Assembly: GCA_965203355.1 (NCBI GenBank)
Contig: OZ241889.1
Location: 3,328,001-3,392,000 of the forward strand
Direction: 5' to 3'
Length of the DNA: 64,000 bases
DNA from: Candidatus Latescibacterota bacterium
Lineage (GTDB): Bacteria > Latescibacterota > UBA2968 > UBA8231
A program made the translations under genes and the position numbers. Positions within the stretch are counted from its first letter, which is position 1. Each line of letters starts with the position of its first letter. Below the pieces are notes generated by a model. The model saw nothing but the letters and a program-made list of their open reading frames with translations. It did not search any database and was not told the DNA's origin. Of this stretch, positions 1-64,000 are shown piece after piece.

Positions 1-1
1 C

Positions 2-832
2 TGGGAAAAGGATCTGGTCGCTGAATTTAACAGCGAAGTGCCCAGGTGGGGCTTTAGCACCTCGCCTTTAGTCGAGGGCAATCTGCTGCTCGTCGAAGCG
101 GGCGGCGTCAATGGCAACTTCCTCGTCGAAATGGTCGTCGATCACCGGGCCGCGGCCACGGTCGTCGCCCTCGACAAGGCCAGCGGCCAAACCGTTTGGA
201 CCGCGCTCGACGACAAAATGGGGTACTCGTCGCCGATCGCCTGTACCGTCAACGGCCAGCGGCAGCTCGTCTTCTTCACCGCGTACTCCCTGATCGGCTT
301 GGCGCCAACCACCGGCCAAACCCTCTGGACCTATCCGTGGCAGACGCGCTACGACGTCAACGCCGCCACCCCGGTTTTCATCCCACCCAACCGCGTCTTT
401 ATCTCCTCGGCCTACGACAAGGGCGCCGCGGTCGTGCAGATTGGCGCGGACGCGGCCATCGAGGAGGTCTGGCGCAACAAAGAAATGCAGAACCAATTCA
501 GCACTTCGGTGTACCTCCAAGACCATCTCTACGGCTTTGACAAAACGATCCTCAAGTGCATCGACGCCCGCACCGGCGCGGAAAAGTGGAAGACCCGGGG
601 CTACGGCAACGGCTCCCTAATCGCGGCCGACGGGCACCTCATCCTGTTGGGCGAAAAAGGCAACCTCGGCCTCGCCCAGGCCTCCCCCGAAGGCTTTGTC
701 GAAAAGGCCAGCTATCCCGCCTTTGACAGCCGCTGCTGGACCGCTCCTTCGCTGGCCAATGGCCGTCTCTACCTGCGCGACGAAAGCGAAATGGTCTGCG
801 TGAACATACACTCAGTGGGAGCGGATCAATGA
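2..832 (+). CDS. PQQ-like/BamB-type beta-propeller repeat protein (5' partial)
   Basis: Frame open from window edge (WEKDLVAEFNSEVPRWGFSTSP); repeated propeller motifs ALDKASGQTVW, GYSSP, CIDARTGAEKW, WTAPSLANGRLYLRD. Confidence 0.85.
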   Translation, partial: WEKDLVAEFNSEVPRWGFSTSPLVEGNLLLVEAGGVNGNFLVEMVVDHRAAATVVALDKASGQTVWTALDDKMGYSSPIACTVNGQRQLVFFTAYSLIGLAPTTGQTLWTYPWQTRYDVNAATPVFIPPNRVFISSAYDKGAAVVQIGADAAIEEVWRNKEMQNQFSTSVYLQDHLYGFDKTILKCIDARTGAEKWKTRGYGNGSLIAADGHLILLGEKGNLGLAQASPEGFVEKASYPAFDSRCWTAPSLANGRLYLRDESEMVCVNIHSVGADQ

Positions 833-2964
833 GCAATTTTCGCGGCATCCTGTTGATTTTTGCCTGGTTGCCAGCTACCCCCCTCGTCCACGCCCAAAGT
901 GCCGACGACTCCCTCCACGTCGTCGACGAAACCATCGTCACCGGCGCGCGGCTGGCCATCCCCCGCGCCAACGCCATCGCCACCAAAATGCCCCTGCCCC
1001 TGCACAAAACGCCCCTAAGCGTCGGCATCGTCCCCCAGGCCCTAATCGAGACCCAAGACGGAGCGACCCTCAGCGACGCCCTGGCCCATGTCAGCGGCGT
1101 CGGCGTCCACACCAACTTTGGCGTCCACGACCTGTTCTACCTGCGCGGCTTCGACTCGCTCGCCAACGGCTTGGTGCTCTCGGACGGAGCACCCGAGCCC
1201 GAAGCTACCTTCTACCAACTCTACAACGTCGAGCGCGTCGAGGTCCTCAAAGGGCCCGGGGCCTTCCTCTACGGCGGCAACCCGCTGTCGGGCACCATCA
1301 ACCTCGTCCGCAAACGGCCCACCCCGGCGCGCGACTTTGCCCGCGTCAACGCCTCAATAGGCCGCTTCTCCACGTACCGCGCCACCCTCGACGCCAGCCG
1401 CGCCCGGCCCGAGCACAATCTCGCTTGGCGTCTCAACGCGCTGTGGCAGGACGCAGCCGGCTACCGCGACGACAAACACAGCGCCATCATCGCCGTAAAC
1501 CCAACGCTGCGGCTGGACCTCGGCGCGCGGGCGACACTACACCTCGACTTTGAGTATTTGACGAGCGAACATCGCTCGGACTCCGGGCTGCCCATCGTCG
1601 CGGGCGCCTTGCCCGAGGTGCCGCGCACCCGTTCATACCAATCGCCCTTTGATATTTCCGAGCAGACCATCCTGCGCTTTCGCGCCGACTATGAATGGCA
1701 TTTAGGGCCCCATTTCACTTTGCGCGACAAACTCTACTACACCAGCCTCGACTGGCCCTCGCAGGGCACCCTGTTCAACGGAGTTTTTCCCACCGCGGCC
1801 GGTTCGCTTAACCTCGCCCGTACCCTGCTCGACCTCGACGACCAGCAGTGGATCGTCGGCAACCAACTCGAGGGCCTCCTAAAACTTCAAACCGGCGATA
1901 TTGAACACCAGTTGCTCTTTGGCCTAGAGGTCGCCAACCACGCCGACGACTTCACCCTAAACGTGGCCTTGCTTTCGCAGGTCGATCTGTTCACTCTCGA
2001 CGCAACGTTGCCCCCGAGTCTGGCCTCCTTCATGCCAGCCGCCGCCGGGACCGATTCCCTTTTGGTCCCCCTGCCCGACCAAGCCACCGCCGCCCAAGCC
2101 GCCGCGCAAACATGGGCGCCGTACTTTGTCGATCGCCTAATTTTCAGCCCCCACTTTGAGCTGTTGCTCGGGGGCCGCTTTGACAGGATCCACTACGAGG
2201 ACGATTTCACCGCCACCCAGCGCGATTACCGCCAGTTAAGTCCGCTGATCGGGGCCACTTTCGCGCCCACTCAGGCCCTCTCGCTCTACGCCAATGCGGG
2301 CCGCGCTTTTGCCCCGCCTTCCTCCCAAGTCGCTGGCGACCGCCAACCCGAAGAAAGCACCCAGCGCGAAATCGGCGCCAAAGCCGCGCTGCTCAACGGC
2401 CAACTCACCGCCAACCTCGCCCTCTTCAGCCTCGACAAAGAGCACATCGCCATCCCCGACGATAATGGAGTCACCCGGCAGCTCGGCAACCAGCGTGCCC
2501 GGGGCCTAGAGGTGGAACTGGCCGCGCGGCTGGCCCAAGGCTGGTACGCCCAAGGCACCTACGCCTTTTTAGACGCCGAGCTGACGCACTTCAACGAATC
2601 GGTGTTGGTCCCCACCGCCGATGGCTTGGTCCCCCAGGTCTTTGACCGCACCGGCAAGGTGCCGGCCTTCGCGCCCGAACACCTTTTGACGCTGTGGGCC
2701 GCCCGCGACCTAGGCGCGAACCTCACCTTGGCGGCCGGCATCCGCTACGTCGGTAGCCAGTTCGTGGCCGAGGACAATGTCTATGCGATCGACCGGGTGC
2801 TGACGCTCGACTGCGGGCTGACCTATCGGCGAGGTCCCGGGCGGCTGCGGATAAATCTCAAGAACGCGACCAACAGCGAATACGAGACCCGCGGCTTCGG
2901 GGCCACTTCGGTCATCCCGGCGGCCCCTTTCTCCTTTAAGGCGTCCCTAGGGTATTCGCTGTGA
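829..2964 (+). CDS. TonB-dependent outer-membrane receptor (siderophore-receptor-like)
   Basis: Signal peptide, TonB box-like ETIVTG, plug motif NVERVEVLKGPGAFLYG, C-terminal beta-strand; ATGA overlap with upstream gene. Confidence 0.92.
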   Translation: MSNFRGILLIFAWLPATPLVHAQSADDSLHVVDETIVTGARLAIPRANAIATKMPLPLHKTPLSVGIVPQALIETQDGATLSDALAHVSGVGVHTNFGVHDLFYLRGFDSLANGLVLSDGAPEPEATFYQLYNVERVEVLKGPGAFLYGGNPLSGTINLVRKRPTPARDFARVNASIGRFSTYRATLDASRARPEHNLAWRLNALWQDAAGYRDDKHSAIIAVNPTLRLDLGARATLHLDFEYLTSEHRSDSGLPIVAGALPEVPRTRSYQSPFDISEQTILRFRADYEWHLGPHFTLRDKLYYTSLDWPSQGTLFNGVFPTAAGSLNLARTLLDLDDQQWIVGNQLEGLLKLQTGDIEHQLLFGLEVANHADDFTLNVALLSQVDLFTLDATLPPSLASFMPAAAGTDSLLVPLPDQATAAQAAAQTWAPYFVDRLIFSPHFELLLGGRFDRIHYEDDFTATQRDYRQLSPLIGATFAPTQALSLYANAGRAFAPPSSQVAGDRQPEESTQREIGAKAALLNGQLTANLALFSLDKEHIAIPDDNGVTRQLGNQRARGLEVELAARLAQGWYAQGTYAFLDAELTHFNESVLVPTADGLVPQVFDRTGKVPAFAPEHLLTLWAARDLGANLTLAAGIRYVGSQFVAEDNVYAIDRVLTLDCGLTYRRGPGRLRINLKNATNSEYETRGFGATSVIPAAPFSFKASLGYSL

Positions 2965-4238
2965 GCCACGGCGAACATCTCAGCCGCGACGCGCTGGCCG
3001 AGCACCAACTTCAACGGCTGCACACCCTGCTGGGCCAAGTGCTGGAGACGAACCCATTTTACCGCCAGAAGCTCAACGCGGCCGGGATCGCCCAGGCCGA
3101 GGACATCGCCGATCTGGACGACTTGGCCCGCCTTCCCTTTACCACCCGCGCCGAGCTTTCGGCCAACCAAGTCGCGCATCCGCCCTACGGCACGAACCTC
3201 ACCTATCCGCCCCAATGCTACACCCGCATCCACCAAACGTCCGGCACCACCGGCCAGCGTTTGCGCTGGCTCGATACGGCCGCAAGCTGGGGCTGGTGGG
3301 GGCGCTGCTGGGCGCAAGTCTATCGCGCCGTTGGCGTCAGCGGCCGGGACCGCATTTTTTTCGCGTTCTCGTTTGGCCCGTTCATCGGCTTCTGGAGCGG
3401 ACACCAAGGAGCCAGCCACCTTGGCGCCTTGATCGTCCCGGGCGGTGGCATGTCGTCGGCGCAGCGTCTAGACGCCATCGTCGAAAACGAAATCACCGTC
3501 CTCGTTTGTACCCCGACGTATGCCTTGCACTTGGGCGAAGTGGCCCGCGCGCGCGGCCTCGATCTGGCCGCAAGCAGCGTACACACGACCATCCACGCGG
3601 GCGAGCCGGGCGCGAACCTCCCGGCTACCCGCGCCCAACTCGAGCGCATTTGGGGGGCCCGCTGTGCCGACCACGCCGGAGCCACCGAAGTCGGCGCTTG
3701 GGGTTTTGACTGCCGCGAACAGGCCGGCCTGCACCTCAACGAGCGCGAGTTCATCTGCGAGATCGTCGATCCGCAAAGCGGCGCACCGGCCGACGAGGGC
3801 GAGCTGGTCATCACCAATCTCGGCCGCCCGGGGATGCCCGTCATCCGCTACCGCACCGGCGACCGCGTCGCCCGCAATCGCACGCCCTGTGCTTGTGGCC
3901 GCACCTTTCAACGGCTGCGCGGCGGCGTCATCGGTCGCCTCGACGATGCCCTGCTCATCCGCGGCGTGGTCGTCTATCCCAGTGCCATTGAAAACGTCGT
4001 GCGCCAGTTCCCGGCCGTCGCCGAATTTGCCGTTGACATCTATCGGCGCAAAGCACTCGACGAGTTGGAGGTGCGCCTAGAACTCAACGGCCAGGCCAAC
4101 GACACCGCCGACCAAGTGGCACGCGCCCTCGCCCACCGGCTGGGGCTGCGCGCCGACATCCAAATGGCCGCGCCGAACACCTTGCCGCGCTTTGAACTCA
4201 AAGCCCGGCGCTTCACCGATCACCGGAGCAAATCGTGA
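2961..4238 (+). CDS. Phenylacetate-CoA ligase (PaaK-like) family AMP-dependent ligase
   Basis: P-loop TSGTTG, LPFTTR, TPTYALHL, GEPG, HAGATE, RYRTGD, GRLDD. Confidence 0.9.
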   Translation: MSHGEHLSRDALAEHQLQRLHTLLGQVLETNPFYRQKLNAAGIAQAEDIADLDDLARLPFTTRAELSANQVAHPPYGTNLTYPPQCYTRIHQTSGTTGQRLRWLDTAASWGWWGRCWAQVYRAVGVSGRDRIFFAFSFGPFIGFWSGHQGASHLGALIVPGGGMSSAQRLDAIVENEITVLVCTPTYALHLGEVARARGLDLAASSVHTTIHAGEPGANLPATRAQLERIWGARCADHAGATEVGAWGFDCREQAGLHLNEREFICEIVDPQSGAPADEGELVITNLGRPGMPVIRYRTGDRVARNRTPCACGRTFQRLRGGVIGRLDDALLIRGVVVYPSAIENVVRQFPAVAEFAVDIYRRKALDELEVRLELNGQANDTADQVARALAHRLGLRADIQMAAPNTLPRFELKARRFTDHRSKS

Positions 4239-5491
4239 GCGACGTCATCGTCATCGGCGGCGGCCCGGCGGGCAGTACCGTAGCGGCCCTCGTCGCCGCC
4301 ACCGGCCGCTCAGTCCAGATCTTCGAGCGGGCGCAGTTCCCCCGCTTCGCCATCGGCGAGTCGCTCATGCCAGCGACCTACTGGACGTTCAAACGGCTCG
4401 GGGTGCTCGACCAACTCAGAGACAGCGCCTTCCCCCGCAAACACAGCGTGCAGTTTTTCGGCCCGTCCGGGCGCGGCTCAACGCCCTTTTACTTTTCCGC
4501 CACCAATCCCCACGAGAGCGCGGTAACTTGGCAGGTCTTGCGCGGCCCATTCGACGAGATGCTCCTCGACAACGCCCGCGCCAAAGGGGCCCAAGTGCAT
4601 CAAGGGGCCCGCGTTCTCAAAGTGCTATTCGCCGGCGATCGCGCCCTGGGCGTACGCGCCCAACTCGCCAACGGCCAAACGCGCGATTTTACGGCACAAG
4701 TAGTAGTAGATGCCACCGGCCAGAGTGCGCTGCTGGGCCGCAAGCTCAAGCTGACCCAGCCCGAGCCTGCGCTGAAAAAAGCCTCGATCTACACCCACTA
4801 TCGCGGCGGCCAGCGCGACGAAGGCATGGACGCGGGCGCGACCTTGATCCTCCACACCGAGCAGCGGGATTCCTGGTTCTGGTACATTCCCCTGCCCGAC
4901 GACCGAGTCAGCGTCGGCGTGGTCGGCGCGATTTCCTATTTGGTTCAAGGCCGCCGCGAAAACGCCCAAGCTATCTTCGAGCAAGAGTTGGCCAAGTGCC
5001 GCCCCATGCAGGCGCGCTTGCAACGCGCCGAACCACTCTTTCCGGTCAAAACCACCAAGGACTTCTCCTATCGCGCCAACCGCATCGCCGGCCAAGGCTG
5101 GGTGCTAGTCGGCGATGCGTTCTGTTTTCTCGACCCGATGTACTCTTCGGGCGTGTACCTAGCCCTCAAGTCCGGCGAAATGGCGGCCGACGCCATTGCC
5201 GCGGCTTTTGCCAAAGGCGACTTTTCGGCCGCGCAGTTGGGCGGTTTCGGTCCCGAGCTGGTGCGCGGCATGGAGGCGGTGCGCAAAATGGTGTACGCCT
5301 TCTACGCCAAGGACTTCAGCTTCGCCGAATTCCTCAAGCGCCATCCCGAATGCAAACAGGGGGTCATCGACGTACTCAGCGGCAACCTCTTTAGCGCGCG
5401 CGTCGAGTCCATTTTCGGGCCGATGAGCGAGGTGTGCCCGATGCCGGCCGCGGTCCCCTTAACCCTACAACCTTCAGGAGCGACCCCATGA
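4235..5491 (+). CDS. Flavin-dependent halogenase family protein (CmlS/CndH/PltA-like)
   Basis: GGGPAG FAD motif, FPRFAIGESL, Lys in FPRKH, WFWYIP (WxWxIP), GDAFCFLDPMYSSGV. Confidence 0.82.
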   Translation: MSDVIVIGGGPAGSTVAALVAATGRSVQIFERAQFPRFAIGESLMPATYWTFKRLGVLDQLRDSAFPRKHSVQFFGPSGRGSTPFYFSATNPHESAVTWQVLRGPFDEMLLDNARAKGAQVHQGARVLKVLFAGDRALGVRAQLANGQTRDFTAQVVVDATGQSALLGRKLKLTQPEPALKKASIYTHYRGGQRDEGMDAGATLILHTEQRDSWFWYIPLPDDRVSVGVVGAISYLVQGRRENAQAIFEQELAKCRPMQARLQRAEPLFPVKTTKDFSYRANRIAGQGWVLVGDAFCFLDPMYSSGVYLALKSGEMAADAIAAAFAKGDFSAAQLGGFGPELVRGMEAVRKMVYAFYAKDFSFAEFLKRHPECKQGVIDVLSGNLFSARVESIFGPMSEVCPMPAAVPLTLQPSGATP

Positions 5492-5715
5492 ACGCCACCG
5501 GCCGCCGACTCCTCTACTTGGGGCTTCTGGTCCTCTATTTCCTGCACAATGATCTCTGGCTCTGGGACGATCCGCGCATCGTCTGGGGGCTGCCCATCGG
5601 CTTGCTCTATCACATCGGCTTCTGCTTGGCCGCGACCGGGCTGATGGTCTTGCTGGTCAACTACGCTTGGCCGTCCGAGCTGGACGCCGAGAGCGAGGAG
5701 CAGCAATCGGCATGA
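5488..5715 (+). CDS. Small two-TM protein (DUF3311-like), symporter accessory subunit
   Basis: ATG at 5488 overlaps halogenase stop; LHNDLWLW..GLPIGLLYH pattern; directly precedes SSS gene. Confidence 0.78.
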   Translation: MNATGRRLLYLGLLVLYFLHNDLWLWDDPRIVWGLPIGLLYHIGFCLAATGLMVLLVNYAWPSELDAESEEQQSA

Positions 5716-7166
5716 CTACAATCATCATCTTCTGCTACCTAGGCCTAGTACTCGGCATCGGCGTCCTCTCCAATCGCTTCTTTCGCGGCACCGGCGAGGA
5801 CTACTTCGTCGCCAGTCGCTCCATTGGCCCTTTCCTATTGCTGATGTCGCTGTTTGGCACCAACATGACCGCATTCGCCATTTTGGGCGCCTCCGGCGAA
5901 GCCTATCACGCCGGGATTGGCGTCTTCGCCCTGATGCCTTCAGGGGCCGCCCTGATCATCCCGGCGGTCTTTTTCTTCATTGGTACGCGCGTCTGGGCAC
6001 TCGGCAAACGCCACAACTTGCTCACGCAGGTCCAGTACTTTCGCCGCCGCTGGGAATCCGACGACTTGGGCCTGCTGCTCTTCGCGGTCATGATCGCGCT
6101 GCTGATTCCCTACCTGCTCATCGGCGTCATGGGCGGCGGCCTCACGCTCGCTCAAATTACCAAGGGGCAGATCCCCCAGTGGGTCGGCGGCCTGTTGATC
6201 TGCTTGGTGGTGCTGACCTACGTCAGTTTCGGCGGCATGAGGAGCACCGCTTGGGCCAACGCCTTTCAAACCCTAATTTTTATGATCCTCGGCGGCGCGA
6301 CCTTCTTCGTCATCGTCGATAAGTTAGGTGGGTTGGGCAGCGCACTCGCGCAAGTCGCCGCCGCGCACCCCGAGCTGCTGATCAGAGGCGACCTTGTCAG
6401 TCCGCTCAAACTGTTGACCTATACCTGCATCCCCCTGTCGGTCGGCATGTTCCCCCACCTTTTCACCCACTGGCTCACCGCCCAAAGTGCCCGCACCTTT
6501 CGCTATCCCCTAATGCTGTACCCGCTGTGCATAGCCATCGTCTGGATTCCCAGCGTGTTGTTGGGGATCTTCGGCACGATTGACTTTCCCGGCCTCAAGG
6601 GCGCGGCCGCCAACTCGGTGCTGGTCAAGATGATCGACCTACACGCCCCGAATGCGCTGGCCGGCTTGCTGGCCGCCGGGGTCTTTGCCGCCATCATGTC
6701 CTCGCTCGACTCGCAGGTGCTGTCTATCAGCAACATGTTCACCCAAGACATCGTCCGCCACTATCGCAAGGGCGAAGAGTTGAGCGAAAAGGCCCAAGTC
6801 CTGTGGGGTCGCCTCTTCGTGGCGGCCGTCTTAGCCGTTACCTACGTGCTGTCGCTGATCTCGGCCCGCAGCATCTTCTCCCTCGCCATCTGGTCTTTCA
6901 CCGGCTTTGCCGCGCTCTTTCCGGTGATCGTCGCCGCCCTGTTCTGGAAGCGCAGCACCCAGTACGGCGCCTTTGCCTCGGTGCTCACGGTGGCCGTGCT
7001 GTGGTGCTATTTCTTCTTTCAGGGGTGGAAAATTCCCGGCTATACCGTCGGCATGACCGGGGTGATGCCGGTGGTGGTGATCCTAGCGGCTTCTACCGCC
7101 GCCATGATCGTCGGCTCGCTGCTGACCAAGCCACCCGCCAAAAGCACCGTCGATACCTTTTTCTAG
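5712..7166 (+). CDS. Sodium:solute symporter family protein
   Basis: EDYFVASRSIG, GGMRSTAW, AAIMSSLDSQ motifs; many TM segments; ATG at 5712 overlaps previous stop. Confidence 0.93.
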   Translation: MTTIIIFCYLGLVLGIGVLSNRFFRGTGEDYFVASRSIGPFLLLMSLFGTNMTAFAILGASGEAYHAGIGVFALMPSGAALIIPAVFFFIGTRVWALGKRHNLLTQVQYFRRRWESDDLGLLLFAVMIALLIPYLLIGVMGGGLTLAQITKGQIPQWVGGLLICLVVLTYVSFGGMRSTAWANAFQTLIFMILGGATFFVIVDKLGGLGSALAQVAAAHPELLIRGDLVSPLKLLTYTCIPLSVGMFPHLFTHWLTAQSARTFRYPLMLYPLCIAIVWIPSVLLGIFGTIDFPGLKGAAANSVLVKMIDLHAPNALAGLLAAGVFAAIMSSLDSQVLSISNMFTQDIVRHYRKGEELSEKAQVLWGRLFVAAVLAVTYVLSLISARSIFSLAIWSFTGFAALFPVIVAALFWKRSTQYGAFASVLTVAVLWCYFFFQGWKIPGYTVGMTGVMPVVVILAASTAAMIVGSLLTKPPAKSTVDTFF

Positions 7167-7168
7167 CA

Positions 7169-8473
7169 ATGCGTGTCGCCTACATCACGGCTGGTGCCGC
7201 CAGCATGTACTGCGGCAGCTGCATCCACGACAACGCGCTCGCCGCCGCCCTAACGCGCCGCAACGCCGAGGTCGCCCTGATCCCGACCTACACCCCGCTG
7301 CGCACGGACGAGGAAAACGTTGCGCTGGACCGCGTCTTCTACGGCGGCGTCAGCATCTTCCTGCAACAGCAGTGGTCGTTTTTTCGCCGCACGCACCGCC
7401 TCTTTGACCGCGTGCTCGACTCGCCGCTGCTGATCCGCCTGCTCGCGCGCTTTGGCTCGGCTACCAACGCCCGCGACTTAGGGCCGCTCACCGTCTCCAT
7501 CCTCGCCGGCGAAGCGGGCAACCAACAAAAGGAACTCGCCCGCCTCATCGCCTATCTCCAGCGCGACTTCAAACCCGACCTCATCCAGCTAACCAACGCC
7601 CTGTTCGTCGGCATGGCCCGCCAATTAAAAGCACAACTCAGCGTCCCGGTCCTCTGCGCCCTCCAAGGCGAGGACCTGTTCTTAGACGGCCTAGTTGAAC
7701 CCTACAAGACCCAGGCCCTCGACATCCTGCGCCAGCGCGCCCAAGACATCGACGCCTTCATCGCTCCGTGTGCGTATTACCAAGATCACATGGCCGAATA
7801 TCTACAAGTGCCGCGCGGCAAAATCCACGTGGTGCCGCTCGGCCTCAATCTAAGCGGCCACGGCCAAGCACCCGGGCCGGCCGACAGCCCCTATAAAATC
7901 GGCTACCTCGCCCGCATCTGCCCGGAAAAGGGCTTTCACCTGCTCGTCGATGCCTTCCGACAACTAAAAGAACAACCCGAATTTGCCTCCCTGCGCCTCG
8001 AAGCGGCTGGCTACCTCAGCGCGTACGACAAGCCTTACTTCGCCGAGCAAGTGCAAAAAATCCGCCGCTGGGGGCTAGCCGACTCGTTCACCTACCACGG
8101 CGAGGTCGATCGCCGCGAAAAAATTCGCTTCCTCTGTTCGCTACACGTCTTTTCGGTACCTTCGGTTTACCCCGATCCCAAAGGGCTGTCTATCCTCGAA
8201 GCCCTAGCCAACGGCACTCCGGTCGTCCAACCTAACCACGGCGCGTTCCCCGAGCTGATCGCATCCACTGGCGGCGGTATCCTCGTCGACCCCCATTCCC
8301 CGGCGAGCCTAGCCAACGAACTGGCCGCCTTGCTGCGCGACAAAAAGCGGCGATGCCAACTCGGACAAACCGGCCAAGCGGCGGTCCACAGTCGCCGCCA
8401 CGCCGACGCCATGGCCGCGGCGACGCTCGCCGTGTACCGGTTCAGTTTGACTCAATGCGAGGGCAGCAAATAA
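7169..8473 (+). CDS. Glycosyltransferase family 4 (GT-B)
   Basis: MRVAYITAGAASMYCGSC start, ARICPEKG, KGLSILEALANGTPVV. Confidence 0.88.
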   Translation: MRVAYITAGAASMYCGSCIHDNALAAALTRRNAEVALIPTYTPLRTDEENVALDRVFYGGVSIFLQQQWSFFRRTHRLFDRVLDSPLLIRLLARFGSATNARDLGPLTVSILAGEAGNQQKELARLIAYLQRDFKPDLIQLTNALFVGMARQLKAQLSVPVLCALQGEDLFLDGLVEPYKTQALDILRQRAQDIDAFIAPCAYYQDHMAEYLQVPRGKIHVVPLGLNLSGHGQAPGPADSPYKIGYLARICPEKGFHLLVDAFRQLKEQPEFASLRLEAAGYLSAYDKPYFAEQVQKIRRWGLADSFTYHGEVDRREKIRFLCSLHVFSVPSVYPDPKGLSILEALANGTPVVQPNHGAFPELIASTGGGILVDPHSPASLANELAALLRDKKRRCQLGQTGQAAVHSRRHADAMAAATLAVYRFSLTQCEGSK

Positions 8474-8485
8474 ACGCGGGGGATT

Positions 8486-8514
8486 TTGACAAATTTACGA
8501 TTCAATCGTAAATT
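8486..8514 (+). promoter_or_regulatory. Sigma70-type promoter (TTGACA-N17-TAAATT) overlapped by 23-bp palindrome AATTTACGATT-C-AATCGTAAATT
   Basis: TTGACA 8486-8491, TAAATT 8509-8514, perfect 11-bp arms at 8492-8502 and 8504-8514; ATG at 8521. Confidence 0.7.
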
Positions 8515-8520
8515 CGCCAC

Positions 8521-9062
8521 ATGATCAAGCGAACCCTACAACAGTATCTTTTGCGCGATGCCCGCTTGTACCCGGTACTCACCCTCACCGGCCCACGCCA
8601 AGCTGGCAAGACGACTTTCTGCTACCGCCACATCACCGCAACTTCAGCAAGCGGCTGATCAAAAGTCCCAAGCTGTACTTCTACGACACCGGCCTCGCCT
8701 GTTATTTGCTGGGCATAAAAGACCCCCAAGTGCTGCCCACCCATCCGTTGCGCGGCGCCCTTTTTGAAAATTATCAAGTCGCCGAGGTCGCCAAAGCCTT
8801 CTACCACCATCGCCAGCAGCCCCCGCTGTATTTTTGGCGCGACCGCACCGGCCACGAGGTCGATCTACTGGTGGAACAGGGATCGGCGCTCTACCCGATT
8901 GAGATCAAGTCTGGACAAACGGTCAGTTCGGATGCGTTCACGGCCCTTGCTTGGTGGAGCCGCACGGCCGGACAGGACCTGGCGAATGCTTCGCTGATCT
9001 ACGGCGGCGACCGCGCACACCGGCAGAGCCGAGTGGCGGTGCGGCCGTGGTTTGCCGTTTGA
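8521..9062 (+). pseudogene. AAA+ ATPase / DUF4143 family gene with large internal deletion and frameshift
   Basis: N-term MIKRTL...LTGPRQAGKTT (Walker A) joined near 8615, out of frame, to C-term FLLPPHHRNFSKRLIKSPKLYFYDTGL...HEVDLL..PIEIKSG. Confidence 0.85.
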
Positions 9063-9109
9063 ACGGGATCACACGTTGGGGTTGGGGGTTGCGTCAACCT
9101 GCGGTCGTG

Positions 9110-11020
9110 CTACCGCAGCAGGATGAGCTTGCGCTTTGCGACAACCTGGTCCGTCGTCAGCCGATAGAGGTACACGCCGCTGGCCACCCGGGCCCCAGCG
9201 GCGTCCCGACCGTCCCAGTGCAGCCGGTGGTAGCCAGCCGACTGCGGCCCTTCGGACAACACCGCCACCCGTTGGCCGCTCAGCGCGAACACTTCCAGCC
9301 GCACCAGACCCGGCTCCAGCAGAAAATACGAAACAACGGTCTCGCTGTTGAACGGATTGGGTGCGTTTTGCCGCAGCTCGGTGCGGCTGGGCCGGGCCAC
9401 CCGTTTGCCGTCGAAGCCCGCGTATTCCGACGCTTGTCCCGTGGCCGTAAAGGTGAGCACCGTGTCGACATTAGCGACCGTGGCCGCCACCATGTTCGGC
9501 CCCGGCTTGGGGCCGAGCCGCAGAGAGTTTCTGGCGCGTCCCGTGGCATCGGTGGTGGCGGTGGCAGCCGACAGCGTCCCGCCGCCGGCCGCAATGGAAA
9601 AGCGGACGACCACTCCGGCCTTAGCCGAGCCGTTTTGGTCCAAGGCCGCAACGACAAACGGCTCGGCTAAGGCCGCACCCACTAGCCCTTGCTGCTCGTC
9701 GCCGGATATTTTTTTCAGGGTGGAAGGCTTCGCTCCGTTCGAGGTTGCGGCCAGCGCATTGGCCGGACTTGGGCTAACAAAGGCGCGCCCGGTTTTTTCC
9801 TCCGCTCGAAACACGACTAGGTCCTTGTCGTATTGATCTTTGACTAACCAGATGTGACCAATCAAGGTCTGTATAATGTGATGTCCGAAGGCGAGGCGGC
9901 CGCGGTATCGCTCCGCACCATTAGGCGCTAGCCAATAGTAGGTGATCGGGGCGGCCGTGTTATTTATCAAGACGATCTCTGTTTCGCCCATTTCGCTACT
10001 TAGGCTTCTTAGGCTTGAAAGCTGACTCGGATCATACAGCGTCAAATTCACCCACTTATCGCCGCCGTCGCTGGCTGGATCAAACAATTGCTTAAAACAC
10101 GCGACTAACTCCGGCGGCCATGCAAACGTTGGCGAATACTGCGGGTCAAATCCTTGCAGATGCGGCAGTTGGGTGCGCGTTGTAGCCGGTGTGTAGCGCC
10201 AGTCTGTATCGCCAAAGACCTCGGTAATCAACTCGGCCAGCACGGGGTCGTAATCTTTTAACTTGGCCCGAGTGTTAATGCCAAAGAATGCAAACTGTGC
10301 GTCGAACCAAACTTGTACCCCTTCAGCCCAGTACTCATTCTTGTTTGTAGAAGCATAAGTGCCTTTCCACAATCCCTGGGCTATGGCCGAGTCAAACGCC
10401 TCTCCCAGCCGATCATCAAAATCCGGATCGACCGTATTCAATCCATACCGATGCACGCTATGACTGAACTCGTGAATCAGAACGTTGTACCCGTCGTAGG
10501 GATCGCCCGGATAATTCAGCAAGTTTTCCTCGCCGCAACTCGATTCTCGGGTCCCCAAACCGCGCGCCCGGCGATCCCAAAAAAAACTAGGGCGGAGATA
10601 AGCGTATTCGGGAATCTGCGTTAGCATTTCGCTATATGCGATCACGGAAAAACTAGCCCTGTTTTGCACCATCGCCTGTAGCACCGCTGGGCGATGGCTC
10701 ATTAGCTGCCAAATCAGCCATGCCGCTTCTTTTACGGCGGATGGATTCACGTTCTCTGATGCTACAACCGGGAATCCTTCCACATCGATCCATTGCTGGT
10801 AAAACGACGTCAGCTCGAAAGCAGCCCGAACCGCTGGTGAAGGCGCGCGGATGAGGAAGTCTTCGCTGCTGGGGGGTGTCGTCTCGGCAAGTCGCTTGGC
10901 GGCCGGGTGCGCGAAAGGTAGGTGGCAAGCTGGCGAGGGCAACGCATAAGCCACGGCCAGCGGCCAAAGCACGCAGCCGATTAACGCAAAAAGGACCGCG
11001 CGAAAAACGGATGTTTTCAT
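9110..11020 (-). CDS. Secreted multidomain protein: zincin-like metallopeptidase, VHL beta-like domain, Ig-like domain, FlgD-type C-terminal domain
   Basis: Signal peptide from MKTSVF (11020); HEFSH..EYWAEG; INNTAAPITYYW..QT..GHIWLVKD; KISGDEQQG..TTDATG; QNAPNPFNSET..WDGRD..SGVYLYRL. Confidence 0.78.
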   Translation of the reverse strand: MKTSVFRAVLFALIGCVLWPLAVAYALPSPACHLPFAHPAAKRLAETTPPSSEDFLIRAPSPAVRAAFELTSFYQQWIDVEGFPVVASENVNPSAVKEAAWLIWQLMSHRPAVLQAMVQNRASFSVIAYSEMLTQIPEYAYLRPSFFWDRRARGLGTRESSCGEENLLNYPGDPYDGYNVLIHEFSHSVHRYGLNTVDPDFDDRLGEAFDSAIAQGLWKGTYASTNKNEYWAEGVQVWFDAQFAFFGINTRAKLKDYDPVLAELITEVFGDTDWRYTPATTRTQLPHLQGFDPQYSPTFAWPPELVACFKQLFDPASDGGDKWVNLTLYDPSQLSSLRSLSSEMGETEIVLINNTAAPITYYWLAPNGAERYRGRLAFGHHIIQTLIGHIWLVKDQYDKDLVVFRAEEKTGRAFVSPSPANALAATSNGAKPSTLKKISGDEQQGLVGAALAEPFVVAALDQNGSAKAGVVVRFSIAAGGGTLSAATATTDATGRARNSLRLGPKPGPNMVAATVANVDTVLTFTATGQASEYAGFDGKRVARPSRTELRQNAPNPFNSETVVSYFLLEPGLVRLEVFALSGQRVAVLSEGPQSAGYHRLHWDGRDAAGARVASGVYLYRLTTDQVVAKRKLILLR

Positions 11021-11112
11021 GGAATCAGTCTTCTGTGTGGGATCGGCGTTGGCATCGACCGGGGCCAAAACAAGGTCGATTTTGGTGCGGCTGTCAAAAT
11101 CGCGCCGCCGCG

Positions 11113-12006
11113 TTAAATTTTCCCGGCCGCGACAAACTCCCGCAAGAGTGCCAAGAAAGCCTCGGTCGCGGGCGCACGCCGGCGGCCCCGGTGCTCGATG
11201 AGACCTATTTGGCGTTTGGCCAATCCATGGACCGGTATGGCGCACACTTTTCCGGCGGCGACTTCTGCTTCCACGGCCACCGCTGGCACCAGCGCGACCC
11301 CCAACCCAATCTCCACATAGCGCTTGATAATCTCGATCCCGCCGAGCGTCATTTCAACCTGCAACGCCAAGCCCTCCTGCTGAAAAATCTCGTCGAGCAA
11401 ATGCCGACTCGTGCTCCCGCGCTCCAAGACCAGAAACGGATATTGGGCAAGCTGTTTGAGCCGTATCCTGCGCCTTTTGCTCAGCGCGTGGTTCCGGGGA
11501 CAAATGAGCACATCCCGCCGCGCAAAAAGCGGCGCGCTGACCAAATCGCGGTGCTTGACCGGCAAGGTCGCCAACCCGAATTCCACCTCGTCGTTGAGCA
11601 CTAGCTTGCTCACCTCCGGCGACATTCGATTGCGGATGTCCAACTCGACCGCCGGGTAGCGCGCGCGGAACTCGGCGAGCACGTTGGGCAAAACATAGGT
11701 GCAGTTGGTATCGCTCGTCCCGATGGCCAGCCGCCCCCGCAAAATCTGCTTGAGCGCCGCAATATCGTCGCGCGCCTGCTCCAGCCGGGCGAGCACCTCC
11801 TTCGCCTGAGCAAAGAGGATCTCGCCGGCGGGCGTCAGACGGAGCTGCCGCCGATTGCGCTCGAGTAGGAGCGCGTCCAGTTCGCTCTCCAATGCCTTGA
11901 TCTGAAGGCTAAGGGCCGGCTGCGTCAGAAAGAGCTTGTCGGCCGCCCGCGTAAAGCTCTGCTCGCGGACGATTTCGTAGAAACTACGCAGTTGGTAGAG
12001 GTCCAT
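11113..12006 (-). CDS. LysR family transcriptional regulator
   Basis: HTH SFTRAADKLFLTQPALSLQIKALESEL, LTPAGE, 297 aa. Confidence 0.95.
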   Translation of the reverse strand: MDLYQLRSFYEIVREQSFTRAADKLFLTQPALSLQIKALESELDALLLERNRRQLRLTPAGEILFAQAKEVLARLEQARDDIAALKQILRGRLAIGTSDTNCTYVLPNVLAEFRARYPAVELDIRNRMSPEVSKLVLNDEVEFGLATLPVKHRDLVSAPLFARRDVLICPRNHALSKRRRIRLKQLAQYPFLVLERGSTSRHLLDEIFQQEGLALQVEMTLGGIEIIKRYVEIGLGVALVPAVAVEAEVAAGKVCAIPVHGLAKRQIGLIEHRGRRRAPATEAFLALLREFVAAGKI

Positions 12007-12126
12007 TCCGAGTCTTTCATTTATAAAACTTATGCTAAGAATAAGATATATAAATTTTCATTATGCTACAATTTCGCTTATCATCAGCGGTGTCAACCTA
12101 TTCACGCTTTGCAATGGAGGTGCGTT
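12007..12126. promoter_or_regulatory. AT-rich divergent promoter region between lysR and purA-like gene
   Basis: Very AT-rich; extended -10-like TGCTACAAT at 12064-12072; GGAGG SD before ATG 12127. Confidence 0.5.
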
Positions 12127-13146
12127 ATGAGCGCCATCATCGTCGTCGACGCCTTCTGGGGCGATTCGGGTAAAGGCAAGGTCGCCGCCTTCCTCGCGCA
12201 AAAACACCAAGCGGCTTACAGCGTCCGAGCGGGAGTCGGCACTAACGCTGGGCACAGCATTCTCTTTGCCGACGGCCGCGCAATCCGCACTCAGCAGTTG
12301 CCCTGCGGCTTTCTCCATCCCCGTACGCAACTGCGCGTGGGCAGCGGCGTCGCCGTTGATCCCGAGCTGTTCTTCGCCGAACTCGACGCGCTAGACCCGA
12401 GCTATGGGCTGCGCGAGCGCACCCGCGTTGATTACCGCTGCCCACTGATTCTGCCCGAGTACCGCCAACGCGAAGCGGCCGACGTCTTTCTGCAAGAACG
12501 CGGCACCACCGCCAGCGGCAGCGGTGTCGCCCACGCTGAATTTGCCCTGCGCCAAGCGCGACAAGCCCGCGACGAGCCTACCCTCGCCGATTACACCGCC
12601 GACGTGGCCCGCGAGCTCAACGAGAGCGGCCTGCGCGGTGAAACCATCGTCGTCGAGGGCAGCCAAGGCACCCACCTGTCGCTAGCCCTGAGCGACGACT
12701 ATCCCGACTGCACCGCGGACAACTGCACCACGGCCGCCTTGGCCGATGACGTCGGACTCAACTGGCGTCATATTGAAGAAGTCTACTTGGTGGTCAAAGC
12801 ACTGCCAAGCCGCGTCGGCACCGGCCCGCTCCCCCGGCAATTGACGCCGGCCGAAGAAGACCGCCGCGGCCTGGTCGAATACGGCGTGGTGACCGGGCGA
12901 CGGCGGCGCAAAGCCGCGGGCATCTCTTGGCCCCATTTGGAAACCGCCGTCCTACTCAATGGGCCCACCCAGTTGGCTCTGACCTTCTGCGACCACCTCG
13001 ACCCGGCGGTCGCCGGGGCGCGTCAGCACCGTGCCTTGACCGCGCCCGTCCGTCAGCTCATCGACGAACTGGAGACGCGATTCAACATTCCCGTATCGCT
13101 CTGCGATTGTGGGGTACACTTCGAGCATCTCATCGAGCGTGCGTGA
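12127..13146 (+). CDS. purA: Adenylosuccinate synthetase-like protein, compact archaeal type (339 aa)
   Basis: WGDSGKGK, GVGTNAGHS, VDYRC, GTTASG, VEGSQG, EYGVVTGRRRR; several substitutions versus canonical PurA, so symbol is tentative. Confidence 0.8.
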   Translation: MSAIIVVDAFWGDSGKGKVAAFLAQKHQAAYSVRAGVGTNAGHSILFADGRAIRTQQLPCGFLHPRTQLRVGSGVAVDPELFFAELDALDPSYGLRERTRVDYRCPLILPEYRQREAADVFLQERGTTASGSGVAHAEFALRQARQARDEPTLADYTADVARELNESGLRGETIVVEGSQGTHLSLALSDDYPDCTADNCTTAALADDVGLNWRHIEEVYLVVKALPSRVGTGPLPRQLTPAEEDRRGLVEYGVVTGRRRRKAAGISWPHLETAVLLNGPTQLALTFCDHLDPAVAGARQHRALTAPVRQLIDELETRFNIPVSLCDCGVHFEHLIERA

Positions 13147-13212
13147 CCTCTCGACAGCAGCGAGTCTGCTAGCCACATTATGGGCAAACGCGCAAGCGAA
13201 AGGATTACCTCC

Positions 13213-13683
13213 ATGACTTGGCTCGTCTTCGCCCTGCTCACGGTCGCTAGCTGGGGCTGCTACGGCGTCCTGCTGCACACCGGCCAGCTCGCCATGGCCG
13301 ACCCGGTACACGGCCGCTACAAAGCCTTCCTCTTTGTCGGCTTGGCCTATCTCCTCACGGCGGTTTTCGGCTCGCTGATCGTCCTCGCCTACCACGGCGC
13401 GAGCGGGCTCTATCCGGCCAAAGGCGTCTTTTGGTCCACGGCCGCTGGCATCGCCGGGGCCATCGGCGCGTTGGGCGTCCTCCTCGCCTTCGGGGCCAAG
13501 GGGACGCCAGCCGTGGTCATGTCCATCGTCTTTGCCGGTGCTCCCATCGTCAACGCGGTCGTCGCCGTGCTATTGCATCCGCCCGCTGGCGGCTGGGCTA
13601 CCGTGCGCTGGCCCTTTGTCCTCGGCATCGTCTTAGCCGCTGTGGGGGGCTGCCTAGTGACCTTCTTCCGCCCGGGCAACTGA
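13213..13683 (+). CDS. Small multi-pass membrane protein (EamA/DMT-like half)
   Basis: About five hydrophobic segments; SWGCYG, VMSIVFAGAPIVN; SD before 13213. Confidence 0.7.
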   Translation: MTWLVFALLTVASWGCYGVLLHTGQLAMADPVHGRYKAFLFVGLAYLLTAVFGSLIVLAYHGASGLYPAKGVFWSTAAGIAGAIGALGVLLAFGAKGTPAVVMSIVFAGAPIVNAVVAVLLHPPAGGWATVRWPFVLGIVLAAVGGCLVTFFRPGN

Positions 13684-13684
13684 C

Positions 13685-14101
13685 GTGTCCGTCGAATTCC
13701 GCACCCGCCGCCGCATTGAGTGGGCCGATACCGATCCGGCCGGCATCGTCCACTTTGCCCGCTTCTTCGTCTTTATGGAAGCGGCCGAGCACGCCTGCTG
13801 GCGCAGCCTCGGCCTGAGCGTCCACAGCCAATGCAACGGCGACATCATTAGCTGGCCCCGGGTCGTCGCCGAATGCGAGTACTTCCGCCCGGTCTCCTTT
13901 GAAGAGGTCCTCGACATCCACGTACGCCTCGAAGAGCAGGGCGAGAAATCCCTCTGTTTTCGCTTCGACTTTCACTGCGGCGGCACGCACATAGCCCAAG
14001 GCCGACTCAAGATCGCCTGCTGCGTCTGCAATCCGGGCGAAGCCATCCGCGCCATCCCCATCCCGGACTTTATCACCGGCAAACTGGCGGCCTCCCCGTG
14101 A
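13685..14101 (+). CDS. Acyl-CoA thioesterase (4HBT/YbgC hot-dog family)
   Basis: WADTDPAGIVHFARFFVFMEAAE motif. Confidence 0.9.
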   Translation: MSVEFRTRRRIEWADTDPAGIVHFARFFVFMEAAEHACWRSLGLSVHSQCNGDIISWPRVVAECEYFRPVSFEEVLDIHVRLEEQGEKSLCFRFDFHCGGTHIAQGRLKIACCVCNPGEAIRAIPIPDFITGKLAASP

Positions 14102-14775
14102 ACGCAGCCCCGGCCCTGGTCGCCACTGGTGTCTGCAAGCACTTCGCCCGCGGCGGCCAGACCATCGAAGTGCTGCGCGGGGTCTCCCTGTGCGCCGCGG
14201 TGGGCCAATCCCTGGCACTCATCGGCCCGTCCGGCTCGGGCAAGAGCACCTTGCTGCACCTGCTCGGCACCCTCGAACCCCCAACCGCCGGCCAAATCGC
14301 CATCCGGGGCCAAGACCCGCTAGCCCTCCCGGAACCGCAACTCGCCCGCTTCCGCAACCAGCACATCGGCTTCGTTTTCCAAAACCACCACCTGCTGCCC
14401 CAGTATTCGGCCCTCGAAAACGCCCTAATCCCCACCCTCGCCTTTCCCCAAGCCGACCGCCGCGCCCGCGCCCGCGACCTTTTGCAGGCGGTCGGTTTAG
14501 CAGAACGCCTCGACCACCGGCCGGCCGAGCTTTCCGGCGGCGAGTGCCAGCGCGTGGCTGTGGCGCGGGCCTTGATCAACCAGCCCGGGCTCTTGCTCTG
14601 CGACGAACCGACCGGCAGCCTCGACCGCCAGACCGCCACCACCGTCGCGGACCTGCTCTTCGCGCTGCACCGCGCCGAGCCAGCGGCCCTCGTCATCGCA
14701 ACCCACGACCTGGAGCTAGCGGCGCGTTGCGACCGCCGCCTGCTCCTGCGCGAGGGAACGTGCGTCCCAGCCTAA
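14098..14775 (+). CDS. ABC transporter ATP-binding protein (LolD/MacB type)
   Basis: GPSGSGKST, IGFVFQ, LSGGECQRVA, LLCDEPTG. Confidence 0.95.
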   Translation: MNAAPALVATGVCKHFARGGQTIEVLRGVSLCAAVGQSLALIGPSGSGKSTLLHLLGTLEPPTAGQIAIRGQDPLALPEPQLARFRNQHIGFVFQNHHLLPQYSALENALIPTLAFPQADRRARARDLLQAVGLAERLDHRPAELSGGECQRVAVARALINQPGLLLCDEPTGSLDRQTATTVADLLFALHRAEPAALVIATHDLELAARCDRRLLLREGTCVPA

Positions 14776-17700
14776 TCTACTACTGGCGGGTCCACGTAGG
14801 GCTGCTGCTGGGGACCGCGGTCGCCACAACCGCCCTGACCGGGGCCCTCCTAGTCGGCGACTCCATGCGCGGCAGTTTGCGCGACTTGGCTTTGGAGCGT
14901 CTAGGCCGCATTGACTACGCGCTACTGGCCGAGCATTTCTTCCGCAGCGACTTGACCACCGAACACGCGCCGGTCATCCTCCTCAACGGCAGTGCCCGCC
15001 ACGCCGCCACCCAAGCGCTCGCCCGTGGCGTACAAATCCAAGGCATTGACGCCCGCTTTGCCGCGCTCTTTCCCGCCAGCGACCCCACCTGGCGCGCCGC
15101 CCTCAAACCAACGCCCGAGTCGCCGTTTCCCGCCCTCGTGGTCAGTGCTTCGCTGCAACGCGCCCTCGGCCTCGCACTGGGCGACGCGGTCCTGCTCTCG
15201 CTGGAACGCCCCAGCCCAACGTACCGCGAATCCCTCTTTGGCCGCCGTGCCACCGACGATCTCGTCGCCACGCTGCGCGTGGTGCTCACCGGCGTCTTGC
15301 CCGACCAAGGGGCCGGACGCTTCGGCCTGCGACCGCACCAGCACCTGCCGCTCAACGCCTACCTCGACCTCCAAACCCTCCAGCGCGCACTCGACCAACC
15401 CGATCGCGTCAACGCCCTGCTCATCGCCGCGCCCAACAGCCAGCCTCAAGACCTGCGGCACGCGCTCGTCCAGCAGCTTACGCTCGCCGATCTGGGGCTG
15501 GACCTCGCGCTGCACGCCCATTACATCGAACTCACCAGCACCCGCTTCGTCCTCGACGACTCGACCCGCGCGGCCGCTCTGGCCAGCGCGGCCGCCCTAC
15601 AGCTCAAAACCGCGACCTTTTCGACTTATCTAGCCAACGCCCTGGCCGGCAACGGTCGCCAAGTCCCCTACTCAACCGTTACCGCCCTCGACGATCCCAC
15701 CGGCCTCTACCTCACCGACGGACAGCCCGCGCCGCCCCTCGCCCCGGACGCCCTCTACCTCGACGCTTGGACGGCCCAAGAACTGGCCGCCGCCCCCGGG
15801 GACTCCATATCGCTGACCTATTACGAGGTCGGCCCGCGCCACACCCTGCGAACCGAGCAAGCCCACTTCCGGCTCCAAGGGATTGTGCAGATGCGCGGCT
15901 TAGCTATTGACCCAACCCTCACGCCCGAATATCAAGGGTTGCAGGAAGAAGGCGACATGGCGGCTTGGGACGCGCCCTTCCCCATCGATCTGGGGCAAAT
16001 CCGCCCGCAGGACGAAGCCTACTGGGACCAGTACGGAGCCGCACCCAAAGCCTTCGTCGCCGCCCATGCGGGACAGCGCCTATGGGGCAGCCGCCACGGT
16101 GCGCTGACCGCCATCCGCTTCTATGCGGCTTCGCCCGCCCAGTACGAGCCTCTGCGCCAAGATCTGCTGGCGCGCCTGTCCCCAGCGGCACCTAATTTTT
16201 CTTTGCGTCCGGTCCGCCAAGAGGCCCGGTTAGCAGCAACCGGCGCCACGGATTTCAGCGGCCTCTTCATCGGCTTCAGCCTCTTCCTCATCGCCGCGGC
16301 CGCGCTATTAGTAGTTTTGCTGTGCAAGTTCGGCCTCGAACAACGCACGGGCGAAGCCGGGCTGCTGCTCGCCACCGGCTACGCACGCGCGGCAGTGCGC
16401 CGCCGCTTCTTGGGCGAGGGCCTGATATTAGCCGCGCTGGGCGCCCTACTCGGCCTAGCGGGTGCTCCGCTCTACGCCTATTTGATGTTGGTCGGCTTGC
16501 ACACCTGGTGGCTGGAGGCTATCGGCACGCCTTTTCTCTCTCTCCACGTTAGCGGATTGAGTTTAGGCGTGGGCTATCTAGCGACCTTGCTACTGGTCTC
16601 GCTCGCACTGTGGCGCACCGGGCAGCACTTCCAGCGGCTACCCATCCGCGCCCTACTCGCCGGCCCCCTCGACACGGCACCGCGACGGCCGCGCCGCCGC
16701 AGCACCATGCTGGCCGCGCTCGGCTTGGTCCTCGCCCTGGCCTTAAGCGCCCTCGCCCGTACGGCCGACGCCGGCCCGGCCGCCGCGCTTTTCTTCGGCA
16801 GCGGCACCGCCGCCCTGTTGGCTCTGTTGGCCCTGTTCGCGGCATGGTTGCGCCCTCGGGCATCGCGCCGCCTCCGCTCCAGTTTTGGCTTAGGCCTACT
16901 CAACAGTGCCCGCAAGCCCAGCCGCAGCACCCTCTGCACATCCCTCGTTGCGGGCGCCACCTTTGTCATCGTCGCCGCCGGAGCCCACCGACACGTCGAG
17001 TGGTCAGACGATTCGGGCACGGGCGGCTTCTCGCTCGTCGCCGAGGCCGAGATTCCCCTGCACCAAAGCCTCAACAGGGCGGACGGTCGCTTTGAATTGG
17101 GGTTGTCGGCAGGCTTGGGCACCGCGCGCTTTTTTCCCTTTCGCGTCCTGCCCGGCGACGATGTGAGCTGCCTCAACCTCTACATACCCCAAACCCCGCG
17201 CGTCCTCGGCGCCCCGGCCGAATTCATCCAGCGCGGCGGCTGGTCCTTCCGCCAGACCCTCCCCCTGACGCCGGACGAGCGCGCCAATCCCTGGCGCTTG
17301 CTCCAGCGCGATTTGGGGCCGGGCGTCGTCCCAGCCATTGGCGATTTTAATTCGGCGCAGTGGATTTTGCACAAGCGTCTAGGCGACGACATTCCCATTG
17401 CCGAGGGCTTGGCCGGGCGGTTGGTCGGGCTGTTGGACGGCAGCCTGTTCCAGAGCGAGTTGCTCATTGCCGAAGATCGCTTCGCCGCGTACTTCCCGGC
17501 CCGCGAAGGCTACGGCTACTTCCTCGTCGAAACGGAACGACCAGCCGCCATCGCCGCCGCGCTCGAAAAGGGGCTAGCAGCCTACGGTCTCGACGCCACC
17601 TTGAGCGCCGAGCGCCTCCGCGGCTACCGCGCCGTTGAAAACACGTACCTCGCGACCTTTCAGACTTTGGGCTTGCTTGGCTTGCTTTTGGGGACGCTCG

Positions 17701-18020
17701 GTTTGGGGATTCTCATGCTGCGCAACGTCCTCGAGCGCCGGGGCGAGTTGGCGGCTTTGAGTGCCTGTGGCTTTCGCCGGGCCCGCCTAGGGGCGATGCT
17801 GCTCTGCGAACACGGTTTCCTCCTGCTGGCCGGCGAAGGGATCGGCAGCGTCGCCGCCCTCATCGCCGTGGCCCCCCGCGTCTTCGACCCAACCCCCTTG
17901 CCTTGGGCTTCGCTGCTCGTTTCGCTCGGCTTGGTCTTGGCCGCCGGCCTGTTGGCGTGTGCCGCCGCCAGTCACGCGGCCCTGCGCCGCCCCCTACTCG
18001 CAGCACTCAAGGCCGAGTGA
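14760..18020 (+). CDS. Large FtsX/MacB-like ABC permease
   Basis: GTG at 14760 after GAGGGA; ALLVGDSMRGSLRDL, two FtsX-type blocks (EQRTGEAGLLLATGY; ERRGELAALSACGF). Confidence 0.85.
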   Translation: MRPSLIYYWRVHVGLLLGTAVATTALTGALLVGDSMRGSLRDLALERLGRIDYALLAEHFFRSDLTTEHAPVILLNGSARHAATQALARGVQIQGIDARFAALFPASDPTWRAALKPTPESPFPALVVSASLQRALGLALGDAVLLSLERPSPTYRESLFGRRATDDLVATLRVVLTGVLPDQGAGRFGLRPHQHLPLNAYLDLQTLQRALDQPDRVNALLIAAPNSQPQDLRHALVQQLTLADLGLDLALHAHYIELTSTRFVLDDSTRAAALASAAALQLKTATFSTYLANALAGNGRQVPYSTVTALDDPTGLYLTDGQPAPPLAPDALYLDAWTAQELAAAPGDSISLTYYEVGPRHTLRTEQAHFRLQGIVQMRGLAIDPTLTPEYQGLQEEGDMAAWDAPFPIDLGQIRPQDEAYWDQYGAAPKAFVAAHAGQRLWGSRHGALTAIRFYAASPAQYEPLRQDLLARLSPAAPNFSLRPVRQEARLAATGATDFSGLFIGFSLFLIAAAALLVVLLCKFGLEQRTGEAGLLLATGYARAAVRRRFLGEGLILAALGALLGLAGAPLYAYLMLVGLHTWWLEAIGTPFLSLHVSGLSLGVGYLATLLLVSLALWRTGQHFQRLPIRALLAGPLDTAPRRPRRRSTMLAALGLVLALALSALARTADAGPAAALFFGSGTAALLALLALFAAWLRPRASRRLRSSFGLGLLNSARKPSRSTLCTSLVAGATFVIVAAGAHRHVEWSDDSGTGGFSLVAEAEIPLHQSLNRADGRFELGLSAGLGTARFFPFRVLPGDDVSCLNLYIPQTPRVLGAPAEFIQRGGWSFRQTLPLTPDERANPWRLLQRDLGPGVVPAIGDFNSAQWILHKRLGDDIPIAEGLAGRLVGLLDGSLFQSELLIAEDRFAAYFPAREGYGYFLVETERPAAIAAALEKGLAAYGLDATLSAERLRGYRAVENTYLATFQTLGLLGLLLGTLGLGILMLRNVLERRGELAALSACGFRRARLGAMLLCEHGFLLLAGEGIGSVAALIAVAPRVFDPTPLPWASLLVSLGLVLAAGLLACAAASHAALRRPLLAALKAE

Positions 18021-18026
18021 CCAACG

Positions 18027-19307
18027 CTACAGACCGATGCAGTACAGATGCGACTCCGTCCGCAGAAAAATCCGCCCCCCGGCCAAGGCTAGCGACGACA
18101 GCGTATAGCTGCCATCAAGTTCGTTAGTCGCCAGCACCTGGTACTCGGGCCCGGCCTGTAGCACGGTCGTCACCGCATTTTCATTGACCACGTAGAGCTT
18201 GCCGTCGGCCAGCACCAGCGAGGCACTGACCGTCCCTTGGGCCGTGCGTTCCGGCCCCCACACCACCACACCCGTCTTGGCATTGAGACAGGTGACTCGC
18301 CCGCGGTCATCCACCATGTAGAAGTAGCGGCCATCAGCAACGGCCGAAGGCACGTCCGGCCCGCCCGCTCCCGTCCACTTCCACGCCAAGTGACTCTCGC
18401 TAATATCTCCGGTGCCACCGGCGCGGAACGCCAACACTGGATTGCGGCGACTGGTCGCGTACACCATGCCGGCAACCACAACCGGCGACCCGACCACCCG
18501 GTAATTCCGCTCCTTCTCCGGATTCAAACCACCCGCCCGCCAAACCTCCTCGCCGGTGGCGGGATCGTGGCCCGTGAGATAGTCGCCGCCGGAGACGACG
18601 ATTTGCGTCTGACCGTCGTGTTCGAGCACCACGGGCGTGGTATAGGCGTCCGGCGATTCGCCCACTGCGTCGGTGGGCCGTTCCCGCCGCCACGCCACTT
18701 CCCCAGTAGCCGCGTCAAAGGCAATCAGGTAGGAAGGATCGTCCGTGTTCATCCCGTGCAGGACCTCGACGAAGAGCTGGCCATCGTAGAGCAAGGGCGA
18801 AGAGGCGTAGCCCCACATCAGGCCGAAGGGCCCGTGCTCGGCCTGCAAGTCGTAGTGCCACAGTTCTCGACCTTCCATATCAAAGGCCCGGATCATCCCC
18901 GTACCCGCAACGGCCAACACGCGCTCGCCATCCGTGACCGGCGAGGGCGAAGTGTTGTTGTGCTTGCGCCAATAGGCATTGCCCTCGTCGAGCGTACGCT
19001 GCCACAACACGCGGCCATCGGCCGTTGACAAACAGCCCAAAAGCAGTTTTTCGCCGCCTTGGATCGCCTCGCCTGAATTGGGCGATGTCAAAAAGATCCG
19101 CGCGCCCCACACCACCGGCGTGCTCCCGCTCCAAGAGGGCAGTTTTCTGCTCCAGATCACGTTCTCGCTCGTGCTCCAAGTCGCCGGTAGATTCACCGCC
19201 GCGCTGACCCCGTTGTGGCTGGGGCCGCGCCACTGGGGCCAATGCTCTTCAGCATTGGCGTACCACGCGGCCAAAAGCAGCAGTGAGACGATGGTGTATT
19301 TTTTCAT
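18027..19307 (-). CDS. Secreted PQQ-like beta-propeller repeat protein
   Basis: Signal peptide, WPQWRGP, SPSPVTDG, YASSPLL, AFDAATGEVAW repeats. Confidence 0.9.
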   Translation of the reverse strand: MKKYTIVSLLLLAAWYANAEEHWPQWRGPSHNGVSAAVNLPATWSTSENVIWSRKLPSWSGSTPVVWGARIFLTSPNSGEAIQGGEKLLLGCLSTADGRVLWQRTLDEGNAYWRKHNNTSPSPVTDGERVLAVAGTGMIRAFDMEGRELWHYDLQAEHGPFGLMWGYASSPLLYDGQLFVEVLHGMNTDDPSYLIAFDAATGEVAWRRERPTDAVGESPDAYTTPVVLEHDGQTQIVVSGGDYLTGHDPATGEEVWRAGGLNPEKERNYRVVGSPVVVAGMVYATSRRNPVLAFRAGGTGDISESHLAWKWTGAGGPDVPSAVADGRYFYMVDDRGRVTCLNAKTGVVVWGPERTAQGTVSASLVLADGKLYVVNENAVTTVLQAGPEYQVLATNELDGSYTLSSLALAGGRIFLRTESHLYCIGL

Positions 19308-19474
19308 GGTTGGCTCCTCTCTATTATCGACAAAAGTACACCCTAAGCCGCCAGTTGAATGGTTGGTCTCCTTGTTTTTGTAGCTAAAAATAAATGGAGA
19401 TTGAGTTCGATCCCAATGACCGGCAAAGTTTGCTCAAGCCCCTGTTCAGCAAGGCCGAACGGAGGCCACCCCTT

Positions 19475-20476
19475 TTACTGATCCGTTATCCGCCGCAACT
19501 GGTTGGCCCTCTCAATAAGTTGGGGATTGGGCCAATCCGCTTTATTCGTCGGCAAGTGTATTTGAGAGTCCAAGTAACCGCGCAAATCGTCGAGGCCGTC
19601 GTCGAGTCGCTGGCTTTTTAATTCATCCGCTTTCTGTTTATTGAGCCGCATGTAGTATGTTGTATCGAGATAAATCAAACTGCTGTCGTACGCTCGATGT
19701 ATGGTCGGCGACAGTGCGATGCCATTAGAAATATCATCTGTTCCCTGGGCACCTACTGGCACAATGTGGGCGGCATCAACGAGATTGAGTTGTGCTCTCG
19801 TCACCGCACAGCGGCGCGCATAAGCATTCATAACTTGCCGCCGAAAACTCGACGTACGCGCATAGAAACTTATCGATTCGACGATTCTTTGCCGCTCTTT
19901 CGCCAGTTTCCCCATTTCTTGCGGCCTTATTTCCTCCAACTGAGCCGCCTTTCGCAAGAGGGTGTATGTCGAAAGATCGCCTCCGTATTGATGCAGAGAG
20001 ACCGCATTAAACACGTAATTCAGAAATTGATCTGGACGAATCCCAACGGCTATTTCTTGGTTGTCTTTGCGAGAAAAAGCCAAGCCGTCTCCAAGAGCCG
20101 TGTGAATAGCTCCTATATCGACCTGAACAGAGGGCGAACCTGCTGTGAATGTGTGATGTTTATCTATGTCAAAACCTGCAAACATATCGCTCTCAGCGTG
20201 ATAACCCAGTAACACAGTATGACCGCTTGGATTGATCGCTAGTGGAGCGGAAATCGAAGTCATCTGAATTCTGTACTCGTCCGGTAAAGACTGCCGACCG
20301 CCGTGAGTGAGTGTCCAGATATAGACCCAAAGTGAAATGGTATCGTCGCCATATTGAACCAAAAATTCTCTAGGATGAGTGGCTAGTTGCTCAGACATAT
20401 AGAAACCACTACCACCCGACATTTGTATGGCGCGAAGAATGGCATCAACGAGTTGAGTAGGTGGAACAGCAGGCAT
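19475..20476 (-). CDS. HNH endonuclease (putative restriction enzyme)
   Basis: FRRQVMNAYARRCAVT..DAAHIVP..NGIALSPTIHRAYD; lower GC; 6 nt downstream of methylase. Confidence 0.85.
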   Translation of the reverse strand: MPAVPPTQLVDAILRAIQMSGGSGFYMSEQLATHPREFLVQYGDDTISLWVYIWTLTHGGRQSLPDEYRIQMTSISAPLAINPSGHTVLLGYHAESDMFAGFDIDKHHTFTAGSPSVQVDIGAIHTALGDGLAFSRKDNQEIAVGIRPDQFLNYVFNAVSLHQYGGDLSTYTLLRKAAQLEEIRPQEMGKLAKERQRIVESISFYARTSSFRRQVMNAYARRCAVTRAQLNLVDAAHIVPVGAQGTDDISNGIALSPTIHRAYDSSLIYLDTTYYMRLNKQKADELKSQRLDDGLDDLRGYLDSQIHLPTNKADWPNPQLIERANQLRRITDQ

Positions 20477-20482
20477 AGTTTC

Positions 20483-21481
20483 CTAGGTCGCTTTTTTGTT
20501 TTTAGGTCTTTTCTTGCCCCCATCGTCCGACAGGGCTTCTTCACCATCGGTTCCATTCCACATCGCCGCAGGGTGGCAAAGGCTGTAAGAAGGCACTTTC
20601 TTTTTGCCTTTATGTTTGGTCTCAAACCTAAAAAGACTGCCGGCAAGGTATTCTTTGACGAGATCACAGCAGAGCCATTTGCGCTGCAATCGCTCGGCAA
20701 CTTCTCCCGTTACACAAGAACCCGCTAAAGGGTCGAACACTAAGTCGCCCTTATCGGTGAGCATCCTAATAAAGTACTCGGGCAATTCAGCCGGGAAGCG
20801 CGCGGGATGCGGTTTTATATCGTGCTCCTTGCAAAGTCGCAAGTAGTTGGAATTGCTCTCGGTGTTGGGAATTGCGATGAGATTGGGCGGAATAGAAGCA
20901 CCATTATCAATGTTAAACTTTTCACTAATATCGTGCCCACTCGGCCTCAGCTTGGCTTTATATCCACTTTTGAGCAATCCTTTCATTGAATTGCTATAGG
21001 GAATCAGAACCCGGCGATTGCTAGCTTTCGGCCAAGGAGTTGGCGAAAGCCACCAGACGCAATTGACTGCATCTTTAACTCGAACTCGCCGGATGTTCAC
21101 CCACTCGGCTGGCGTAGGCAATTTTGAAGGATTCCACCAGAAGAATTCTTGGGCGAGATGAAAATCGAATTCCCGACAAAGCATAATCAAAAGCTCGTAG
21201 TGATAAAGAGAGCGAGTCGGTTGCCCTGGAATCCAAGCACCACCAATGTCAATGACCAGCGAGCCATTGTCCTTGAGGATGCGTATAAATTCTTTGGCAA
21301 AGGGCCGAAACCAGTCGAGGTATTGATCCGCATCGACATTGCCGTAGTCTTTTTTGCGGACCAAGCCAAATGGCGGGGACGTCATAATCAGATTAACGCT
21401 TTTATCCCCAACACCCACCATGAGATCGAGTGCGTCGCCCCAGTAGATTTCCCCTAAATCGGTTTTGTAAAATAGTTCCAT
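20483..21481 (-). CDS. Site-specific DNA methyltransferase, beta class, probably N4-cytosine (M.PvuII-like)
   Basis: Motif IV TSPPF precedes motif I VFDPLAGS; GSLVIDIGGAW, HPARFP. Confidence 0.9.
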   Translation of the reverse strand: MELFYKTDLGEIYWGDALDLMVGVGDKSVNLIMTSPPFGLVRKKDYGNVDADQYLDWFRPFAKEFIRILKDNGSLVIDIGGAWIPGQPTRSLYHYELLIMLCREFDFHLAQEFFWWNPSKLPTPAEWVNIRRVRVKDAVNCVWWLSPTPWPKASNRRVLIPYSNSMKGLLKSGYKAKLRPSGHDISEKFNIDNGASIPPNLIAIPNTESNSNYLRLCKEHDIKPHPARFPAELPEYFIRMLTDKGDLVFDPLAGSCVTGEVAERLQRKWLCCDLVKEYLAGSLFRFETKHKGKKKVPSYSLCHPAAMWNGTDGEEALSDDGGKKRPKNKKAT

Positions 21482-21509
21482 ATCTCAAATAACCTCCTAA
21501 TTTGAGATA
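21481..21509 (-). promoter_or_regulatory. 10-bp inverted repeat enclosing the methylase Shine-Dalgarno
   Basis: TATCTCAAAT (21481-21490) / ATTTGAGATA (21500-21509); loop reads TAGGAGGTT on minus strand. Confidence 0.55.
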
Positions 21510-21634
21510 AAAATTTACTCCGCTCCTTAGCCAACGGCACCCCGGATTGCCGGACTCGTTGTCAACCCAATCCCGGCGTAGTAGCGACTTCAATATACGA
21601 CAATCCCCTCACCCACGCTGCCGGCGGGGCTCCC

Positions 21635-23098
21635 CTACGGCTGCGGCATCAGTTGCTCCTCCACGATCCGCAAAAAACGCGCCACCGGTCCAACCTCGGC
21701 CCCCACCAAGCGCGCATATTCCCGCGCATCCTCTGCCCGCCCAGCCCAAACCAATTCAGACGCCAACGCCTGAAACAAACTCAACGCATAGCGACGGCGA
21801 AAATCCTCAACCCAAAAAGCGCGTTCCAAGTGCAACAAGGCCAAATCGCGCTCGCCAAGCAAATGATAGAACTGGCCCTGGGCGAAATCGACAAAAGACG
21901 CGCCCACCGCTGGATCGCGTGCGAGAAATTCCGCCTGTTTCAGGGCGGCTCGCAGCGCGTGCCGCTGCTCATCGGTAAGCGCCATCCCCTGCATCTTGAG
22001 GCACCACCCCCACTGAACCGCCGCCCACAACCCACGCCGCGTAAACGGCACCTCGCGGAGCGCCGCCGCGTAGTGAGCCTGTGCCCGCGCAAAATCCCGC
22101 GCAGTGAAAAGCTGATCCGCGACCGCGAGCACCAACGGCCCCTGCCGCCCCTGCTCAACCCACTGCTCAACGCCGCGCCATTCGGCCGGCGACAACCGCT
22201 GTCTCTCCATGACCGCCAGTTGTTTGAGATAGCGCGCATTGTGCCCATTGTATTGGTGCAAGGGTGCTTGTGCGAGCATCGCCCCCATCTTGTTGTACGC
22301 CACCACGCGCTCCACCGGCAGATCGCCCAAATCGCGCCGATACGCCGCCTCACTCCGCAATAACGCCAAGTCAATCGCCTCCAACGCGGCGATACGGCCC
22401 AGAACGGTCCGCGCCAACAAAGCCTGCCCAGCAACCGAGAAGTGAACGTGATCCACCATCCACTCCCAACCCACGCCCGACGCGGGTGCCGCCGCGCCAA
22501 ACGCAGCCTCCACATCCGCCAAAACCGCCCCATGCTCGGCCGCGACAGCGCGGATCACCGCATTGTGGGCGGTGGGAGCGCGCCACGGCATGGTGTCCAA
22601 ATCCCGCGCCTTGCGAAAGGCGCGCGTGAAAAAGCGGATTCGATCGACCGCAAACAAGCCGCCGAGATCGAACAACAAGGTTTTGCCAAACCGCAAATCA
22701 TCCCCCACGTTCACCCGATTGGACCCCTTCTCTTCGTAATAGGCTGTCGCGGGATCGCCGTCGTGGACCAAGTTGGTGTCATCGGTTTCGATCCAGGCTT
22801 GAAAGCCCTGGGTATGTAGATAGCCGCCGCGATCATGGACCGTCGTCGCGATATTGACATCCGCCGGAAAGAACAAGGGCGCAATGCCATCGGGCGCAAT
22901 CGTCAGGGATTCGCTTGCTCCCTGCAAGTCAGCATCGAGTTCGGCCCAGCTAAATTGGACGAAATCGGCTTGTCCGCTGGCCACCTCGGGCGGCACCGGC
23001 AAGCCCTCGCCGCCCAGGCGATAGACGGTCAATCCCGCCGCCGGCATGCTGCTGACGGCCAACAAAAACGCGGCGCAACAACCGCTAAATGCGACCAT
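21635..23098 (-). pseudogene. Probable deletion chimera: N-terminus of a secreted discoidin-like protein fused in frame to the C-terminus of an SGNH-hydrolase/TPR protein
   Basis: LLFDLGGLFAVDRIRFFTR (cf. VFDLGASFPVEQIAFFP in 63046+ ORF) abruptly followed by AFRKARDLDTMPWRA..LADVEAAF..DHVH and TPR-like helices. Confidence 0.65.
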
Positions 23099-23130
23099 GC
23101 TCACTTCTCCCAAAGGGAAGAACTTAACGC

Positions 23131-23172
23131 AGAAATCCGAAGGGGAGATGCACGAGACACCTCCCCTTCGGA
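23131..23172 (-). terminator. Rho-independent terminator after 23210-24163 gene
   Basis: TCCGAAGGGGAG (23136-23147) / CTCCCCTTCGGA (23161-23172), followed by TTTCT on minus strand. Confidence 0.7.
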
Positions 23173-23209
23173 GACTACGGTTTACTGATAGTTGGGAACG
23201 AGAAGCGAG

Positions 23210-24163
23210 CTACTGGATATAGGCCGCCTTGATGCGTCCCCAGCTTTCTTCTTCTACCGCGGTTTCAATGCGGCTGAAATCCACGCGCGGATCGATCGGG
23301 GCCAGCAGGAAGTCCGAGCAGTTGACGCAGTCGAACCACATCTGGATGTTGGGATTGATGCCCCAGCCGCCGTCGCTGGCTCCGCCATTGTCCTCTTCGG
23401 CCGAGTCCATGTCGTGGACGACCCAGCCCATACCGATGGTATGGCCTTCGGTAAAGGTGTGGATCTGGCTCTCGTCCGGGCCGACCCAGTGAAAGTCGTC
23501 CCAAGCGACCGTCATCACCTCAATCCGCGCTGTAACCTCGCCGGAGTTGACTTCGCCATCGAGCTGAAAACCGTAATCGCCCCACGGAGGCACATCGTGC
23601 CAAGTGGACTTGCTGTTGAAGAACCACTTCCAGCCGACGGCCCGGTTGGCGTCGGGCATTTCGGGCCAGACGTAGTGGGCGTTCTGGGCAAAACGGCCTT
23701 GGTTGCGCTGGCGCTCGTCTTCGTCTTCGTAATCTTCGGGCAGGGCAAAATGCCGGTCGCCACCGTGGTCGGCGTCGATCATGATTTCCCAGCTATCATC
23801 GCCCGCGGCGACCGCGCCAACGCCATTGCGATCCCAGTAGTTGTCAAAGCGCTCCATCATCAGATAGAGGCGGTTGGTCCCGGCGCTCCAAGAACCCACC
23901 ACCCGAAACGACAGATTGCTCTCGTCGTTTTCGTGGCCCAAGCCGAGATAGTACTCGAAGTGCGAGTCAAAGGGAACGTAGTAGTCCTCGGGGACGATAT
24001 CCCATTCAGAAAGGTCGCCATCCAAGGTCGGCTCCTGGCCAGCCGGCCACTGGAAAAGCGTGCCGGAGTCGATGCCGGGGATCGGCACGTGCGCCGATAC
24101 CGCGCTGGCCTGCAACAGGATGCCCAAGGCCAAGATACTCGCGATGCTCAAAATCTTCTTCAT
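23210..24163 (-). CDS. Secreted CBM9/DOMON-like protein with C-terminal TAVEEESWGRIK motif
   Basis: GAGGTG SD, signal peptide MKKILSIAS, PTLDGDLSEW, DDSWEIMIDADH, TIGMGWVVHDMD. Confidence 0.72.
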   Translation of the reverse strand: MKKILSIASILALGILLQASAVSAHVPIPGIDSGTLFQWPAGQEPTLDGDLSEWDIVPEDYYVPFDSHFEYYLGLGHENDESNLSFRVVGSWSAGTNRLYLMMERFDNYWDRNGVGAVAAGDDSWEIMIDADHGGDRHFALPEDYEDEDERQRNQGRFAQNAHYVWPEMPDANRAVGWKWFFNSKSTWHDVPPWGDYGFQLDGEVNSGEVTARIEVMTVAWDDFHWVGPDESQIHTFTEGHTIGMGWVVHDMDSAEEDNGGASDGGWGINPNIQMWFDCVNCSDFLLAPIDPRVDFSRIETAVEEESWGRIKAAYIQ

Positions 24164-24327
24164 AATGCGATTCACCTCATGGGTTCGTGGTTTGAACATT
24201 CGTCAAAAAACAAAGGGTGCTTCTGACGCCTACAACAGCTTTTCTTTACCTCCTTTCAACAGCGCTTAAATGGCCAAATATCCATAAGAATTCAGCACAG
24301 TATATAAAAAGGAACGGCAAGAGACAA

Positions 24328-26322
24328 CTACCTCGGCCGCGCAACGCCCCCGGCCAAATACCAAGTCTCTGGATAGTACGGCCACGTCCACCGCGAATCC
24401 CAACCCCAATAGCCCTGGAGCGGCACGTTCCGCAGCGTGCGGCTGACCACGACCGGATGCGGTCCTAGGCCAATGACGCCAAGGGCCCACAGGTTGTCGG
24501 CCTGGCTGCGGAGAATCTTCTTGCCCATCGCAATGCGCTCCTTTTCGTCCGTAGTGCGGCGCAAGGTCTCCCACCAGCCGATCAGCTCCTTGATCGGCGC
24601 GGGCGGCTCCCACCCGAGCGCACCATCGGAAAGGTACCACCGCGTCCACTTGGACCACTGACTCTGCTCCCAGCCGCCATTGGTCGGCACGTACCAATAA
24701 GGCTCAATGGGAAAGAGAATATCCGCGTTGCGGTCCGCGTGCCAGATGGTCATGTCCATCAAGCCCGCCCTAGCGCGGATCCGTTGCAGCGTGCCGCTAA
24801 TCTGTTTGAGATGGACGCTTATCCCTACCTCGCGCCAGTGCGCCGCGACCAAGTCCAAGGTAACCTGCTTGGGCGTCTCGCCGATCATGTACTCCAAGGT
24901 GATTTGCAATGGCTCGCCATCGAGCCGCTCGCGCCGGCCATCTCCGTCGCGATCGACAAGCCCCATCTCGTCGAACAGAGCCTGGGCCCACGCCGGATCA
25001 AACTCCGCCCACGCCGCGGCAAATTCCGGCTCGAAGTAGCGGCTCGAAGGCACCACCGTCAACTGGCGCGGCACCCCATAACCGAAATAAACGATGTCGT
25101 TAATTTCCGCTCGATTGATGGCCAGCGACATCGCCCGGCGGAAGCGCACGTCCGCAAAAATCTGCCGCAGTCCTTCGTCGGGATGGTTCAAATTGAACTG
25201 CAACACCACGTCCGAGCCGTACGGCCGCGGCCAGACATACGTGGAATAGCCGTTGTGCGGCTCAAAGCGCTTAAACAGCGGAATATCGGCCGTCATAAAC
25301 TGCCGCCCGGCAAAGTCGACCTGTCCGGTCGAGGCTTTGGCGGCCATAATCTCGGGGCTATCGACCCGCTGCACCTCCAGATAGTCGATATAGGGCAGTT
25401 GGTTGCCTTGGGGATCCACCTTGAAATAGTACGGGTTGCGGCGCAACCGGGCGCGCGTCGAAGTCCGGCTGGTCAATACGTAGGCCGTCAGCACCGGGCG
25501 GTTGAAGTGAATCAGATCGGTCGTGCTGTTCACCGCTCCGAAATAGGTGAGCCAGTCCTGCAAACCCAACGCGGCGGCTTCGCGCTCCAATTGCGCGGGA
25601 TCGGTAAAGGCCGGGTGGTAGCGGCGCATGAAGTGCGCTGGCATCACCAAGCGCGCACTATTGTGGGCGAGGTGATTGACAAACAGCGGCATGGGCTGGG
25701 GAAAGTGATAACTGAAGCTATGCGCGTCGTGCTTTTCGATGCGCGCGCCCTTGAACCGCGGCTCCACTACCGGCGTGAGTTCCTCGTTCATCAGCACGTG
25801 GTCGAACCAGAATACATAGTCGTCGGCCGTCACGGGATGGCCGTCGGACCACTTGTGGCCGGGACGCAGGGTGATCCGCAAGGTGCGCGCGCCGTTGCGG
25901 TATTCGGCCTTGGCCGCAAAATTCGGCAGGTTCAACCGCATTTGTGGCCCCGGACGCAGCACGCCTTCGGGCACGTTGATCAGGCTTTCACCCGCAAAAA
26001 ACAGCCGGGCCGTCCCCCCGTAGCGGCCAATTTCGCCGTAGGGTTCGACCACCACCGGGTCGTCGGGCAGGCGCTCGGCAACCGGCGGCAAGGCCCCGGA
26101 CGCCACCCATTCATCGAGCACGGGCGATTGGCGGAAGGTCTGCAATCCCACAACCGCCGCCGTGGCCGGTGGCCGGAACCAAGACGCTGGCCACGCGCTC
26201 GGCGGAATGTCGCCCGTCGGCACGGCGGACGGCACGCCCGAGTGCTCGGTTTCGACCGGCGCACAGCCCAACCACGCGGCCGCACCTACGCGCCACACCA
26301 TCCTGCAATTCAGCACTGACAC
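24328..26322 (-). CDS. ABC transporter substrate-binding protein, family 5
   Basis: LPPVAERLP, IGRYGGT, LRPGHKWSDGHPVTADD, RNPYYFKVDPQGNQLPYID, FRRAMSLAINR; no permease genes adjacent. Confidence 0.92.
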   Translation of the reverse strand: MSVLNCRMVWRVGAAAWLGCAPVETEHSGVPSAVPTGDIPPSAWPASWFRPPATAAVVGLQTFRQSPVLDEWVASGALPPVAERLPDDPVVVEPYGEIGRYGGTARLFFAGESLINVPEGVLRPGPQMRLNLPNFAAKAEYRNGARTLRITLRPGHKWSDGHPVTADDYVFWFDHVLMNEELTPVVEPRFKGARIEKHDAHSFSYHFPQPMPLFVNHLAHNSARLVMPAHFMRRYHPAFTDPAQLEREAAALGLQDWLTYFGAVNSTTDLIHFNRPVLTAYVLTSRTSTRARLRRNPYYFKVDPQGNQLPYIDYLEVQRVDSPEIMAAKASTGQVDFAGRQFMTADIPLFKRFEPHNGYSTYVWPRPYGSDVVLQFNLNHPDEGLRQIFADVRFRRAMSLAINRAEINDIVYFGYGVPRQLTVVPSSRYFEPEFAAAWAEFDPAWAQALFDEMGLVDRDGDGRRERLDGEPLQITLEYMIGETPKQVTLDLVAAHWREVGISVHLKQISGTLQRIRARAGLMDMTIWHADRNADILFPIEPYWYVPTNGGWEQSQWSKWTRWYLSDGALGWEPPAPIKELIGWWETLRRTTDEKERIAMGKKILRSQADNLWALGVIGLGPHPVVVSRTLRNVPLQGYWGWDSRWTWPYYPETWYLAGGVARPR

Positions 26323-26357
26323 AACACCTTCTCGTTTTTTTAGTATTTTATTAGTTC

Positions 26358-28298
26358 ATGTCTTCATTGCCACCCCAGCCGCCCACCTTTTCCCTGCGCG
26401 CTGTCCTCACCGGCCTGCTCCTCGTCGGAGCAATCAGCGTACTCAGCCCTTGGGGTATCCTCATCGTCAAGGGATCGCAAATCACCAGCAATGCCATCCC
26501 CCTCATCGCCGTTCTCTTCCTCTTTCTGCTGACGGCCGCGGCCCTGCCCCTGCTGAAGATGCTGGGCCGCGCCTGGGCCTTTTCCCGCGCCGAACTCATC
26601 GCGGTGTACGCCATGATGCTGGTCGGCTCGGTGGTGGTCACCACCGGCTTCACCGGCAGTTTCCTGTCGGTCATCACCGGAGCCGCGTACTACGCTACGC
26701 CGGAAAATGCTTGGCAGGAGCTTTTCGTCGAATACATCCATCCTTGGCTGGCTCCCACCGACGCCGAGGCCGTGCGCCTGTTCTACGAAGGGCTACCCCA
26801 AGGCAGCACCATACCATGGGCTGCTTGGACCCGCCCGCTAGTCGCTTGGCTCGGCTTTCTCTTCACCTTCTACTGGGTCCTCTTTTGCCTCGGCGTGCTG
26901 CTCCGAGGTCAGTGGGTGGCCAACGAGCGGCTCGGCTTCCCCCTCACTCGCCTGCCGCTTGCCATGCTCGAAGATGCGGACTCTCCGTCCTTTTTCGGCA
27001 ACTTGTTCAAAAACCGCCTGCTGTGGCTGGGCTTTGCCGTGCCGCTCTTGATCCACTCGTGGAACTCGCTCAACTACTACCACGACGCCTTCCAACCCAT
27101 CGCCCTCAACGGCAGCCTGTCCCTGCTGCAAGGCAGCGTCGGCCTGCCTTGGCGGATCAACCTGCCGATCTTGGGCCTAGCCTACCTGATGGCACTCAGC
27201 GTCTCCTTTAGCATCTGGTTTTTCTTTTTGTTCTACACCGTAGAAAAACTCGTTTTCGCCCGCATCGGCCTCGTCCTTGGCGGGAGCGATATCTGGACCT
27301 CGAGCGGCGGGTCGGTCCCGGTTTCCCATCAGCAGGCCGGCGGCCTTTTGGTGCTCGCCCTCTTCGTGCTTTGGACCGCCCGCTCCCACCTGCGCCGCCT
27401 GTGGCGCCAAGCACTAAAAGGCGCGCCCGCGCCCGGCGAACTCATGGCCCCGCGCACGGCCTTTGGCGGCCTAGCGGTCGGCGTGGCACTCATGGTCGCT
27501 TGGCTGACCCTCACCGGCCTCTCCCTGTACGCCGCCGTGCTGCTAGTGGTGGGAGCACTCATCGTCTTTATCGGCCTGTCGCGCATCGTCTGTGAGGCCG
27601 GCATCCCCGGCTGCCAGACGCCCATGGCCCCGCAGGCGTTTATCACCCGCGGCATAGGCCCCGAGCCCCTCGGCCTCGGCAACATGACCGGCTTGGGCCT
27701 GAGCACGGTGTGGATGGGCGAGACCGCGGCCAACATGATGAACGCAGTCATGCACAGCCTCAAGCTCACCTCCGGCGACTCGCCCGCGTCGCGCTGGCTG
27801 CCTTGGGCCTTGTTTGCCGCCATCGCCGTCGGCCTGTTCGGCTCGATCTGGTTCACCATGACCCTCGCCTACACCTACGGCGGCATCAACCTGCACGATT
27901 GGTACTTCAGCGGCGCACCGCGCTGGCCCTTCATTTACATGGCCTCGGTGTACAATGCGCCCGAGCCGTCGTTTGCCCCGCGCCTCGCCTTCACCGCCAG
28001 CGGGAGCTTCGTCATGGCCGCCCTGCTTTTTTTGCGCCAGCGCTTTGCGTGGTGGCCACTGCATCCGTTGGGTTTTCCCATCGCCTCCACCTTTACCATT
28101 GTTCACTACGGCTGGCTGTCCATCTTTTTAGCTTGGCTACTCAAGGCGACCATCCTGCGCTACGGCGGGGTGCGGGCCTACCGCGTCTTGCTGCCGTTCT
28201 TTTTGGGCCTGATCCTCGGCGATTTCACCACGGCTTGCCTGTGGCTTTTCATCGACGGAGCCTACGGCGTGGAGGGCAACATGATCTTCAACTTTTGA
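26358..28298 (+). CDS. DUF6785/DUF6784-type polytopic membrane protein (copy 1)
   Basis: FSRAELIAVY, YYATPENAW, QW..ERLGFPL, WWPLHPLG, LRYGG..PFFLGLILG; paralogous to 36097 and 53154 ORFs. Confidence 0.8.
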   Translation: MSSLPPQPPTFSLRAVLTGLLLVGAISVLSPWGILIVKGSQITSNAIPLIAVLFLFLLTAAALPLLKMLGRAWAFSRAELIAVYAMMLVGSVVVTTGFTGSFLSVITGAAYYATPENAWQELFVEYIHPWLAPTDAEAVRLFYEGLPQGSTIPWAAWTRPLVAWLGFLFTFYWVLFCLGVLLRGQWVANERLGFPLTRLPLAMLEDADSPSFFGNLFKNRLLWLGFAVPLLIHSWNSLNYYHDAFQPIALNGSLSLLQGSVGLPWRINLPILGLAYLMALSVSFSIWFFFLFYTVEKLVFARIGLVLGGSDIWTSSGGSVPVSHQQAGGLLVLALFVLWTARSHLRRLWRQALKGAPAPGELMAPRTAFGGLAVGVALMVAWLTLTGLSLYAAVLLVVGALIVFIGLSRIVCEAGIPGCQTPMAPQAFITRGIGPEPLGLGNMTGLGLSTVWMGETAANMMNAVMHSLKLTSGDSPASRWLPWALFAAIAVGLFGSIWFTMTLAYTYGGINLHDWYFSGAPRWPFIYMASVYNAPEPSFAPRLAFTASGSFVMAALLFLRQRFAWWPLHPLGFPIASTFTIVHYGWLSIFLAWLLKATILRYGGVRAYRVLLPFFLGLILGDFTTACLWLFIDGAYGVEGNMIFNF

Positions 28299-28381
28299 TT
28301 TGGCCCCGTAATATACAGGTAATTTGACTCAACAAGCCAAATGCCAGACACTTGGCACGGATTTAAGCCAAAGGAGCCCCC

Positions 28382-28696
28382 ATGATCCGCAAAGCCTTTG
28401 TCATGCAGGTTAATCCCGACCAACACGCCGAATACGAAAAGCGCCACAACCCCATCTGGCCCGAGCTGGAGCAGACCCTCGTGGAACACGGCGTCCACAA
28501 CTATTCCATCTTCCTCAATGCAGACACCCACCAACTTTTTGCCTACGTGGAAATTGAAGACGAGGCGCGCTGGCATCGCATCGCCGAGACGCCGGCCTGC
28601 CGCCGGTGGTGGGCCTACATGAAGGACATCATGGCCACCAACCCGGACGACAGCCCCCGCGCCCAAGACCTGCGCGAGGTATTCCACATCGACTGA
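28382..28696 (+). CDS. rhaM: L-rhamnose mutarotase
   Basis: [50 protein letters not shown]. Confidence 0.95.
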
Positions 28697-28742
28697 GCGG
28701 GCGATAAGGGCAAACTTCGCTGCGGAAATGGCCTGAAAAACC

Positions 28743-30086
28743 ATGCACATTTTGGTCATCGGTGCCGGCGCTATCGGCTTCCAGTTGAGCAAGCAACTGA
28801 GCCAAGACGGGCACGATATTACCCAGATTGACACCGATCCCAGCCGCGTCAAGCGCGTCAGCGAACAGCTCGACATCATCGTGGCCGAGGGCAATGGCAC
28901 CAGTTTGCGGGACTTGCGCGGGCTCGGCATTGAGCAGGTGGATCTCGTCGCCGCCATGACCACCAACGACGAGGTCAATTTGCTCGCCTGTAGAATGGCC
29001 AAGAAGCTAGGCGTCCCAGCGGCCATCGCCCGCATCCGCAATCCCGAGTTCACCGCCCCGGACTTTATCTTCAGCCCCCAAGAGCTTGGCATCGATCAGT
29101 TCATTCACCCGGAAAAAGAAACCGCCGACGCCATCGTCCGCCTCATCCGCCAGTCCAGTGCCACCGATCTAGTCGAGTTCGCCGAGGGCAAACTCGTCCT
29201 GCTTGGCATGCGTTTGGACCCCCAGTCCTCCCTACTCCACGCGCCCTTGAGCAAACTAGGGCAGCAGTTTGCCGACATTCCCATGCGCATCGTCGCCATC
29301 CAGCGCAAGCAGCAGACCTTGATCCCGCGAGGCAACACCACGCTGCTGCCAGAGGACCGGATTTTCGTCATCAGCGATCCCGACTTCATTCCCTCGGTGA
29401 TCACCTTGACCGGCCTAGTCGACCACCGCATCAACGACATCGCGATTCTCGGCGGCGGCCTCATCGGTCAATTCGTCGCCCAAGCGCTCTCCTCGCAGAT
29501 GCGCGTCAAACTCATCGAAAGCCAAGCCGAAAAATCTCGGCAAATCGCCGACCACCTCGCCAACGTCCTGGTCATCCAAGGCGACGGCACGGACTACGAC
29601 CTGTTGGCTGTCGAGGGCCTCTCCGACATGGACGCCTTCATCGCCGTCACGGGCAATGACGAGGTCAACATCATCTCGACGCTGGTGGCCAAGCACCTCG
29701 AAGTACCGCGCGCCATCGCCTTGGTAAATAACGTCGATTACATGCCCATCACCCCGGCCATCGGCCTCGACTCGGTGTTGAGCAAACAGCTCCTGACCGT
29801 CAACGCCGTCCAGCACTACGTGCGGCACCAGCGCGTCGCCTCCATCGCCAGCCTGCCCGGCCTCGACGTGGAAGCCGTCGAGTACATCGCCCACGGCGGC
29901 AGCAAAATAACCCAAAAACCCCTCGTCTCCATCCGCTTGCCGCCGGATTCGATCATCGGCGCGGTCGTCCACGGCGATCGCGTGGTCATCCCGCGCGGCG
30001 AGACGCGCATCCAGCCCGGCGACAAAGCCGTGGTTTTCGCCCGGCACTACGTCCACGCGGAAGTGACAAAGATCTTCGGGGGATAA
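28743..30086 (+). CDS. trkA: Trk K+ uptake NAD-binding subunit
   Basis: Two RCK units (IGAGAIG; ILGGGLIG), 447 aa, upstream of trkH. Confidence 0.93.
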   Translation: MHILVIGAGAIGFQLSKQLSQDGHDITQIDTDPSRVKRVSEQLDIIVAEGNGTSLRDLRGLGIEQVDLVAAMTTNDEVNLLACRMAKKLGVPAAIARIRNPEFTAPDFIFSPQELGIDQFIHPEKETADAIVRLIRQSSATDLVEFAEGKLVLLGMRLDPQSSLLHAPLSKLGQQFADIPMRIVAIQRKQQTLIPRGNTTLLPEDRIFVISDPDFIPSVITLTGLVDHRINDIAILGGGLIGQFVAQALSSQMRVKLIESQAEKSRQIADHLANVLVIQGDGTDYDLLAVEGLSDMDAFIAVTGNDEVNIISTLVAKHLEVPRAIALVNNVDYMPITPAIGLDSVLSKQLLTVNAVQHYVRHQRVASIASLPGLDVEAVEYIAHGGSKITQKPLVSIRLPPDSIIGAVVHGDRVVIPRGETRIQPGDKAVVFARHYVHAEVTKIFGG

Positions 30087-30096
30087 ACAGGCGCGC

Positions 30097-31545
30097 ATGC
30101 ACATCGCCGTTGCATTTCGGGTACTGGGCATTCTGCTGACGCTTTTCAGCGTTACCATGCTAGTACCCGCTGGCGTATCCCTCCTCTACCGCGACGGAGC
30201 GGCCCATGCCTTTCTGTTGGCCTTTGCCATCACGCTCGGCACCGGGCTGGCGTGCTGGCTACCTCTACGCAAGCAACACGCCGAATTGCGGATCCGCGAC
30301 GGCTTTTTGATAACGGTCTTGTTCTGGGTTGTCTTGGGCTTTTACGGCTCTTTTCCGCTGGTGTTGTCCGACCAGCCGCACCTGAGCTTTACCGACGCCG
30401 TATTCGAATCCCTGTCGGGCTTGACCACGACCGGGGCCACGGTCATCCAAGGGCTAGACGACCTGCCCCGTTCCATTTTATTGTACCGCCAGCAACTCCA
30501 GTGGTTGGGCGGCATGGGCATCATCGTCCTCGCCATTGCCGTATTGCCCATGCTCGGCATCGGCGGCATGCAGCTTTTTCGCGCCGAGATCACCGGCCCC
30601 ATCAAGGATTCCAAGCTGACGCCGAGGATCACCCAGACCGCCAAGGCCCTTTGGTACATCTACTTGAGCCTAACCGCAGCCTGTGCTGCGGCCTATTGGC
30701 TGGCCGGCATGGAACCTTTCGACGCCATCGCCCACAGCTTCTCAACGGTTGCCATCGGCGGTTTTTCAACCCACGACGCCAGTATCGGCTTTTTTAACAA
30801 CCCAGCCATCGAGCTGGTCGCCGTCTTTTTCATGGTATTATCGGGTATCAGCTTCGCGTTGCACTTCTACGCCTTTCGCCAGCGGTCCCTGCATCCGTAC
30901 CGCACCGACCCCGAGTGCGGCACTTACCTAGTCATTTTGCTAATCACCATCCTAATCGCTTGGCTGATCCTCTTTACGCACGACGAGCACGACGCTGTCG
31001 CGTCCCTGCGCTACGGCCTCTTTGCCACCGCCTCCATTGTCACCACCACCGGGTTCAGCATTGCCGACCATTCGATCTGGCCGAGCGTACTGCCATTTTT
31101 GTTGTTCCTCGGCTCCTTCGTCGGTGGCTGCGCTGGCTCGACGGCCGGAGGCATAAAAGTGATGCGTCTGTTGCTCATTCTAAAGCAAGGCAGCCGAGAA
31201 ATCACGCGCCTGATCCATCCCAACGCCGTCCTCCCCATCAAGGTGGGGCAACGGGCTGTTCCCGATCGGGTCATGGAAGCGGTGTGGGGGTTTTTCTCGG
31301 TGTACGTGTTGATGTTCACGATCATGTTCCTCGCCGTGCTCGCCACCGATTTAGACTTTACTACTTCCTTTTCAGCGGTAGCCGCCTGCATCAATAACTT
31401 AGGACCGGGCCTCGGGGAAGTGGCTCTGCACTATGGCGACATCAGTTCGGTCGCCAAGTGGATCCTGTGCTTTGCCATGCTGATTGGGCGGCTGGAGGTT
31501 TTTACGCTCTTGGTGCTGTTCAGTCCGGCGTTTTGGCGCAAGTAG
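30097..31545 (+). CDS. trkH: Trk K+ uptake membrane subunit
   Basis: FESLSGLTTTGAT, QWLGGMGII, GGCAGSTAGGIK, NNLGPG, GRLEVF. Confidence 0.96.
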   Translation: MHIAVAFRVLGILLTLFSVTMLVPAGVSLLYRDGAAHAFLLAFAITLGTGLACWLPLRKQHAELRIRDGFLITVLFWVVLGFYGSFPLVLSDQPHLSFTDAVFESLSGLTTTGATVIQGLDDLPRSILLYRQQLQWLGGMGIIVLAIAVLPMLGIGGMQLFRAEITGPIKDSKLTPRITQTAKALWYIYLSLTAACAAAYWLAGMEPFDAIAHSFSTVAIGGFSTHDASIGFFNNPAIELVAVFFMVLSGISFALHFYAFRQRSLHPYRTDPECGTYLVILLITILIAWLILFTHDEHDAVASLRYGLFATASIVTTTGFSIADHSIWPSVLPFLLFLGSFVGGCAGSTAGGIKVMRLLLILKQGSREITRLIHPNAVLPIKVGQRAVPDRVMEAVWGFFSVYVLMFTIMFLAVLATDLDFTTSFSAVAACINNLGPGLGEVALHYGDISSVAKWILCFAMLIGRLEVFTLLVLFSPAFWRK

Positions 31546-31583
31546 CGAGTGCGACCGTAGCGCGAAACCAGACGGTGGATGAC

Positions 31584-32441
31584 ATGAGAGACAAAACGCC
31601 GATAGTTATTTCCCTCACCAAGCAGGAAACAGAATCGCAGTGCATGAGTCCCGAGCCGCTCAATCAGGCGGTGGAAGCGATCCGGCGGGACGGGTGTGTC
31701 GTCATCGAAAACGCGGTTCCCCATGATCCGCTCGATATGCTCCGGGAGAAGATGGATCAGGATTCCAAGGTCTTGATCGCTCGGGCGCTGTGGGGCGGAG
31801 CCGGCGGTATCAAAGGTCACCTGCAACAGGGACCGCCTCCGTTTGCTCCCTTTGTCTTTCGCGAGATTGTCGCCAATCCGTTTGCGATTCAAGTCAACAC
31901 CGCCCTCTTAGGCGAGGGAATCTTCAACAGCTTTTTCAACGGGAACACCAATTGTCCCGGCAGCGGCACCCAACCGTTGCATCGGGACGCGCCTCATCTA
32001 TGGCCCGGTCACGCGCCGGCCCACCCGACCGCGTGCGTGGTGGTGAACATCTCTCCGCACGATGTGACCGAAGAAAACGGGGCGGTGGAGCTGTGGCCGG
32101 GGACGCATCTACACACTTTCCCGGCCACAGTGATCGACGAGAAAACCGAAGCGGCGCAAAGGAAGGTTGCTCCCCCCGTAAGCGGGTGCGCGAAAAAGGG
32201 CAGCGTACTCATTCGGGACATTAGGCTCTGGCATCGAGGGGTTCCGAATCGCTCGGCTCGGCCGCGGCATATGATCGCGCAGGTTCAATGTATCTCTTGG
32301 TACAGGAATCGCGGACCGCTGATGTTCAACACCGGTTGCGAAAGGGCCTTTCCCGATGATTGCGGTCTAAATCACAATGCGGAATTCATTGAAGAGCCGA
32401 TTGATTATCTATTGCTCAATCGGTCGGGGGACAAAAAGTAG
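31584..32441 (+). CDS. Phytanoyl-CoA dioxygenase (PhyH) family Fe(II)/2OG enzyme
   Basis: QPLHRD, ENGAVELWPGTH, RLWHRGVPN. Confidence 0.85.
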   Translation: MRDKTPIVISLTKQETESQCMSPEPLNQAVEAIRRDGCVVIENAVPHDPLDMLREKMDQDSKVLIARALWGGAGGIKGHLQQGPPPFAPFVFREIVANPFAIQVNTALLGEGIFNSFFNGNTNCPGSGTQPLHRDAPHLWPGHAPAHPTACVVVNISPHDVTEENGAVELWPGTHLHTFPATVIDEKTEAAQRKVAPPVSGCAKKGSVLIRDIRLWHRGVPNRSARPRHMIAQVQCISWYRNRGPLMFNTGCERAFPDDCGLNHNAEFIEEPIDYLLLNRSGDKK

Positions 32442-32494
32442 CGAGCGGCGACTCGGCGCGATACCGCCCCGGGCCGTCCAAGCTGGTATTAATT

Positions 32495-33151
32495 TCAGCC
32501 GCCAAAATTATAGGACACAGCCAGTTTCAGCCGCCGTCCCTTGGGGTCGTGGGTGAAGCCGTCATACGCTTGCTCAATGTTCACCAGCGGCGGCCGAGTG
32601 CCGAGCAGGTTCATCCCGGACAGCGCGATGTGGACGCCTTCGGACACGTCCCAGAGAAAGCTCACATCCCAAGTGGCAAACGAGTCAATGGTGCCGAATA
32701 GCTCTCTAACTTTCTCTGTATCGGAAGCCATCGATCCCCGGTCTTTGTACGACGAAATGTAGTTCAAAAAGCTCACGAGGCGGTAGCCTTCCCAGTGATA
32801 GCCCGCCGACACCCGCCCCTTCAATCTCGGCAGCGAAGTCGCAATGGGATTGCCAAAGTTTAGATAGCCGGCCGCGTCTGTTCCCTCTTGCAATACTAGA
32901 TTGCCAAACATCAGAGCCTTCGTCCGGTACTCCAACGTGTACGTAGCATCCAAGCCGAGCGAAAATTCCCCGGCGCCAGCCGCCGTGCGCCCACCCAAAT
33001 GCAAATCAATGCCCGAGGTCTTGACCCCTGGCCAATTGATGATATCAACTTGCACTCGCTCGAGTTCGGAGGCCGCGCACGTGCCCGTGCCGACCCCGTC
33101 TGGGCAGACAATGAACTGCTTCAGGGCCTCCTTATTCGCTTCGTCGGCATA
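32495..33151 (-). pseudogene. 3' fragment of a TonB-dependent receptor gene truncated at the IS end
   Basis: VKTSGIDL, TWDVSF, NLLGTRPP, PKGRRLKLAVSYNF barrel C-terminus; frame stays open up to IS boundary, no 5' half beyond the IS. Confidence 0.8.
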
Positions 33152-33154
33152 TAA

Positions 33155-34082
33155 GAAGCGTTTTTAAAATTCATTTTTTTTAGCGATTCGCTTGAGTATC
33201 AAATGGATCATCGCGATTTGGATAAAGGCTTCACTATTGCAAGTTAGGTGCTCGTAGTCTTTGGCATGGACTCGATAGTTGAGTAGCCAAGCAAACGTTC
33301 GTTCGACGACCCAACGACGAGGGAGCACCTCAAAGCCGGAGCCTTGTCTGGATACGACTTCAAGGTCTATTTTGTGCGTTTTTTTTTTGAGCCACCCATT
33401 GCCTAAGCGGCGCGCCTTTATAGGCTCCATCCACCCACAGCTTGCGTAACCTTTGTACCGTGGGTGAAAAGTAGGTTTTCAACAAGGTCTTCAAGCCGTC
33501 GGCATCCGAGGTCGAAGCAGCGGTCACCACACACTCAATCAGACGACCCTCGGTGTCGACCAACAGATGGCGTTTGCGTCCTTTAACCTTCTTGCCGGCA
33601 TCGTATCCAACACTTTTACCTTGGGTGGCCGTGGTAACGCTCTGCGCGTCCACGATCCCCGCCGACGGGGTCGGTGCCCGGCCGTGCTGGATGCGATCCT
33701 GCCTGGTTAGGGCGTCGAGTATCTGTGGCCAAACCCCTTGTTGACGCCAGCGATTGAAGTAGCCATACACCGTTTGCCAAGGCCCAAAACACCGCGGCAG
33801 CATCGGCCAAGGACACCCGGTTTTAGCCCGATACAGTAGACCATTCATCACCAAACGCACCGCCCGAGGTGGCCGACCCGGACCCCCTTGACGCCAACGG
33901 CCCCGAGGCAGCAGACGAGCAAGTAACAGCCATTGTGCATCGGTCAAATCCGTCGCATATTCTACACCGGGCGTACCCATATATAACCCCCCTTTCAGGC
34001 TTTGTGATGAAACCTAAAGGTCGGTTCATGGGTACGTCCTTTCAAGGGAAAATCAACTAAAAGTGAATTTTAAAAAGGCTTC
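33155..34082 (-). mobile_element. IS5 family insertion sequence (IS1031-like), 928 bp
   Basis: 19-bp terminal inverted repeats GAAGC(G/C)TTTTTAAAATTCA (one mismatch); TAA on both flanks (33152-33154, 34083-34085). Confidence 0.92.
33164..33980 (-). pseudogene. IS5 family transposase split in two frames at an A10 run
   Basis: YATDLTDAQW, DAQS, GYDAGKKVKGRKRHLLVD in 33360-33980; [12 protein letters not shown] in 33164-33430; T10 at 33379-33388 on plus strand. Confidence 0.88.
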
Positions 34083-34293
34083 TAAGAGAAAATTTATAGG
34101 TGTTGTCTGAGTCGGGTTTTGGTGAAGAAAACAAGAGCGACAAAAAGGTCGCTATGGATAGATAAGAACCGTTTCGCATTTTTGCTCCTTCTCAATTAGA
34201 TATATAAATAGTGATAGCCTATTAGTTCGCTTTCGTCAAAGATGACCTCATTGATGACGTATGACGCCGCTGGTGTGGTAGGCCGCGGTTGGG

Positions 34294-34737
34294 TCAGAGC
34301 TTGATGACGGCGACGAGGACGCCGGTAATGGTCACTAACGTGCCCATCATCCACAGGAAATAGGTGTCCATGCGCTTGTGGACGGCGCGAATCTGCTCGC
34401 TCAAGTCGCGGTTGGTCTCGTCGATGCGCTTATTGGTTTCGTCGATGCGGTTGCCCAAGTCGCGGCTGGTCTCTTTGATGCTATCGTTCAATAAGCGGTT
34501 GGTCTCGTCGATGCGGTTGCCCAAGTCGCGGTTGGTCTCTTTGATGGCATCATTCAATAAGCAGTTGGTCTCGTCGATGCGGTTGTGGACGATTCCTATT
34601 TCGGTGCGTAGGGCTTGGATGTCGTCGTGCGATTGGGTGCGTAGGGCTTGGATGTCGTCGTGCAGATAGCTAATACTCCAAGGCATTTCTTCGGGGGCGG
34701 GGATCGCACGAGGTTGCGGGTCGACGCTTTTGCTCAT
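34294..34737 (-). CDS. Coiled-coil repeat protein with C-terminal TM anchor (DUF1640/CCDC90-like)
   Basis: AGGAG SD; repeats HDDIQALRT x2 and RIDETN x4; hydrophobic C-terminus. Confidence 0.75.
   Translation of the reverse strand: MSKSVDPQPRAIPAPEEMPWSISYLHDDIQALRTQSHDDIQALRTEIGIVHNRIDETNCLLNDAIKETNRDLGNRIDETNRLLNDSIKETSRDLGNRIDETNKRIDETNRDLSEQIRAVHKRMDTYFLWMMGTLVTITGVLVAVIKL
34405..34662. repeat. Intragenic tandem repeats (33-bp and 66-bp periods)
   Basis: GGTCTCGTCGATGCGGTTG-type units recur at 66-bp spacing; GTGCGTAGGGCTTGGATGTCGTCGTGC twice at 33-bp spacing. Confidence 0.8.
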
Positions 34738-34934
34738 GGCTACAGCTCCTGTGTCAGAAGAGGTTATTGAAATATAAACCGAGTGCTAACAAACACCAAC
34801 AAGTGGCTTGTTGTACATAGCAATATTGATGCCAGCGTCGATAGTCTGATAAAGCGGCTTGTGAGCGACGCCCACTGGGTCGAATCGCATCCATCAATGG
34901 ATACTAAAGGGCACTAAGAAGCACGTTGCGTTTC

Positions 34935-35987
34935 TTAGATCCACCCGTGCTGAGTGGTCACGGGCGCGCCGGAAGCTTGGGTCTGCCAATGCGGCTTGCG
35001 GCCGATTTTGACCTCGCGGCGGGTGAGAGACGAGGCTTCGGCGGCGAAGAGGATTTCCATGATGTGCCGCCCGTATTGGCCGTGGGTCGGCGGCTCGATG
35101 TTGTGCATAATGGCCTCGGCAAAACTCTTCCACTCGTGGTACATCTCGGTCGGCGCGTCCTCAAATGGGACGTCTGTCCACGTATCGCCCTGCCCTATTT
35201 TGACGTATTTCTCGCCGTGTTGGCTGAAGCGCAGCGAGCCGTTGGCGCAGATCACTTGGCATTCAAAGTTCGGCGCTCCGTCTGCGTATCCCACGGCAAC
35301 GGCCGTGCCGGCGAGGCCATTCTTGTAGCGGATAAAGGCTGTGGCCGAGTCGTCGCTGGCTTGGTAGTGAGCGCGAGTGCCAATGGCGGCCGAGACCGAC
35401 GCGGCTTGCGAAGCCATCACCCACGTGAGCCGATCGACGACGTGGACGCCGTTGGTCAACCACATGCCGCCGCCGTGAAAGCGACTGCGGTATTGGGGCC
35501 GACGGCCGGCAAAGTTCCAGTTTTTCGACATGTAGCTGACCGCCGTAATCACCGGGCCGAGTTGGCCGGAGTCGAGGATTTCCTTGGCCTTGAGGCTGGT
35601 GCTGTAAAAGTGTTGCGACAGCCCGACCATCAGCTTGACATTGTTCTCGGCGGCCGCGGCTACCATGGCATCGCATTGCGCTAGATCGATGGCCATGGGC
35701 TTTTCGACGAGGACGTGTTTGCCGGCGCGGCAGGCGTCGATGGTTAGCTGGTGGTGTAGCTGGTGGCCGAGCACGATGGCGACCGCATCGACGTCGGCGT
35801 CGGCCAAGAGTTCGCGGTGCGTTGAATAGCCCTTGGGGATGTGGTATTGGTCCATGTACTCGCGCCGCTTCTCGGCGAAGAGATCGGCGACTGCAACGAC
35901 TTCTACTGGGTCGAGTTGGGCGATTGCATCGCAGTGAGAGCGGGCGATGCCGCCGAGGCCAATGAGGCCGCCTTTGAGCGTTGTCAT
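34935..35987 (-). CDS. Gfo/Idh/MocA family oxidoreductase
   Basis: IGLGGIA, AGKHVLVEKP, GGGMWLTNGVH. Confidence 0.93.
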   Translation of the reverse strand: MTTLKGGLIGLGGIARSHCDAIAQLDPVEVVAVADLFAEKRREYMDQYHIPKGYSTHRELLADADVDAVAIVLGHQLHHQLTIDACRAGKHVLVEKPMAIDLAQCDAMVAAAAENNVKLMVGLSQHFYSTSLKAKEILDSGQLGPVITAVSYMSKNWNFAGRRPQYRSRFHGGGMWLTNGVHVVDRLTWVMASQAASVSAAIGTRAHYQASDDSATAFIRYKNGLAGTAVAVGYADGAPNFECQVICANGSLRFSQHGEKYVKIGQGDTWTDVPFEDAPTEMYHEWKSFAEAIMHNIEPPTHGQYGRHIMEILFAAEASSLTRREVKIGRKPHWQTQASGAPVTTQHGWI

Positions 35988-36096
35988 AGGATGTCCTTTA
36001 GTGTGAATGAGAAAATGCTAAGTATAGACGGCGGTTTGATCGGCGACAAATTAGCGCATGTTTGCACCAAAATAGATAATGCCCTAAGATGCCCTA

Positions 36097-38040
36097 ATGC
36101 CCGGTAATTTTACCTATCGCTCGTTCGCCGTGGGCGCGTTGCTCTCGCTGGCGATCAACATGTTCTTCGCCTACGCCCGGCTGGCGATGGCCACCGCGGG
36201 CATGTCCTCGGATTACATCACCGCCGGCGCGGTTTTCCTGTTTTTCCTGGTGGTGGCTTTTATCAATCCCGCGCTCAAGCTAATGCGCCGTTCTTGGGGC
36301 TTTAATCGCTCCGAATTGATCGTCATTTACGCGATGATGATCATCGGCTCGGCGATTCCTACGTGGGGATTTACGGGCAATTTGATCGCCATGTTGCCCA
36401 ACATTTACTACTATGCTACGCCCGAAAACAACTGGTCGGAATTGTTGCATCCTTATGTCCGCGAGTGGATGGTGCCGCAGGATCCAGACGCGATCAAGTA
36501 TTTCTTCGAGGGCTTGCCCAAAGGGCAACCCATTCCTTGGGAACACTGGATGGTGCCGCTGGCGGCTTGGGTCTCGTTCATTTTGGCGATCTACTTGATG
36601 ATGATTTCCATTGCGTCGATCGTCCGCCGCCAATGGGTTGACTACGACCGCTTGACCTTTCCGCTGTTGCAGTTACCTATCGACTTGACCGAAGAAGGCC
36701 AGCGCGGGGCCATCATCGGGCCGCTGTTCAAAAAGCCGCTTTTGTGGATCGGGTTTGCGCTGCCTTTTGTGCTACACAGTACCAACGCCCTAAACCACTA
36801 TTTTCCCTTTATCCCAGCGGTGCAGTTGCGCCACAACATCTCGCTGTTTAACAACGCGCTGGGGCTGACGACGAATGTGAACTTCGCGGCGCTGGGGCTG
36901 GCGTACTTTTTGAGCTTAGACGTGGGGTTGAGCATTTGGCTTTTCCACTTGTTGACCAAAGCGCAGATCACCACTGAGAATGTCCTCGGCTATTCACTGC
37001 CCGGCCGCCGCGATCTGTTTATGGAAGGCTCGATGTCGGTGTCCTACGAGGGGATGGGGGCCATGCTGGTGCTGGTGCTCTACGGGCTGTGGAACAGCCG
37101 CGGCTATCTGCGACGGGTCTGGCGCAAGGCGCTGTACAACGAGGGCGGGCTAGACGATTCGCAGGAGATACTCTCGTATCGGGCGGCGCTCATCATCTTG
37201 GTTTTGGCCAGCGCGTACGCTACCGTCTGGCTGACCTTATCGGGCATACCGTGGTGGGTGGCGCTGTTTTTTCTTTTTGTCGCCTTTTGCATCTTCTACG
37301 GATTGACGCGCATTGTCGCCGAGGGTGGGTTGGGTTTTGCGCGGGCGCAGATGACGGCGCAGCCGTTTGTGATTGATGCCGTGGGCACGGAGGCGATTGG
37401 GCCGTCCGGGTTGGTGAGTTTGGGGATGACCTTTAGCTGGGCGGGCGACCTGCGGACTATGGTGATGGCCTCGGCGATCAACGGGCTCAAGCTGGCCGAT
37501 GTGGGCCAAGTGCGCGGGCGACCGCTGTTTTGGGCGTTGATGCTCTCGATTGTGGTCGGCTTGGCTGGCTCGATCTGGATGGTGGTGTGGATGGGCTACC
37601 AGTACGGGGGAATCAATTTAGACTGGTGGTTCTACAATCGCTTCGGCGAGATCATCCACGGCGACTCGGCCTACAAGATCGCCAATCCAAGGCACCCCTT
37701 AAACGACTTTGGCGAGATCGGGCCGCGCTTCATGTTCGCGGGCATTGGCGCGGCGCTCATGGGGCTGTTGATGTACGCCCGGCACCACTTTCTCTGGTGG
37801 CCGGTACACTACCTCGGCTTCCCCATCGGCGCGACCCTGACGATCATCTGGACGTGGTTTGGGATTTTCATCGGCTGGGTTCTCAAGGCCCTAGTGCTCA
37901 AATACGGCGGCGTGACGCTCTACCGGCAGCTACGGCCTTTGTTTTTAGGGTTGATTTTAGGACACATTTTTGTCTCGGGATTCTGGGTGTTCTTCGACTA
38001 TGTCACCGGGGAGACCGGCAATCGAATTCCGATTTTTTGA
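36097..38040 (+). CDS. DUF6785/DUF6784-type polytopic membrane protein (copy 2)
   Basis: FNRSELIVIY, YYATPENNW, QW..DRLTFPL, WWPVHYLG, LKYGG..PLFLGLILG. Confidence 0.8.
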   Translation: MPGNFTYRSFAVGALLSLAINMFFAYARLAMATAGMSSDYITAGAVFLFFLVVAFINPALKLMRRSWGFNRSELIVIYAMMIIGSAIPTWGFTGNLIAMLPNIYYYATPENNWSELLHPYVREWMVPQDPDAIKYFFEGLPKGQPIPWEHWMVPLAAWVSFILAIYLMMISIASIVRRQWVDYDRLTFPLLQLPIDLTEEGQRGAIIGPLFKKPLLWIGFALPFVLHSTNALNHYFPFIPAVQLRHNISLFNNALGLTTNVNFAALGLAYFLSLDVGLSIWLFHLLTKAQITTENVLGYSLPGRRDLFMEGSMSVSYEGMGAMLVLVLYGLWNSRGYLRRVWRKALYNEGGLDDSQEILSYRAALIILVLASAYATVWLTLSGIPWWVALFFLFVAFCIFYGLTRIVAEGGLGFARAQMTAQPFVIDAVGTEAIGPSGLVSLGMTFSWAGDLRTMVMASAINGLKLADVGQVRGRPLFWALMLSIVVGLAGSIWMVVWMGYQYGGINLDWWFYNRFGEIIHGDSAYKIANPRHPLNDFGEIGPRFMFAGIGAALMGLLMYARHHFLWWPVHYLGFPIGATLTIIWTWFGIFIGWVLKALVLKYGGVTLYRQLRPLFLGLILGHIFVSGFWVFFDYVTGETGNRIPIF

Positions 38041-38053
38041 GGAGGAAAAATCA

Positions 38054-39082
38054 ATGCAAGCAGCAGACCGAGCAAGCATTGGCCCGCACGGCTTGGAGGT
38101 AACGCGCTTGGGGTTGGGCGGCACGACCTTTGGCAATATGTACTCGGTGCTGAGCGAGCAGGAGGGGTTGGCCGTGCTAGACGCGGCCTTTGCGGCTGGG
38201 GTGCGCTACTTTGACACGGCGCCGCTGTACGGTTACGGCCTGAGCGAGACGCGCTTGGGGCCGGGGCTGGCGCGCTACAACCGCGACGAGATCGTCCTGT
38301 CCTCGAAAGTGGGCTATGCGCTGGCCGAGCGAAAGCCCGGCGACCGCTACGTCGAGCTGTTCGTCGACGCGCCTGAGATGACCAGCTATTTCGATTACTC
38401 GCGCGACGCGGTGCTGCGTTCGATTGAGGGGAGTTTGGCGCGGCTCAAAATGGATCGCCTCGACATGGTGCTGATCCACGACCCGGACGAGTCGAGGAGC
38501 ATTGAGCCGGATTGGACGCCGGGCGAGCGGGGATACTTCGATCAAGTGATGGCCGAAACCTATCCTGCGCTCGACGAGCTGCGCCAGCAAAAGGTGATCA
38601 AGGCCCTCGGCTTGGGCATGAACCAGTGGCAGATGCTGGCCGACTTTGCCCGGGCTGGGGATTTCGACGCCTTTTTGCTGGCTGGCCGCTATACGCTGTT
38701 GGAGCAGGAATCGCTGCGCGAGTTGTTGCCGCTGTGCTTGGAGCAGGGGGTGCGGATCGTCATTGGCGGGCCGTACAATTCGGGCATTTTGGCTACCGGA
38801 GCGGTCGCCGGTGCGCGTTACAACTACGCGCCCGCACCGCGCGATGTGCTGGAAAAGGTGCGCCGCATTGAAGCGGTTTGTGCGCGGCACCGGGTGCCTT
38901 TGCCGGCCGCGGCGCTGCAATTTCCCTTTGGCCATCCGGCCGTGGCGACCGTCATTCCCGGGGCGCGGACCGTCGCGGAAGTCACCGCCAATGTGGATTG
39001 CTTAGCGCACGCCATTCCCGCCGACTGTTGGGCCGAGCTCAAACGAGAAGGGCTGATCGATGCGGCGGCGCCCACGCCTTAG
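38054..39082 (+). CDS. Aldo/keto reductase (D-threo-aldose/L-fucose dehydrogenase-like)
   Basis: YFDTAPLYGYGLSE, FDYSRD, IHDPD, LLAGRYTLLEQ, GGPYNSGIL. Confidence 0.88.
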   Translation: MQAADRASIGPHGLEVTRLGLGGTTFGNMYSVLSEQEGLAVLDAAFAAGVRYFDTAPLYGYGLSETRLGPGLARYNRDEIVLSSKVGYALAERKPGDRYVELFVDAPEMTSYFDYSRDAVLRSIEGSLARLKMDRLDMVLIHDPDESRSIEPDWTPGERGYFDQVMAETYPALDELRQQKVIKALGLGMNQWQMLADFARAGDFDAFLLAGRYTLLEQESLRELLPLCLEQGVRIVIGGPYNSGILATGAVAGARYNYAPAPRDVLEKVRRIEAVCARHRVPLPAAALQFPFGHPAVATVIPGARTVAEVTANVDCLAHAIPADCWAELKREGLIDAAAPTP

Positions 39083-39119
39083 TTTAGGTATTCCCCATTC
39101 ACGACGAGGAGTAAGCACC

Positions 39120-41603
39120 ATGTCCAACTGGCCGATGCTCAAGCACTACGATCGCGATCATCTCGCCCGCATTGCCATGCCCATTGGCGGCATTGGCACG
39201 GGCACGGTTTCACTGGGCGGACGCGGGGATTTGCGCGATTGGGAACTGATGAACCGCCCGGCCAAGGGATTTGTGCCAAAGCGCGAAGGGAGCCGAGAAG
39301 GCGGCCCATTTTTTGCCCTGTACGCCAAACCCGCTGGCGGCCCTTCCGTCGCCCGGGCGCTCGAAGGGCCGGTGGATGTAGCCTCATACCAAGGTGCGAG
39401 CGGCAGTGTGGCGGTCAATCACGGCTTGCCGCGCTTTGCACACTGTGCGTTTGCCGCGGCCTATCCGCTGGCCGCGGTCCAGCTGTCCGATCCACAAGTT
39501 CCGGTCGCGGTTTGTCTCGAAGCGTTTAACCCGCTCATTCCCGCCAACGCCGATGACAGCGGCATCCCCATCGCGGTGCTGCGCTATACGCTGACCAATC
39601 GGACCAACAAGCGCGTTTCGGCTTCGGTGTGCGGCTCGCTGCCCAATTTCATTGGCAACGATGGCGTGGAAGCGTTGGCGCGGGCCAATCGCAACAGCTT
39701 TCGCCAAGCCAGGCATTGTCAGGGCATTTTCATGAATAGCGAAGGGGTTGATCCGGGCGCCATCAGCTACGGCACGATGGCCCTGACCACCACGGCCAAA
39801 ACCGGCCTTACCTATCGCACGGCTTGGAAAAAAGCCGGGTGGGGCACGTCGCTGCTCGACTTTTGGGACGACTTTGCCGCCGACGGACGAGTGGAAAATC
39901 GCCCCAGCGAAGGAGCGGACATGCCGAGTGCGTCGCTCGCGGTGCGCACCACCATTTTGCCCCGGGCGCACAAGACCATCGCCTTTTTGCTAACGTGGCA
40001 CTTTCCCAATCGGCACACGTGGTCGCCGGGCGACGATCCCTATATTGGCAACTACTATGCGAAGCACTATGGCAATGCGTGGGACGTGGCCGACCAAACC
40101 GCGCCGAGGCTCAAAAAGCTCGAGCAACAGACCGTGCGCTTTGTCTCCGCCTTCGCGGCCAGCGACCTGCCCGCGGTCGTAAAGGAAGCCGCTCTGTTCA
40201 ATCTCAGCACCCTGCGGACGCAAACGTGCTTTCGCACGCCCGATGGACGTTTATTTGGCTGGGAAGGATACAACGATCACAGCGGCTGCTGCATGGGTTC
40301 CTGTACGCATGTGTGGAATTACGAGCAAAGTACGGCGTTCCTCTTTGGCGAGCTGGCCCGCACGATGCGCGATACCGAATTCAAGTACGCCACCGACGAC
40401 CAGGGCCTGATGAACTTTCGCGTCCACTTGCCGCTCAGCCGCGCCCAAGAATTTGGCAAAGCCGCGGCCGACGGTCAGCTCGGCTGCATTATGAAAGTCT
40501 ATCGCGACTGGCAGCTTTGCGGCGACGATGCCTTCCTACAATCGCTTTGGCCAAAGGTCAAAAAGGCCCTTGAGTTTTGCTGGATCGAAGGGGGATGGGA
40601 CGGCGATGGCGACGGGGTTATGGAGGGCTGTCAGCACAATACCATGGATGTTGAATACTACGGCCCTAATCCACAAATGGGGATCTGGTATCTGGGTGCT
40701 CTGCGCGCCGGCGAGGAAATGGCGGCCTACCTGGGCGAAGCCGACTTTGCCCAAACCTGCCGGCGGCTCTACAAGCGTGGCCGCGCCTACCTTGACGAGC
40801 AATTGTTCAATGGCGAATACTACGAGCATCGCATTGAGCCACCGCAAAAAGTGGCCGCATCGCTGCGGTTGGGCATGGGCGCGGCCGAACTCTCCGATCC
40901 CGATTACCAACTCGGGCGCGGTTGTCTGGTCGATCAGCTCGTCGGCCAGCTTTTCGCCCACGTCTGCGGCTTGGGCTATCTAACCAAACGCGCCCACGTG
41001 CGCCAAACGCTCAGGAGCATCCGCCAGTACAACCACCGCAAAAAGCTGACGGGTCACTTCAACTGCATGCGCTCTTATGCCTTGGGCGATGAAGCGGCCT
41101 TGCTCATGGCGAGCTATCCCCACGAGCGGCCCGACAACCCCTTTCCCTATTTCACGGAAGTGATGACCGGGTTTGAATACACGGCGGCGATTGGCATGCT
41201 CTACGAGGGGCAGCGCAAAAACGGGCTGCAAACCATGCGCGACATTCGCAATCGCTACGATGGAGCCAAACGCAGTCCCTTTGACGAAGCCGAATGCGGT
41301 CATCACTACGCCCGGGCCATGGTGGCTTGGGCCGGGGTGCTGGCGCTGACGGGGTTTCATTATTCGGGGGTTACAAAGTCCATCGCCTTTGCCGCCGAGC
41401 TAGGGCGCTTTTTCTGGTCCAATGGCGCTGCTTGGGGTACGGTGCGGATTGCCCGGTGCGCGTCGGGCTATCGCATTGTCTTGGATGTTTTGTATGGGCA
41501 GATCAAAGTTAAGCATTTCAGGCTGACCGGCGTGGGCGAGCACACCTTTGATCGGGTGCTCGTGCTGCGCGAGCATAGTCAGCGGACTTTTGTCGTGGGA
41601 TGA
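39120..41603 (+). CDS. Glycoside hydrolase family 116
   Basis: MPIGGIGTG, SCTHVWNY, AADGQLG, QHNTMD, FNGEYY, EVMTGFEY, ECGHHYAR. Confidence 0.9.
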   Translation: MSNWPMLKHYDRDHLARIAMPIGGIGTGTVSLGGRGDLRDWELMNRPAKGFVPKREGSREGGPFFALYAKPAGGPSVARALEGPVDVASYQGASGSVAVNHGLPRFAHCAFAAAYPLAAVQLSDPQVPVAVCLEAFNPLIPANADDSGIPIAVLRYTLTNRTNKRVSASVCGSLPNFIGNDGVEALARANRNSFRQARHCQGIFMNSEGVDPGAISYGTMALTTTAKTGLTYRTAWKKAGWGTSLLDFWDDFAADGRVENRPSEGADMPSASLAVRTTILPRAHKTIAFLLTWHFPNRHTWSPGDDPYIGNYYAKHYGNAWDVADQTAPRLKKLEQQTVRFVSAFAASDLPAVVKEAALFNLSTLRTQTCFRTPDGRLFGWEGYNDHSGCCMGSCTHVWNYEQSTAFLFGELARTMRDTEFKYATDDQGLMNFRVHLPLSRAQEFGKAAADGQLGCIMKVYRDWQLCGDDAFLQSLWPKVKKALEFCWIEGGWDGDGDGVMEGCQHNTMDVEYYGPNPQMGIWYLGALRAGEEMAAYLGEADFAQTCRRLYKRGRAYLDEQLFNGEYYEHRIEPPQKVAASLRLGMGAAELSDPDYQLGRGCLVDQLVGQLFAHVCGLGYLTKRAHVRQTLRSIRQYNHRKKLTGHFNCMRSYALGDEAALLMASYPHERPDNPFPYFTEVMTGFEYTAAIGMLYEGQRKNGLQTMRDIRNRYDGAKRSPFDEAECGHHYARAMVAWAGVLALTGFHYSGVTKSIAFAAELGRFFWSNGAAWGTVRIARCASGYRIVLDVLYGQIKVKHFRLTGVGEHTFDRVLVLREHSQRTFVVG

Positions 41604-41617
41604 AAGGAGCATACAAC

Positions 41618-41872
41618 ATGACGCGCTACACCCGCATTGGCCTGACCGGGGCCAACGGCACCATCGGCCGCGTGCTGCTGGCCGGCTTGGCCGCCGAATA
41701 CGAGTTCAAAGCGTTCACGCGCCGCCCGGTTGATTTTCCCACCACTATAGTCAACTTCGACCGCGCCGCTGAGGTCGAAGGGGCTTTTGCGGGCTTGGAG
41801 GCAACCGAGAAAAACTTGGGTTATGTGCCGCAAGACGATGCCGAGGAGTACTTTCGCCAAGTGGAAGGGTAG
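41618..41872 (+). pseudogene. NAD-dependent epimerase/uronate dehydrogenase-like gene with in-frame internal deletion
   Basis: Rossmann start LTGANGTIG..AFAGLEA joined directly to C-terminal LGYVPQDDAE; only 84 aa. Confidence 0.75.
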
Positions 41873-42073
41873 TTCGCGGAACGTCCGTACGCCCGCGGCG
41901 ACGTCCAACAATGGCGAAACGAATTGGTGCCGATTGACGGAGCGTCCGCCCGCCGCGCCGTCTTGAACAATAGCTTTCTTGGGCGTATCTTCTAGGACTA
42001 CCATTTTGTCCTCTGTATTTGCTAGATAATTCTAGACAAAGTCGGGGACTTTACCTTTAGAAAGGATTCAGGC

Positions 42074-43021
42074 ATGACTTTCCCCCCCACATCGCAAATT
42101 CGCGTAGTTCCCTTGCTCATCGCAGCCTTCAGCATTCTGCTGCCGCAGATGGCGTCGGCTGGTGCTTGGACGCTTGGAAAGGGCCACGTGTGGAGCAAAA
42201 TCACCTACATGTCGCTATCGACGGACGAGCATTACGATAATGACGGCAAGGCGCAGACCATTCCCGCCCGCTATAAGTCTAAGCAGGTCTATTTCGACCT
42301 TCGCTATGGCGTGACGGACCAGATCGACCTCGGTCTCTTGGTTCCCTATATCAGCAATGAGTTTGTCGATGTTAGTCCCGAGCATCCTTTCTATGGAGAA
42401 CCAGATAAAAAGGATTCGGGCTTGGGCGATCTGCGCGGATTTGCCAAAGTCAATCTCTTGAACCGGGCCGGTCGAGTGGGCACCCTGAGATTTGGCTTCA
42501 AAGCCCCCATGGGCGACTATAGGGAAGTGCCCGAGGCCCTTTCCATAACCGGTGGCCAATGGGACTTTGACATTGCCGCGCAAATCGGCGGTTCTTTTCA
42601 TCCCGTTCCCATGTACTCCAATGTCGATTTTGGGTATCGCTGGCGCGGAAAATACGAGGATGACGACACCGAGCCGGTCGATCGCAGCTACACCCCGGGT
42701 GGAGAGTTCTTTTTTAACGTTGAGCTAGGCTATAGCCCGATGGACAAATTCCTCGTCGCCCTCAAGGGCGAAGGCTTCATCGGCGCGGAGTACGATGCCA
42801 TAAACAACCCCGGCAACGAAGAGCAGCTCAGCCAAAGCGTCTCCTATGTGGTGCCGACGGTTTTGGTTGCTGTCACGCCCAACTGGAGTGTTGAAGGTGC
42901 CGTGCGCATGGCGCTCGCTGGCAAGCGGTATTTCGCTGGCCCGACCTATGCGGTGGGGCTTTCTTACTCGGGCAACATGCTTGGGAAAGCGATTGATCAG
43001 GCGACTCTTTCGTCTATGTAG
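42074..43021 (+). CDS. Putative outer-membrane beta-barrel protein (transporter family)
   Basis: Signal peptide ending ASA-GAWT, RYGVTD, DSGLGDL, KAPMGDY, alternating beta strands. Confidence 0.65.
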   Translation: MTFPPTSQIRVVPLLIAAFSILLPQMASAGAWTLGKGHVWSKITYMSLSTDEHYDNDGKAQTIPARYKSKQVYFDLRYGVTDQIDLGLLVPYISNEFVDVSPEHPFYGEPDKKDSGLGDLRGFAKVNLLNRAGRVGTLRFGFKAPMGDYREVPEALSITGGQWDFDIAAQIGGSFHPVPMYSNVDFGYRWRGKYEDDDTEPVDRSYTPGGEFFFNVELGYSPMDKFLVALKGEGFIGAEYDAINNPGNEEQLSQSVSYVVPTVLVAVTPNWSVEGAVRMALAGKRYFAGPTYAVGLSYSGNMLGKAIDQATLSSM

Positions 43022-43042
43022 TAGAAAAAGTTTTTCATACCC

Positions 43043-43082
43043 ACAGGGGGAGGGATCTTTGGATCTCTTCCCCTGTTTTTTG
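43043..43082 (+). terminator. Rho-independent terminator
   Basis: ACAGGGGGAGGGATC-TTTG-GATCTCTTCCCCTGT followed by T-tract. Confidence 0.75.
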
Positions 43083-43101
43083 TTTAGCGAGGAGCAGCGA
43101 C

Positions 43102-43893
43102 ATGAGTACCCCGAACATTACTTTGGCTTCGGGCCACGCCATTCCGCAGTTGGGCTTGGGCACTTGGATGTTGCGCGGCCAGCCGTGCAAAGACGTGGTC
43201 AAAGAGGCCCTCGAACTGGGTTATACGCATTTGGACTCGGCTTGGATGTACCAGAATCAGGACGCCATCGGCCAGGTTCTCAAGGAGGTTGGGGCCGACC
43301 GGGACCGGCTCTTCATCACTTCTAAAATCTGGCATTCGCACTTGGAGTACGAGGCGACCTTGGCGCAGATGGAGGAGATCCTGCGCGATCTGCAAACCGA
43401 ATACGTCGATCTTTTGCTCATTCACCATCCCGGGCACGGCGTACCCGTCGAGCGCACCTTGGCCGCTTTTGAAAAAATCCACCAAGCCGGCCAGGCCAAA
43501 AGCATTGGCATCAGCAATTTCAGCGCAGCGCAGACCGATCGCGCACGGGCCGCTACCGGCTTGCCGATTTGCACCAATCAGGTGGAATACCATCTGCGCC
43601 ACAATCGCGCCAGGCTGCGCCGCCATTGCCACGCCCACAACGTGGTGCTGACGGCGCATCGCCCGCTGGCCCAAGGCGAACTGGCCCGCGACGAGGTTCT
43701 GCAACAGGTGGCTGCCGATCGCGGCAAGACCCCAGCGCAAGTAGCGTTGAAATGGCTTTTGCAAAAGGACCTGATCGTCATCCCCAAGGCCAGCTCAACG
43801 GCCCATTTGCGCGATAATCTGGCCTTGTTCGACTGGCAGCTAGGGGACGAGGAAATGGCGCGTCTCGACGGCGTGGGGACCGATCCGGACTAG
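43102..43893 (+). CDS. Aldo/keto reductase (2,5-diketo-D-gluconate reductase-like)
   Basis: LGLGTW, LFITSKIW, SIGISNF, NQVEYH, IPKASS. Confidence 0.92.
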   Translation: MSTPNITLASGHAIPQLGLGTWMLRGQPCKDVVKEALELGYTHLDSAWMYQNQDAIGQVLKEVGADRDRLFITSKIWHSHLEYEATLAQMEEILRDLQTEYVDLLLIHHPGHGVPVERTLAAFEKIHQAGQAKSIGISNFSAAQTDRARAATGLPICTNQVEYHLRHNRARLRRHCHAHNVVLTAHRPLAQGELARDEVLQQVAADRGKTPAQVALKWLLQKDLIVIPKASSTAHLRDNLALFDWQLGDEEMARLDGVGTDPD

Positions 43894-44010
43894 ATCGTCG
43901 TGGTTGGTTCAGGAATAGCACAACGCATACTCGACAACGCCCAAGATTAGGCCGATCGTTGGACCCACCAAACCCAGAAAATCCCAAAGACGAGGACGCA
44001 GGAGAAACGG

Positions 44011-45834
44011 GTGGTTGATAGATACGCCATGATCGCTGGGCTACGGGCCGGGCACTTGGGCTGGCTCGTCTTCGCCCTCGCCTTCGCGGTGCGGGTCGCC
44101 TATGTCTTCGAAGCGGATGCGAGTCCGCTTTTTGCCCATCCGGCGGTCGATGCCAAGACGTACACGCACCACGCCCAGCGTTTGGCAGCGGGCAACTGGT
44201 TGGGCGTTGGCGAGGGGCCGTTTTGGCAGCCGCCGCTCTATCCGTACTGCCTCGGGGCGGTAAAAGCTCTTTTTCCCGCGTCGTTTTTTTATGCCGTGCG
44301 CTTGGTCCAGGCCCTGCTAGGGGCGCTGGTCTGCGCGATGAGTTGGTGGCTCGGGCGCACCTTGTTCAATCCGGCCGTGGGGGTTTTGGCGGGGATTGGC
44401 GCGGCGCTGTGTGGGCCGCTGATTTTTTTCGACGGCGAGTTGCTGCCGGCTTCACTCGCCGCCTTCGTCGATCTGCTGGCCCTAGTGCTGCTTGTGCGCG
44501 TCTGGCGTCGCCCGACCCATTGGGGATTTTGGGGGGCTGGGGTGGCCTTTGGCCTGGGTGCGTTGGCCGTGCCGACCGTGCTGACTTTTGCGGTCGCCGT
44601 GCCCATCGCTCTCCTGTGGAGTGCGCCCCGGCGGCCGGGTTTGGGCTGGGCTGGTGCGTTTTCACTCGGAGTCGTATTGGCCATCGCGCCGGTGGCGTGG
44701 CGCAACCTCGCCATTGGCGGCGACGGGGTGGGGATTTCCTACAACGCGGGGATCAACCTGTACATCGGTAATAACCCCGACTATGCCGAGACGGTGGCCA
44801 TCCGCCCGGGATGGGAGTGGGACGATTTAGTTACCCAACCGGCGCGGGCGGGGATTGAGCGGCCAGCGGCTAAGTCGGCTTACTTTGCCGAGCGAGTTTG
44901 GGACTACATCCGCGGCGATCCAACGGGGTGGCTGGGGCTGATGGGGCGCAAGCTATGGGCGTTTTGGCACGGCGACGAGCGGGGGCGCAATCAGCCGATT
45001 TACTTCTGGCGCACGTACTCAACGGTGCTGTCGGCGACGCTGTGGAAAGCGGGCCTTGCCTTCCCCGTTGGCTTAGTGGCCCCTTTGGCCCTGTGGGGCA
45101 TGTTGCTGAGTCTGCGGCGGATTGGGCCGACGTGGCCGCTGCTGTACGTGCTGTGCTACTGTTTGGGGGTGGTGGCGTTTTTTGTGGCGGCGCGCTATCG
45201 GGTGCCCGTGCTGCCGGTGCTCATGGTCTTTGCCGCCTATGGGGTGTGGGTGCTGTGGGACTGGGGACGGGCGGGCTGTTGGCGCGACGCCGGGCTGGGG
45301 TTGGCCGTCTGTTTGGTCTTTGCGTTGGCGGCCAACCGGTCGCTAACGCCGATGGACATGGAAGGGGATGCGGCCATTCACTACAATTTGGGCAATGCGT
45401 ATGCCGAGGCCGGCGACAAAGAGCGCGCCCGAGCGGCGTTTGAGCGGGCCGTGGCCGAGGATCCCGAGTACTGGCAGGCCTGGTTAAATTTGGGCGGGGT
45501 CGAGGCGGCGTTGGGCGATCTCGCTCGCGGGGAAGAAATTTTTGCGCGGGTGGCGCAAAAGGCCCCGCGGCGAGTCGAGCCGTGGATGAACTTGGCGCAC
45601 GTGCGGATCATGCAGCGAGACTTGGAGGGCGCCTTTAGCTGTTACGAGTCTGCGCTCGCGGCGAATCCCAACTTCCTCCCGGCCTACGCGGAGATGATCC
45701 GCCTCTACGGGCAACGGGGCGATCTGGCCCGCGCCGCGCACGTCCTCCAACGAGCCGTTGATCGGTTGCCCGCCGAGCGCGGGCGGCTAGAGCGGCTGTA
45801 CGGACAGCTACTCAACGCGGCTGGACGACCTTGA
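44011..45834 (+). CDS. GT-C (ArnT/PMT-like) membrane glycosyltransferase with C-terminal TPRs
   Basis: PFWQPPLYPY, multiple TMs, GINLYIGNNP, ARYRVP, TPRs HYNLGNAY, AWLNLG; start may be 44029. Confidence 0.78.
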   Translation: MVDRYAMIAGLRAGHLGWLVFALAFAVRVAYVFEADASPLFAHPAVDAKTYTHHAQRLAAGNWLGVGEGPFWQPPLYPYCLGAVKALFPASFFYAVRLVQALLGALVCAMSWWLGRTLFNPAVGVLAGIGAALCGPLIFFDGELLPASLAAFVDLLALVLLVRVWRRPTHWGFWGAGVAFGLGALAVPTVLTFAVAVPIALLWSAPRRPGLGWAGAFSLGVVLAIAPVAWRNLAIGGDGVGISYNAGINLYIGNNPDYAETVAIRPGWEWDDLVTQPARAGIERPAAKSAYFAERVWDYIRGDPTGWLGLMGRKLWAFWHGDERGRNQPIYFWRTYSTVLSATLWKAGLAFPVGLVAPLALWGMLLSLRRIGPTWPLLYVLCYCLGVVAFFVAARYRVPVLPVLMVFAAYGVWVLWDWGRAGCWRDAGLGLAVCLVFALAANRSLTPMDMEGDAAIHYNLGNAYAEAGDKERARAAFERAVAEDPEYWQAWLNLGGVEAALGDLARGEEIFARVAQKAPRRVEPWMNLAHVRIMQRDLEGAFSCYESALAANPNFLPAYAEMIRLYGQRGDLARAAHVLQRAVDRLPAERGRLERLYGQLLNAAGRP

Positions 45835-47437
45835 GCACTTGATTGGCGGCGACCTTGTCTAAGGTCTGATGCGTCCCGTCCGGCCAGCGGATTGCCACTT
45901 GGGCGCTCGTGGCGGTGCCCAACCCGAAGTGGAGACGCGGGTCGTGGCTGGCCAGATAGCTGCCGCCGGATTGACGCTCCTGCACTTGGCGCATTCCAGC
46001 GGCGATTACCTCCACGCGCGTGCCGAGCGCATCGGGGTGCATTTTTCCCACCAACAGGATTTGCAGCCAGTGATGGGCATTGCCGCCATCGTTGCGCAAC
46101 AGCCGGGGCCGCGCCGCTACGGTGGTCACTAGCAGGTCTATATCGCCGTCGTCGTCGTAGTCGGCGACAGCGGTGGCGCGGCCGACATTGGCCTTTTGAA
46201 AATCCGGGCCCATCGCGGCCGAAACGTCGGCAAAGCGGCGGCCCGCGTCGTTGCGGAATAGCTGGTTGGGTTGCCGATAGGTCTGGCTCGAGTCCACTTC
46301 GGCAATGCGGTCGATGACGTGACCATTGGCGGCGAAGAGGTCGAGGTCGCCGTCGTTGTCGTAGTCGAAGAATTTAGTCCCAAAGCCGAGGGGGCGATAC
46401 GAGGGATCGGCCAGGCCGAGCCGCTGGGTGGCGACGGCGAATTGGCCTTGGCCGTCGTTGCGGTAGAGGGCGTTGGTCTCAAAGGCAAAGTTGGTGACGA
46501 AGAGGTCGAGGTCGCCATCGCGGTCGTAGTCGCCAAAATCAACGCCCATGCCGGCGTCGGCATGCCCGTGCTCGTTGTAGCGCGTACCAGCGGTCAAGCC
46601 CACTTCGGCGAAGGTGTTGTGCTGGTTGGCGTAGAGGAAGTTCATGGTGCCGTCGTTGGCCACGTAGATGTCGGTGTCGCCGTCGCCATCGTAGTCGGCC
46701 AGCGCAACGCCCAGCCCCTTGCCCTTGAGTGCGATGCCGACGGCCGCGGTGACGTCGGCGAAGGTGTGGCCGTCGTTGCGGTAGAGGAGGTCGCCGGTGG
46801 GATCGTACGCGCTCGGCGCGCAGTACGAGCGCACTGGCCCCTGCTGGCAGACGGCTTCGGCGTCGAGGGCGTAGCGCACGTAATTGGCGACGAACAGGTC
46901 GAGATCGCCGTCGAGATCGTAGTCGAGGAAGCCCGCACTAGAACCCCAGCGCGGGTCCGCTAGCCCAGCCGACGTTTGAGCGAAGCTGCCTTGGTCGTTG
47001 CGGTAGAGGGCGTTGGGGCCGTAGTTGGCGACGAATAGGTCGGTGTCGCCATCGCCATCGTAGTCCGCGGTCGCGACGCCAAAGCCGTAGCCGGGGTCGG
47101 CGCTGCCGCTGTGGGCGGTGACGTCGGCGAAGGTGCCCGCGCCCGCGTTGCGATAGAGCCGATTGACCGGCCGTGGCTCCGGGGCATGGCCGGTCAGATA
47201 GGTGCCGTTGGCGAGGTAGAGGTCGAGGCGGCCGTCGCCATCGTAGTCGAGGAAGGCGGCTCCAGCCCCGAAGGTTTCGACGTAATAGTATGCGCCGGAA
47301 AAGCCATTGTAGTGGACGAAGTCGATGCCAGCGGCGTCCCCGGCATCGGCCAAATGCACTGGGGGTGCTGGGGGGGCTTTAGGGGCACAGGCGCAGAGGA
47401 TGCTGGCGAGGGCCAGCCCTCGCATCTTGTCGTTCAT
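45812..47437 (-). CDS. CRTAC1/ASPIC-UnbV family FG-GAP repeat protein
   Basis: Multiple DYDGDGDxDL repeats, NRLYRN, C-terminal GGSYLASHDPRLHFGLG; start may be 47425. Confidence 0.9.
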   Translation of the reverse strand: MNDKMRGLALASILCACAPKAPPAPPVHLADAGDAAGIDFVHYNGFSGAYYYVETFGAGAAFLDYDGDGRLDLYLANGTYLTGHAPEPRPVNRLYRNAGAGTFADVTAHSGSADPGYGFGVATADYDGDGDTDLFVANYGPNALYRNDQGSFAQTSAGLADPRWGSSAGFLDYDLDGDLDLFVANYVRYALDAEAVCQQGPVRSYCAPSAYDPTGDLLYRNDGHTFADVTAAVGIALKGKGLGVALADYDGDGDTDIYVANDGTMNFLYANQHNTFAEVGLTAGTRYNEHGHADAGMGVDFGDYDRDGDLDLFVTNFAFETNALYRNDGQGQFAVATQRLGLADPSYRPLGFGTKFFDYDNDGDLDLFAANGHVIDRIAEVDSSQTYRQPNQLFRNDAGRRFADVSAAMGPDFQKANVGRATAVADYDDDGDIDLLVTTVAARPRLLRNDGGNAHHWLQILLVGKMHPDALGTRVEVIAAGMRQVQERQSGGSYLASHDPRLHFGLGTATSAQVAIRWPDGTHQTLDKVAANQVLKVVQPR

Positions 47438-47665
47438 CAAACAGCCAGCGACCGTCGTGCGACAGACAAATTCCCGCGCCGGACCAGCCTAGCGCCGTAG
47501 TTGCAAATCACGTGATTGCTCTCGGTGGAGTGTGAGGGGCCTTTGAACGGTAATAAAATATATAGGCCGCCGCGTTTGCCAGCGGATGCGCACTCCCGCT
47601 TGCGCGACGGGGATGCGGATTATTTAATGGTGGCGTCACTTAACCCCTAAACAGGAGAATGGACC

Positions 47666-47857
47666 ATGCCGTTTATCAGCGTGAAGATGCTCGCGGGGCG
47701 TTCTGTCGAGCAGAAGCGGGCCTTAGTGGAAGCACTGACCGAGGCCATAGTGGATACCTGTAACGCGCCCCGCGAGGGGACGACGGTCGTGCTTGAAGAA
47801 TGCGAGCGCGAGCACTGGGCCATTGGTGGGGTGCTGGTGGCGGACCGCCCGCAATAA
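47666..47857 (+). CDS. 4-oxalocrotonate tautomerase family protein
   Basis: Pro after Met, GRSVEQKRALV, HWAIGG; AGGAG SD; 63 aa. Confidence 0.92.
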   Translation: MPFISVKMLAGRSVEQKRALVEALTEAIVDTCNAPREGTTVVLEECEREHWAIGGVLVADRPQ

Positions 47858-48079
47858 GGTGGACGCCGCCGCGGACGTGGAAGGACGGCCGAGCGGACCT
47901 CCTCGTCCGTCAGCATCCTATCGCTTGAGGGCTGCTTCCCGAACAGCCAGATCATCGAATAGAAGGGATGCGGCCAGTATGGCTTTATGCTGGCGTTCGG
48001 CTAATTATCGCGAATTTAGGTCTTAATAAGGCATCCTTTTCAACGACTGAGGCTTCGACGCTTTGAGGTAAGCAACAGT

Positions 48080-48202
48080 ATGCTAAAGACCTGTATCCAG
48101 CTTGTGCTGACGCTGGCTTGGCTGGTAGGCGGGGCAGACGAGTGTAGCGGCTCACCGGTCGCGTATCTTTTGGTGCTTGCGGTTGGCGGGCTATTGCACT
48201 GA
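48080..48202 (+). CDS. Possible 40-aa hydrophobic small protein or gene remnant
   Basis: GAGGT SD-like; MLKTCIQLVLTLAWLVGGADECSGSPVAYLLVLAVGGLLH. Confidence 0.35.
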   Translation: MLKTCIQLVLTLAWLVGGADECSGSPVAYLLVLAVGGLLH

Positions 48203-48236
48203 AGAGGAAGGCCGGGATGGCGTAATGGTCGCCGCG

Positions 48237-49942
48237 TTAGACCCTGTGGCCGTGTTGCCCTCGCATGTAAAAGGTGCCGTTTGGGTTCATGCCGGGGAAT
48301 CTCCACGTGCCGGGGTTGATGGGCCAAGGTAGAACATCGGCGCGATCTGCCCATTCGCGGTAGCCCTGTTCCATTTCCCGAACCCGGTCTTTTTCTCGCT
48401 CTGCTAAGTTGTCGAGTTCGGTGCGATCTTCTTCCATGTTGTAGAGTTCCCAGTCGCCTGGGCCGCTGGTTTCGCAGACTAGTTTCCACGGCCCGCGGCG
48501 GATGGCGGCATTGCCCTCGTGTTCCCAGTACATAGGCTTTTCGCGCGACCATTCGCGGCCTTTGAGGAGCGCGAGGAAGCTCTCGCCTTCGAGGGGCGTA
48601 ATGGCGTGGCTGTCGTATTCGGCGGGATAGGATGCGTCGGCCGCGTCGATGAGGGTGGCGGTGATGTCGATGATCTGGGCCGGGGTGTGCGTCAAGTCGG
48701 GTTGTTTGATGGTGGCTGGCCAACGGACAATACAGGGGGTGGCGATGCCGCCTTCGTGGACCCAGCGCTTGTAGCATGACTGCTTCAAATGCTTTAACTT
48801 TCACCCTGACCGGTGGCGATGCCGCCTTCGTGGACCCAGCGCTTGTAGCGGCGGAAAGGGGTGGTGCTGACATTGGCCCAAGGCACGTCATAGCTCATGT
48901 ACGTATCCGCGGCGCCGGGCATCAGGCCGGGGATGTTGCCCATTTGCACGGGTCGCCCGTCGTGCGTCGTCAAGCCCGGCAAAAAGACCCAGTCAATGCG
49001 GTTGCCGTCCTCGCACAAGAATTCAGCGCAGCCGCCGTTGTCCGAGAGGAAAACGACTATGGTGTTATGCTCCACGTTGAGTTCGCGGAGTTTGGCGAGG
49101 ATGCGACCGATGCCTTGGTCCATGCGATCGACTTGCGCTGCGTACACGGCCATGCGCCGGTCTTCCCAGTCTGGGTCGGCCACTTCATGCCAAGGAGGGG
49201 CGTCCGCATCGCGGGGCGATATGTCCCAGTGGGCGCTGACGATTTCTAGGGCTTTGAGCGTTTCGTGTCGAGCGGTGCGGGCTGCGTCCCAGCCGCCTTT
49301 GCGGTACTGGCCTTGGTAGCGGGCGATGTCCTCTTCAAAGGCGTGGAGCGGCCAGTGCGGTGCTGTGTACGCAACGTACATGAAGAAGGGCTGGTCGGTG
49401 CTTTCGGCGATGAAGTCAACGGCGTGGTCGGCGATGGCGTCGGTGAGGTAGAAGTCGGTGGGGTCGGCGTCGATAGGTTGGCCGTCGAGGGTGCAGGTGC
49501 GCCCGCCAAAGTAGCCGCTGTTGGCGCCGAGGCCAAACAGGCGGTCGAAGCCGTGCTGCATCTCGGGGGGGATGTCGGTGCTGGCGGGTCTTTTGCCGCA
49601 GTGCCACTTGCCCGACATTAGCGTGCGATAGCCGCGCTCCTTGAGCACTTGGGCGATGGAGACGGCCGAGTGGCGCAGGTAGCCGCCATAACCGGGGGCG
49701 TTGGGGATGCCGCCGGCCATGTGGCCGATGCCGGCTTGGTGTGGATAGAGACCGGTCAGCAGGGCCGCGCGCGAAGGGCAGCACCGGGCGAAATTGTACA
49801 TCTGCGAGAAGCGCAGCCCCTCGGCGGCGAGGCGGTCTAGGTTGGGGGTGCGGATTTCTGAGCCGTAGCAGCCGAGGTCGGAATAGCCCATGTCGTCGGC
49901 GAGGATGAGGACGATGTTGGGACGCTGGGACGCGGTGGTCAT
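48237..49942 (-). pseudogene. Arylsulfatase disrupted by a 74-bp insertion
   Basis: RPNIVLILADDMG, CCPSRAALLTG, SGKWH, FLSDNGG, WELYNM; removing 74 bp at 48776-48849 restores one 543-aa frame. Confidence 0.92.
48738..48849. repeat. 38-bp exact direct repeat flanking a 36-bp unique insert (repeat-spacer-repeat)
   Basis: GGTGGCGATGCCGCCTTCGTGGACCCAGCGCTTGTAGC at 48738-48775 and 48812-48849; insert ATGACTGCTTCAAATGCTTTAACTTTCACCCTGACC. Confidence 0.95.
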
Positions 49943-50022
49943 GGCGGAACTCCTGCTGGGCAAGTTGGGAATTCAGAATTGCGAATTAAATTAACAATTT
50001 TTAAAAAGAAAGAAGATGTTTT

Positions 50023-50958
50023 ATGGCTATAAAGCATGGATTGACCGCCGAGGAACGCGCAAAGTATGCACAAGACGGGTTCTTTATTCGCTCAGCTGCC
50101 TTTGATGCTTGTGAGATGGATGCACTGCGCGACAGCATCGAAGCACTCGTAGAACTCATCGAGACTGCTGACGTGTTGACGGAAAAACAAAAGCAAATAA
50201 TTCTGAAGCGCAATGTCAGAACCGAGGTGCCCTCTGGGCCTGCGTCCTTAAACAGTATATGGCGACTTCACACGTTCAGCGCATTGGTGCGATCGCACAT
50301 TCGCGACCCAAGGCGACTGGATGCGGTTGCCGAGATCGTCGGGCGCGATTTGTTCTGTCCAAACGATCTGTATTTTTTCAAACCCCCGGGCACCGGGCGG
50401 CCTATTGCGTGGCATCAGGACTCGTGGTATTTCCGCAATACGTATGTCAGTAGCATCGGCGACGCTATAGACCAATCGACGATTGGAACTTGGCTGGCGC
50501 TCGATGGTGCAGATGAAGAAAACGGATGCTTGTGGGTGATCCCCGGCAGTCACCGCTTGGGCGTGATAGATCACCGTCAGGTCGAGAGCGATGATTATCT
50601 ATTGCAAAAAAGAGTGACCGTGGCCGACGAGATGGAAGAACAGGCCATACCGGTAGCCGTGCCAAAGGGTGCCTTGGTGTTTTTTAACAATGCGCTATTG
50701 CACCGCAGTACACCCAATAGATCCGATCGGTTTCGGCGGGCTTATATCGTGCATTACATGAAGGCGACTATCCAACATGCTGGGAACAGACAAAGGATTC
50801 CCGAAGGCGCGGAGCATTGGGGCACACCTGAGATGTACATCTGCGGACGGCAATTGCCCGGGTGCGTACAAACAACGCTTGAGAAAGACAGCATGGATTG
50901 GGACAAAGCGTTGGAACGGACCTTGACAGAAGATGACATTAGGGTTTCGGAGCCGTAG
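50023..50958 (+). CDS. Phytanoyl-CoA dioxygenase (PhyH) family protein
   Basis: FFKPPG..AWHQDSWY, WLALD..ENGCLWVIPGSH, LLHRSTPNRS. Confidence 0.92.
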   Translation: MAIKHGLTAEERAKYAQDGFFIRSAAFDACEMDALRDSIEALVELIETADVLTEKQKQIILKRNVRTEVPSGPASLNSIWRLHTFSALVRSHIRDPRRLDAVAEIVGRDLFCPNDLYFFKPPGTGRPIAWHQDSWYFRNTYVSSIGDAIDQSTIGTWLALDGADEENGCLWVIPGSHRLGVIDHRQVESDDYLLQKRVTVADEMEEQAIPVAVPKGALVFFNNALLHRSTPNRSDRFRRAYIVHYMKATIQHAGNRQRIPEGAEHWGTPEMYICGRQLPGCVQTTLEKDSMDWDKALERTLTEDDIRVSEP

Positions 50959-50969
50959 CAGCCGAAGCC

Positions 50970-51230
50970 GAGGGAGTCCAGCTTTTTGATTTGGCAACAG
51001 ATCCCAGCGAGACCCGAGATGTATCGGAGGACCCGGCATACGCTTCAGTGGTAGCCGACATGAAAGCCCGGCTGCGGGCGGAACGCGAAAAAGCGGGCCT
51101 GACAGACGAAATAGAACGACAGATTTTTAATAGCGGAAACGTAACACACACGCGCAAACAGATGAATGCATTGCTGGCGATGGTACATGCCAATACCGCC
51201 GAGAACCAGCCCGCTTCTCGTCGGGGTTGA
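50970..51230 (+). pseudogene. Orphan C-terminal remnant of a sulfatase
   Basis: EGVQLFDLATDPSETRDVSEDPAYASVVADMKARL, typical sulfatase tail, without N-terminal part. Confidence 0.65.
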
Positions 51231-51307
51231 TAGGCTAGAACACAGAAGCCGGTGCGACATTTCCTTTCACCGTATATGTTCAGCCGTTTGTCTAACGAGG
51301 AGACGAT

Positions 51308-53124
51308 ATGTACGAGCAATTAGCAATACACTACGAAGGGCAGACCGAATTCGTCGCCACCGATCAGCAACCCAAACCCTTGCGGCTATTTGTCACTTGT
51401 CCGGCGGGCTTGGAAGCGGGTGCCGACGTGCGCGTTTCGATCAGTTCGTTTCATTCCTATTCTCGCCAGTGGACGCTTGCAGATCCTTTTGTCGAAGGAG
51501 GGGAGGGCGTGGTGGTGTTGGGGCACGGGTTGGCACGCGACTGGACCGACATGACGCGGGGCGGCGATGGGCCGGCTGGTGGTGGATTGGTGGGAAGGCC
51601 GATCAACGAACTCTACTTGTGTACCATTCAAGTTACCAAATCGCTGGGCGCGGGCGCGCGGCTGGTCTTTCCCTTTGGCGTGGTGCCGTCGCCGCACGCG
51701 GATATAAGCGGGGCCCTGCAAGTGCGAGTGCGACGACCTGAAGCCGAGGTTTTCGAGAAAGTGGGCGATCCCATGCCGCTGAGTAATGCGCCCGGTCCTC
51801 TGACGCGGCTGGAAGGGCGAGTCTCGGCTACGGCGGATGCACAGGGAAAGCGTCGGGCCGTAGTCTTTGCGACGGACGATCATCTCAATCCAATACCCGG
51901 CTACCGGGGGCGGTAACTCTACAGGCCGATGGCTCGGTCGCCGGGCTACCCGCCGAAGTGGAGATTGGCGCTGATGGGCGGGGCGTGGTGGAGGGCATGG
52001 CCGTGCAGGCCGAGGGCCCCGTCCGCATCACCGTGCGCGATGTGGAGCGCGGTTTAGCCGCGCAGAGCGGTCCGGCGCGTGTAGTCGGCGTGCGCGGGCA
52101 CTACTTCGGCGGCATCCACTTTCACACGCGGCTTTCGGTGGATGGCGATCGAGAGCCGCGTGCGGCCTACGCCTATGCCCGCGACTTTCTCAACCTCGAC
52201 GTGATCGCGATGACCGACCACGCGCCCATTGGCCCGGGATGGGCCGAGTGCTTGGCGGTCAATGAGGAATTTTACGAGCCGGGTCGCTTTGTGACGATCC
52301 CGGCGTGGGAAAGCTCCAATGCCTACGGGCACGCCAACCTCTATTTGCGGACGCCCGCAGTCGATGGCGGCACTTGGCACTGGCAACCGGATCTGTGCCC
52401 CTCGGAAGTGGTTTGGGACGCGGACGTGGTCATGGTGCCGCATCACCCCAACTGCGGCCAGCCCATCGAGTACGGCAAGCACCGCGCGGTCATGGGCAAG
52501 ACGTTTTACTGGTCGCAATACCACTGGGAATTTCCCAACCAGCGCGCCAGACTGGTGGAAATCGTCCAAGGGCGGGGCAATTTTGAAGCCGACGCCCCGG
52601 ACGAGTACTGGGGTATTCGCCTAGGCGCGTTGGGTGCTTCGGTGCAGGACGCTTTTGCCCAAGGCTGGCGCTTGGGGTTTGTGGCCGGGACCGACAATCA
52701 TCAGGGACACCCAACGCAAAAGCCGGGCGGCTACGTGGGGATGACCTGCTTCCGGGCGACGGAGTTGACCCGCGAGGCCGTGTGGCAGGCGATGGACGAG
52801 CGCTGGACCTACGCGACTTCGGGGGTGCCGATCGTCTGCGATTATACCGTCAATGGGGTGCGCTCGGGCGCGGCGGGTGGGCTGGCAGCCGGTGAAAAGG
52901 TGCATTTTTCCGCTAGCCTACACGGGACGGCGCCGATTGAGCGAGTGGAAATCATGGCCAACGGGCGGTGCGTCTGGCACGACGCGCCCAATGCTTGGGA
53001 CGTGGAAATCGACGGAGCCGAGTTGCCCGCACCCGAGGGCGCGTGGGCCTATTACTATCTGCGGCTGCGGCAACAGGATGGGCACCGGGCGTGGCTGAGT
53101 CCGGTGTGGTTGGATCGAGGATGA
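51308..53124 (+). pseudogene. DUF3604/PHP-like metallohydrolase split by a single-base frameshift
   Basis: GIHFHT..DG, MTDH, PHH, GTDNH..HP, AWLSPVW; G5 at 51906-51910, one extra G would fuse both ORFs (YRGAVTLQADG). Confidence 0.78.
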
Positions 53125-53153
53125 ACCGAGGATGCGCTTGGAGCGGTGAGCGG

Positions 53154-55052
53154 TTAGAAATAGTAAAATGAATAGACCAAAGACGAGCCCCCCACGCCGA
53201 CGCAAGCTCCCATGATAAACCCCAAAAAGAGCGGCCGCATCTTTCGGTAGAGCACGACCCCTCCGTAGCTGATCAGAACCGATTTAACAAGCCAAGCGAG
53301 GAACATCCCAAACCAATCGCCGCGCACGGTATTGGTCAGGGCTACGGCCAGCCCCACCGGATGCAGTGGCCAGCCGGCCAGGCGATGCTGGGCGAAGGAA
53401 AGCAGTCCGGCGAGTCCCGCGCCAATGCCAGTAAATAGGGTGGTCAGGTGTTGCGGCGGGTGCGGGTTATTGACCGTTTTGGCGACCCAACCCCACTTGC
53501 TCAGCGGCGAGTTGATGTAGTACCAGCGGAAGCCGTGCATCATACCGTGCTGATAGCCTAGCCATATATAGACCACGATGGTGGTGACCGCGCTGACCAC
53601 GAGGGCGGAGGCGAGGAAGAACAGCAGCTTGCGGGCACTGATCTTTTCCTTGACTTCCTCGCAGACCTTGAAGGCGTGGGCCATCGTGCCCATGAAGAAC
53701 AGTTGCACGTCCGCGGCCCAGACCATGTTGAGCCCCATAGCGGTGAGTCCCTTATCGCCGAAATAAGCCGTGCCGAAGATGTTGGTAAAAAGCGGCGGGA
53801 TGGAATGGGGCGCGCGCAGCCGCCCCAAGCCGGTTTGCACCAGCAAGCGCGCGGTGCCCAAAAATACCAACAGCGCGACCAGCAAAAAGGCCAAGCTCCA
53901 GCCGAGGGAGAGTCCAGTGGCGTGAAGGAAGTACGCCATATAGCCCAAGCCGCCCACTCCCATAAGCGCCGAGATGCGCGGCGAGGGCAGGTGTGAGTCC
54001 GGGCCTTTTGCGCCGCTGGCGATAGCGTGCCACTGGTTTTTGAGAAAGTCGCGCGAAATCCACAGCGACGAGAGGATCAAAAAGATGAGGGCTCCCATCT
54101 GCTGATGCGACATCAGCACGGAGACCTGCTGGTGCGGCTGGGCCGGGAGGTTGACGACAACGCCTAAAAAGCCCAACAGGCCGTGTTCGAGATAGACGAG
54201 GATGTGAAAGAGCCAGACGCTCAAGAGCACATTGAGGTTGAGCAGATAGCCTAGGCCGACGACGAGGAAGTTGACGTTGAGCCCATAGGAGATACCGAGG
54301 CGGCGCAAAAAAATGCGCGTGGACGGGATGCCGAAGTTGTCAATGGTCTCAAAGTCGAACACTTGGTCGAGCATGTTGACGGTCGGGATGAGCGCGGCGA
54401 TGAAAAAACCGACCCAGAACAGCGGATTCCGAAAGAGGCTTTTAGCTGGATTTTCCACGCTCTCGACCATCGCCGTTGGCACTACGGCCAAGGGATAGAC
54501 CAAGCGCTCGCGGCTGGCCCACTGGTGATGGAGCAGGGCGATGAGCGAGAAACTGATCAAGAAGAAGGCGACCATGAACAGGCCCCAGAAGACAGCCGGG
54601 CCGAGCCAAGCGTCCCACGGCAGCGGCGCCCCGGCGGGCGCTCCCTCGAAGAGGTTGCGAATCATCGCTAGGTCGCGTGGAGCGGCCCAGTCGGGAATGT
54701 AGTCCCAGAGCAGTTCGCGCCAGTTGTTTTCCGGGGTGGCGTAGTAGAAGACGCCAGCGAGCAGGGGAATAAAATAACCGCCAAAGCCCATAGTCGGCAT
54801 GACTGTGGCCACCATCAGCGCGGCGTAGATGAGGGCAAAAGTCGAAGTCGGCAGCCGCAGGAAGGGCCGAATCAGCGCGAGCAGGAGGGCGGTAAGCGCG
54901 ACCCAGAACAGGGCGAAGATAACGCCAACGGTGTTGAAGTGGTCGGCGTAGCCCGAGTAGTGGTCGAGCAGGATGTAGCTGCGCACCCCAATGAAGTTGT
55001 GGCCGACGCACAGCGCCATGGCCAGCGTCCATTCGAGGGCCGAGCGCATCAC
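53154..55052 (-). CDS. DUF6785/DUF6784-type polytopic membrane protein (copy 3)
   Basis: YYATPENNW, QW..ERLVYPL, GWPLHPVG, SYGG..PLFLGFIMG. Confidence 0.8.
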   Translation of the reverse strand: MMRSALEWTLAMALCVGHNFIGVRSYILLDHYSGYADHFNTVGVIFALFWVALTALLLALIRPFLRLPTSTFALIYAALMVATVMPTMGFGGYFIPLLAGVFYYATPENNWRELLWDYIPDWAAPRDLAMIRNLFEGAPAGAPLPWDAWLGPAVFWGLFMVAFFLISFSLIALLHHQWASRERLVYPLAVVPTAMVESVENPAKSLFRNPLFWVGFFIAALIPTVNMLDQVFDFETIDNFGIPSTRIFLRRLGISYGLNVNFLVVGLGYLLNLNVLLSVWLFHILVYLEHGLLGFLGVVVNLPAQPHQQVSVLMSHQQMGALIFLILSSLWISRDFLKNQWHAIASGAKGPDSHLPSPRISALMGVGGLGYMAYFLHATGLSLGWSLAFLLVALLVFLGTARLLVQTGLGRLRAPHSIPPLFTNIFGTAYFGDKGLTAMGLNMVWAADVQLFFMGTMAHAFKVCEEVKEKISARKLLFFLASALVVSAVTTIVVYIWLGYQHGMMHGFRWYYINSPLSKWGWVAKTVNNPHPPQHLTTLFTGIGAGLAGLLSFAQHRLAGWPLHPVGLAVALTNTVRGDWFGMFLAWLVKSVLISYGGVVLYRKMRPLFLGFIMGACVGVGGSSLVYSFYYF

Positions 55053-55267
55053 TTGCTTCCCTGCCGCCCGGCCTCCCAGTCGTCGATCAACGCACGGAAG
55101 TTGTCCAAGCCGATAAAACGGGGGTCCTTGGTCCAGCCAGACCAGTCGGTCAGGCCGTAGGCAAACCCGAGCAGGGTCGGTAGAGCGAAAAAGGCTAGGT
55201 AGAGGAATACGGCGGGGCCGCAGAGCAGGACGGAGGCCGTGGATTTTTCGCTGAAAGCTCGCTGCAT
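55049..55267 (-). pseudogene. N-terminal remnant of a carbohydrate ABC permease
   Basis: PAVFLYLAFFALP..YGLTDWSG..FIGLDNFRAL then ends after about 12 residues. Confidence 0.7.
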
Positions 55268-55427
55268 GGCGCAGGTGTAGTAACCAAAGGGGCCGCGGAT
55301 GTCAAGCGGCGGCCGGGCCTTTTCGACTCGGCGGCGCTCGGCCTGACAGGCTATATGCGCGAAGTACTGACGCGGTACCGCAGGCACAATGCGGCCGGGG
55401 AGCGTCGAGGAGCAAAAAAGCCCGAGC

Positions 55428-56255
55428 TCACATCTGGAAGCCGCCGGCTACTACCAGCGATACGCCGGTGAGGTACTCCGCTTCTGCTGAAGCGAGGAAG
55501 GCCACGGTGCGGGCTACATCTTCGGGTGTGCCGATGCGGCCCAAGGGGGTTTGCGCTGCTAGGTCGTGGACTAGGGCCGCCGTGGTGTCGGCGTCTGGCT
55601 CGCGGCGTTGGGCGAGGCCCGCGGCGATATAGTGGGTGCGCTCGGTGAGGGTGTTGCCCGGGCAGACCGCGTTGACGTTGATCCGGTGAGGGGCAAGCTC
55701 GCCAGCGAGGGATTGGGTAAAGCCGATGATGGCGAATTTGGACGTGCAGTACGCGGCGTAGCGCGGCAGCCCTTGGCGGCCGGCCGTAGAGGCCATGTTG
55801 ATGATTTTGCCGCCATCGCCGCGGTCGATCAGGTGCCGGGCCACGGCGCGCGAGCAGAGAAAGGTGCCCTTGACGTTGACGGTTTGCACCTGATCCCAGG
55901 CGGCTTCGCTTAGATCGACGACCGGGACGCGATCCGGGCCGGGGCGCGAGCCCGCGTTGTTGACTAGCAGGTCGATGCGGCCAAAGCGCGCGAGCGCGGC
56001 TTGCACCATGCCCTCGACTTGGGCGGCGTCGGACACGTCGGCTTCTACCGCGAGGGCCTGCCGACCGGCGGCTTCGCTTTCGGCGACGAGAGCGGACAGG
56101 CCGCCCCAGCCCGTCTCGCTATAGGGCCGAGCGCGCAAGTCGTTGACCACGAGGTCGCAGCCTTCGCGCGCCAAGCGCTGGCAGATGGCGCGGCCAATGC
56201 CGTGTTCGCCGCCCGCGCCAGTGACGAGGGCGACTTTGCCGTTGAGATTGTACAT
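55428..56255 (-). CDS. SDR family oxidoreductase
   Basis: GKVALVTGAG..GIG, LVNNAG, YCTSKF, VNAVCPG. Confidence 0.95.
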   Translation of the reverse strand: MYNLNGKVALVTGAGGEHGIGRAICQRLAREGCDLVVNDLRARPYSETGWGGLSALVAESEAAGRQALAVEADVSDAAQVEGMVQAALARFGRIDLLVNNAGSRPGPDRVPVVDLSEAAWDQVQTVNVKGTFLCSRAVARHLIDRGDGGKIINMASTAGRQGLPRYAAYCTSKFAIIGFTQSLAGELAPHRINVNAVCPGNTLTERTHYIAAGLAQRREPDADTTAALVHDLAAQTPLGRIGTPEDVARTVAFLASAEAEYLTGVSLVVAGGFQM

Positions 56256-56390
56256 GGGTTTCTCCGCATGATTAAGGAGTTGAGGGGCGGCGTGTAAAAC
56301 GCCAAGTAGTGCTTGCGTGCGTCCGTCAACAGAGCAAAGCGGTGGCGGGCTGGTTTGTCGTTCATTGGAGCCGGGAATTCCACCAAGAAC

Positions 56391-57758
56391 CTATTCGAGA
56401 CGCCGATTTTCTCCTGTAATTGCAATGGGAAACCACAGGAGTTGCAGGGCATCTTGTCGCACCTCGACGGAGAGGTCGCCCGGCGGTTCCGCGGTTTCAA
56501 TTGAGTACGAGCGGTGCAGGACCTTGGCTGGAGTCAATGAGGTAGTGTCTCGAACGGCCACTTTGCCATCCACCGACACTTCGATGACGACATTGGGCAT
56601 CTCGAGCGCGGGCGAAAGGGCGATGTTCAGCAACCCATCGTCTAAACTGCCGCGGACCGCGCCGACCTGCGAAGCCGCACTCATCCCCTTCGTTCCCCAG
56701 TAGCTATACATCCACTCCGTCCACGCGAGCGAGGCTCCGGGTGGGAGTGGCTGCGTCTCATCGGGAAAAAGTACCGACGTGCCACCCCACATCTCGACAT
56801 AGCCCTTGTTGGGCTGGCCGGAGCCCATGGGAATCCCGGTCGGATGGAAGCCGTAGGTCCATACATCGACCCCTGGGTTGAGGACGGGATCGAAGACGCG
56901 GACCACGCCCTCCTCAGCGTCGTGGGAGTAGGCGCTGTAATAGCCGGCCGTCAATCCGTCGGCCATGATATCGCCGGCCTTCCACCCTCGGATGTAGCGC
57001 AACGGGTTCTCGCTCCAGACCTGTGGACTCGGCCCTAGGTTTTTTTGCCAGCGGTCGGCGATCCGGATGCTCTTTGTGGGGATGATGAACTCGGTGTTGT
57101 CGGTCAGCTCGTTCTCACCGCCAGGAGTCCACATGGGATTGACCCAGTGGGCGAACTGAACGGTGTCGGCTCTTGGATTGTGAAGGCGGATCTGGGCCTC
57201 CAGTGCGGCTGAGCCTTGATGGACAGTCAGTCTGACTCGCTGGGTCAATCCTGTCAGCGGCTCCGTCGTTGCCATCGACATAGAAACCCGTTCTGGGTGA
57301 TCTTCCAAGATCTCCCACGTCCAGGGCAGCGCGAAGGTCGTGCCGTGTTCGTAGCCCGGAAGTGTGTACTCGATCCCGCCGATCCAGAGCCACCAGCCAG
57401 TGGGATTGTTTGCCCCGCCGGGGCGCACAATGTCGTTTTTCCACAGCGCGTCGTGGCTGGTCCGCTTGTCAATGAGGGAGTACACTCGTCCCATCTCCGG
57501 CAGCACCTCTACGCGCACATAGTCGGATTCGAGCACCACGCGCCTATGCTGCTTGTCGACGATGCGCGTCCAGTCGATGCGCTCGAAATTTAGATGGGGA
57601 AGTGGGTCGCCTTCGTCGTAGTAAATCGCCGGCTCGTAATCGACTTGAGGGATGTCGATGTGGTCGACGACAATGGATGTGGCGGCGCTTGGGGAAATTG
57701 CCGACAGGGCCAGAATCAGGGAGAGTACGAGCGGAAGAACTCGGCGTCGAGTCATCAT
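56391..57758 (-). CDS. Secreted DUF5107-like (galactose mutarotase-like) protein
   Basis: Signal peptide; VVLESDYVRVEVLPEMGRVYSLIDK, GGIE, YVEMWGG. Confidence 0.7.
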   Translation of the reverse strand: MMTRRRVLPLVLSLILALSAISPSAATSIVVDHIDIPQVDYEPAIYYDEGDPLPHLNFERIDWTRIVDKQHRRVVLESDYVRVEVLPEMGRVYSLIDKRTSHDALWKNDIVRPGGANNPTGWWLWIGGIEYTLPGYEHGTTFALPWTWEILEDHPERVSMSMATTEPLTGLTQRVRLTVHQGSAALEAQIRLHNPRADTVQFAHWVNPMWTPGGENELTDNTEFIIPTKSIRIADRWQKNLGPSPQVWSENPLRYIRGWKAGDIMADGLTAGYYSAYSHDAEEGVVRVFDPVLNPGVDVWTYGFHPTGIPMGSGQPNKGYVEMWGGTSVLFPDETQPLPPGASLAWTEWMYSYWGTKGMSAASQVGAVRGSLDDGLLNIALSPALEMPNVVIEVSVDGKVAVRDTTSLTPAKVLHRSYSIETAEPPGDLSVEVRQDALQLLWFPIAITGENRRLE

Positions 57759-59323
57759 TTCATCCTATGGCTATTCATCGCTGGTGTAGAGGACGGCCAG
57801 GTCTTGTTGCTGAATTTTGCGATGGCTTGGGCTGCCGCTGCCGAGTCGCCTGCCTGCCGGTACGCGAGCACGAGCCCCCGCTGTGCCGATGGCTGATCGG
57901 GATCTTGGGCTAGCGCTTGTTCGTATCGTTCGGCTGCGGTATGGGCATCGCCTTGTTGCAACTCGAGGTTTCCCAGCGCAATGAAAACATCGGCTGAATT
58001 CTCGGACAACTCCAGCGCCCGTTCGTACGCCTCTCGACTTAGGTCGATGTAGCCGCTAGTGGCATAGGCCGTGCCTAGGTTGTACCACGCCAAGCCATAG
58101 TCTGGCTTGAGATTCAGGGCTTGGCGGTACGCCGAAATCGCCTCGCTCGGGCGACCTAGTCGGATGTGGGCATTGCCGAGGTTCTGCCAGGCGCGGGCGT
58201 TGTCCGGCTGGAGCGACAAACCGTCGCGCAGGTGTCTAACGGCTCCCGCGTCGTGCCCGAGGCGAACGTAGAGGCGGGCGAGTTTGAAGTGTGTACTGGG
58301 ATTACGGCCCGGCTGGGCTAGCGTGCGCAGGTTCTCGATCTCAGCTATGTGCGGCTCAATTCGCCGATGGGTGGTGTGCTGTTCCTCGGCGTCCCGACTA
58401 CGACCTAGCTGGCGGTACGCGGAAGCCAACTGAAGACGAACATCGGGATGCACTGGGTCGAGTTCGAGAGCCTTCTCAAGAGCCGCGGCCGCTTCGACAT
58501 GCTTTTCCAACCGGGCTTGGGATATTCCCAGACCGATGTGCGCCTCCACTGAAGCGGGGTCGAGATTGACTGCTGTCGAAAATGCTTTGAGGGCCTGGTG
58601 GGCTCGTCCTACTTGTAGGAGGGCGCGGCCTACGGCTACCTCGTATCTGACGCTGTCTGGTGCCAAGGCGATGGCTCGCTGGAGGAGGTCCAAACTTTCC
58701 GCACAGCGACTTAGGTGTTCGCACTGGAGAGAACCCAAGGCGAAGATCGCCTCGTGAGACGTGGGCTCCAATTCCACCGCTTGCTCCAGCGAGGTATGGG
58801 CTGCCGCTACATCCCCCCGAGCCACCTGCACTACACCCATCAGCTTGTGCAGCGTTGAGCGGGCCGAATCGAGCGCGATGGCTTCGGCGAGTGCGAAGTG
58901 GGCGTTGTCGAGTTGTCCGACCCCGAGCCACGCCACCGATAGGCTCTCTAACGTCTCGGCATTGCGCTTGACCGCGACCGCGCGCTGCGCTAGGGCGAGT
59001 GCCGTGGTGTGATCGCGGATTCGGGCCAGAACCTCGCTGAGACCCATCAGGGCCCCCACGTGCAGACTATCCGACCGCAGCACCCCTTGGAACTGATCCA
59101 TTGACTGATCCACGTGCCCCAAGTCGAACAGTACGCGGGCAAGCGACGTCCGGGTCTCGGTATCTGTGGGGTGTTCGCGCAGTTGTTCTTCATACGTCAG
59201 CCGCAACCGTCCCAATTCGTCCGCTGTGGGCGGCGCGTCCGCAGCAGGGCGTTGGCTTTCGCACCCGACGAGCACCCCGATCAGGGCTAGGAACCACGCT
59301 TGTACTCTCACCGGGGCGTCCAT
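57755..59323 (-). CDS. TPR repeat lipoprotein
   Basis: LVGC lipobox-like, about a dozen TPR units (AWQNLGNAH, AWYNLGTAY). Confidence 0.88.
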   Translation of the reverse strand: MDAPVRVQAWFLALIGVLVGCESQRPAADAPPTADELGRLRLTYEEQLREHPTDTETRTSLARVLFDLGHVDQSMDQFQGVLRSDSLHVGALMGLSEVLARIRDHTTALALAQRAVAVKRNAETLESLSVAWLGVGQLDNAHFALAEAIALDSARSTLHKLMGVVQVARGDVAAAHTSLEQAVELEPTSHEAIFALGSLQCEHLSRCAESLDLLQRAIALAPDSVRYEVAVGRALLQVGRAHQALKAFSTAVNLDPASVEAHIGLGISQARLEKHVEAAAALEKALELDPVHPDVRLQLASAYRQLGRSRDAEEQHTTHRRIEPHIAEIENLRTLAQPGRNPSTHFKLARLYVRLGHDAGAVRHLRDGLSLQPDNARAWQNLGNAHIRLGRPSEAISAYRQALNLKPDYGLAWYNLGTAYATSGYIDLSREAYERALELSENSADVFIALGNLELQQGDAHTAAERYEQALAQDPDQPSAQRGLVLAYRQAGDSAAAAQAIAKFSNKTWPSSTPAMNSHRMK

Positions 59324-61044
59324 GGCTCGCCTTCTACAATGCGCACAAAGTGCCCTGCCGACACGGGCCCCACGGTTTGCGATTCGCCCGCTGGCCAACG
59401 AGTCAGGATGCGGTCCACTGCGGTCCGGTGCCCGAGGCCAAAGTGTAGTCGCAGATCATTGTGAGACAGGTAACTGCTGCCCCCTCGCACCTCGGCCGTT
59501 TGCCGCAGGTCAGCGGAGAATACCGTGACGCGTGCCCCGATTCCACTGCGATTGCTTCGCGTACCCTCCACCTCGACAGAAATCCAGTTGGCGCGGTTGC
59601 CGCTGTCGTTTCTGAGCAGGTGCGGACGCTGATTGTTATTGGACACGAACAGGTCGACATCTCCGTCGTTGTCGTAGTCAGCCGCGGCTGAGCCGCGTCC
59701 TACGCCGGCTGAGAACGCCGTCAGACCACTCGCCGCGGTCACGTCGGTGAACGTGCCGTCGCGATTGTTGAGAAAGAGCTGGTCGTGCTGTGCATAGCGC
59801 GGGCCGGCGCTGTCGAGAATTTCGATGTTGGGCTCGACATGGCCGTTGGCGAGGAACAGATCGGGATACCCGTCGTTGTCGATATCGACGAAATCGGTCC
59901 CGAAGGTGAGCGTTTGATAGGTCGGCCCGCCGAGGCCGCTCGGTGCGGTGTGGTCTGCGAATTGACCCGCTCCGGCATTGTGCAGCAGTCGGCAGGGTTC
60001 CCACTGGAAGTTGCACACGCCTAGGTCGAGCCGCCCGTCGCGATCATAATCGGCCCAATCAGTGCCCATGCCCGCCTCCGGGACCCCATCGGGACTCGTC
60101 GAGACGCCGGCCGATACCCCGACTTCGGCGAATCGAGATCCGTCGTTGCGGAACAGGAAATTTGGCTCGTGATCGTTGGCGACATAGAGATCAAAGTCGC
60201 CGTCGTCATCGTAGTCGGCAAATCCCACGCCTAGCTGCCGACCCGCTTCGGTCCAGAGCCCTATCGAGTCGGTGATGTCCGTGAAACCGAGGTCGCCGTC
60301 GTTGCGGAACAGAGCCCCGGAGTCACCGGGATAGGCACCAGGGCCACAGTAGATCTGAATCAGTCCGCGATAGCATTCCGGGCGATCATCTCCGACGATC
60401 CGCACGTCGTTGGCGACGTACAAATCTAAATCACTGTCGAGATCGATGTCGGCGAAGGCCGTACTCGTCGATACTCGCCGATCGCCGGTCCCCGACCATT
60501 CGGTCACGTCTGCAAAGCGGCCATTGCCTAGATTTCGATAGAGCCGATTGGCCCCCCAGTTCGTGACATAGAGGTCCGCATGGCCATCGTTGTCGATGTC
60601 CCCAACGCCGACCCCCATGCCGAAGCTGGTGTCGGCGACCCCTGCTGCCGCTGCCCTATTGACGAAGGTCCCGTCGGTCTGATTCACGAATAGCGCGTTG
60701 GCGGGCAGGTGAGCGGTGAGGACGCCGGGGCTAGCAGCGCTGTTCACGACGTAGAGATCCGGGAAACCGTCGCCGTTGAAATCGGCAAATGCGGCACCTG
60801 AGCCATGGGTTTCGGGATAGTGGTAGGCCCCGGCCGCGCCATTGAAGTGGCGGAACTCGATCCCGGACTCGGCCGCGACCTCGCTGAATCGAGGGGAGGT
60901 AAGAGCCGATTCCTCCTCGGCACCACAGCCCGACAAAACGGGTGCTGTCACCAAAGCAGCTTGCAGTGCCAGACGGACTAGATAGGCCCTATTCGATTGG
61001 TCTTTGTCTGCGCAGCTATATCGCTGTTGTGTATTGTAATTCAT
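59308..61044 (-). CDS. CRTAC1/ASPIC-UnbV family FG-GAP repeat protein
   Basis: DFNGDG/DIDNDG repeats, LSGC lipobox-like, GGSSYLSHNDLRLHFGLG; start uncertain. Confidence 0.88.
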   Translation of the reverse strand: MNYNTQQRYSCADKDQSNRAYLVRLALQAALVTAPVLSGCGAEEESALTSPRFSEVAAESGIEFRHFNGAAGAYHYPETHGSGAAFADFNGDGFPDLYVVNSAASPGVLTAHLPANALFVNQTDGTFVNRAAAAGVADTSFGMGVGVGDIDNDGHADLYVTNWGANRLYRNLGNGRFADVTEWSGTGDRRVSTSTAFADIDLDSDLDLYVANDVRIVGDDRPECYRGLIQIYCGPGAYPGDSGALFRNDGDLGFTDITDSIGLWTEAGRQLGVGFADYDDDGDFDLYVANDHEPNFLFRNDGSRFAEVGVSAGVSTSPDGVPEAGMGTDWADYDRDGRLDLGVCNFQWEPCRLLHNAGAGQFADHTAPSGLGGPTYQTLTFGTDFVDIDNDGYPDLFLANGHVEPNIEILDSAGPRYAQHDQLFLNNRDGTFTDVTAASGLTAFSAGVGRGSAAADYDNDGDVDLFVSNNNQRPHLLRNDSGNRANWISVEVEGTRSNRSGIGARVTVFSADLRQTAEVRGGSSYLSHNDLRLHFGLGHRTAVDRILTRWPAGESQTVGPVSAGHFVRIVEGEPWTPR

Positions 61045-61331
61045 AGGTTGGTCCGCCGAGCACCGATGATCCGAATCCACGGCGATTCAAGTTACTTATC
61101 CGGCCAAGATAGAGTCAAGCGCGTGTAGGGATGTAGTCGCGTCTTGCGCTTGGCTGACTCACTAGTCGAAAGAGGCTTGAACTGCTGACTGCATTTTTAT
61201 ATAATGATCACTTCGCCAACCTGCATTAGGTTGATTCACAAGTTGCGTGGATGCTCACTTTTCCGCGCCAATCCTACCGTTTTCCTTCAAGCTGTAAGGG
61301 TGAAGAGAAGACACGAACGAGAGGAGCTCTC

Positions 61332-62225
61332 ATGCGTAAGAAAGCAGTTCTAGGGACCATGGTCCTCGGCGCTGTGCTGCTGGCAGGTTTCGCCAGGCCG
61401 GTGGCGGCATACGAAAACTGCAACGGCGTCGGCTATTTTGCCCTGCAAGTGCCCAATCCAGGATCCATGAACCCCGATGGCGATGGCAGCGATTGGGGTT
61501 GGTTCGATCCAGATTTCGTCGTCGGGCCCGATGAGTTGTGCGACGTGATCGGCGAAGGTGAGTTTCCATCGCGTAGCGACCTCGACATCGCGCACCACGT
61601 CGGCTGGACGCCAGAGCCGGACAATCGGCTCTATGTATTCACGCGCGTCCTCGACGACACGCTGAACGCCGACGTCACCGAACTGAACGATGGTTGGCAC
61701 GACGATGACCTCGAGCTGATTTTGGATCCGGATCACGGCGTGTGGAACGAGGCGCCTGATGCCCTCCGCACCGGACACCAGCAGTGGACCTTCCACTACG
61801 CCCGTCCCGGTGGTTACCCCCTCGTGTCCTTTTTGCGTTGGAACCAACCGGCGGAGATGCAGTGGGGCCCCGAGACCGGTGCTGTTGAAGGGGCCGTCTC
61901 GGTCTCTCCAGCGGGTGCCGGGCACTTGGCCACTGACGTGACGGTGAACTACGAAGTCCGCATGGAGGCCTACGATCCGTACATGCCGGATGGCCGCGAT
62001 GCAAGCGTCCGCTGGGTCTTCGAAGCCGGCCAGACGATCGGCATGTCCCTGAGCCTCAACGAGGCGGACGGTGGCGGCCGAACGCATCAGATTACGACGC
62101 ACATCCAAAATGGCGGGGCGCATAGCTCGGAATTCACCTCGGAATTCACCTTGCTAAGCACCGATGAGTACGCTACGGCCGTTGAGGCGAGCAGTTGGGG
62201 CGCAGTAAAGGCACTGATGCGGTAA
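61332..62225 (+). CDS. Secreted CBM9/DOMON-like protein with C-terminal TAVEASSWGAVK motif
   Basis: GAGGAG SD, signal peptide, DGDGSDW, NRLYV, DDLELILDPDH, GQTIGM; paralogue of 23210-24163. Confidence 0.72.
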   Translation: MRKKAVLGTMVLGAVLLAGFARPVAAYENCNGVGYFALQVPNPGSMNPDGDGSDWGWFDPDFVVGPDELCDVIGEGEFPSRSDLDIAHHVGWTPEPDNRLYVFTRVLDDTLNADVTELNDGWHDDDLELILDPDHGVWNEAPDALRTGHQQWTFHYARPGGYPLVSFLRWNQPAEMQWGPETGAVEGAVSVSPAGAGHLATDVTVNYEVRMEAYDPYMPDGRDASVRWVFEAGQTIGMSLSLNEADGGGRTHQITTHIQNGGAHSSEFTSEFTLLSTDEYATAVEASSWGAVKALMR

Positions 62226-62253
62226 GCAAAAAAGACGCCGCTATCTTTCATCT

Positions 62254-62287
62254 GAGGGGGGAGGACTGTTCTCCCCCCTTAACTTTC
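62254..62287 (+). terminator. Probable terminator hairpin
   Basis: AGGGGGGAG / CTCCCCCCT stem followed by TAACTTT. Confidence 0.6.
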
Positions 62288-62321
62288 TAACGCATATCCG
62301 ATCCTGCGCGGAGAGGTTGTT

Positions 62322-63044
62322 TTGAGACCGCTTTTTAGCTGCTTATTGATTTTGGTTGCGTTCGGCTGTGGGCGCTATTTTCCGGGGTCTCTCCAGCCCC
62401 GACCTAGTTCCGAACAGGGCGAACACATGGTGGTCCACGACGACGGATCAGTGGCCTATGTATTCGAGAGGCTCGATATCGCGATTCGACCGATGACGGA
62501 CGCGGAACTCAATCGCAGTTTCGCCACAAGGTCGGCCGACGGCCCCCTATCTACCAATCCCTTCACATTCGGTGATTGGACCCCCCCGGGCGAGTCGTTT
62601 ACGCCCCAGCGATTTACCGTATTCCTCCTTCGGGTCAAGAACTATGCGTATCCGAAGGTCAAGATCGATCCCGCTAGGATCGAGTTGCGATCCGCCAGCG
62701 AGCGTTCCTACAAGCCCCTGACATTTCTCGAAATCAGTGAGTACTATCGAGCGTACGCGTTGGCTTGGGCCGGAAACTACTATGCGCGTATGCGCGAGCG
62801 CGAGGATCTCTTGCGTCTCCATATGTATGCTGACAAGATGATCTTCAGTGGCCAAGAGTACGAAGGCTTTCTCGTATTTCCGCCCATGCCACCAGACGTG
62901 ATCGAGTTGGCTGTCCACGTCGACGACGTTGCCATTCGTTTCAACTATGCTGATGAGCCCGTGGAGACCGTGGACCTGACCTACGGATTCCAACGCGAGG
63001 TCTTCAGGGGATACCAGCCACCCGCCACCGTCTCGGCACGCTGA
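62322..63044 (+). CDS. Hypothetical lipoprotein
   Basis: GAGG SD, TTG start, VAFGC lipobox-like. Confidence 0.7.
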   Translation: MRPLFSCLLILVAFGCGRYFPGSLQPRPSSEQGEHMVVHDDGSVAYVFERLDIAIRPMTDAELNRSFATRSADGPLSTNPFTFGDWTPPGESFTPQRFTVFLLRVKNYAYPKVKIDPARIELRSASERSYKPLTFLEISEYYRAYALAWAGNYYARMREREDLLRLHMYADKMIFSGQEYEGFLVFPPMPPDVIELAVHVDDVAIRFNYADEPVETVDLTYGFQREVFRGYQPPATVSAR

Positions 63045-63045
63045 C

Positions 63046-64000
63046 GTGCCTCTCACGGCCAAACGCGCGGATGTAGCTATCCCGCTTGTCCTGACGTTCC
63101 TCTTGAGCATTGATGCAGGCGGCCAGCTCGAAACCGTGCGCATCGGACAGGGCGGCGACACTTGGCAAAGCATGGCGCTCGTAGTGGCCGGTGCGCAGGT
63201 AACGGCCGATTCGCTGCTGCCAGCCGGCTTCAAGGTCAACGAGAATATCGTCGCCGCCGTTCGCTGGACGGATGTGGGCACGGGCCCAGACGAGTTTATA
63301 CCCGAGGGCGGAGCGCGGGTGTGGGCACGCGTTGCCGACGGTCAGCCCAATGACGTCCTCATCGACGGCAAGCCAAATACATCCACTGGGGAGCGATTTC
63401 AGATTCCTGGCCAGTCCCAAGACGGTCGGATATTCGTCTTTGATTTAGGGGCCTCGTTTCCCGTCGAGCAGATTGCCTTCTTCCCCAACCCGGCCGATAG
63501 CACGGCCTTCCTGCGGGCTTACGAGCTCAAGGTTAGCGACGGGCGCTCTTTTGACGCGGACGAGCGGCCGATCTACGAGACCATAGCGCGGGTCGAGGTC
63601 GCCAGCGAGGTTCGGACGGAGGTCGAGTTTCCGCGGCAGTTGGTCCGGTATATCCGCTTGGAAACGCTGGAACCGAATCCCTTTGACATCGCCGAGATTG
63701 AGGTGTTCGGGCGGGGATTTGTGCCGCGTGCTCAGTATCTCTCCAATTTCATTGATTTCGGCGGCGGCGGGCGCAACTTTGGTCGCCTAACAGTTGACGC
63801 GACCCGCGTGTCCACTGAGCCCAATGTGGGTTCGGACGATCCGGTTCAGGCGGTGTTACAGGTGCGGGCGGGCAGCGACACTTCGCCTGAGTCCTATTTC
63901 CAGATAAATCTTGAAACCGGCAGTGAGACGGAGATTTCAGAGGAGGCTTACCAGAGCCTCATAGACCGCGAGCGCACGGCGAGATACGATGCAGAAAACT
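63046..64000 (+). CDS. Secreted protein with discoidin/F5-8 type C-like domain (3' partial)
   Basis: My translation from GTG 63046 stays open to window end: LIDGKPNT, VFDLGASFPVEQIAFFP, RYIRLE, IAEIEVFGRGF. Confidence 0.72.
   Translation, partial: MPLTAKRADVAIPLVLTFLLSIDAGGQLETVRIGQGGDTWQSMALVVAGAQVTADSLLPAGFKVNENIVAAVRWTDVGTGPDEFIPEGGARVWARVADGQPNDVLIDGKPNTSTGERFQIPGQSQDGRIFVFDLGASFPVEQIAFFPNPADSTAFLRAYELKVSDGRSFDADERPIYETIARVEVASEVRTEVEFPRQLVRYIRLETLEPNPFDIAEIEVFGRGFVPRAQYLSNFIDFGGGGRNFGRLTVDATRVSTEPNVGSDDPVQAVLQVRAGSDTSPESYFQINLETGSETEISEEAYQSLIDRERTARYDAEN

Follow-up and report, generated by a model that had tools for sequence, protein, structure and literature searches.

A repeat-insert-repeat unit splitting a Latescibacterota sulfatase gene as a probable case of natural off-target CRISPR spacer integration

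An arylsulfatase-family gene of a Latescibacterota bacterium is split by a 74-nt insertion, in which a spacer-sized insert is flanked on either side by an exact copy of the gene's own coding sequence. We judge, with a probability of roughly 0.7, that Cas1-Cas2 acted off target here, placing a single prespacer by full-site integration outside any CRISPR locus. The initial annotation of the 64,000-nt stretch of DNA analysed here (the window) had likewise proposed an ectopic spacer acquisition that knocked out a gene, and the proposal is now supported by the derived nature of the insertion, by its match in period and size to native arrays, and by comparable scars in three relatives. Established Cas1-Cas2 chemistry provides the basis for the steps that we propose. 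A prespacer of about 36-38 nt would use its two 3′-OH ends to attack opposite strands about 36-38 bp apart in the sulfatase gene, and gap repair would then copy the stretch of target between these points, so that the spacer ends up flanked by it on either side in a target-spacer-target unit with a 74-nt period. We infer both the enzyme and the source of the prespacer; the evidence on Cas1-Cas2 and on arrays comes from the genomes of relatives, the strain in the window being represented by its 64 kb only. The host belongs to a sponge-associated, uncultured lineage of Latescibacterota.

The unit consists of a target copy at 48738-48775 (minus strand; downstream in gene orientation, and read by the C-terminal ORF in the sulfatase frame), the 36-nt insert at 48776-48811 (no strand assigned), and a second target copy at 48812-48849 (minus strand; upstream in gene orientation). 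As the initial annotation had described, the 38 bp are exactly duplicated: the two copies, which run from GGTGGC to GTAGC, are 100% identical and consist of sulfatase coding sequence. The bases immediately outside them differ (G versus C before, A versus G after), so 38 nt represents the maximal duplication. The boundaries may nevertheless shift by 1-2 bp, as had been allowed for, and the stagger and the insert could in truth each measure 36-38 nt. The G+C content of the insert (15/36, or 41.7%) is indeed far below that of the gene, in which 36-mers elsewhere average 63.4% with a minimum of 44.4%; in the window as a whole, 4.0% of all 36-mers have a G+C content of 15/36 or less. Exact direct repeats of at least 16 nt at a spacing of 40-130 occur in the 64-kb window only at this unit and at one 66-nt coding tandem repeat (34402-34585). 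Even when as many as three mismatches are allowed, the insert matches the window at its own position only, with 0 matches expected by chance. It is unlike the sequence flanking either copy, and the unit is therefore not a diverged tandem duplication. An insertion sequence or MITE with its target-site duplication was also rejected, given that the region 48400-49200 is devoid of inverted repeats and that the insert, besides being single-copy in the window, is absent from 75 of 75 genomes of the family.

The interrupted gene occupies 48237-49963 on the minus strand, as indicated by Pfam matches and by a reading frame that reopens after removal of 74 nt. Its N-terminal ORF (389 aa; 48794-49963, minus strand) matches the Pfam Sulfatase family (PF00884, E 2e-57), and its C-terminal ORF (183 aa; 48237-48788, minus strand) matches SGSH_C (E 1e-14) and begins at a TTG codon within the insert. 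The upstream target copy encodes (R)YKRWVHEGGIAT, after which the insert contributes GQGES and the in-frame stop codon (TAA) at which the N-terminal ORF terminates; YKRWVHEGGIAT is encoded in the C-terminal ORF as well. Taking out 74 bp restores an intact 543-aa ORF, as previously claimed, the open frame extending for 550 codons from a TTG at 49963 and for 543 codons from the first ATG. Removal of one 38-nt copy alone leaves the sulfatase frame closed. A +2 frameshift together with the in-frame TAA of the insert splits the sulfatase gene, which is most likely inactivated, with a presumed loss of enzyme function.

Comparison with orthologues, which had been suggested as a check, establishes the polarity of the event. 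The insertion is present in 0 of 13 orthologues (90-93% amino-acid identity), and all 13 are uninterrupted, with a clean 74-nt gap in the alignment. Independent read data reveal both allelic states. A 1030-nt contig from run X1, which carries 28 differences over 1029 aligned nt, joins position 48737 to position 48812 and omits exactly 74 nt; this contig is the empty-site allele in a strain that is about 97% identical. The 74 nt were gained by insertion and were not lost by deletion in the other genomes. In runs X14, X17, and X18, which derive from three studies, a 96-nt contig matches 48746-48841 with 0 differences and comprises the entire insert flanked by 30 nt from each of the two copies. 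Some runs contain the window at 0.97 of its sampled words; X2-X13 contain small shares, and the comparison accordingly draws on X1, X14, X17, and X18. The contig builder works with words of 31 letters, and the 96-nt contigs are one letter short per side of the 31-letter rule for bridging; because the 38-nt repeat is longer than the word, no single contig from these runs crosses the whole site. An intact allele would contribute no distinctive words, and X14, X17, and X18 therefore cannot be said to lack it. The insertion is recent, as the continued identity of the two 38-nt copies attests, yet sampling of the strain recovered it in three runs.

These data bear directly on two other accounts of the unit. 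One is that it is an artefact of assembly, of a chimera, or of library preparation. The window consists of one assembled sequence, and one of the runs containing it may be its source, but three runs, each of a different study and with contigs assembled independently, all contain the insert and both junctions free of differences. Moreover, an exact staggered duplication is unlike a collapse or a chimeric join, and the insert matches nothing else in the window; we regard an artefact as very improbable. The other account holds that the interruption is tolerated or programmed, with a full-length product made by ribosomal bypass between the 38-nt copies, or with two polypeptides that both work. The copies would offer matching take-off and landing sites 74 nt apart, with a stop five codons past the first copy, a separate TTG start in the insert opens the C-terminal ORF, and the interrupted allele recurs across three runs. 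The arrangement is, however, not conserved, being absent from the orthologues and from the 97%-identical strain. Sulfatase paralogues are also numerous in these genomes, with 568 relatives of the query confirmed (another sulfatase is encoded in L173 of relative G046), so the loss of one would be easily tolerated. On the strength of these sequence comparisons, a functional interruption seems very improbable too.

Off-target integration presupposes an adaptation module, and the initial annotation had tied its reading to the presence in this lineage of such a module with a matching repeat-plus-spacer period. The 64-kb window contains no cas genes and no CRISPR arrays. In the family, Cas1 (PF01867) scores above the cut-off in 27 of 75 genomes, the other 48 being without it, and the nearest relative, G046 (88-94% DNA identity), carries cas1 and cas2, a type III-A locus, csm1-5, and an array of 58 repeats. 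Repeats are 36 or 37 nt long in 20 of the 25 arrays adjoining cas1. The 1249 native spacers range from 32 to 65 nt, and 36.7% of them measure 36-38 nt. The period of the sulfatase unit, 74 nt, is matched exactly by 9.8% of the 1249 native periods, and 58% fall between 71 and 76 nt, bearing out the expected agreement. Among the arrays sampled, none has a native repeat of exactly 38 nt.

The resemblance of the target itself to CRISPR repeats appears slight. The final 8 nt of the duplicated unit resemble repeat ends of the ATGAAGC type (6/8 identical to ATTGAAGC). This likeness, pointed out in the initial annotation, is real, in that relatives do have repeats ending in ATTGAAGC, but 1.2% of random 38-mers reach it. 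The weak hairpin also ascribed to the unit did not survive comparison with shuffled sequences, being no better than these (z 0.17 and -0.32). As a putative nascent CRISPR, the unit amounts to two copies of coding sequence and one spacer. When the whole target is aligned with the repeats of relatives, the best match is 17/37 (46%), a figure equalled by 12.8% of random 38-mers and thus at chance level. Against a profile of the borders of relatives' repeats, the register 48739-48775 (plus strand) ranks in the top 0.47% of 37-mers in the window, or 4.1% after correction for registers and strands. Thus, the target appears not to be clearly repeat-like, as measured against repeats of relatives that are perhaps not the strain's own.

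Searches for the origin of the insert were negative throughout. No exact copy of the 36-mer occurs in the viral or metagenome contigs, and no copy with three or fewer mismatches occurs in the 75 family genomes. In phages, 30 records gave partial matches, none covering at least 80% of the query and all with E values of at least 1, and plasmids yielded three partial matches at E 4. In BLAST searches of the 75 family genomes with a 60-nt query, no match spans the insert, the best being 26 nt at 92% identity in one genome (E 6e-4 per genome). Compared with the 1249 spacers of relatives, the best match is an 11-nt word. Accordingly, the window and the family, viral, metagenome, phage, and plasmid collections yielded neither a protospacer nor a PAM for the 36-mer.

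A scan for similar duplications, which the initial annotation had recommended for the genome itself, revealed three more scars of like build in related genomes. In G043, a 38-nt duplication around a 38-nt insert (L137:15909-16022; period 76) lies where a gene of a type III cas operon begins; an array with periods of 74-82 is 7 kb away, and the orthologue in G054 represents an empty site. In G046, a scar of 36 plus 38 nt (L173:7910-8019; period 74) splits cas3 at a distance of 1.3 kb from an array with 36-nt repeats and periods of 70-74; a 546-codon frame reopens on removal of 74 nt and stays closed on removal of 36 nt. In G048, which has an array with periods of 71-73, the scar (L206:6916-7024) has a period of 71 and an empty site in the G036 orthologue. 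The G048 insert, extended by three neighbouring bases to 36 nt, has a 100% identical counterpart within another gene, at G048:C1:1179589-1179624. The existence of this exact donor elsewhere in the chromosome indicates that a spacer-sized piece was copied and pasted. Taken together, the four scars have duplications of 35-38 nt and inserts of 33-38 nt, and the apparent duplication is 38 nt in three of the four. Given that no native repeat is 38 nt long, these duplications require either a chance match of an extra base at a junction or a looser ruler at off-target sites. The targets of the three relatives' scars show no likeness to repeats over their whole length, with random sequences scoring as well in 25%, 83%, and 44% of cases and no likeness at the borders. 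Scars numbered 2 in 1.2 Mb of cas1-positive samples versus 0 in 0.8 Mb of cas1-negative samples, an excess that is not statistically significant. All three of these scars rest on genome assemblies, the read support described above pertaining to the sulfatase unit alone.

The same scan returned several arrangements that were rejected as scars: a 75-nt coding tandem repeat in G043 (290294; 39/36), a diverged 87-nt repeat in G046 (1166526; 38/49), a tandem duplication in G048 (2027051; 24/30), and, in G049, 99-nt repeats (233347, 234161, and 239166) and a diverged 79-nt duplication (368625). A look-alike in G048 (L207:5231-5345) was also set aside, as it contains a 36-nt second copy of a sequence located 43 nt upstream, and its apparent insert is native in three of three relatives. 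A further candidate unit in G046 (1052005; 22/39) was left unclassified.

The G048 look-alike indicates that some other process in these genomes can produce isolated 36-nt repeats, which is relevant to the possibility that the sulfatase unit arose through an error of replication or repair. By template switching, perhaps mediated by microhomology, a polymerase would copy the 38 nt, then about 36 nt elsewhere, and would return 38 nt upstream to copy the target again. Short copy-insertions made without an integrase thus do occur in the family, and the 1 and 2 bases shared by donor and target at the junctions of the G048 scar could be microhomology. We nevertheless consider such an error unlikely. 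A template for the 36-mer is found in neither the 64-kb window nor the 75 related genomes, and the inserts of the G043 and G046 scars each occur only once in the complete chromosome that carries them (nor were they found in viral contigs). Furthermore, template switching does not predict the narrow range of sizes common to four independent events, and two of the four scars are found in cas operons, next to arrays whose period they share.

Alternatively, the unit might be the scar of a mobile element, or the work of another integrase with target duplications of 36-38 bp, such as an excision footprint or the product of a solo Cas1-like integrase unrelated to arrays. Some insertion sequences, as well as casposases, make long target duplications, and the structure by itself does not name the enzyme. 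Duplications made by insertion sequences and casposons also arise by a staggered cut and gap repair, but they typically measure about 2-15 bp (14-15 bp for casposons, and reaching some 28 bp in a handful of insertion sequence groups) and flank kilobase elements with defined ends, whereas the sulfatase unit has a 38-bp duplication flanking 36 bp that lack element ends. Known transposon duplications are thus far shorter, and the four inserts share no termini or inverted ends. They are single-copy, save for the one that copies an ordinary chromosomal gene, and no transposase or related gene was found at the sulfatase insertion site. An origin of this kind is, in our view, quite unlikely.

Off-target Cas1-Cas2 integration, by comparison, has precedents. 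In E. coli, off-target genomic integrations by Cas1-Cas2 have been described as 'neo-CRISPR' loci (Nivala, Shipman & Church, Nat Microbiol 2018; 3:310; via PMC7054753, PMC11788318, 10.1101/148544), and, according to the portions consulted of one of these accounts, natural cases are indicated by circumstantial evidence in two other species (10.1101/148544). As portrayed in these sources, the E. coli loci resemble the sulfatase unit in having a spacer-sized insert between repeat-length duplications of a non-CRISPR target in the chromosome, outside arrays. They differ in having been generated with overexpressed type I-E Cas1-Cas2 and a 28-nt repeat, whereas the sulfatase unit occurs in a natural Latescibacterota population, with a stagger of 36-38 nt and a gene knock-out. 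In vitro, Cas1-Cas2 from Pyrococcus furiosus carries out off-target full-site integration at repeat-length spacing, with a preferred site that is 43% identical to the repeat and has G/C borders (PMC6698737). In the sections of that report available to us, the paired attacks on opposite strands lie one repeat apart, and the sulfatase target too starts with G, ends with C, and has at most 46% identity to repeats. That system, however, used a plasmid in vitro and a 30-nt repeat, and its off-target sites share positionally conserved bases with the repeat, whereas the border likeness is weak in the sulfatase target (about 4%) and absent in the scars of the three relatives.

Two further systems offer partial parallels. 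In the type II-A system of Streptococcus thermophilus, as far as the consulted part of the report goes, the distance from an element inside the repeat sets the second attack, and changing this element shifts the site by 1-2 nt (PMC6895254). A ruler shift of this magnitude is a possible reason why off-target duplications of apparently 38 nt differ from native repeats of 37 nt, although that work concerns another CRISPR type and engineered repeats and, in the part consulted, is silent on natural genomic off-targets. Ectopic spacer acquisition within arrays, away from the leader-proximal repeat, has been described for CRISPR1 and CRISPR3 of S. thermophilus (PMC7999890, PMC5338259). In the excerpts of these papers, the acquisition uses a genuine CRISPR repeat, whereas the 'repeat' of the sulfatase unit is sulfatase coding sequence.

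The sulfatase unit is thus probably a natural instance of a phenomenon that has been demonstrated in overexpressing E. coli and in vitro. To that record it adds a clean event in nature that is supported at the read level, an empty-site allele in a 97%-identical strain, a clear cost in the form of a split gene, and a set of sister scars, of which two interrupt or adjoin genes within cas operons and one can be traced to its donor. Such scars run the risk of being miscalled as mini-CRISPRs or as sequencing frameshifts, and they could serve as marks of past integrase activity. Chromosome-derived spacers also occur in canonical arrays of the lineage, which likewise favours an origin by integration. 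A broader proposal, which we advance tentatively and at somewhat less than even odds, is that the CRISPR integrase of sponge-associated Latescibacterota places spacers in chromosomal DNA at large so frequently as to be mutagenic, striking metabolic genes such as this sulfatase and cas genes alike. Self-derived spacers, in arrays and at one ectopic location, would be in keeping with adaptation that draws freely on the host chromosome. If so, CRISPR adaptation would help to bring about the decay of its own immune loci, as with cas3 in G046 and the type III operon gene in G043, and ectopic repeat-spacer-repeat units could be seeds for new arrays. Scars of this type may therefore provide a handle on the cost of CRISPR adaptation to the host, on the decay of cas loci, and on the birth of new arrays.

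The sulfatase gene is divided into two reverse-strand ORFs, an N-terminal one of 389 aa at 48794..49963 (Pfam Sulfatase, E 2e-57) and a C-terminal one of 183 aa at 48237..48788 (SGSH_C, E 1e-14). At the break, an exact 38-nt duplication (GGTGGC...GTAGC, 48738-48775 and 48812-48849, 100% identity) surrounds a 36-nt insert, just as the initial annotation had described. On neither side do the two copies share a bordering base, and 38 nt is therefore the maximal duplication; the boundary shift of 1-2 bp allowed for in that annotation stands as well, since a stagger of 37 or 36 nt, with an insert of 37 or 38 nt, is possible if one or two insert end bases happen to equal the adjoining target bases. 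Once 74 nt are removed, comprising one copy and the insert, the frame is open for 550 codons counted from the TTG; counted from the first ATG it has 543, the figure already proposed. The frame stays closed when one 38-nt copy alone is deleted. The N-terminal ORF retains the catalytic sulfatase domain region and has lost the C-terminal domain, and initiation of the C-terminal ORF would require a TTG within the insert. From this gene structure, we infer a loss of sulfatase function; an interruption that is tolerated or programmed is highly improbable. Elsewhere in the window, two DUF6785 + DUF6784 paralogues (36097-38040, forward strand; 53154-55052, reverse strand) have glycoside hydrolase (GH116), sulfatase, and FG-GAP/ASPIC genes as neighbours.

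The low G+C content reported for the insert (15/36) is matched or undercut by just 4.0% of window 36-mers, the minimum elsewhere in the sulfatase gene being 44.4%. At up to three mismatches, the insert occurs once in the window, where no occurrence is expected. Among exact direct repeats of at least 16 nt at spacings of 40-130, the sulfatase unit stands alone in the window besides a coding tandem repeat with a 66-nt unit, near 34.4 kb, and a chance feature is ruled out. That tandem repeat (34433-34585; 2.3 copies, 93% identity) is probably coding.

Comparison with orthologues and with public sequencing runs establishes the polarity of the insertion. Relatives of the N-terminal piece were sought in a single genome from each species; 568 were confirmed, and the best 80, which were kept, include 13 orthologues at 90-93% amino-acid identity, titled as Latescibacterota/Latescibacteria MAGs (11) or Gemmatimonadetes (2). 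The alignment shows the 74 nt in none of the 13, every orthologue having a single 38-nt copy and a clean gap. Window sequence is present in 18 indexed runs from 11 studies, and the contigs of four (X1, X14, X17, and X18) were examined. X14, X17, and X18, which come from three different studies and one of which may be the window's own source, each contain a 96-nt contig over 48746-48841 with 0 differences. In these contigs the entire insert is flanked by 30 nt from each 38-nt copy, and those 30 letters per side fall one below the 31-letter bridging rule; the adjoining contigs break off or begin within the 38-nt copies because a 31-letter word graph there meets a 38-nt repeat. A 1030-nt contig of X1 passes from 48737 straight to 48812, so that exactly the 74 nt are missing, and it has 28 differences from the window over 1029 aligned nt (~97% identity). 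The empty site in all 13 orthologues and in the X1 contig means that the insertion is the derived state. Contigs built independently contain it, and close strains differ in whether they have it; an artefact is scarcely credible. The event appears to be recent, as indicated by the continued identity of the 38-nt copies.

No exact copy of the insert was found in the viral_contigs or metagenome_contigs collections, and none at up to three mismatches in the 75 genomes of the family. Phages and plasmids gave partial matches alone (E at least 1), a 60-nt BLAST search across the family gave no match spanning the insert, and none of 1249 spacers from relatives matched it. Environmental CRISPR spacers usually go unmatched, so the absence of a source neither supports nor refutes spacer integration. 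An error of template switching would instead call for a template, and the failure to find one in the window or the family argues against a nearby or conserved chromosomal origin, leaving this explanation unlikely.

The native CRISPR arrays of the family provide a standard of size. An 8-kb part of the window (50000-58000) matches 73 of the 75 genomes of the family around G001, and the nearest genome, G046, falls below species level, with 88-94% identity over the pieces listed. Cas1 (PF01867) scores above cut-off in 27 of the 75, and 27 stretches of ~20 kb each around cas1 genes were surveyed. Among 25 arrays beside these genes with a well-defined repeat, repeat length is 37 nt in 17, 36 nt in three, 32 nt in two, and 28 nt in three; most repeats end in ATTGAAAC, and one family of repeats ends in ATTGAAGC. 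The 1249 spacers span 32-65 nt, with 36.7% at 36-38 nt and 8.9% at exactly 36 nt, and their mean G+C is 56.5%, with 7.8% at or below 41.7%. The repeat-plus-spacer period falls within 71-76 nt in 58% of units, and 9.8% have a period of exactly 74 nt. With repeats, spacers, and periods of matching size in the family, the window unit (period 74, split 36-38/36-38) matches a single native unit in its dimensions. In G046, cas2, cas1, a ring-nuclease-like gene, and csm5-csm1 adjoin a 58-repeat array; the locus is type III-A. Six stretches (L081-L083, L110, L112, and L114) have Cas1 open frames of 573-581 aa, about double the usual length, which adjoin 36-nt ATTTCC...ATTGAAGC arrays and suggest a fusion protein.

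The duplicated unit does end in CTTGTAGC, with the 6/8 identity to ATTGAAGC that the initial annotation had noted. ATTGAAGC proves to be a true repeat end in relatives, but the 6/8 score is also attained by 1.2% of 38-mers drawn at random from the window. By a border profile built from the first five and last 10 positions of 15 distinct 36-37-nt repeats, the register 48739-48775(+) ranks among the best 0.47% of window 37-mers; the share of positions scoring as well rises to 4.1% once six registers and two strands are taken into account. Over its whole length, the target reaches at best 17/37 identity to relatives' repeats, a value equalled by 12.8% of random 38-mers. The stability of the proposed hairpin is no better than that of shuffles (z 0.17 and -0.32). 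Target-sequence specificity, judged against relatives' repeats that may differ from the strain's own, is weak support at most.

Units of the same build recur in relatives. A scan for isolated two-copy exact repeats in 147 loci (1.18 Mb) returned four, including a 38/38 unit in G043; two others are degenerate CRISPR ends, and one (27/27) lies in an unrelated phylum. In G043, a 38-nt duplication surrounds a 38-nt insert with 29% G+C (L137:15909-16022; G043:C1:5158908-5159021) where a 171-aa ORF begins inside a type III cas operon. An array 7 kb away has 37-nt repeats and periods of 74-82. The insert has no other occurrence in the 75 genomes, and the orthologue in G054 has a single copy without insert. 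This insert provides a new ATG preceded by GGGAG, such that the downstream ORF now reads MNVDSL... versus the original MTLVDSL...

A second scan covered 400 kb each from cas1-positive G043, G046, and G048 and cas1-negative G003 and G049, and gave 37 isolated repeats of at least 16 nt. Eight were at least 30 nt, of which two, in G046 and G048, have the build of the window unit. Five are diverged tandem repeats (one in G046, four in G049). The remaining one, G048 L207:5231-5345 (G048:C1:2365231-2365345), is an in-frame 36-nt second coding copy 43 nt downstream of the original and is not an integration scar: the intervening 43 nt are native in 3/3 relatives, and the second copy is absent from G047, G004, and G001. 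Its origin in a different kind of event cautions against over-reading length alone. The two scars in 1.2 Mb of cas1-positive sequence versus none in 0.8 Mb of cas1-negative sequence lie in the expected direction, although the numbers are too small for significance.

The G046 scar (L173:7910-8019; G046:C1:1087910-1088019; 36+38, period 74) divides cas3, leaving the HD and helicase parts in separate ORFs, and adjoins cas2 and cas6; at a distance of 1.3 kb is an array of 36-nt repeats whose periods are 70-74. Removal of 74 nt reopens a 546-codon frame, whereas removal of 36 nt does not. The insert has no second copy among the 75 genomes, and no orthologous DNA was found for an empty-site comparison. 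This locus (L173:7910-8019, L173:5385-6573), with cas6/cmx6, cas3, cas2, the array, and no cas1 detected, looks like a decaying type I locus. The G048 scar (L206:6916-7024), an apparent 38+33 with period 71, lies upstream of a gene and has an empty site in the G036 orthologue; one G048 array has periods of 71-73. Its insert, with one left and two right bases (36 nt), is identical to G048:C1:1179589-1179624 (L268:4990-5025). This donor stretch belongs to a hypothetical gene whose chromosomal neighbourhood is ordinary, is separated from the scar by 1.17 Mb of the same chromosome, and is also present in G047 and G033.

In established Cas1-Cas2 chemistry, two transesterifications would occur on opposite strands one repeat length apart, and gap filling would then duplicate a repeat-length target around the insert. 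Such chemistry would account for every feature shown by the window unit. We know of no other process that places a 35-38-bp duplication around an unrelated piece of 33-38 bp, and an unknown element or integrase is a still fainter prospect than template switching. In E. coli, Nivala et al. (2018) reportedly found, according to papers citing them, integrations at off-target genomic sites and 'neo-CRISPR' arrays. The paired off-target integrations made by P. furiosus Cas1-Cas2 lie one repeat length apart, even at a site just 43% identical to the repeat and with borders favouring G/C (PMC6698737), and a ruler element within the repeat positions the second attack, which shifts by a base or two when the element is altered (PMC6895254). 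A shift of this kind may be why 38 nt are apparent here versus the 37 nt of native repeats. Natural evidence, according to one report (10.1101/148544), was circumstantial and from two other species alone; in the titles and abstracts of a limited literature collection, no environmental bacterium is described with such scars arising naturally in its coding genes.

The derived insertion, the family-sized period, and the recurrent build in relatives thus support the original reading, and off-target Cas1-Cas2 integration of a spacer into the sulfatase gene is the best explanation of the window unit (probability about 0.72). Spacers in the canonical arrays of G004 have exact or near-exact copies on that genome's chromosome. 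Two of them match window genes at 25268-25302 (97%) and 57853-57889 (95%); with exact or 2-mismatch copies on the G004 chromosome, these are by sequence self-derived. Such self-matching spacers imply that the adaptation machinery of this lineage samples host DNA. The part most worth follow-up is the wider pattern, in which the assembled sequences of several relatives carry such scars, cas genes being among the sites.
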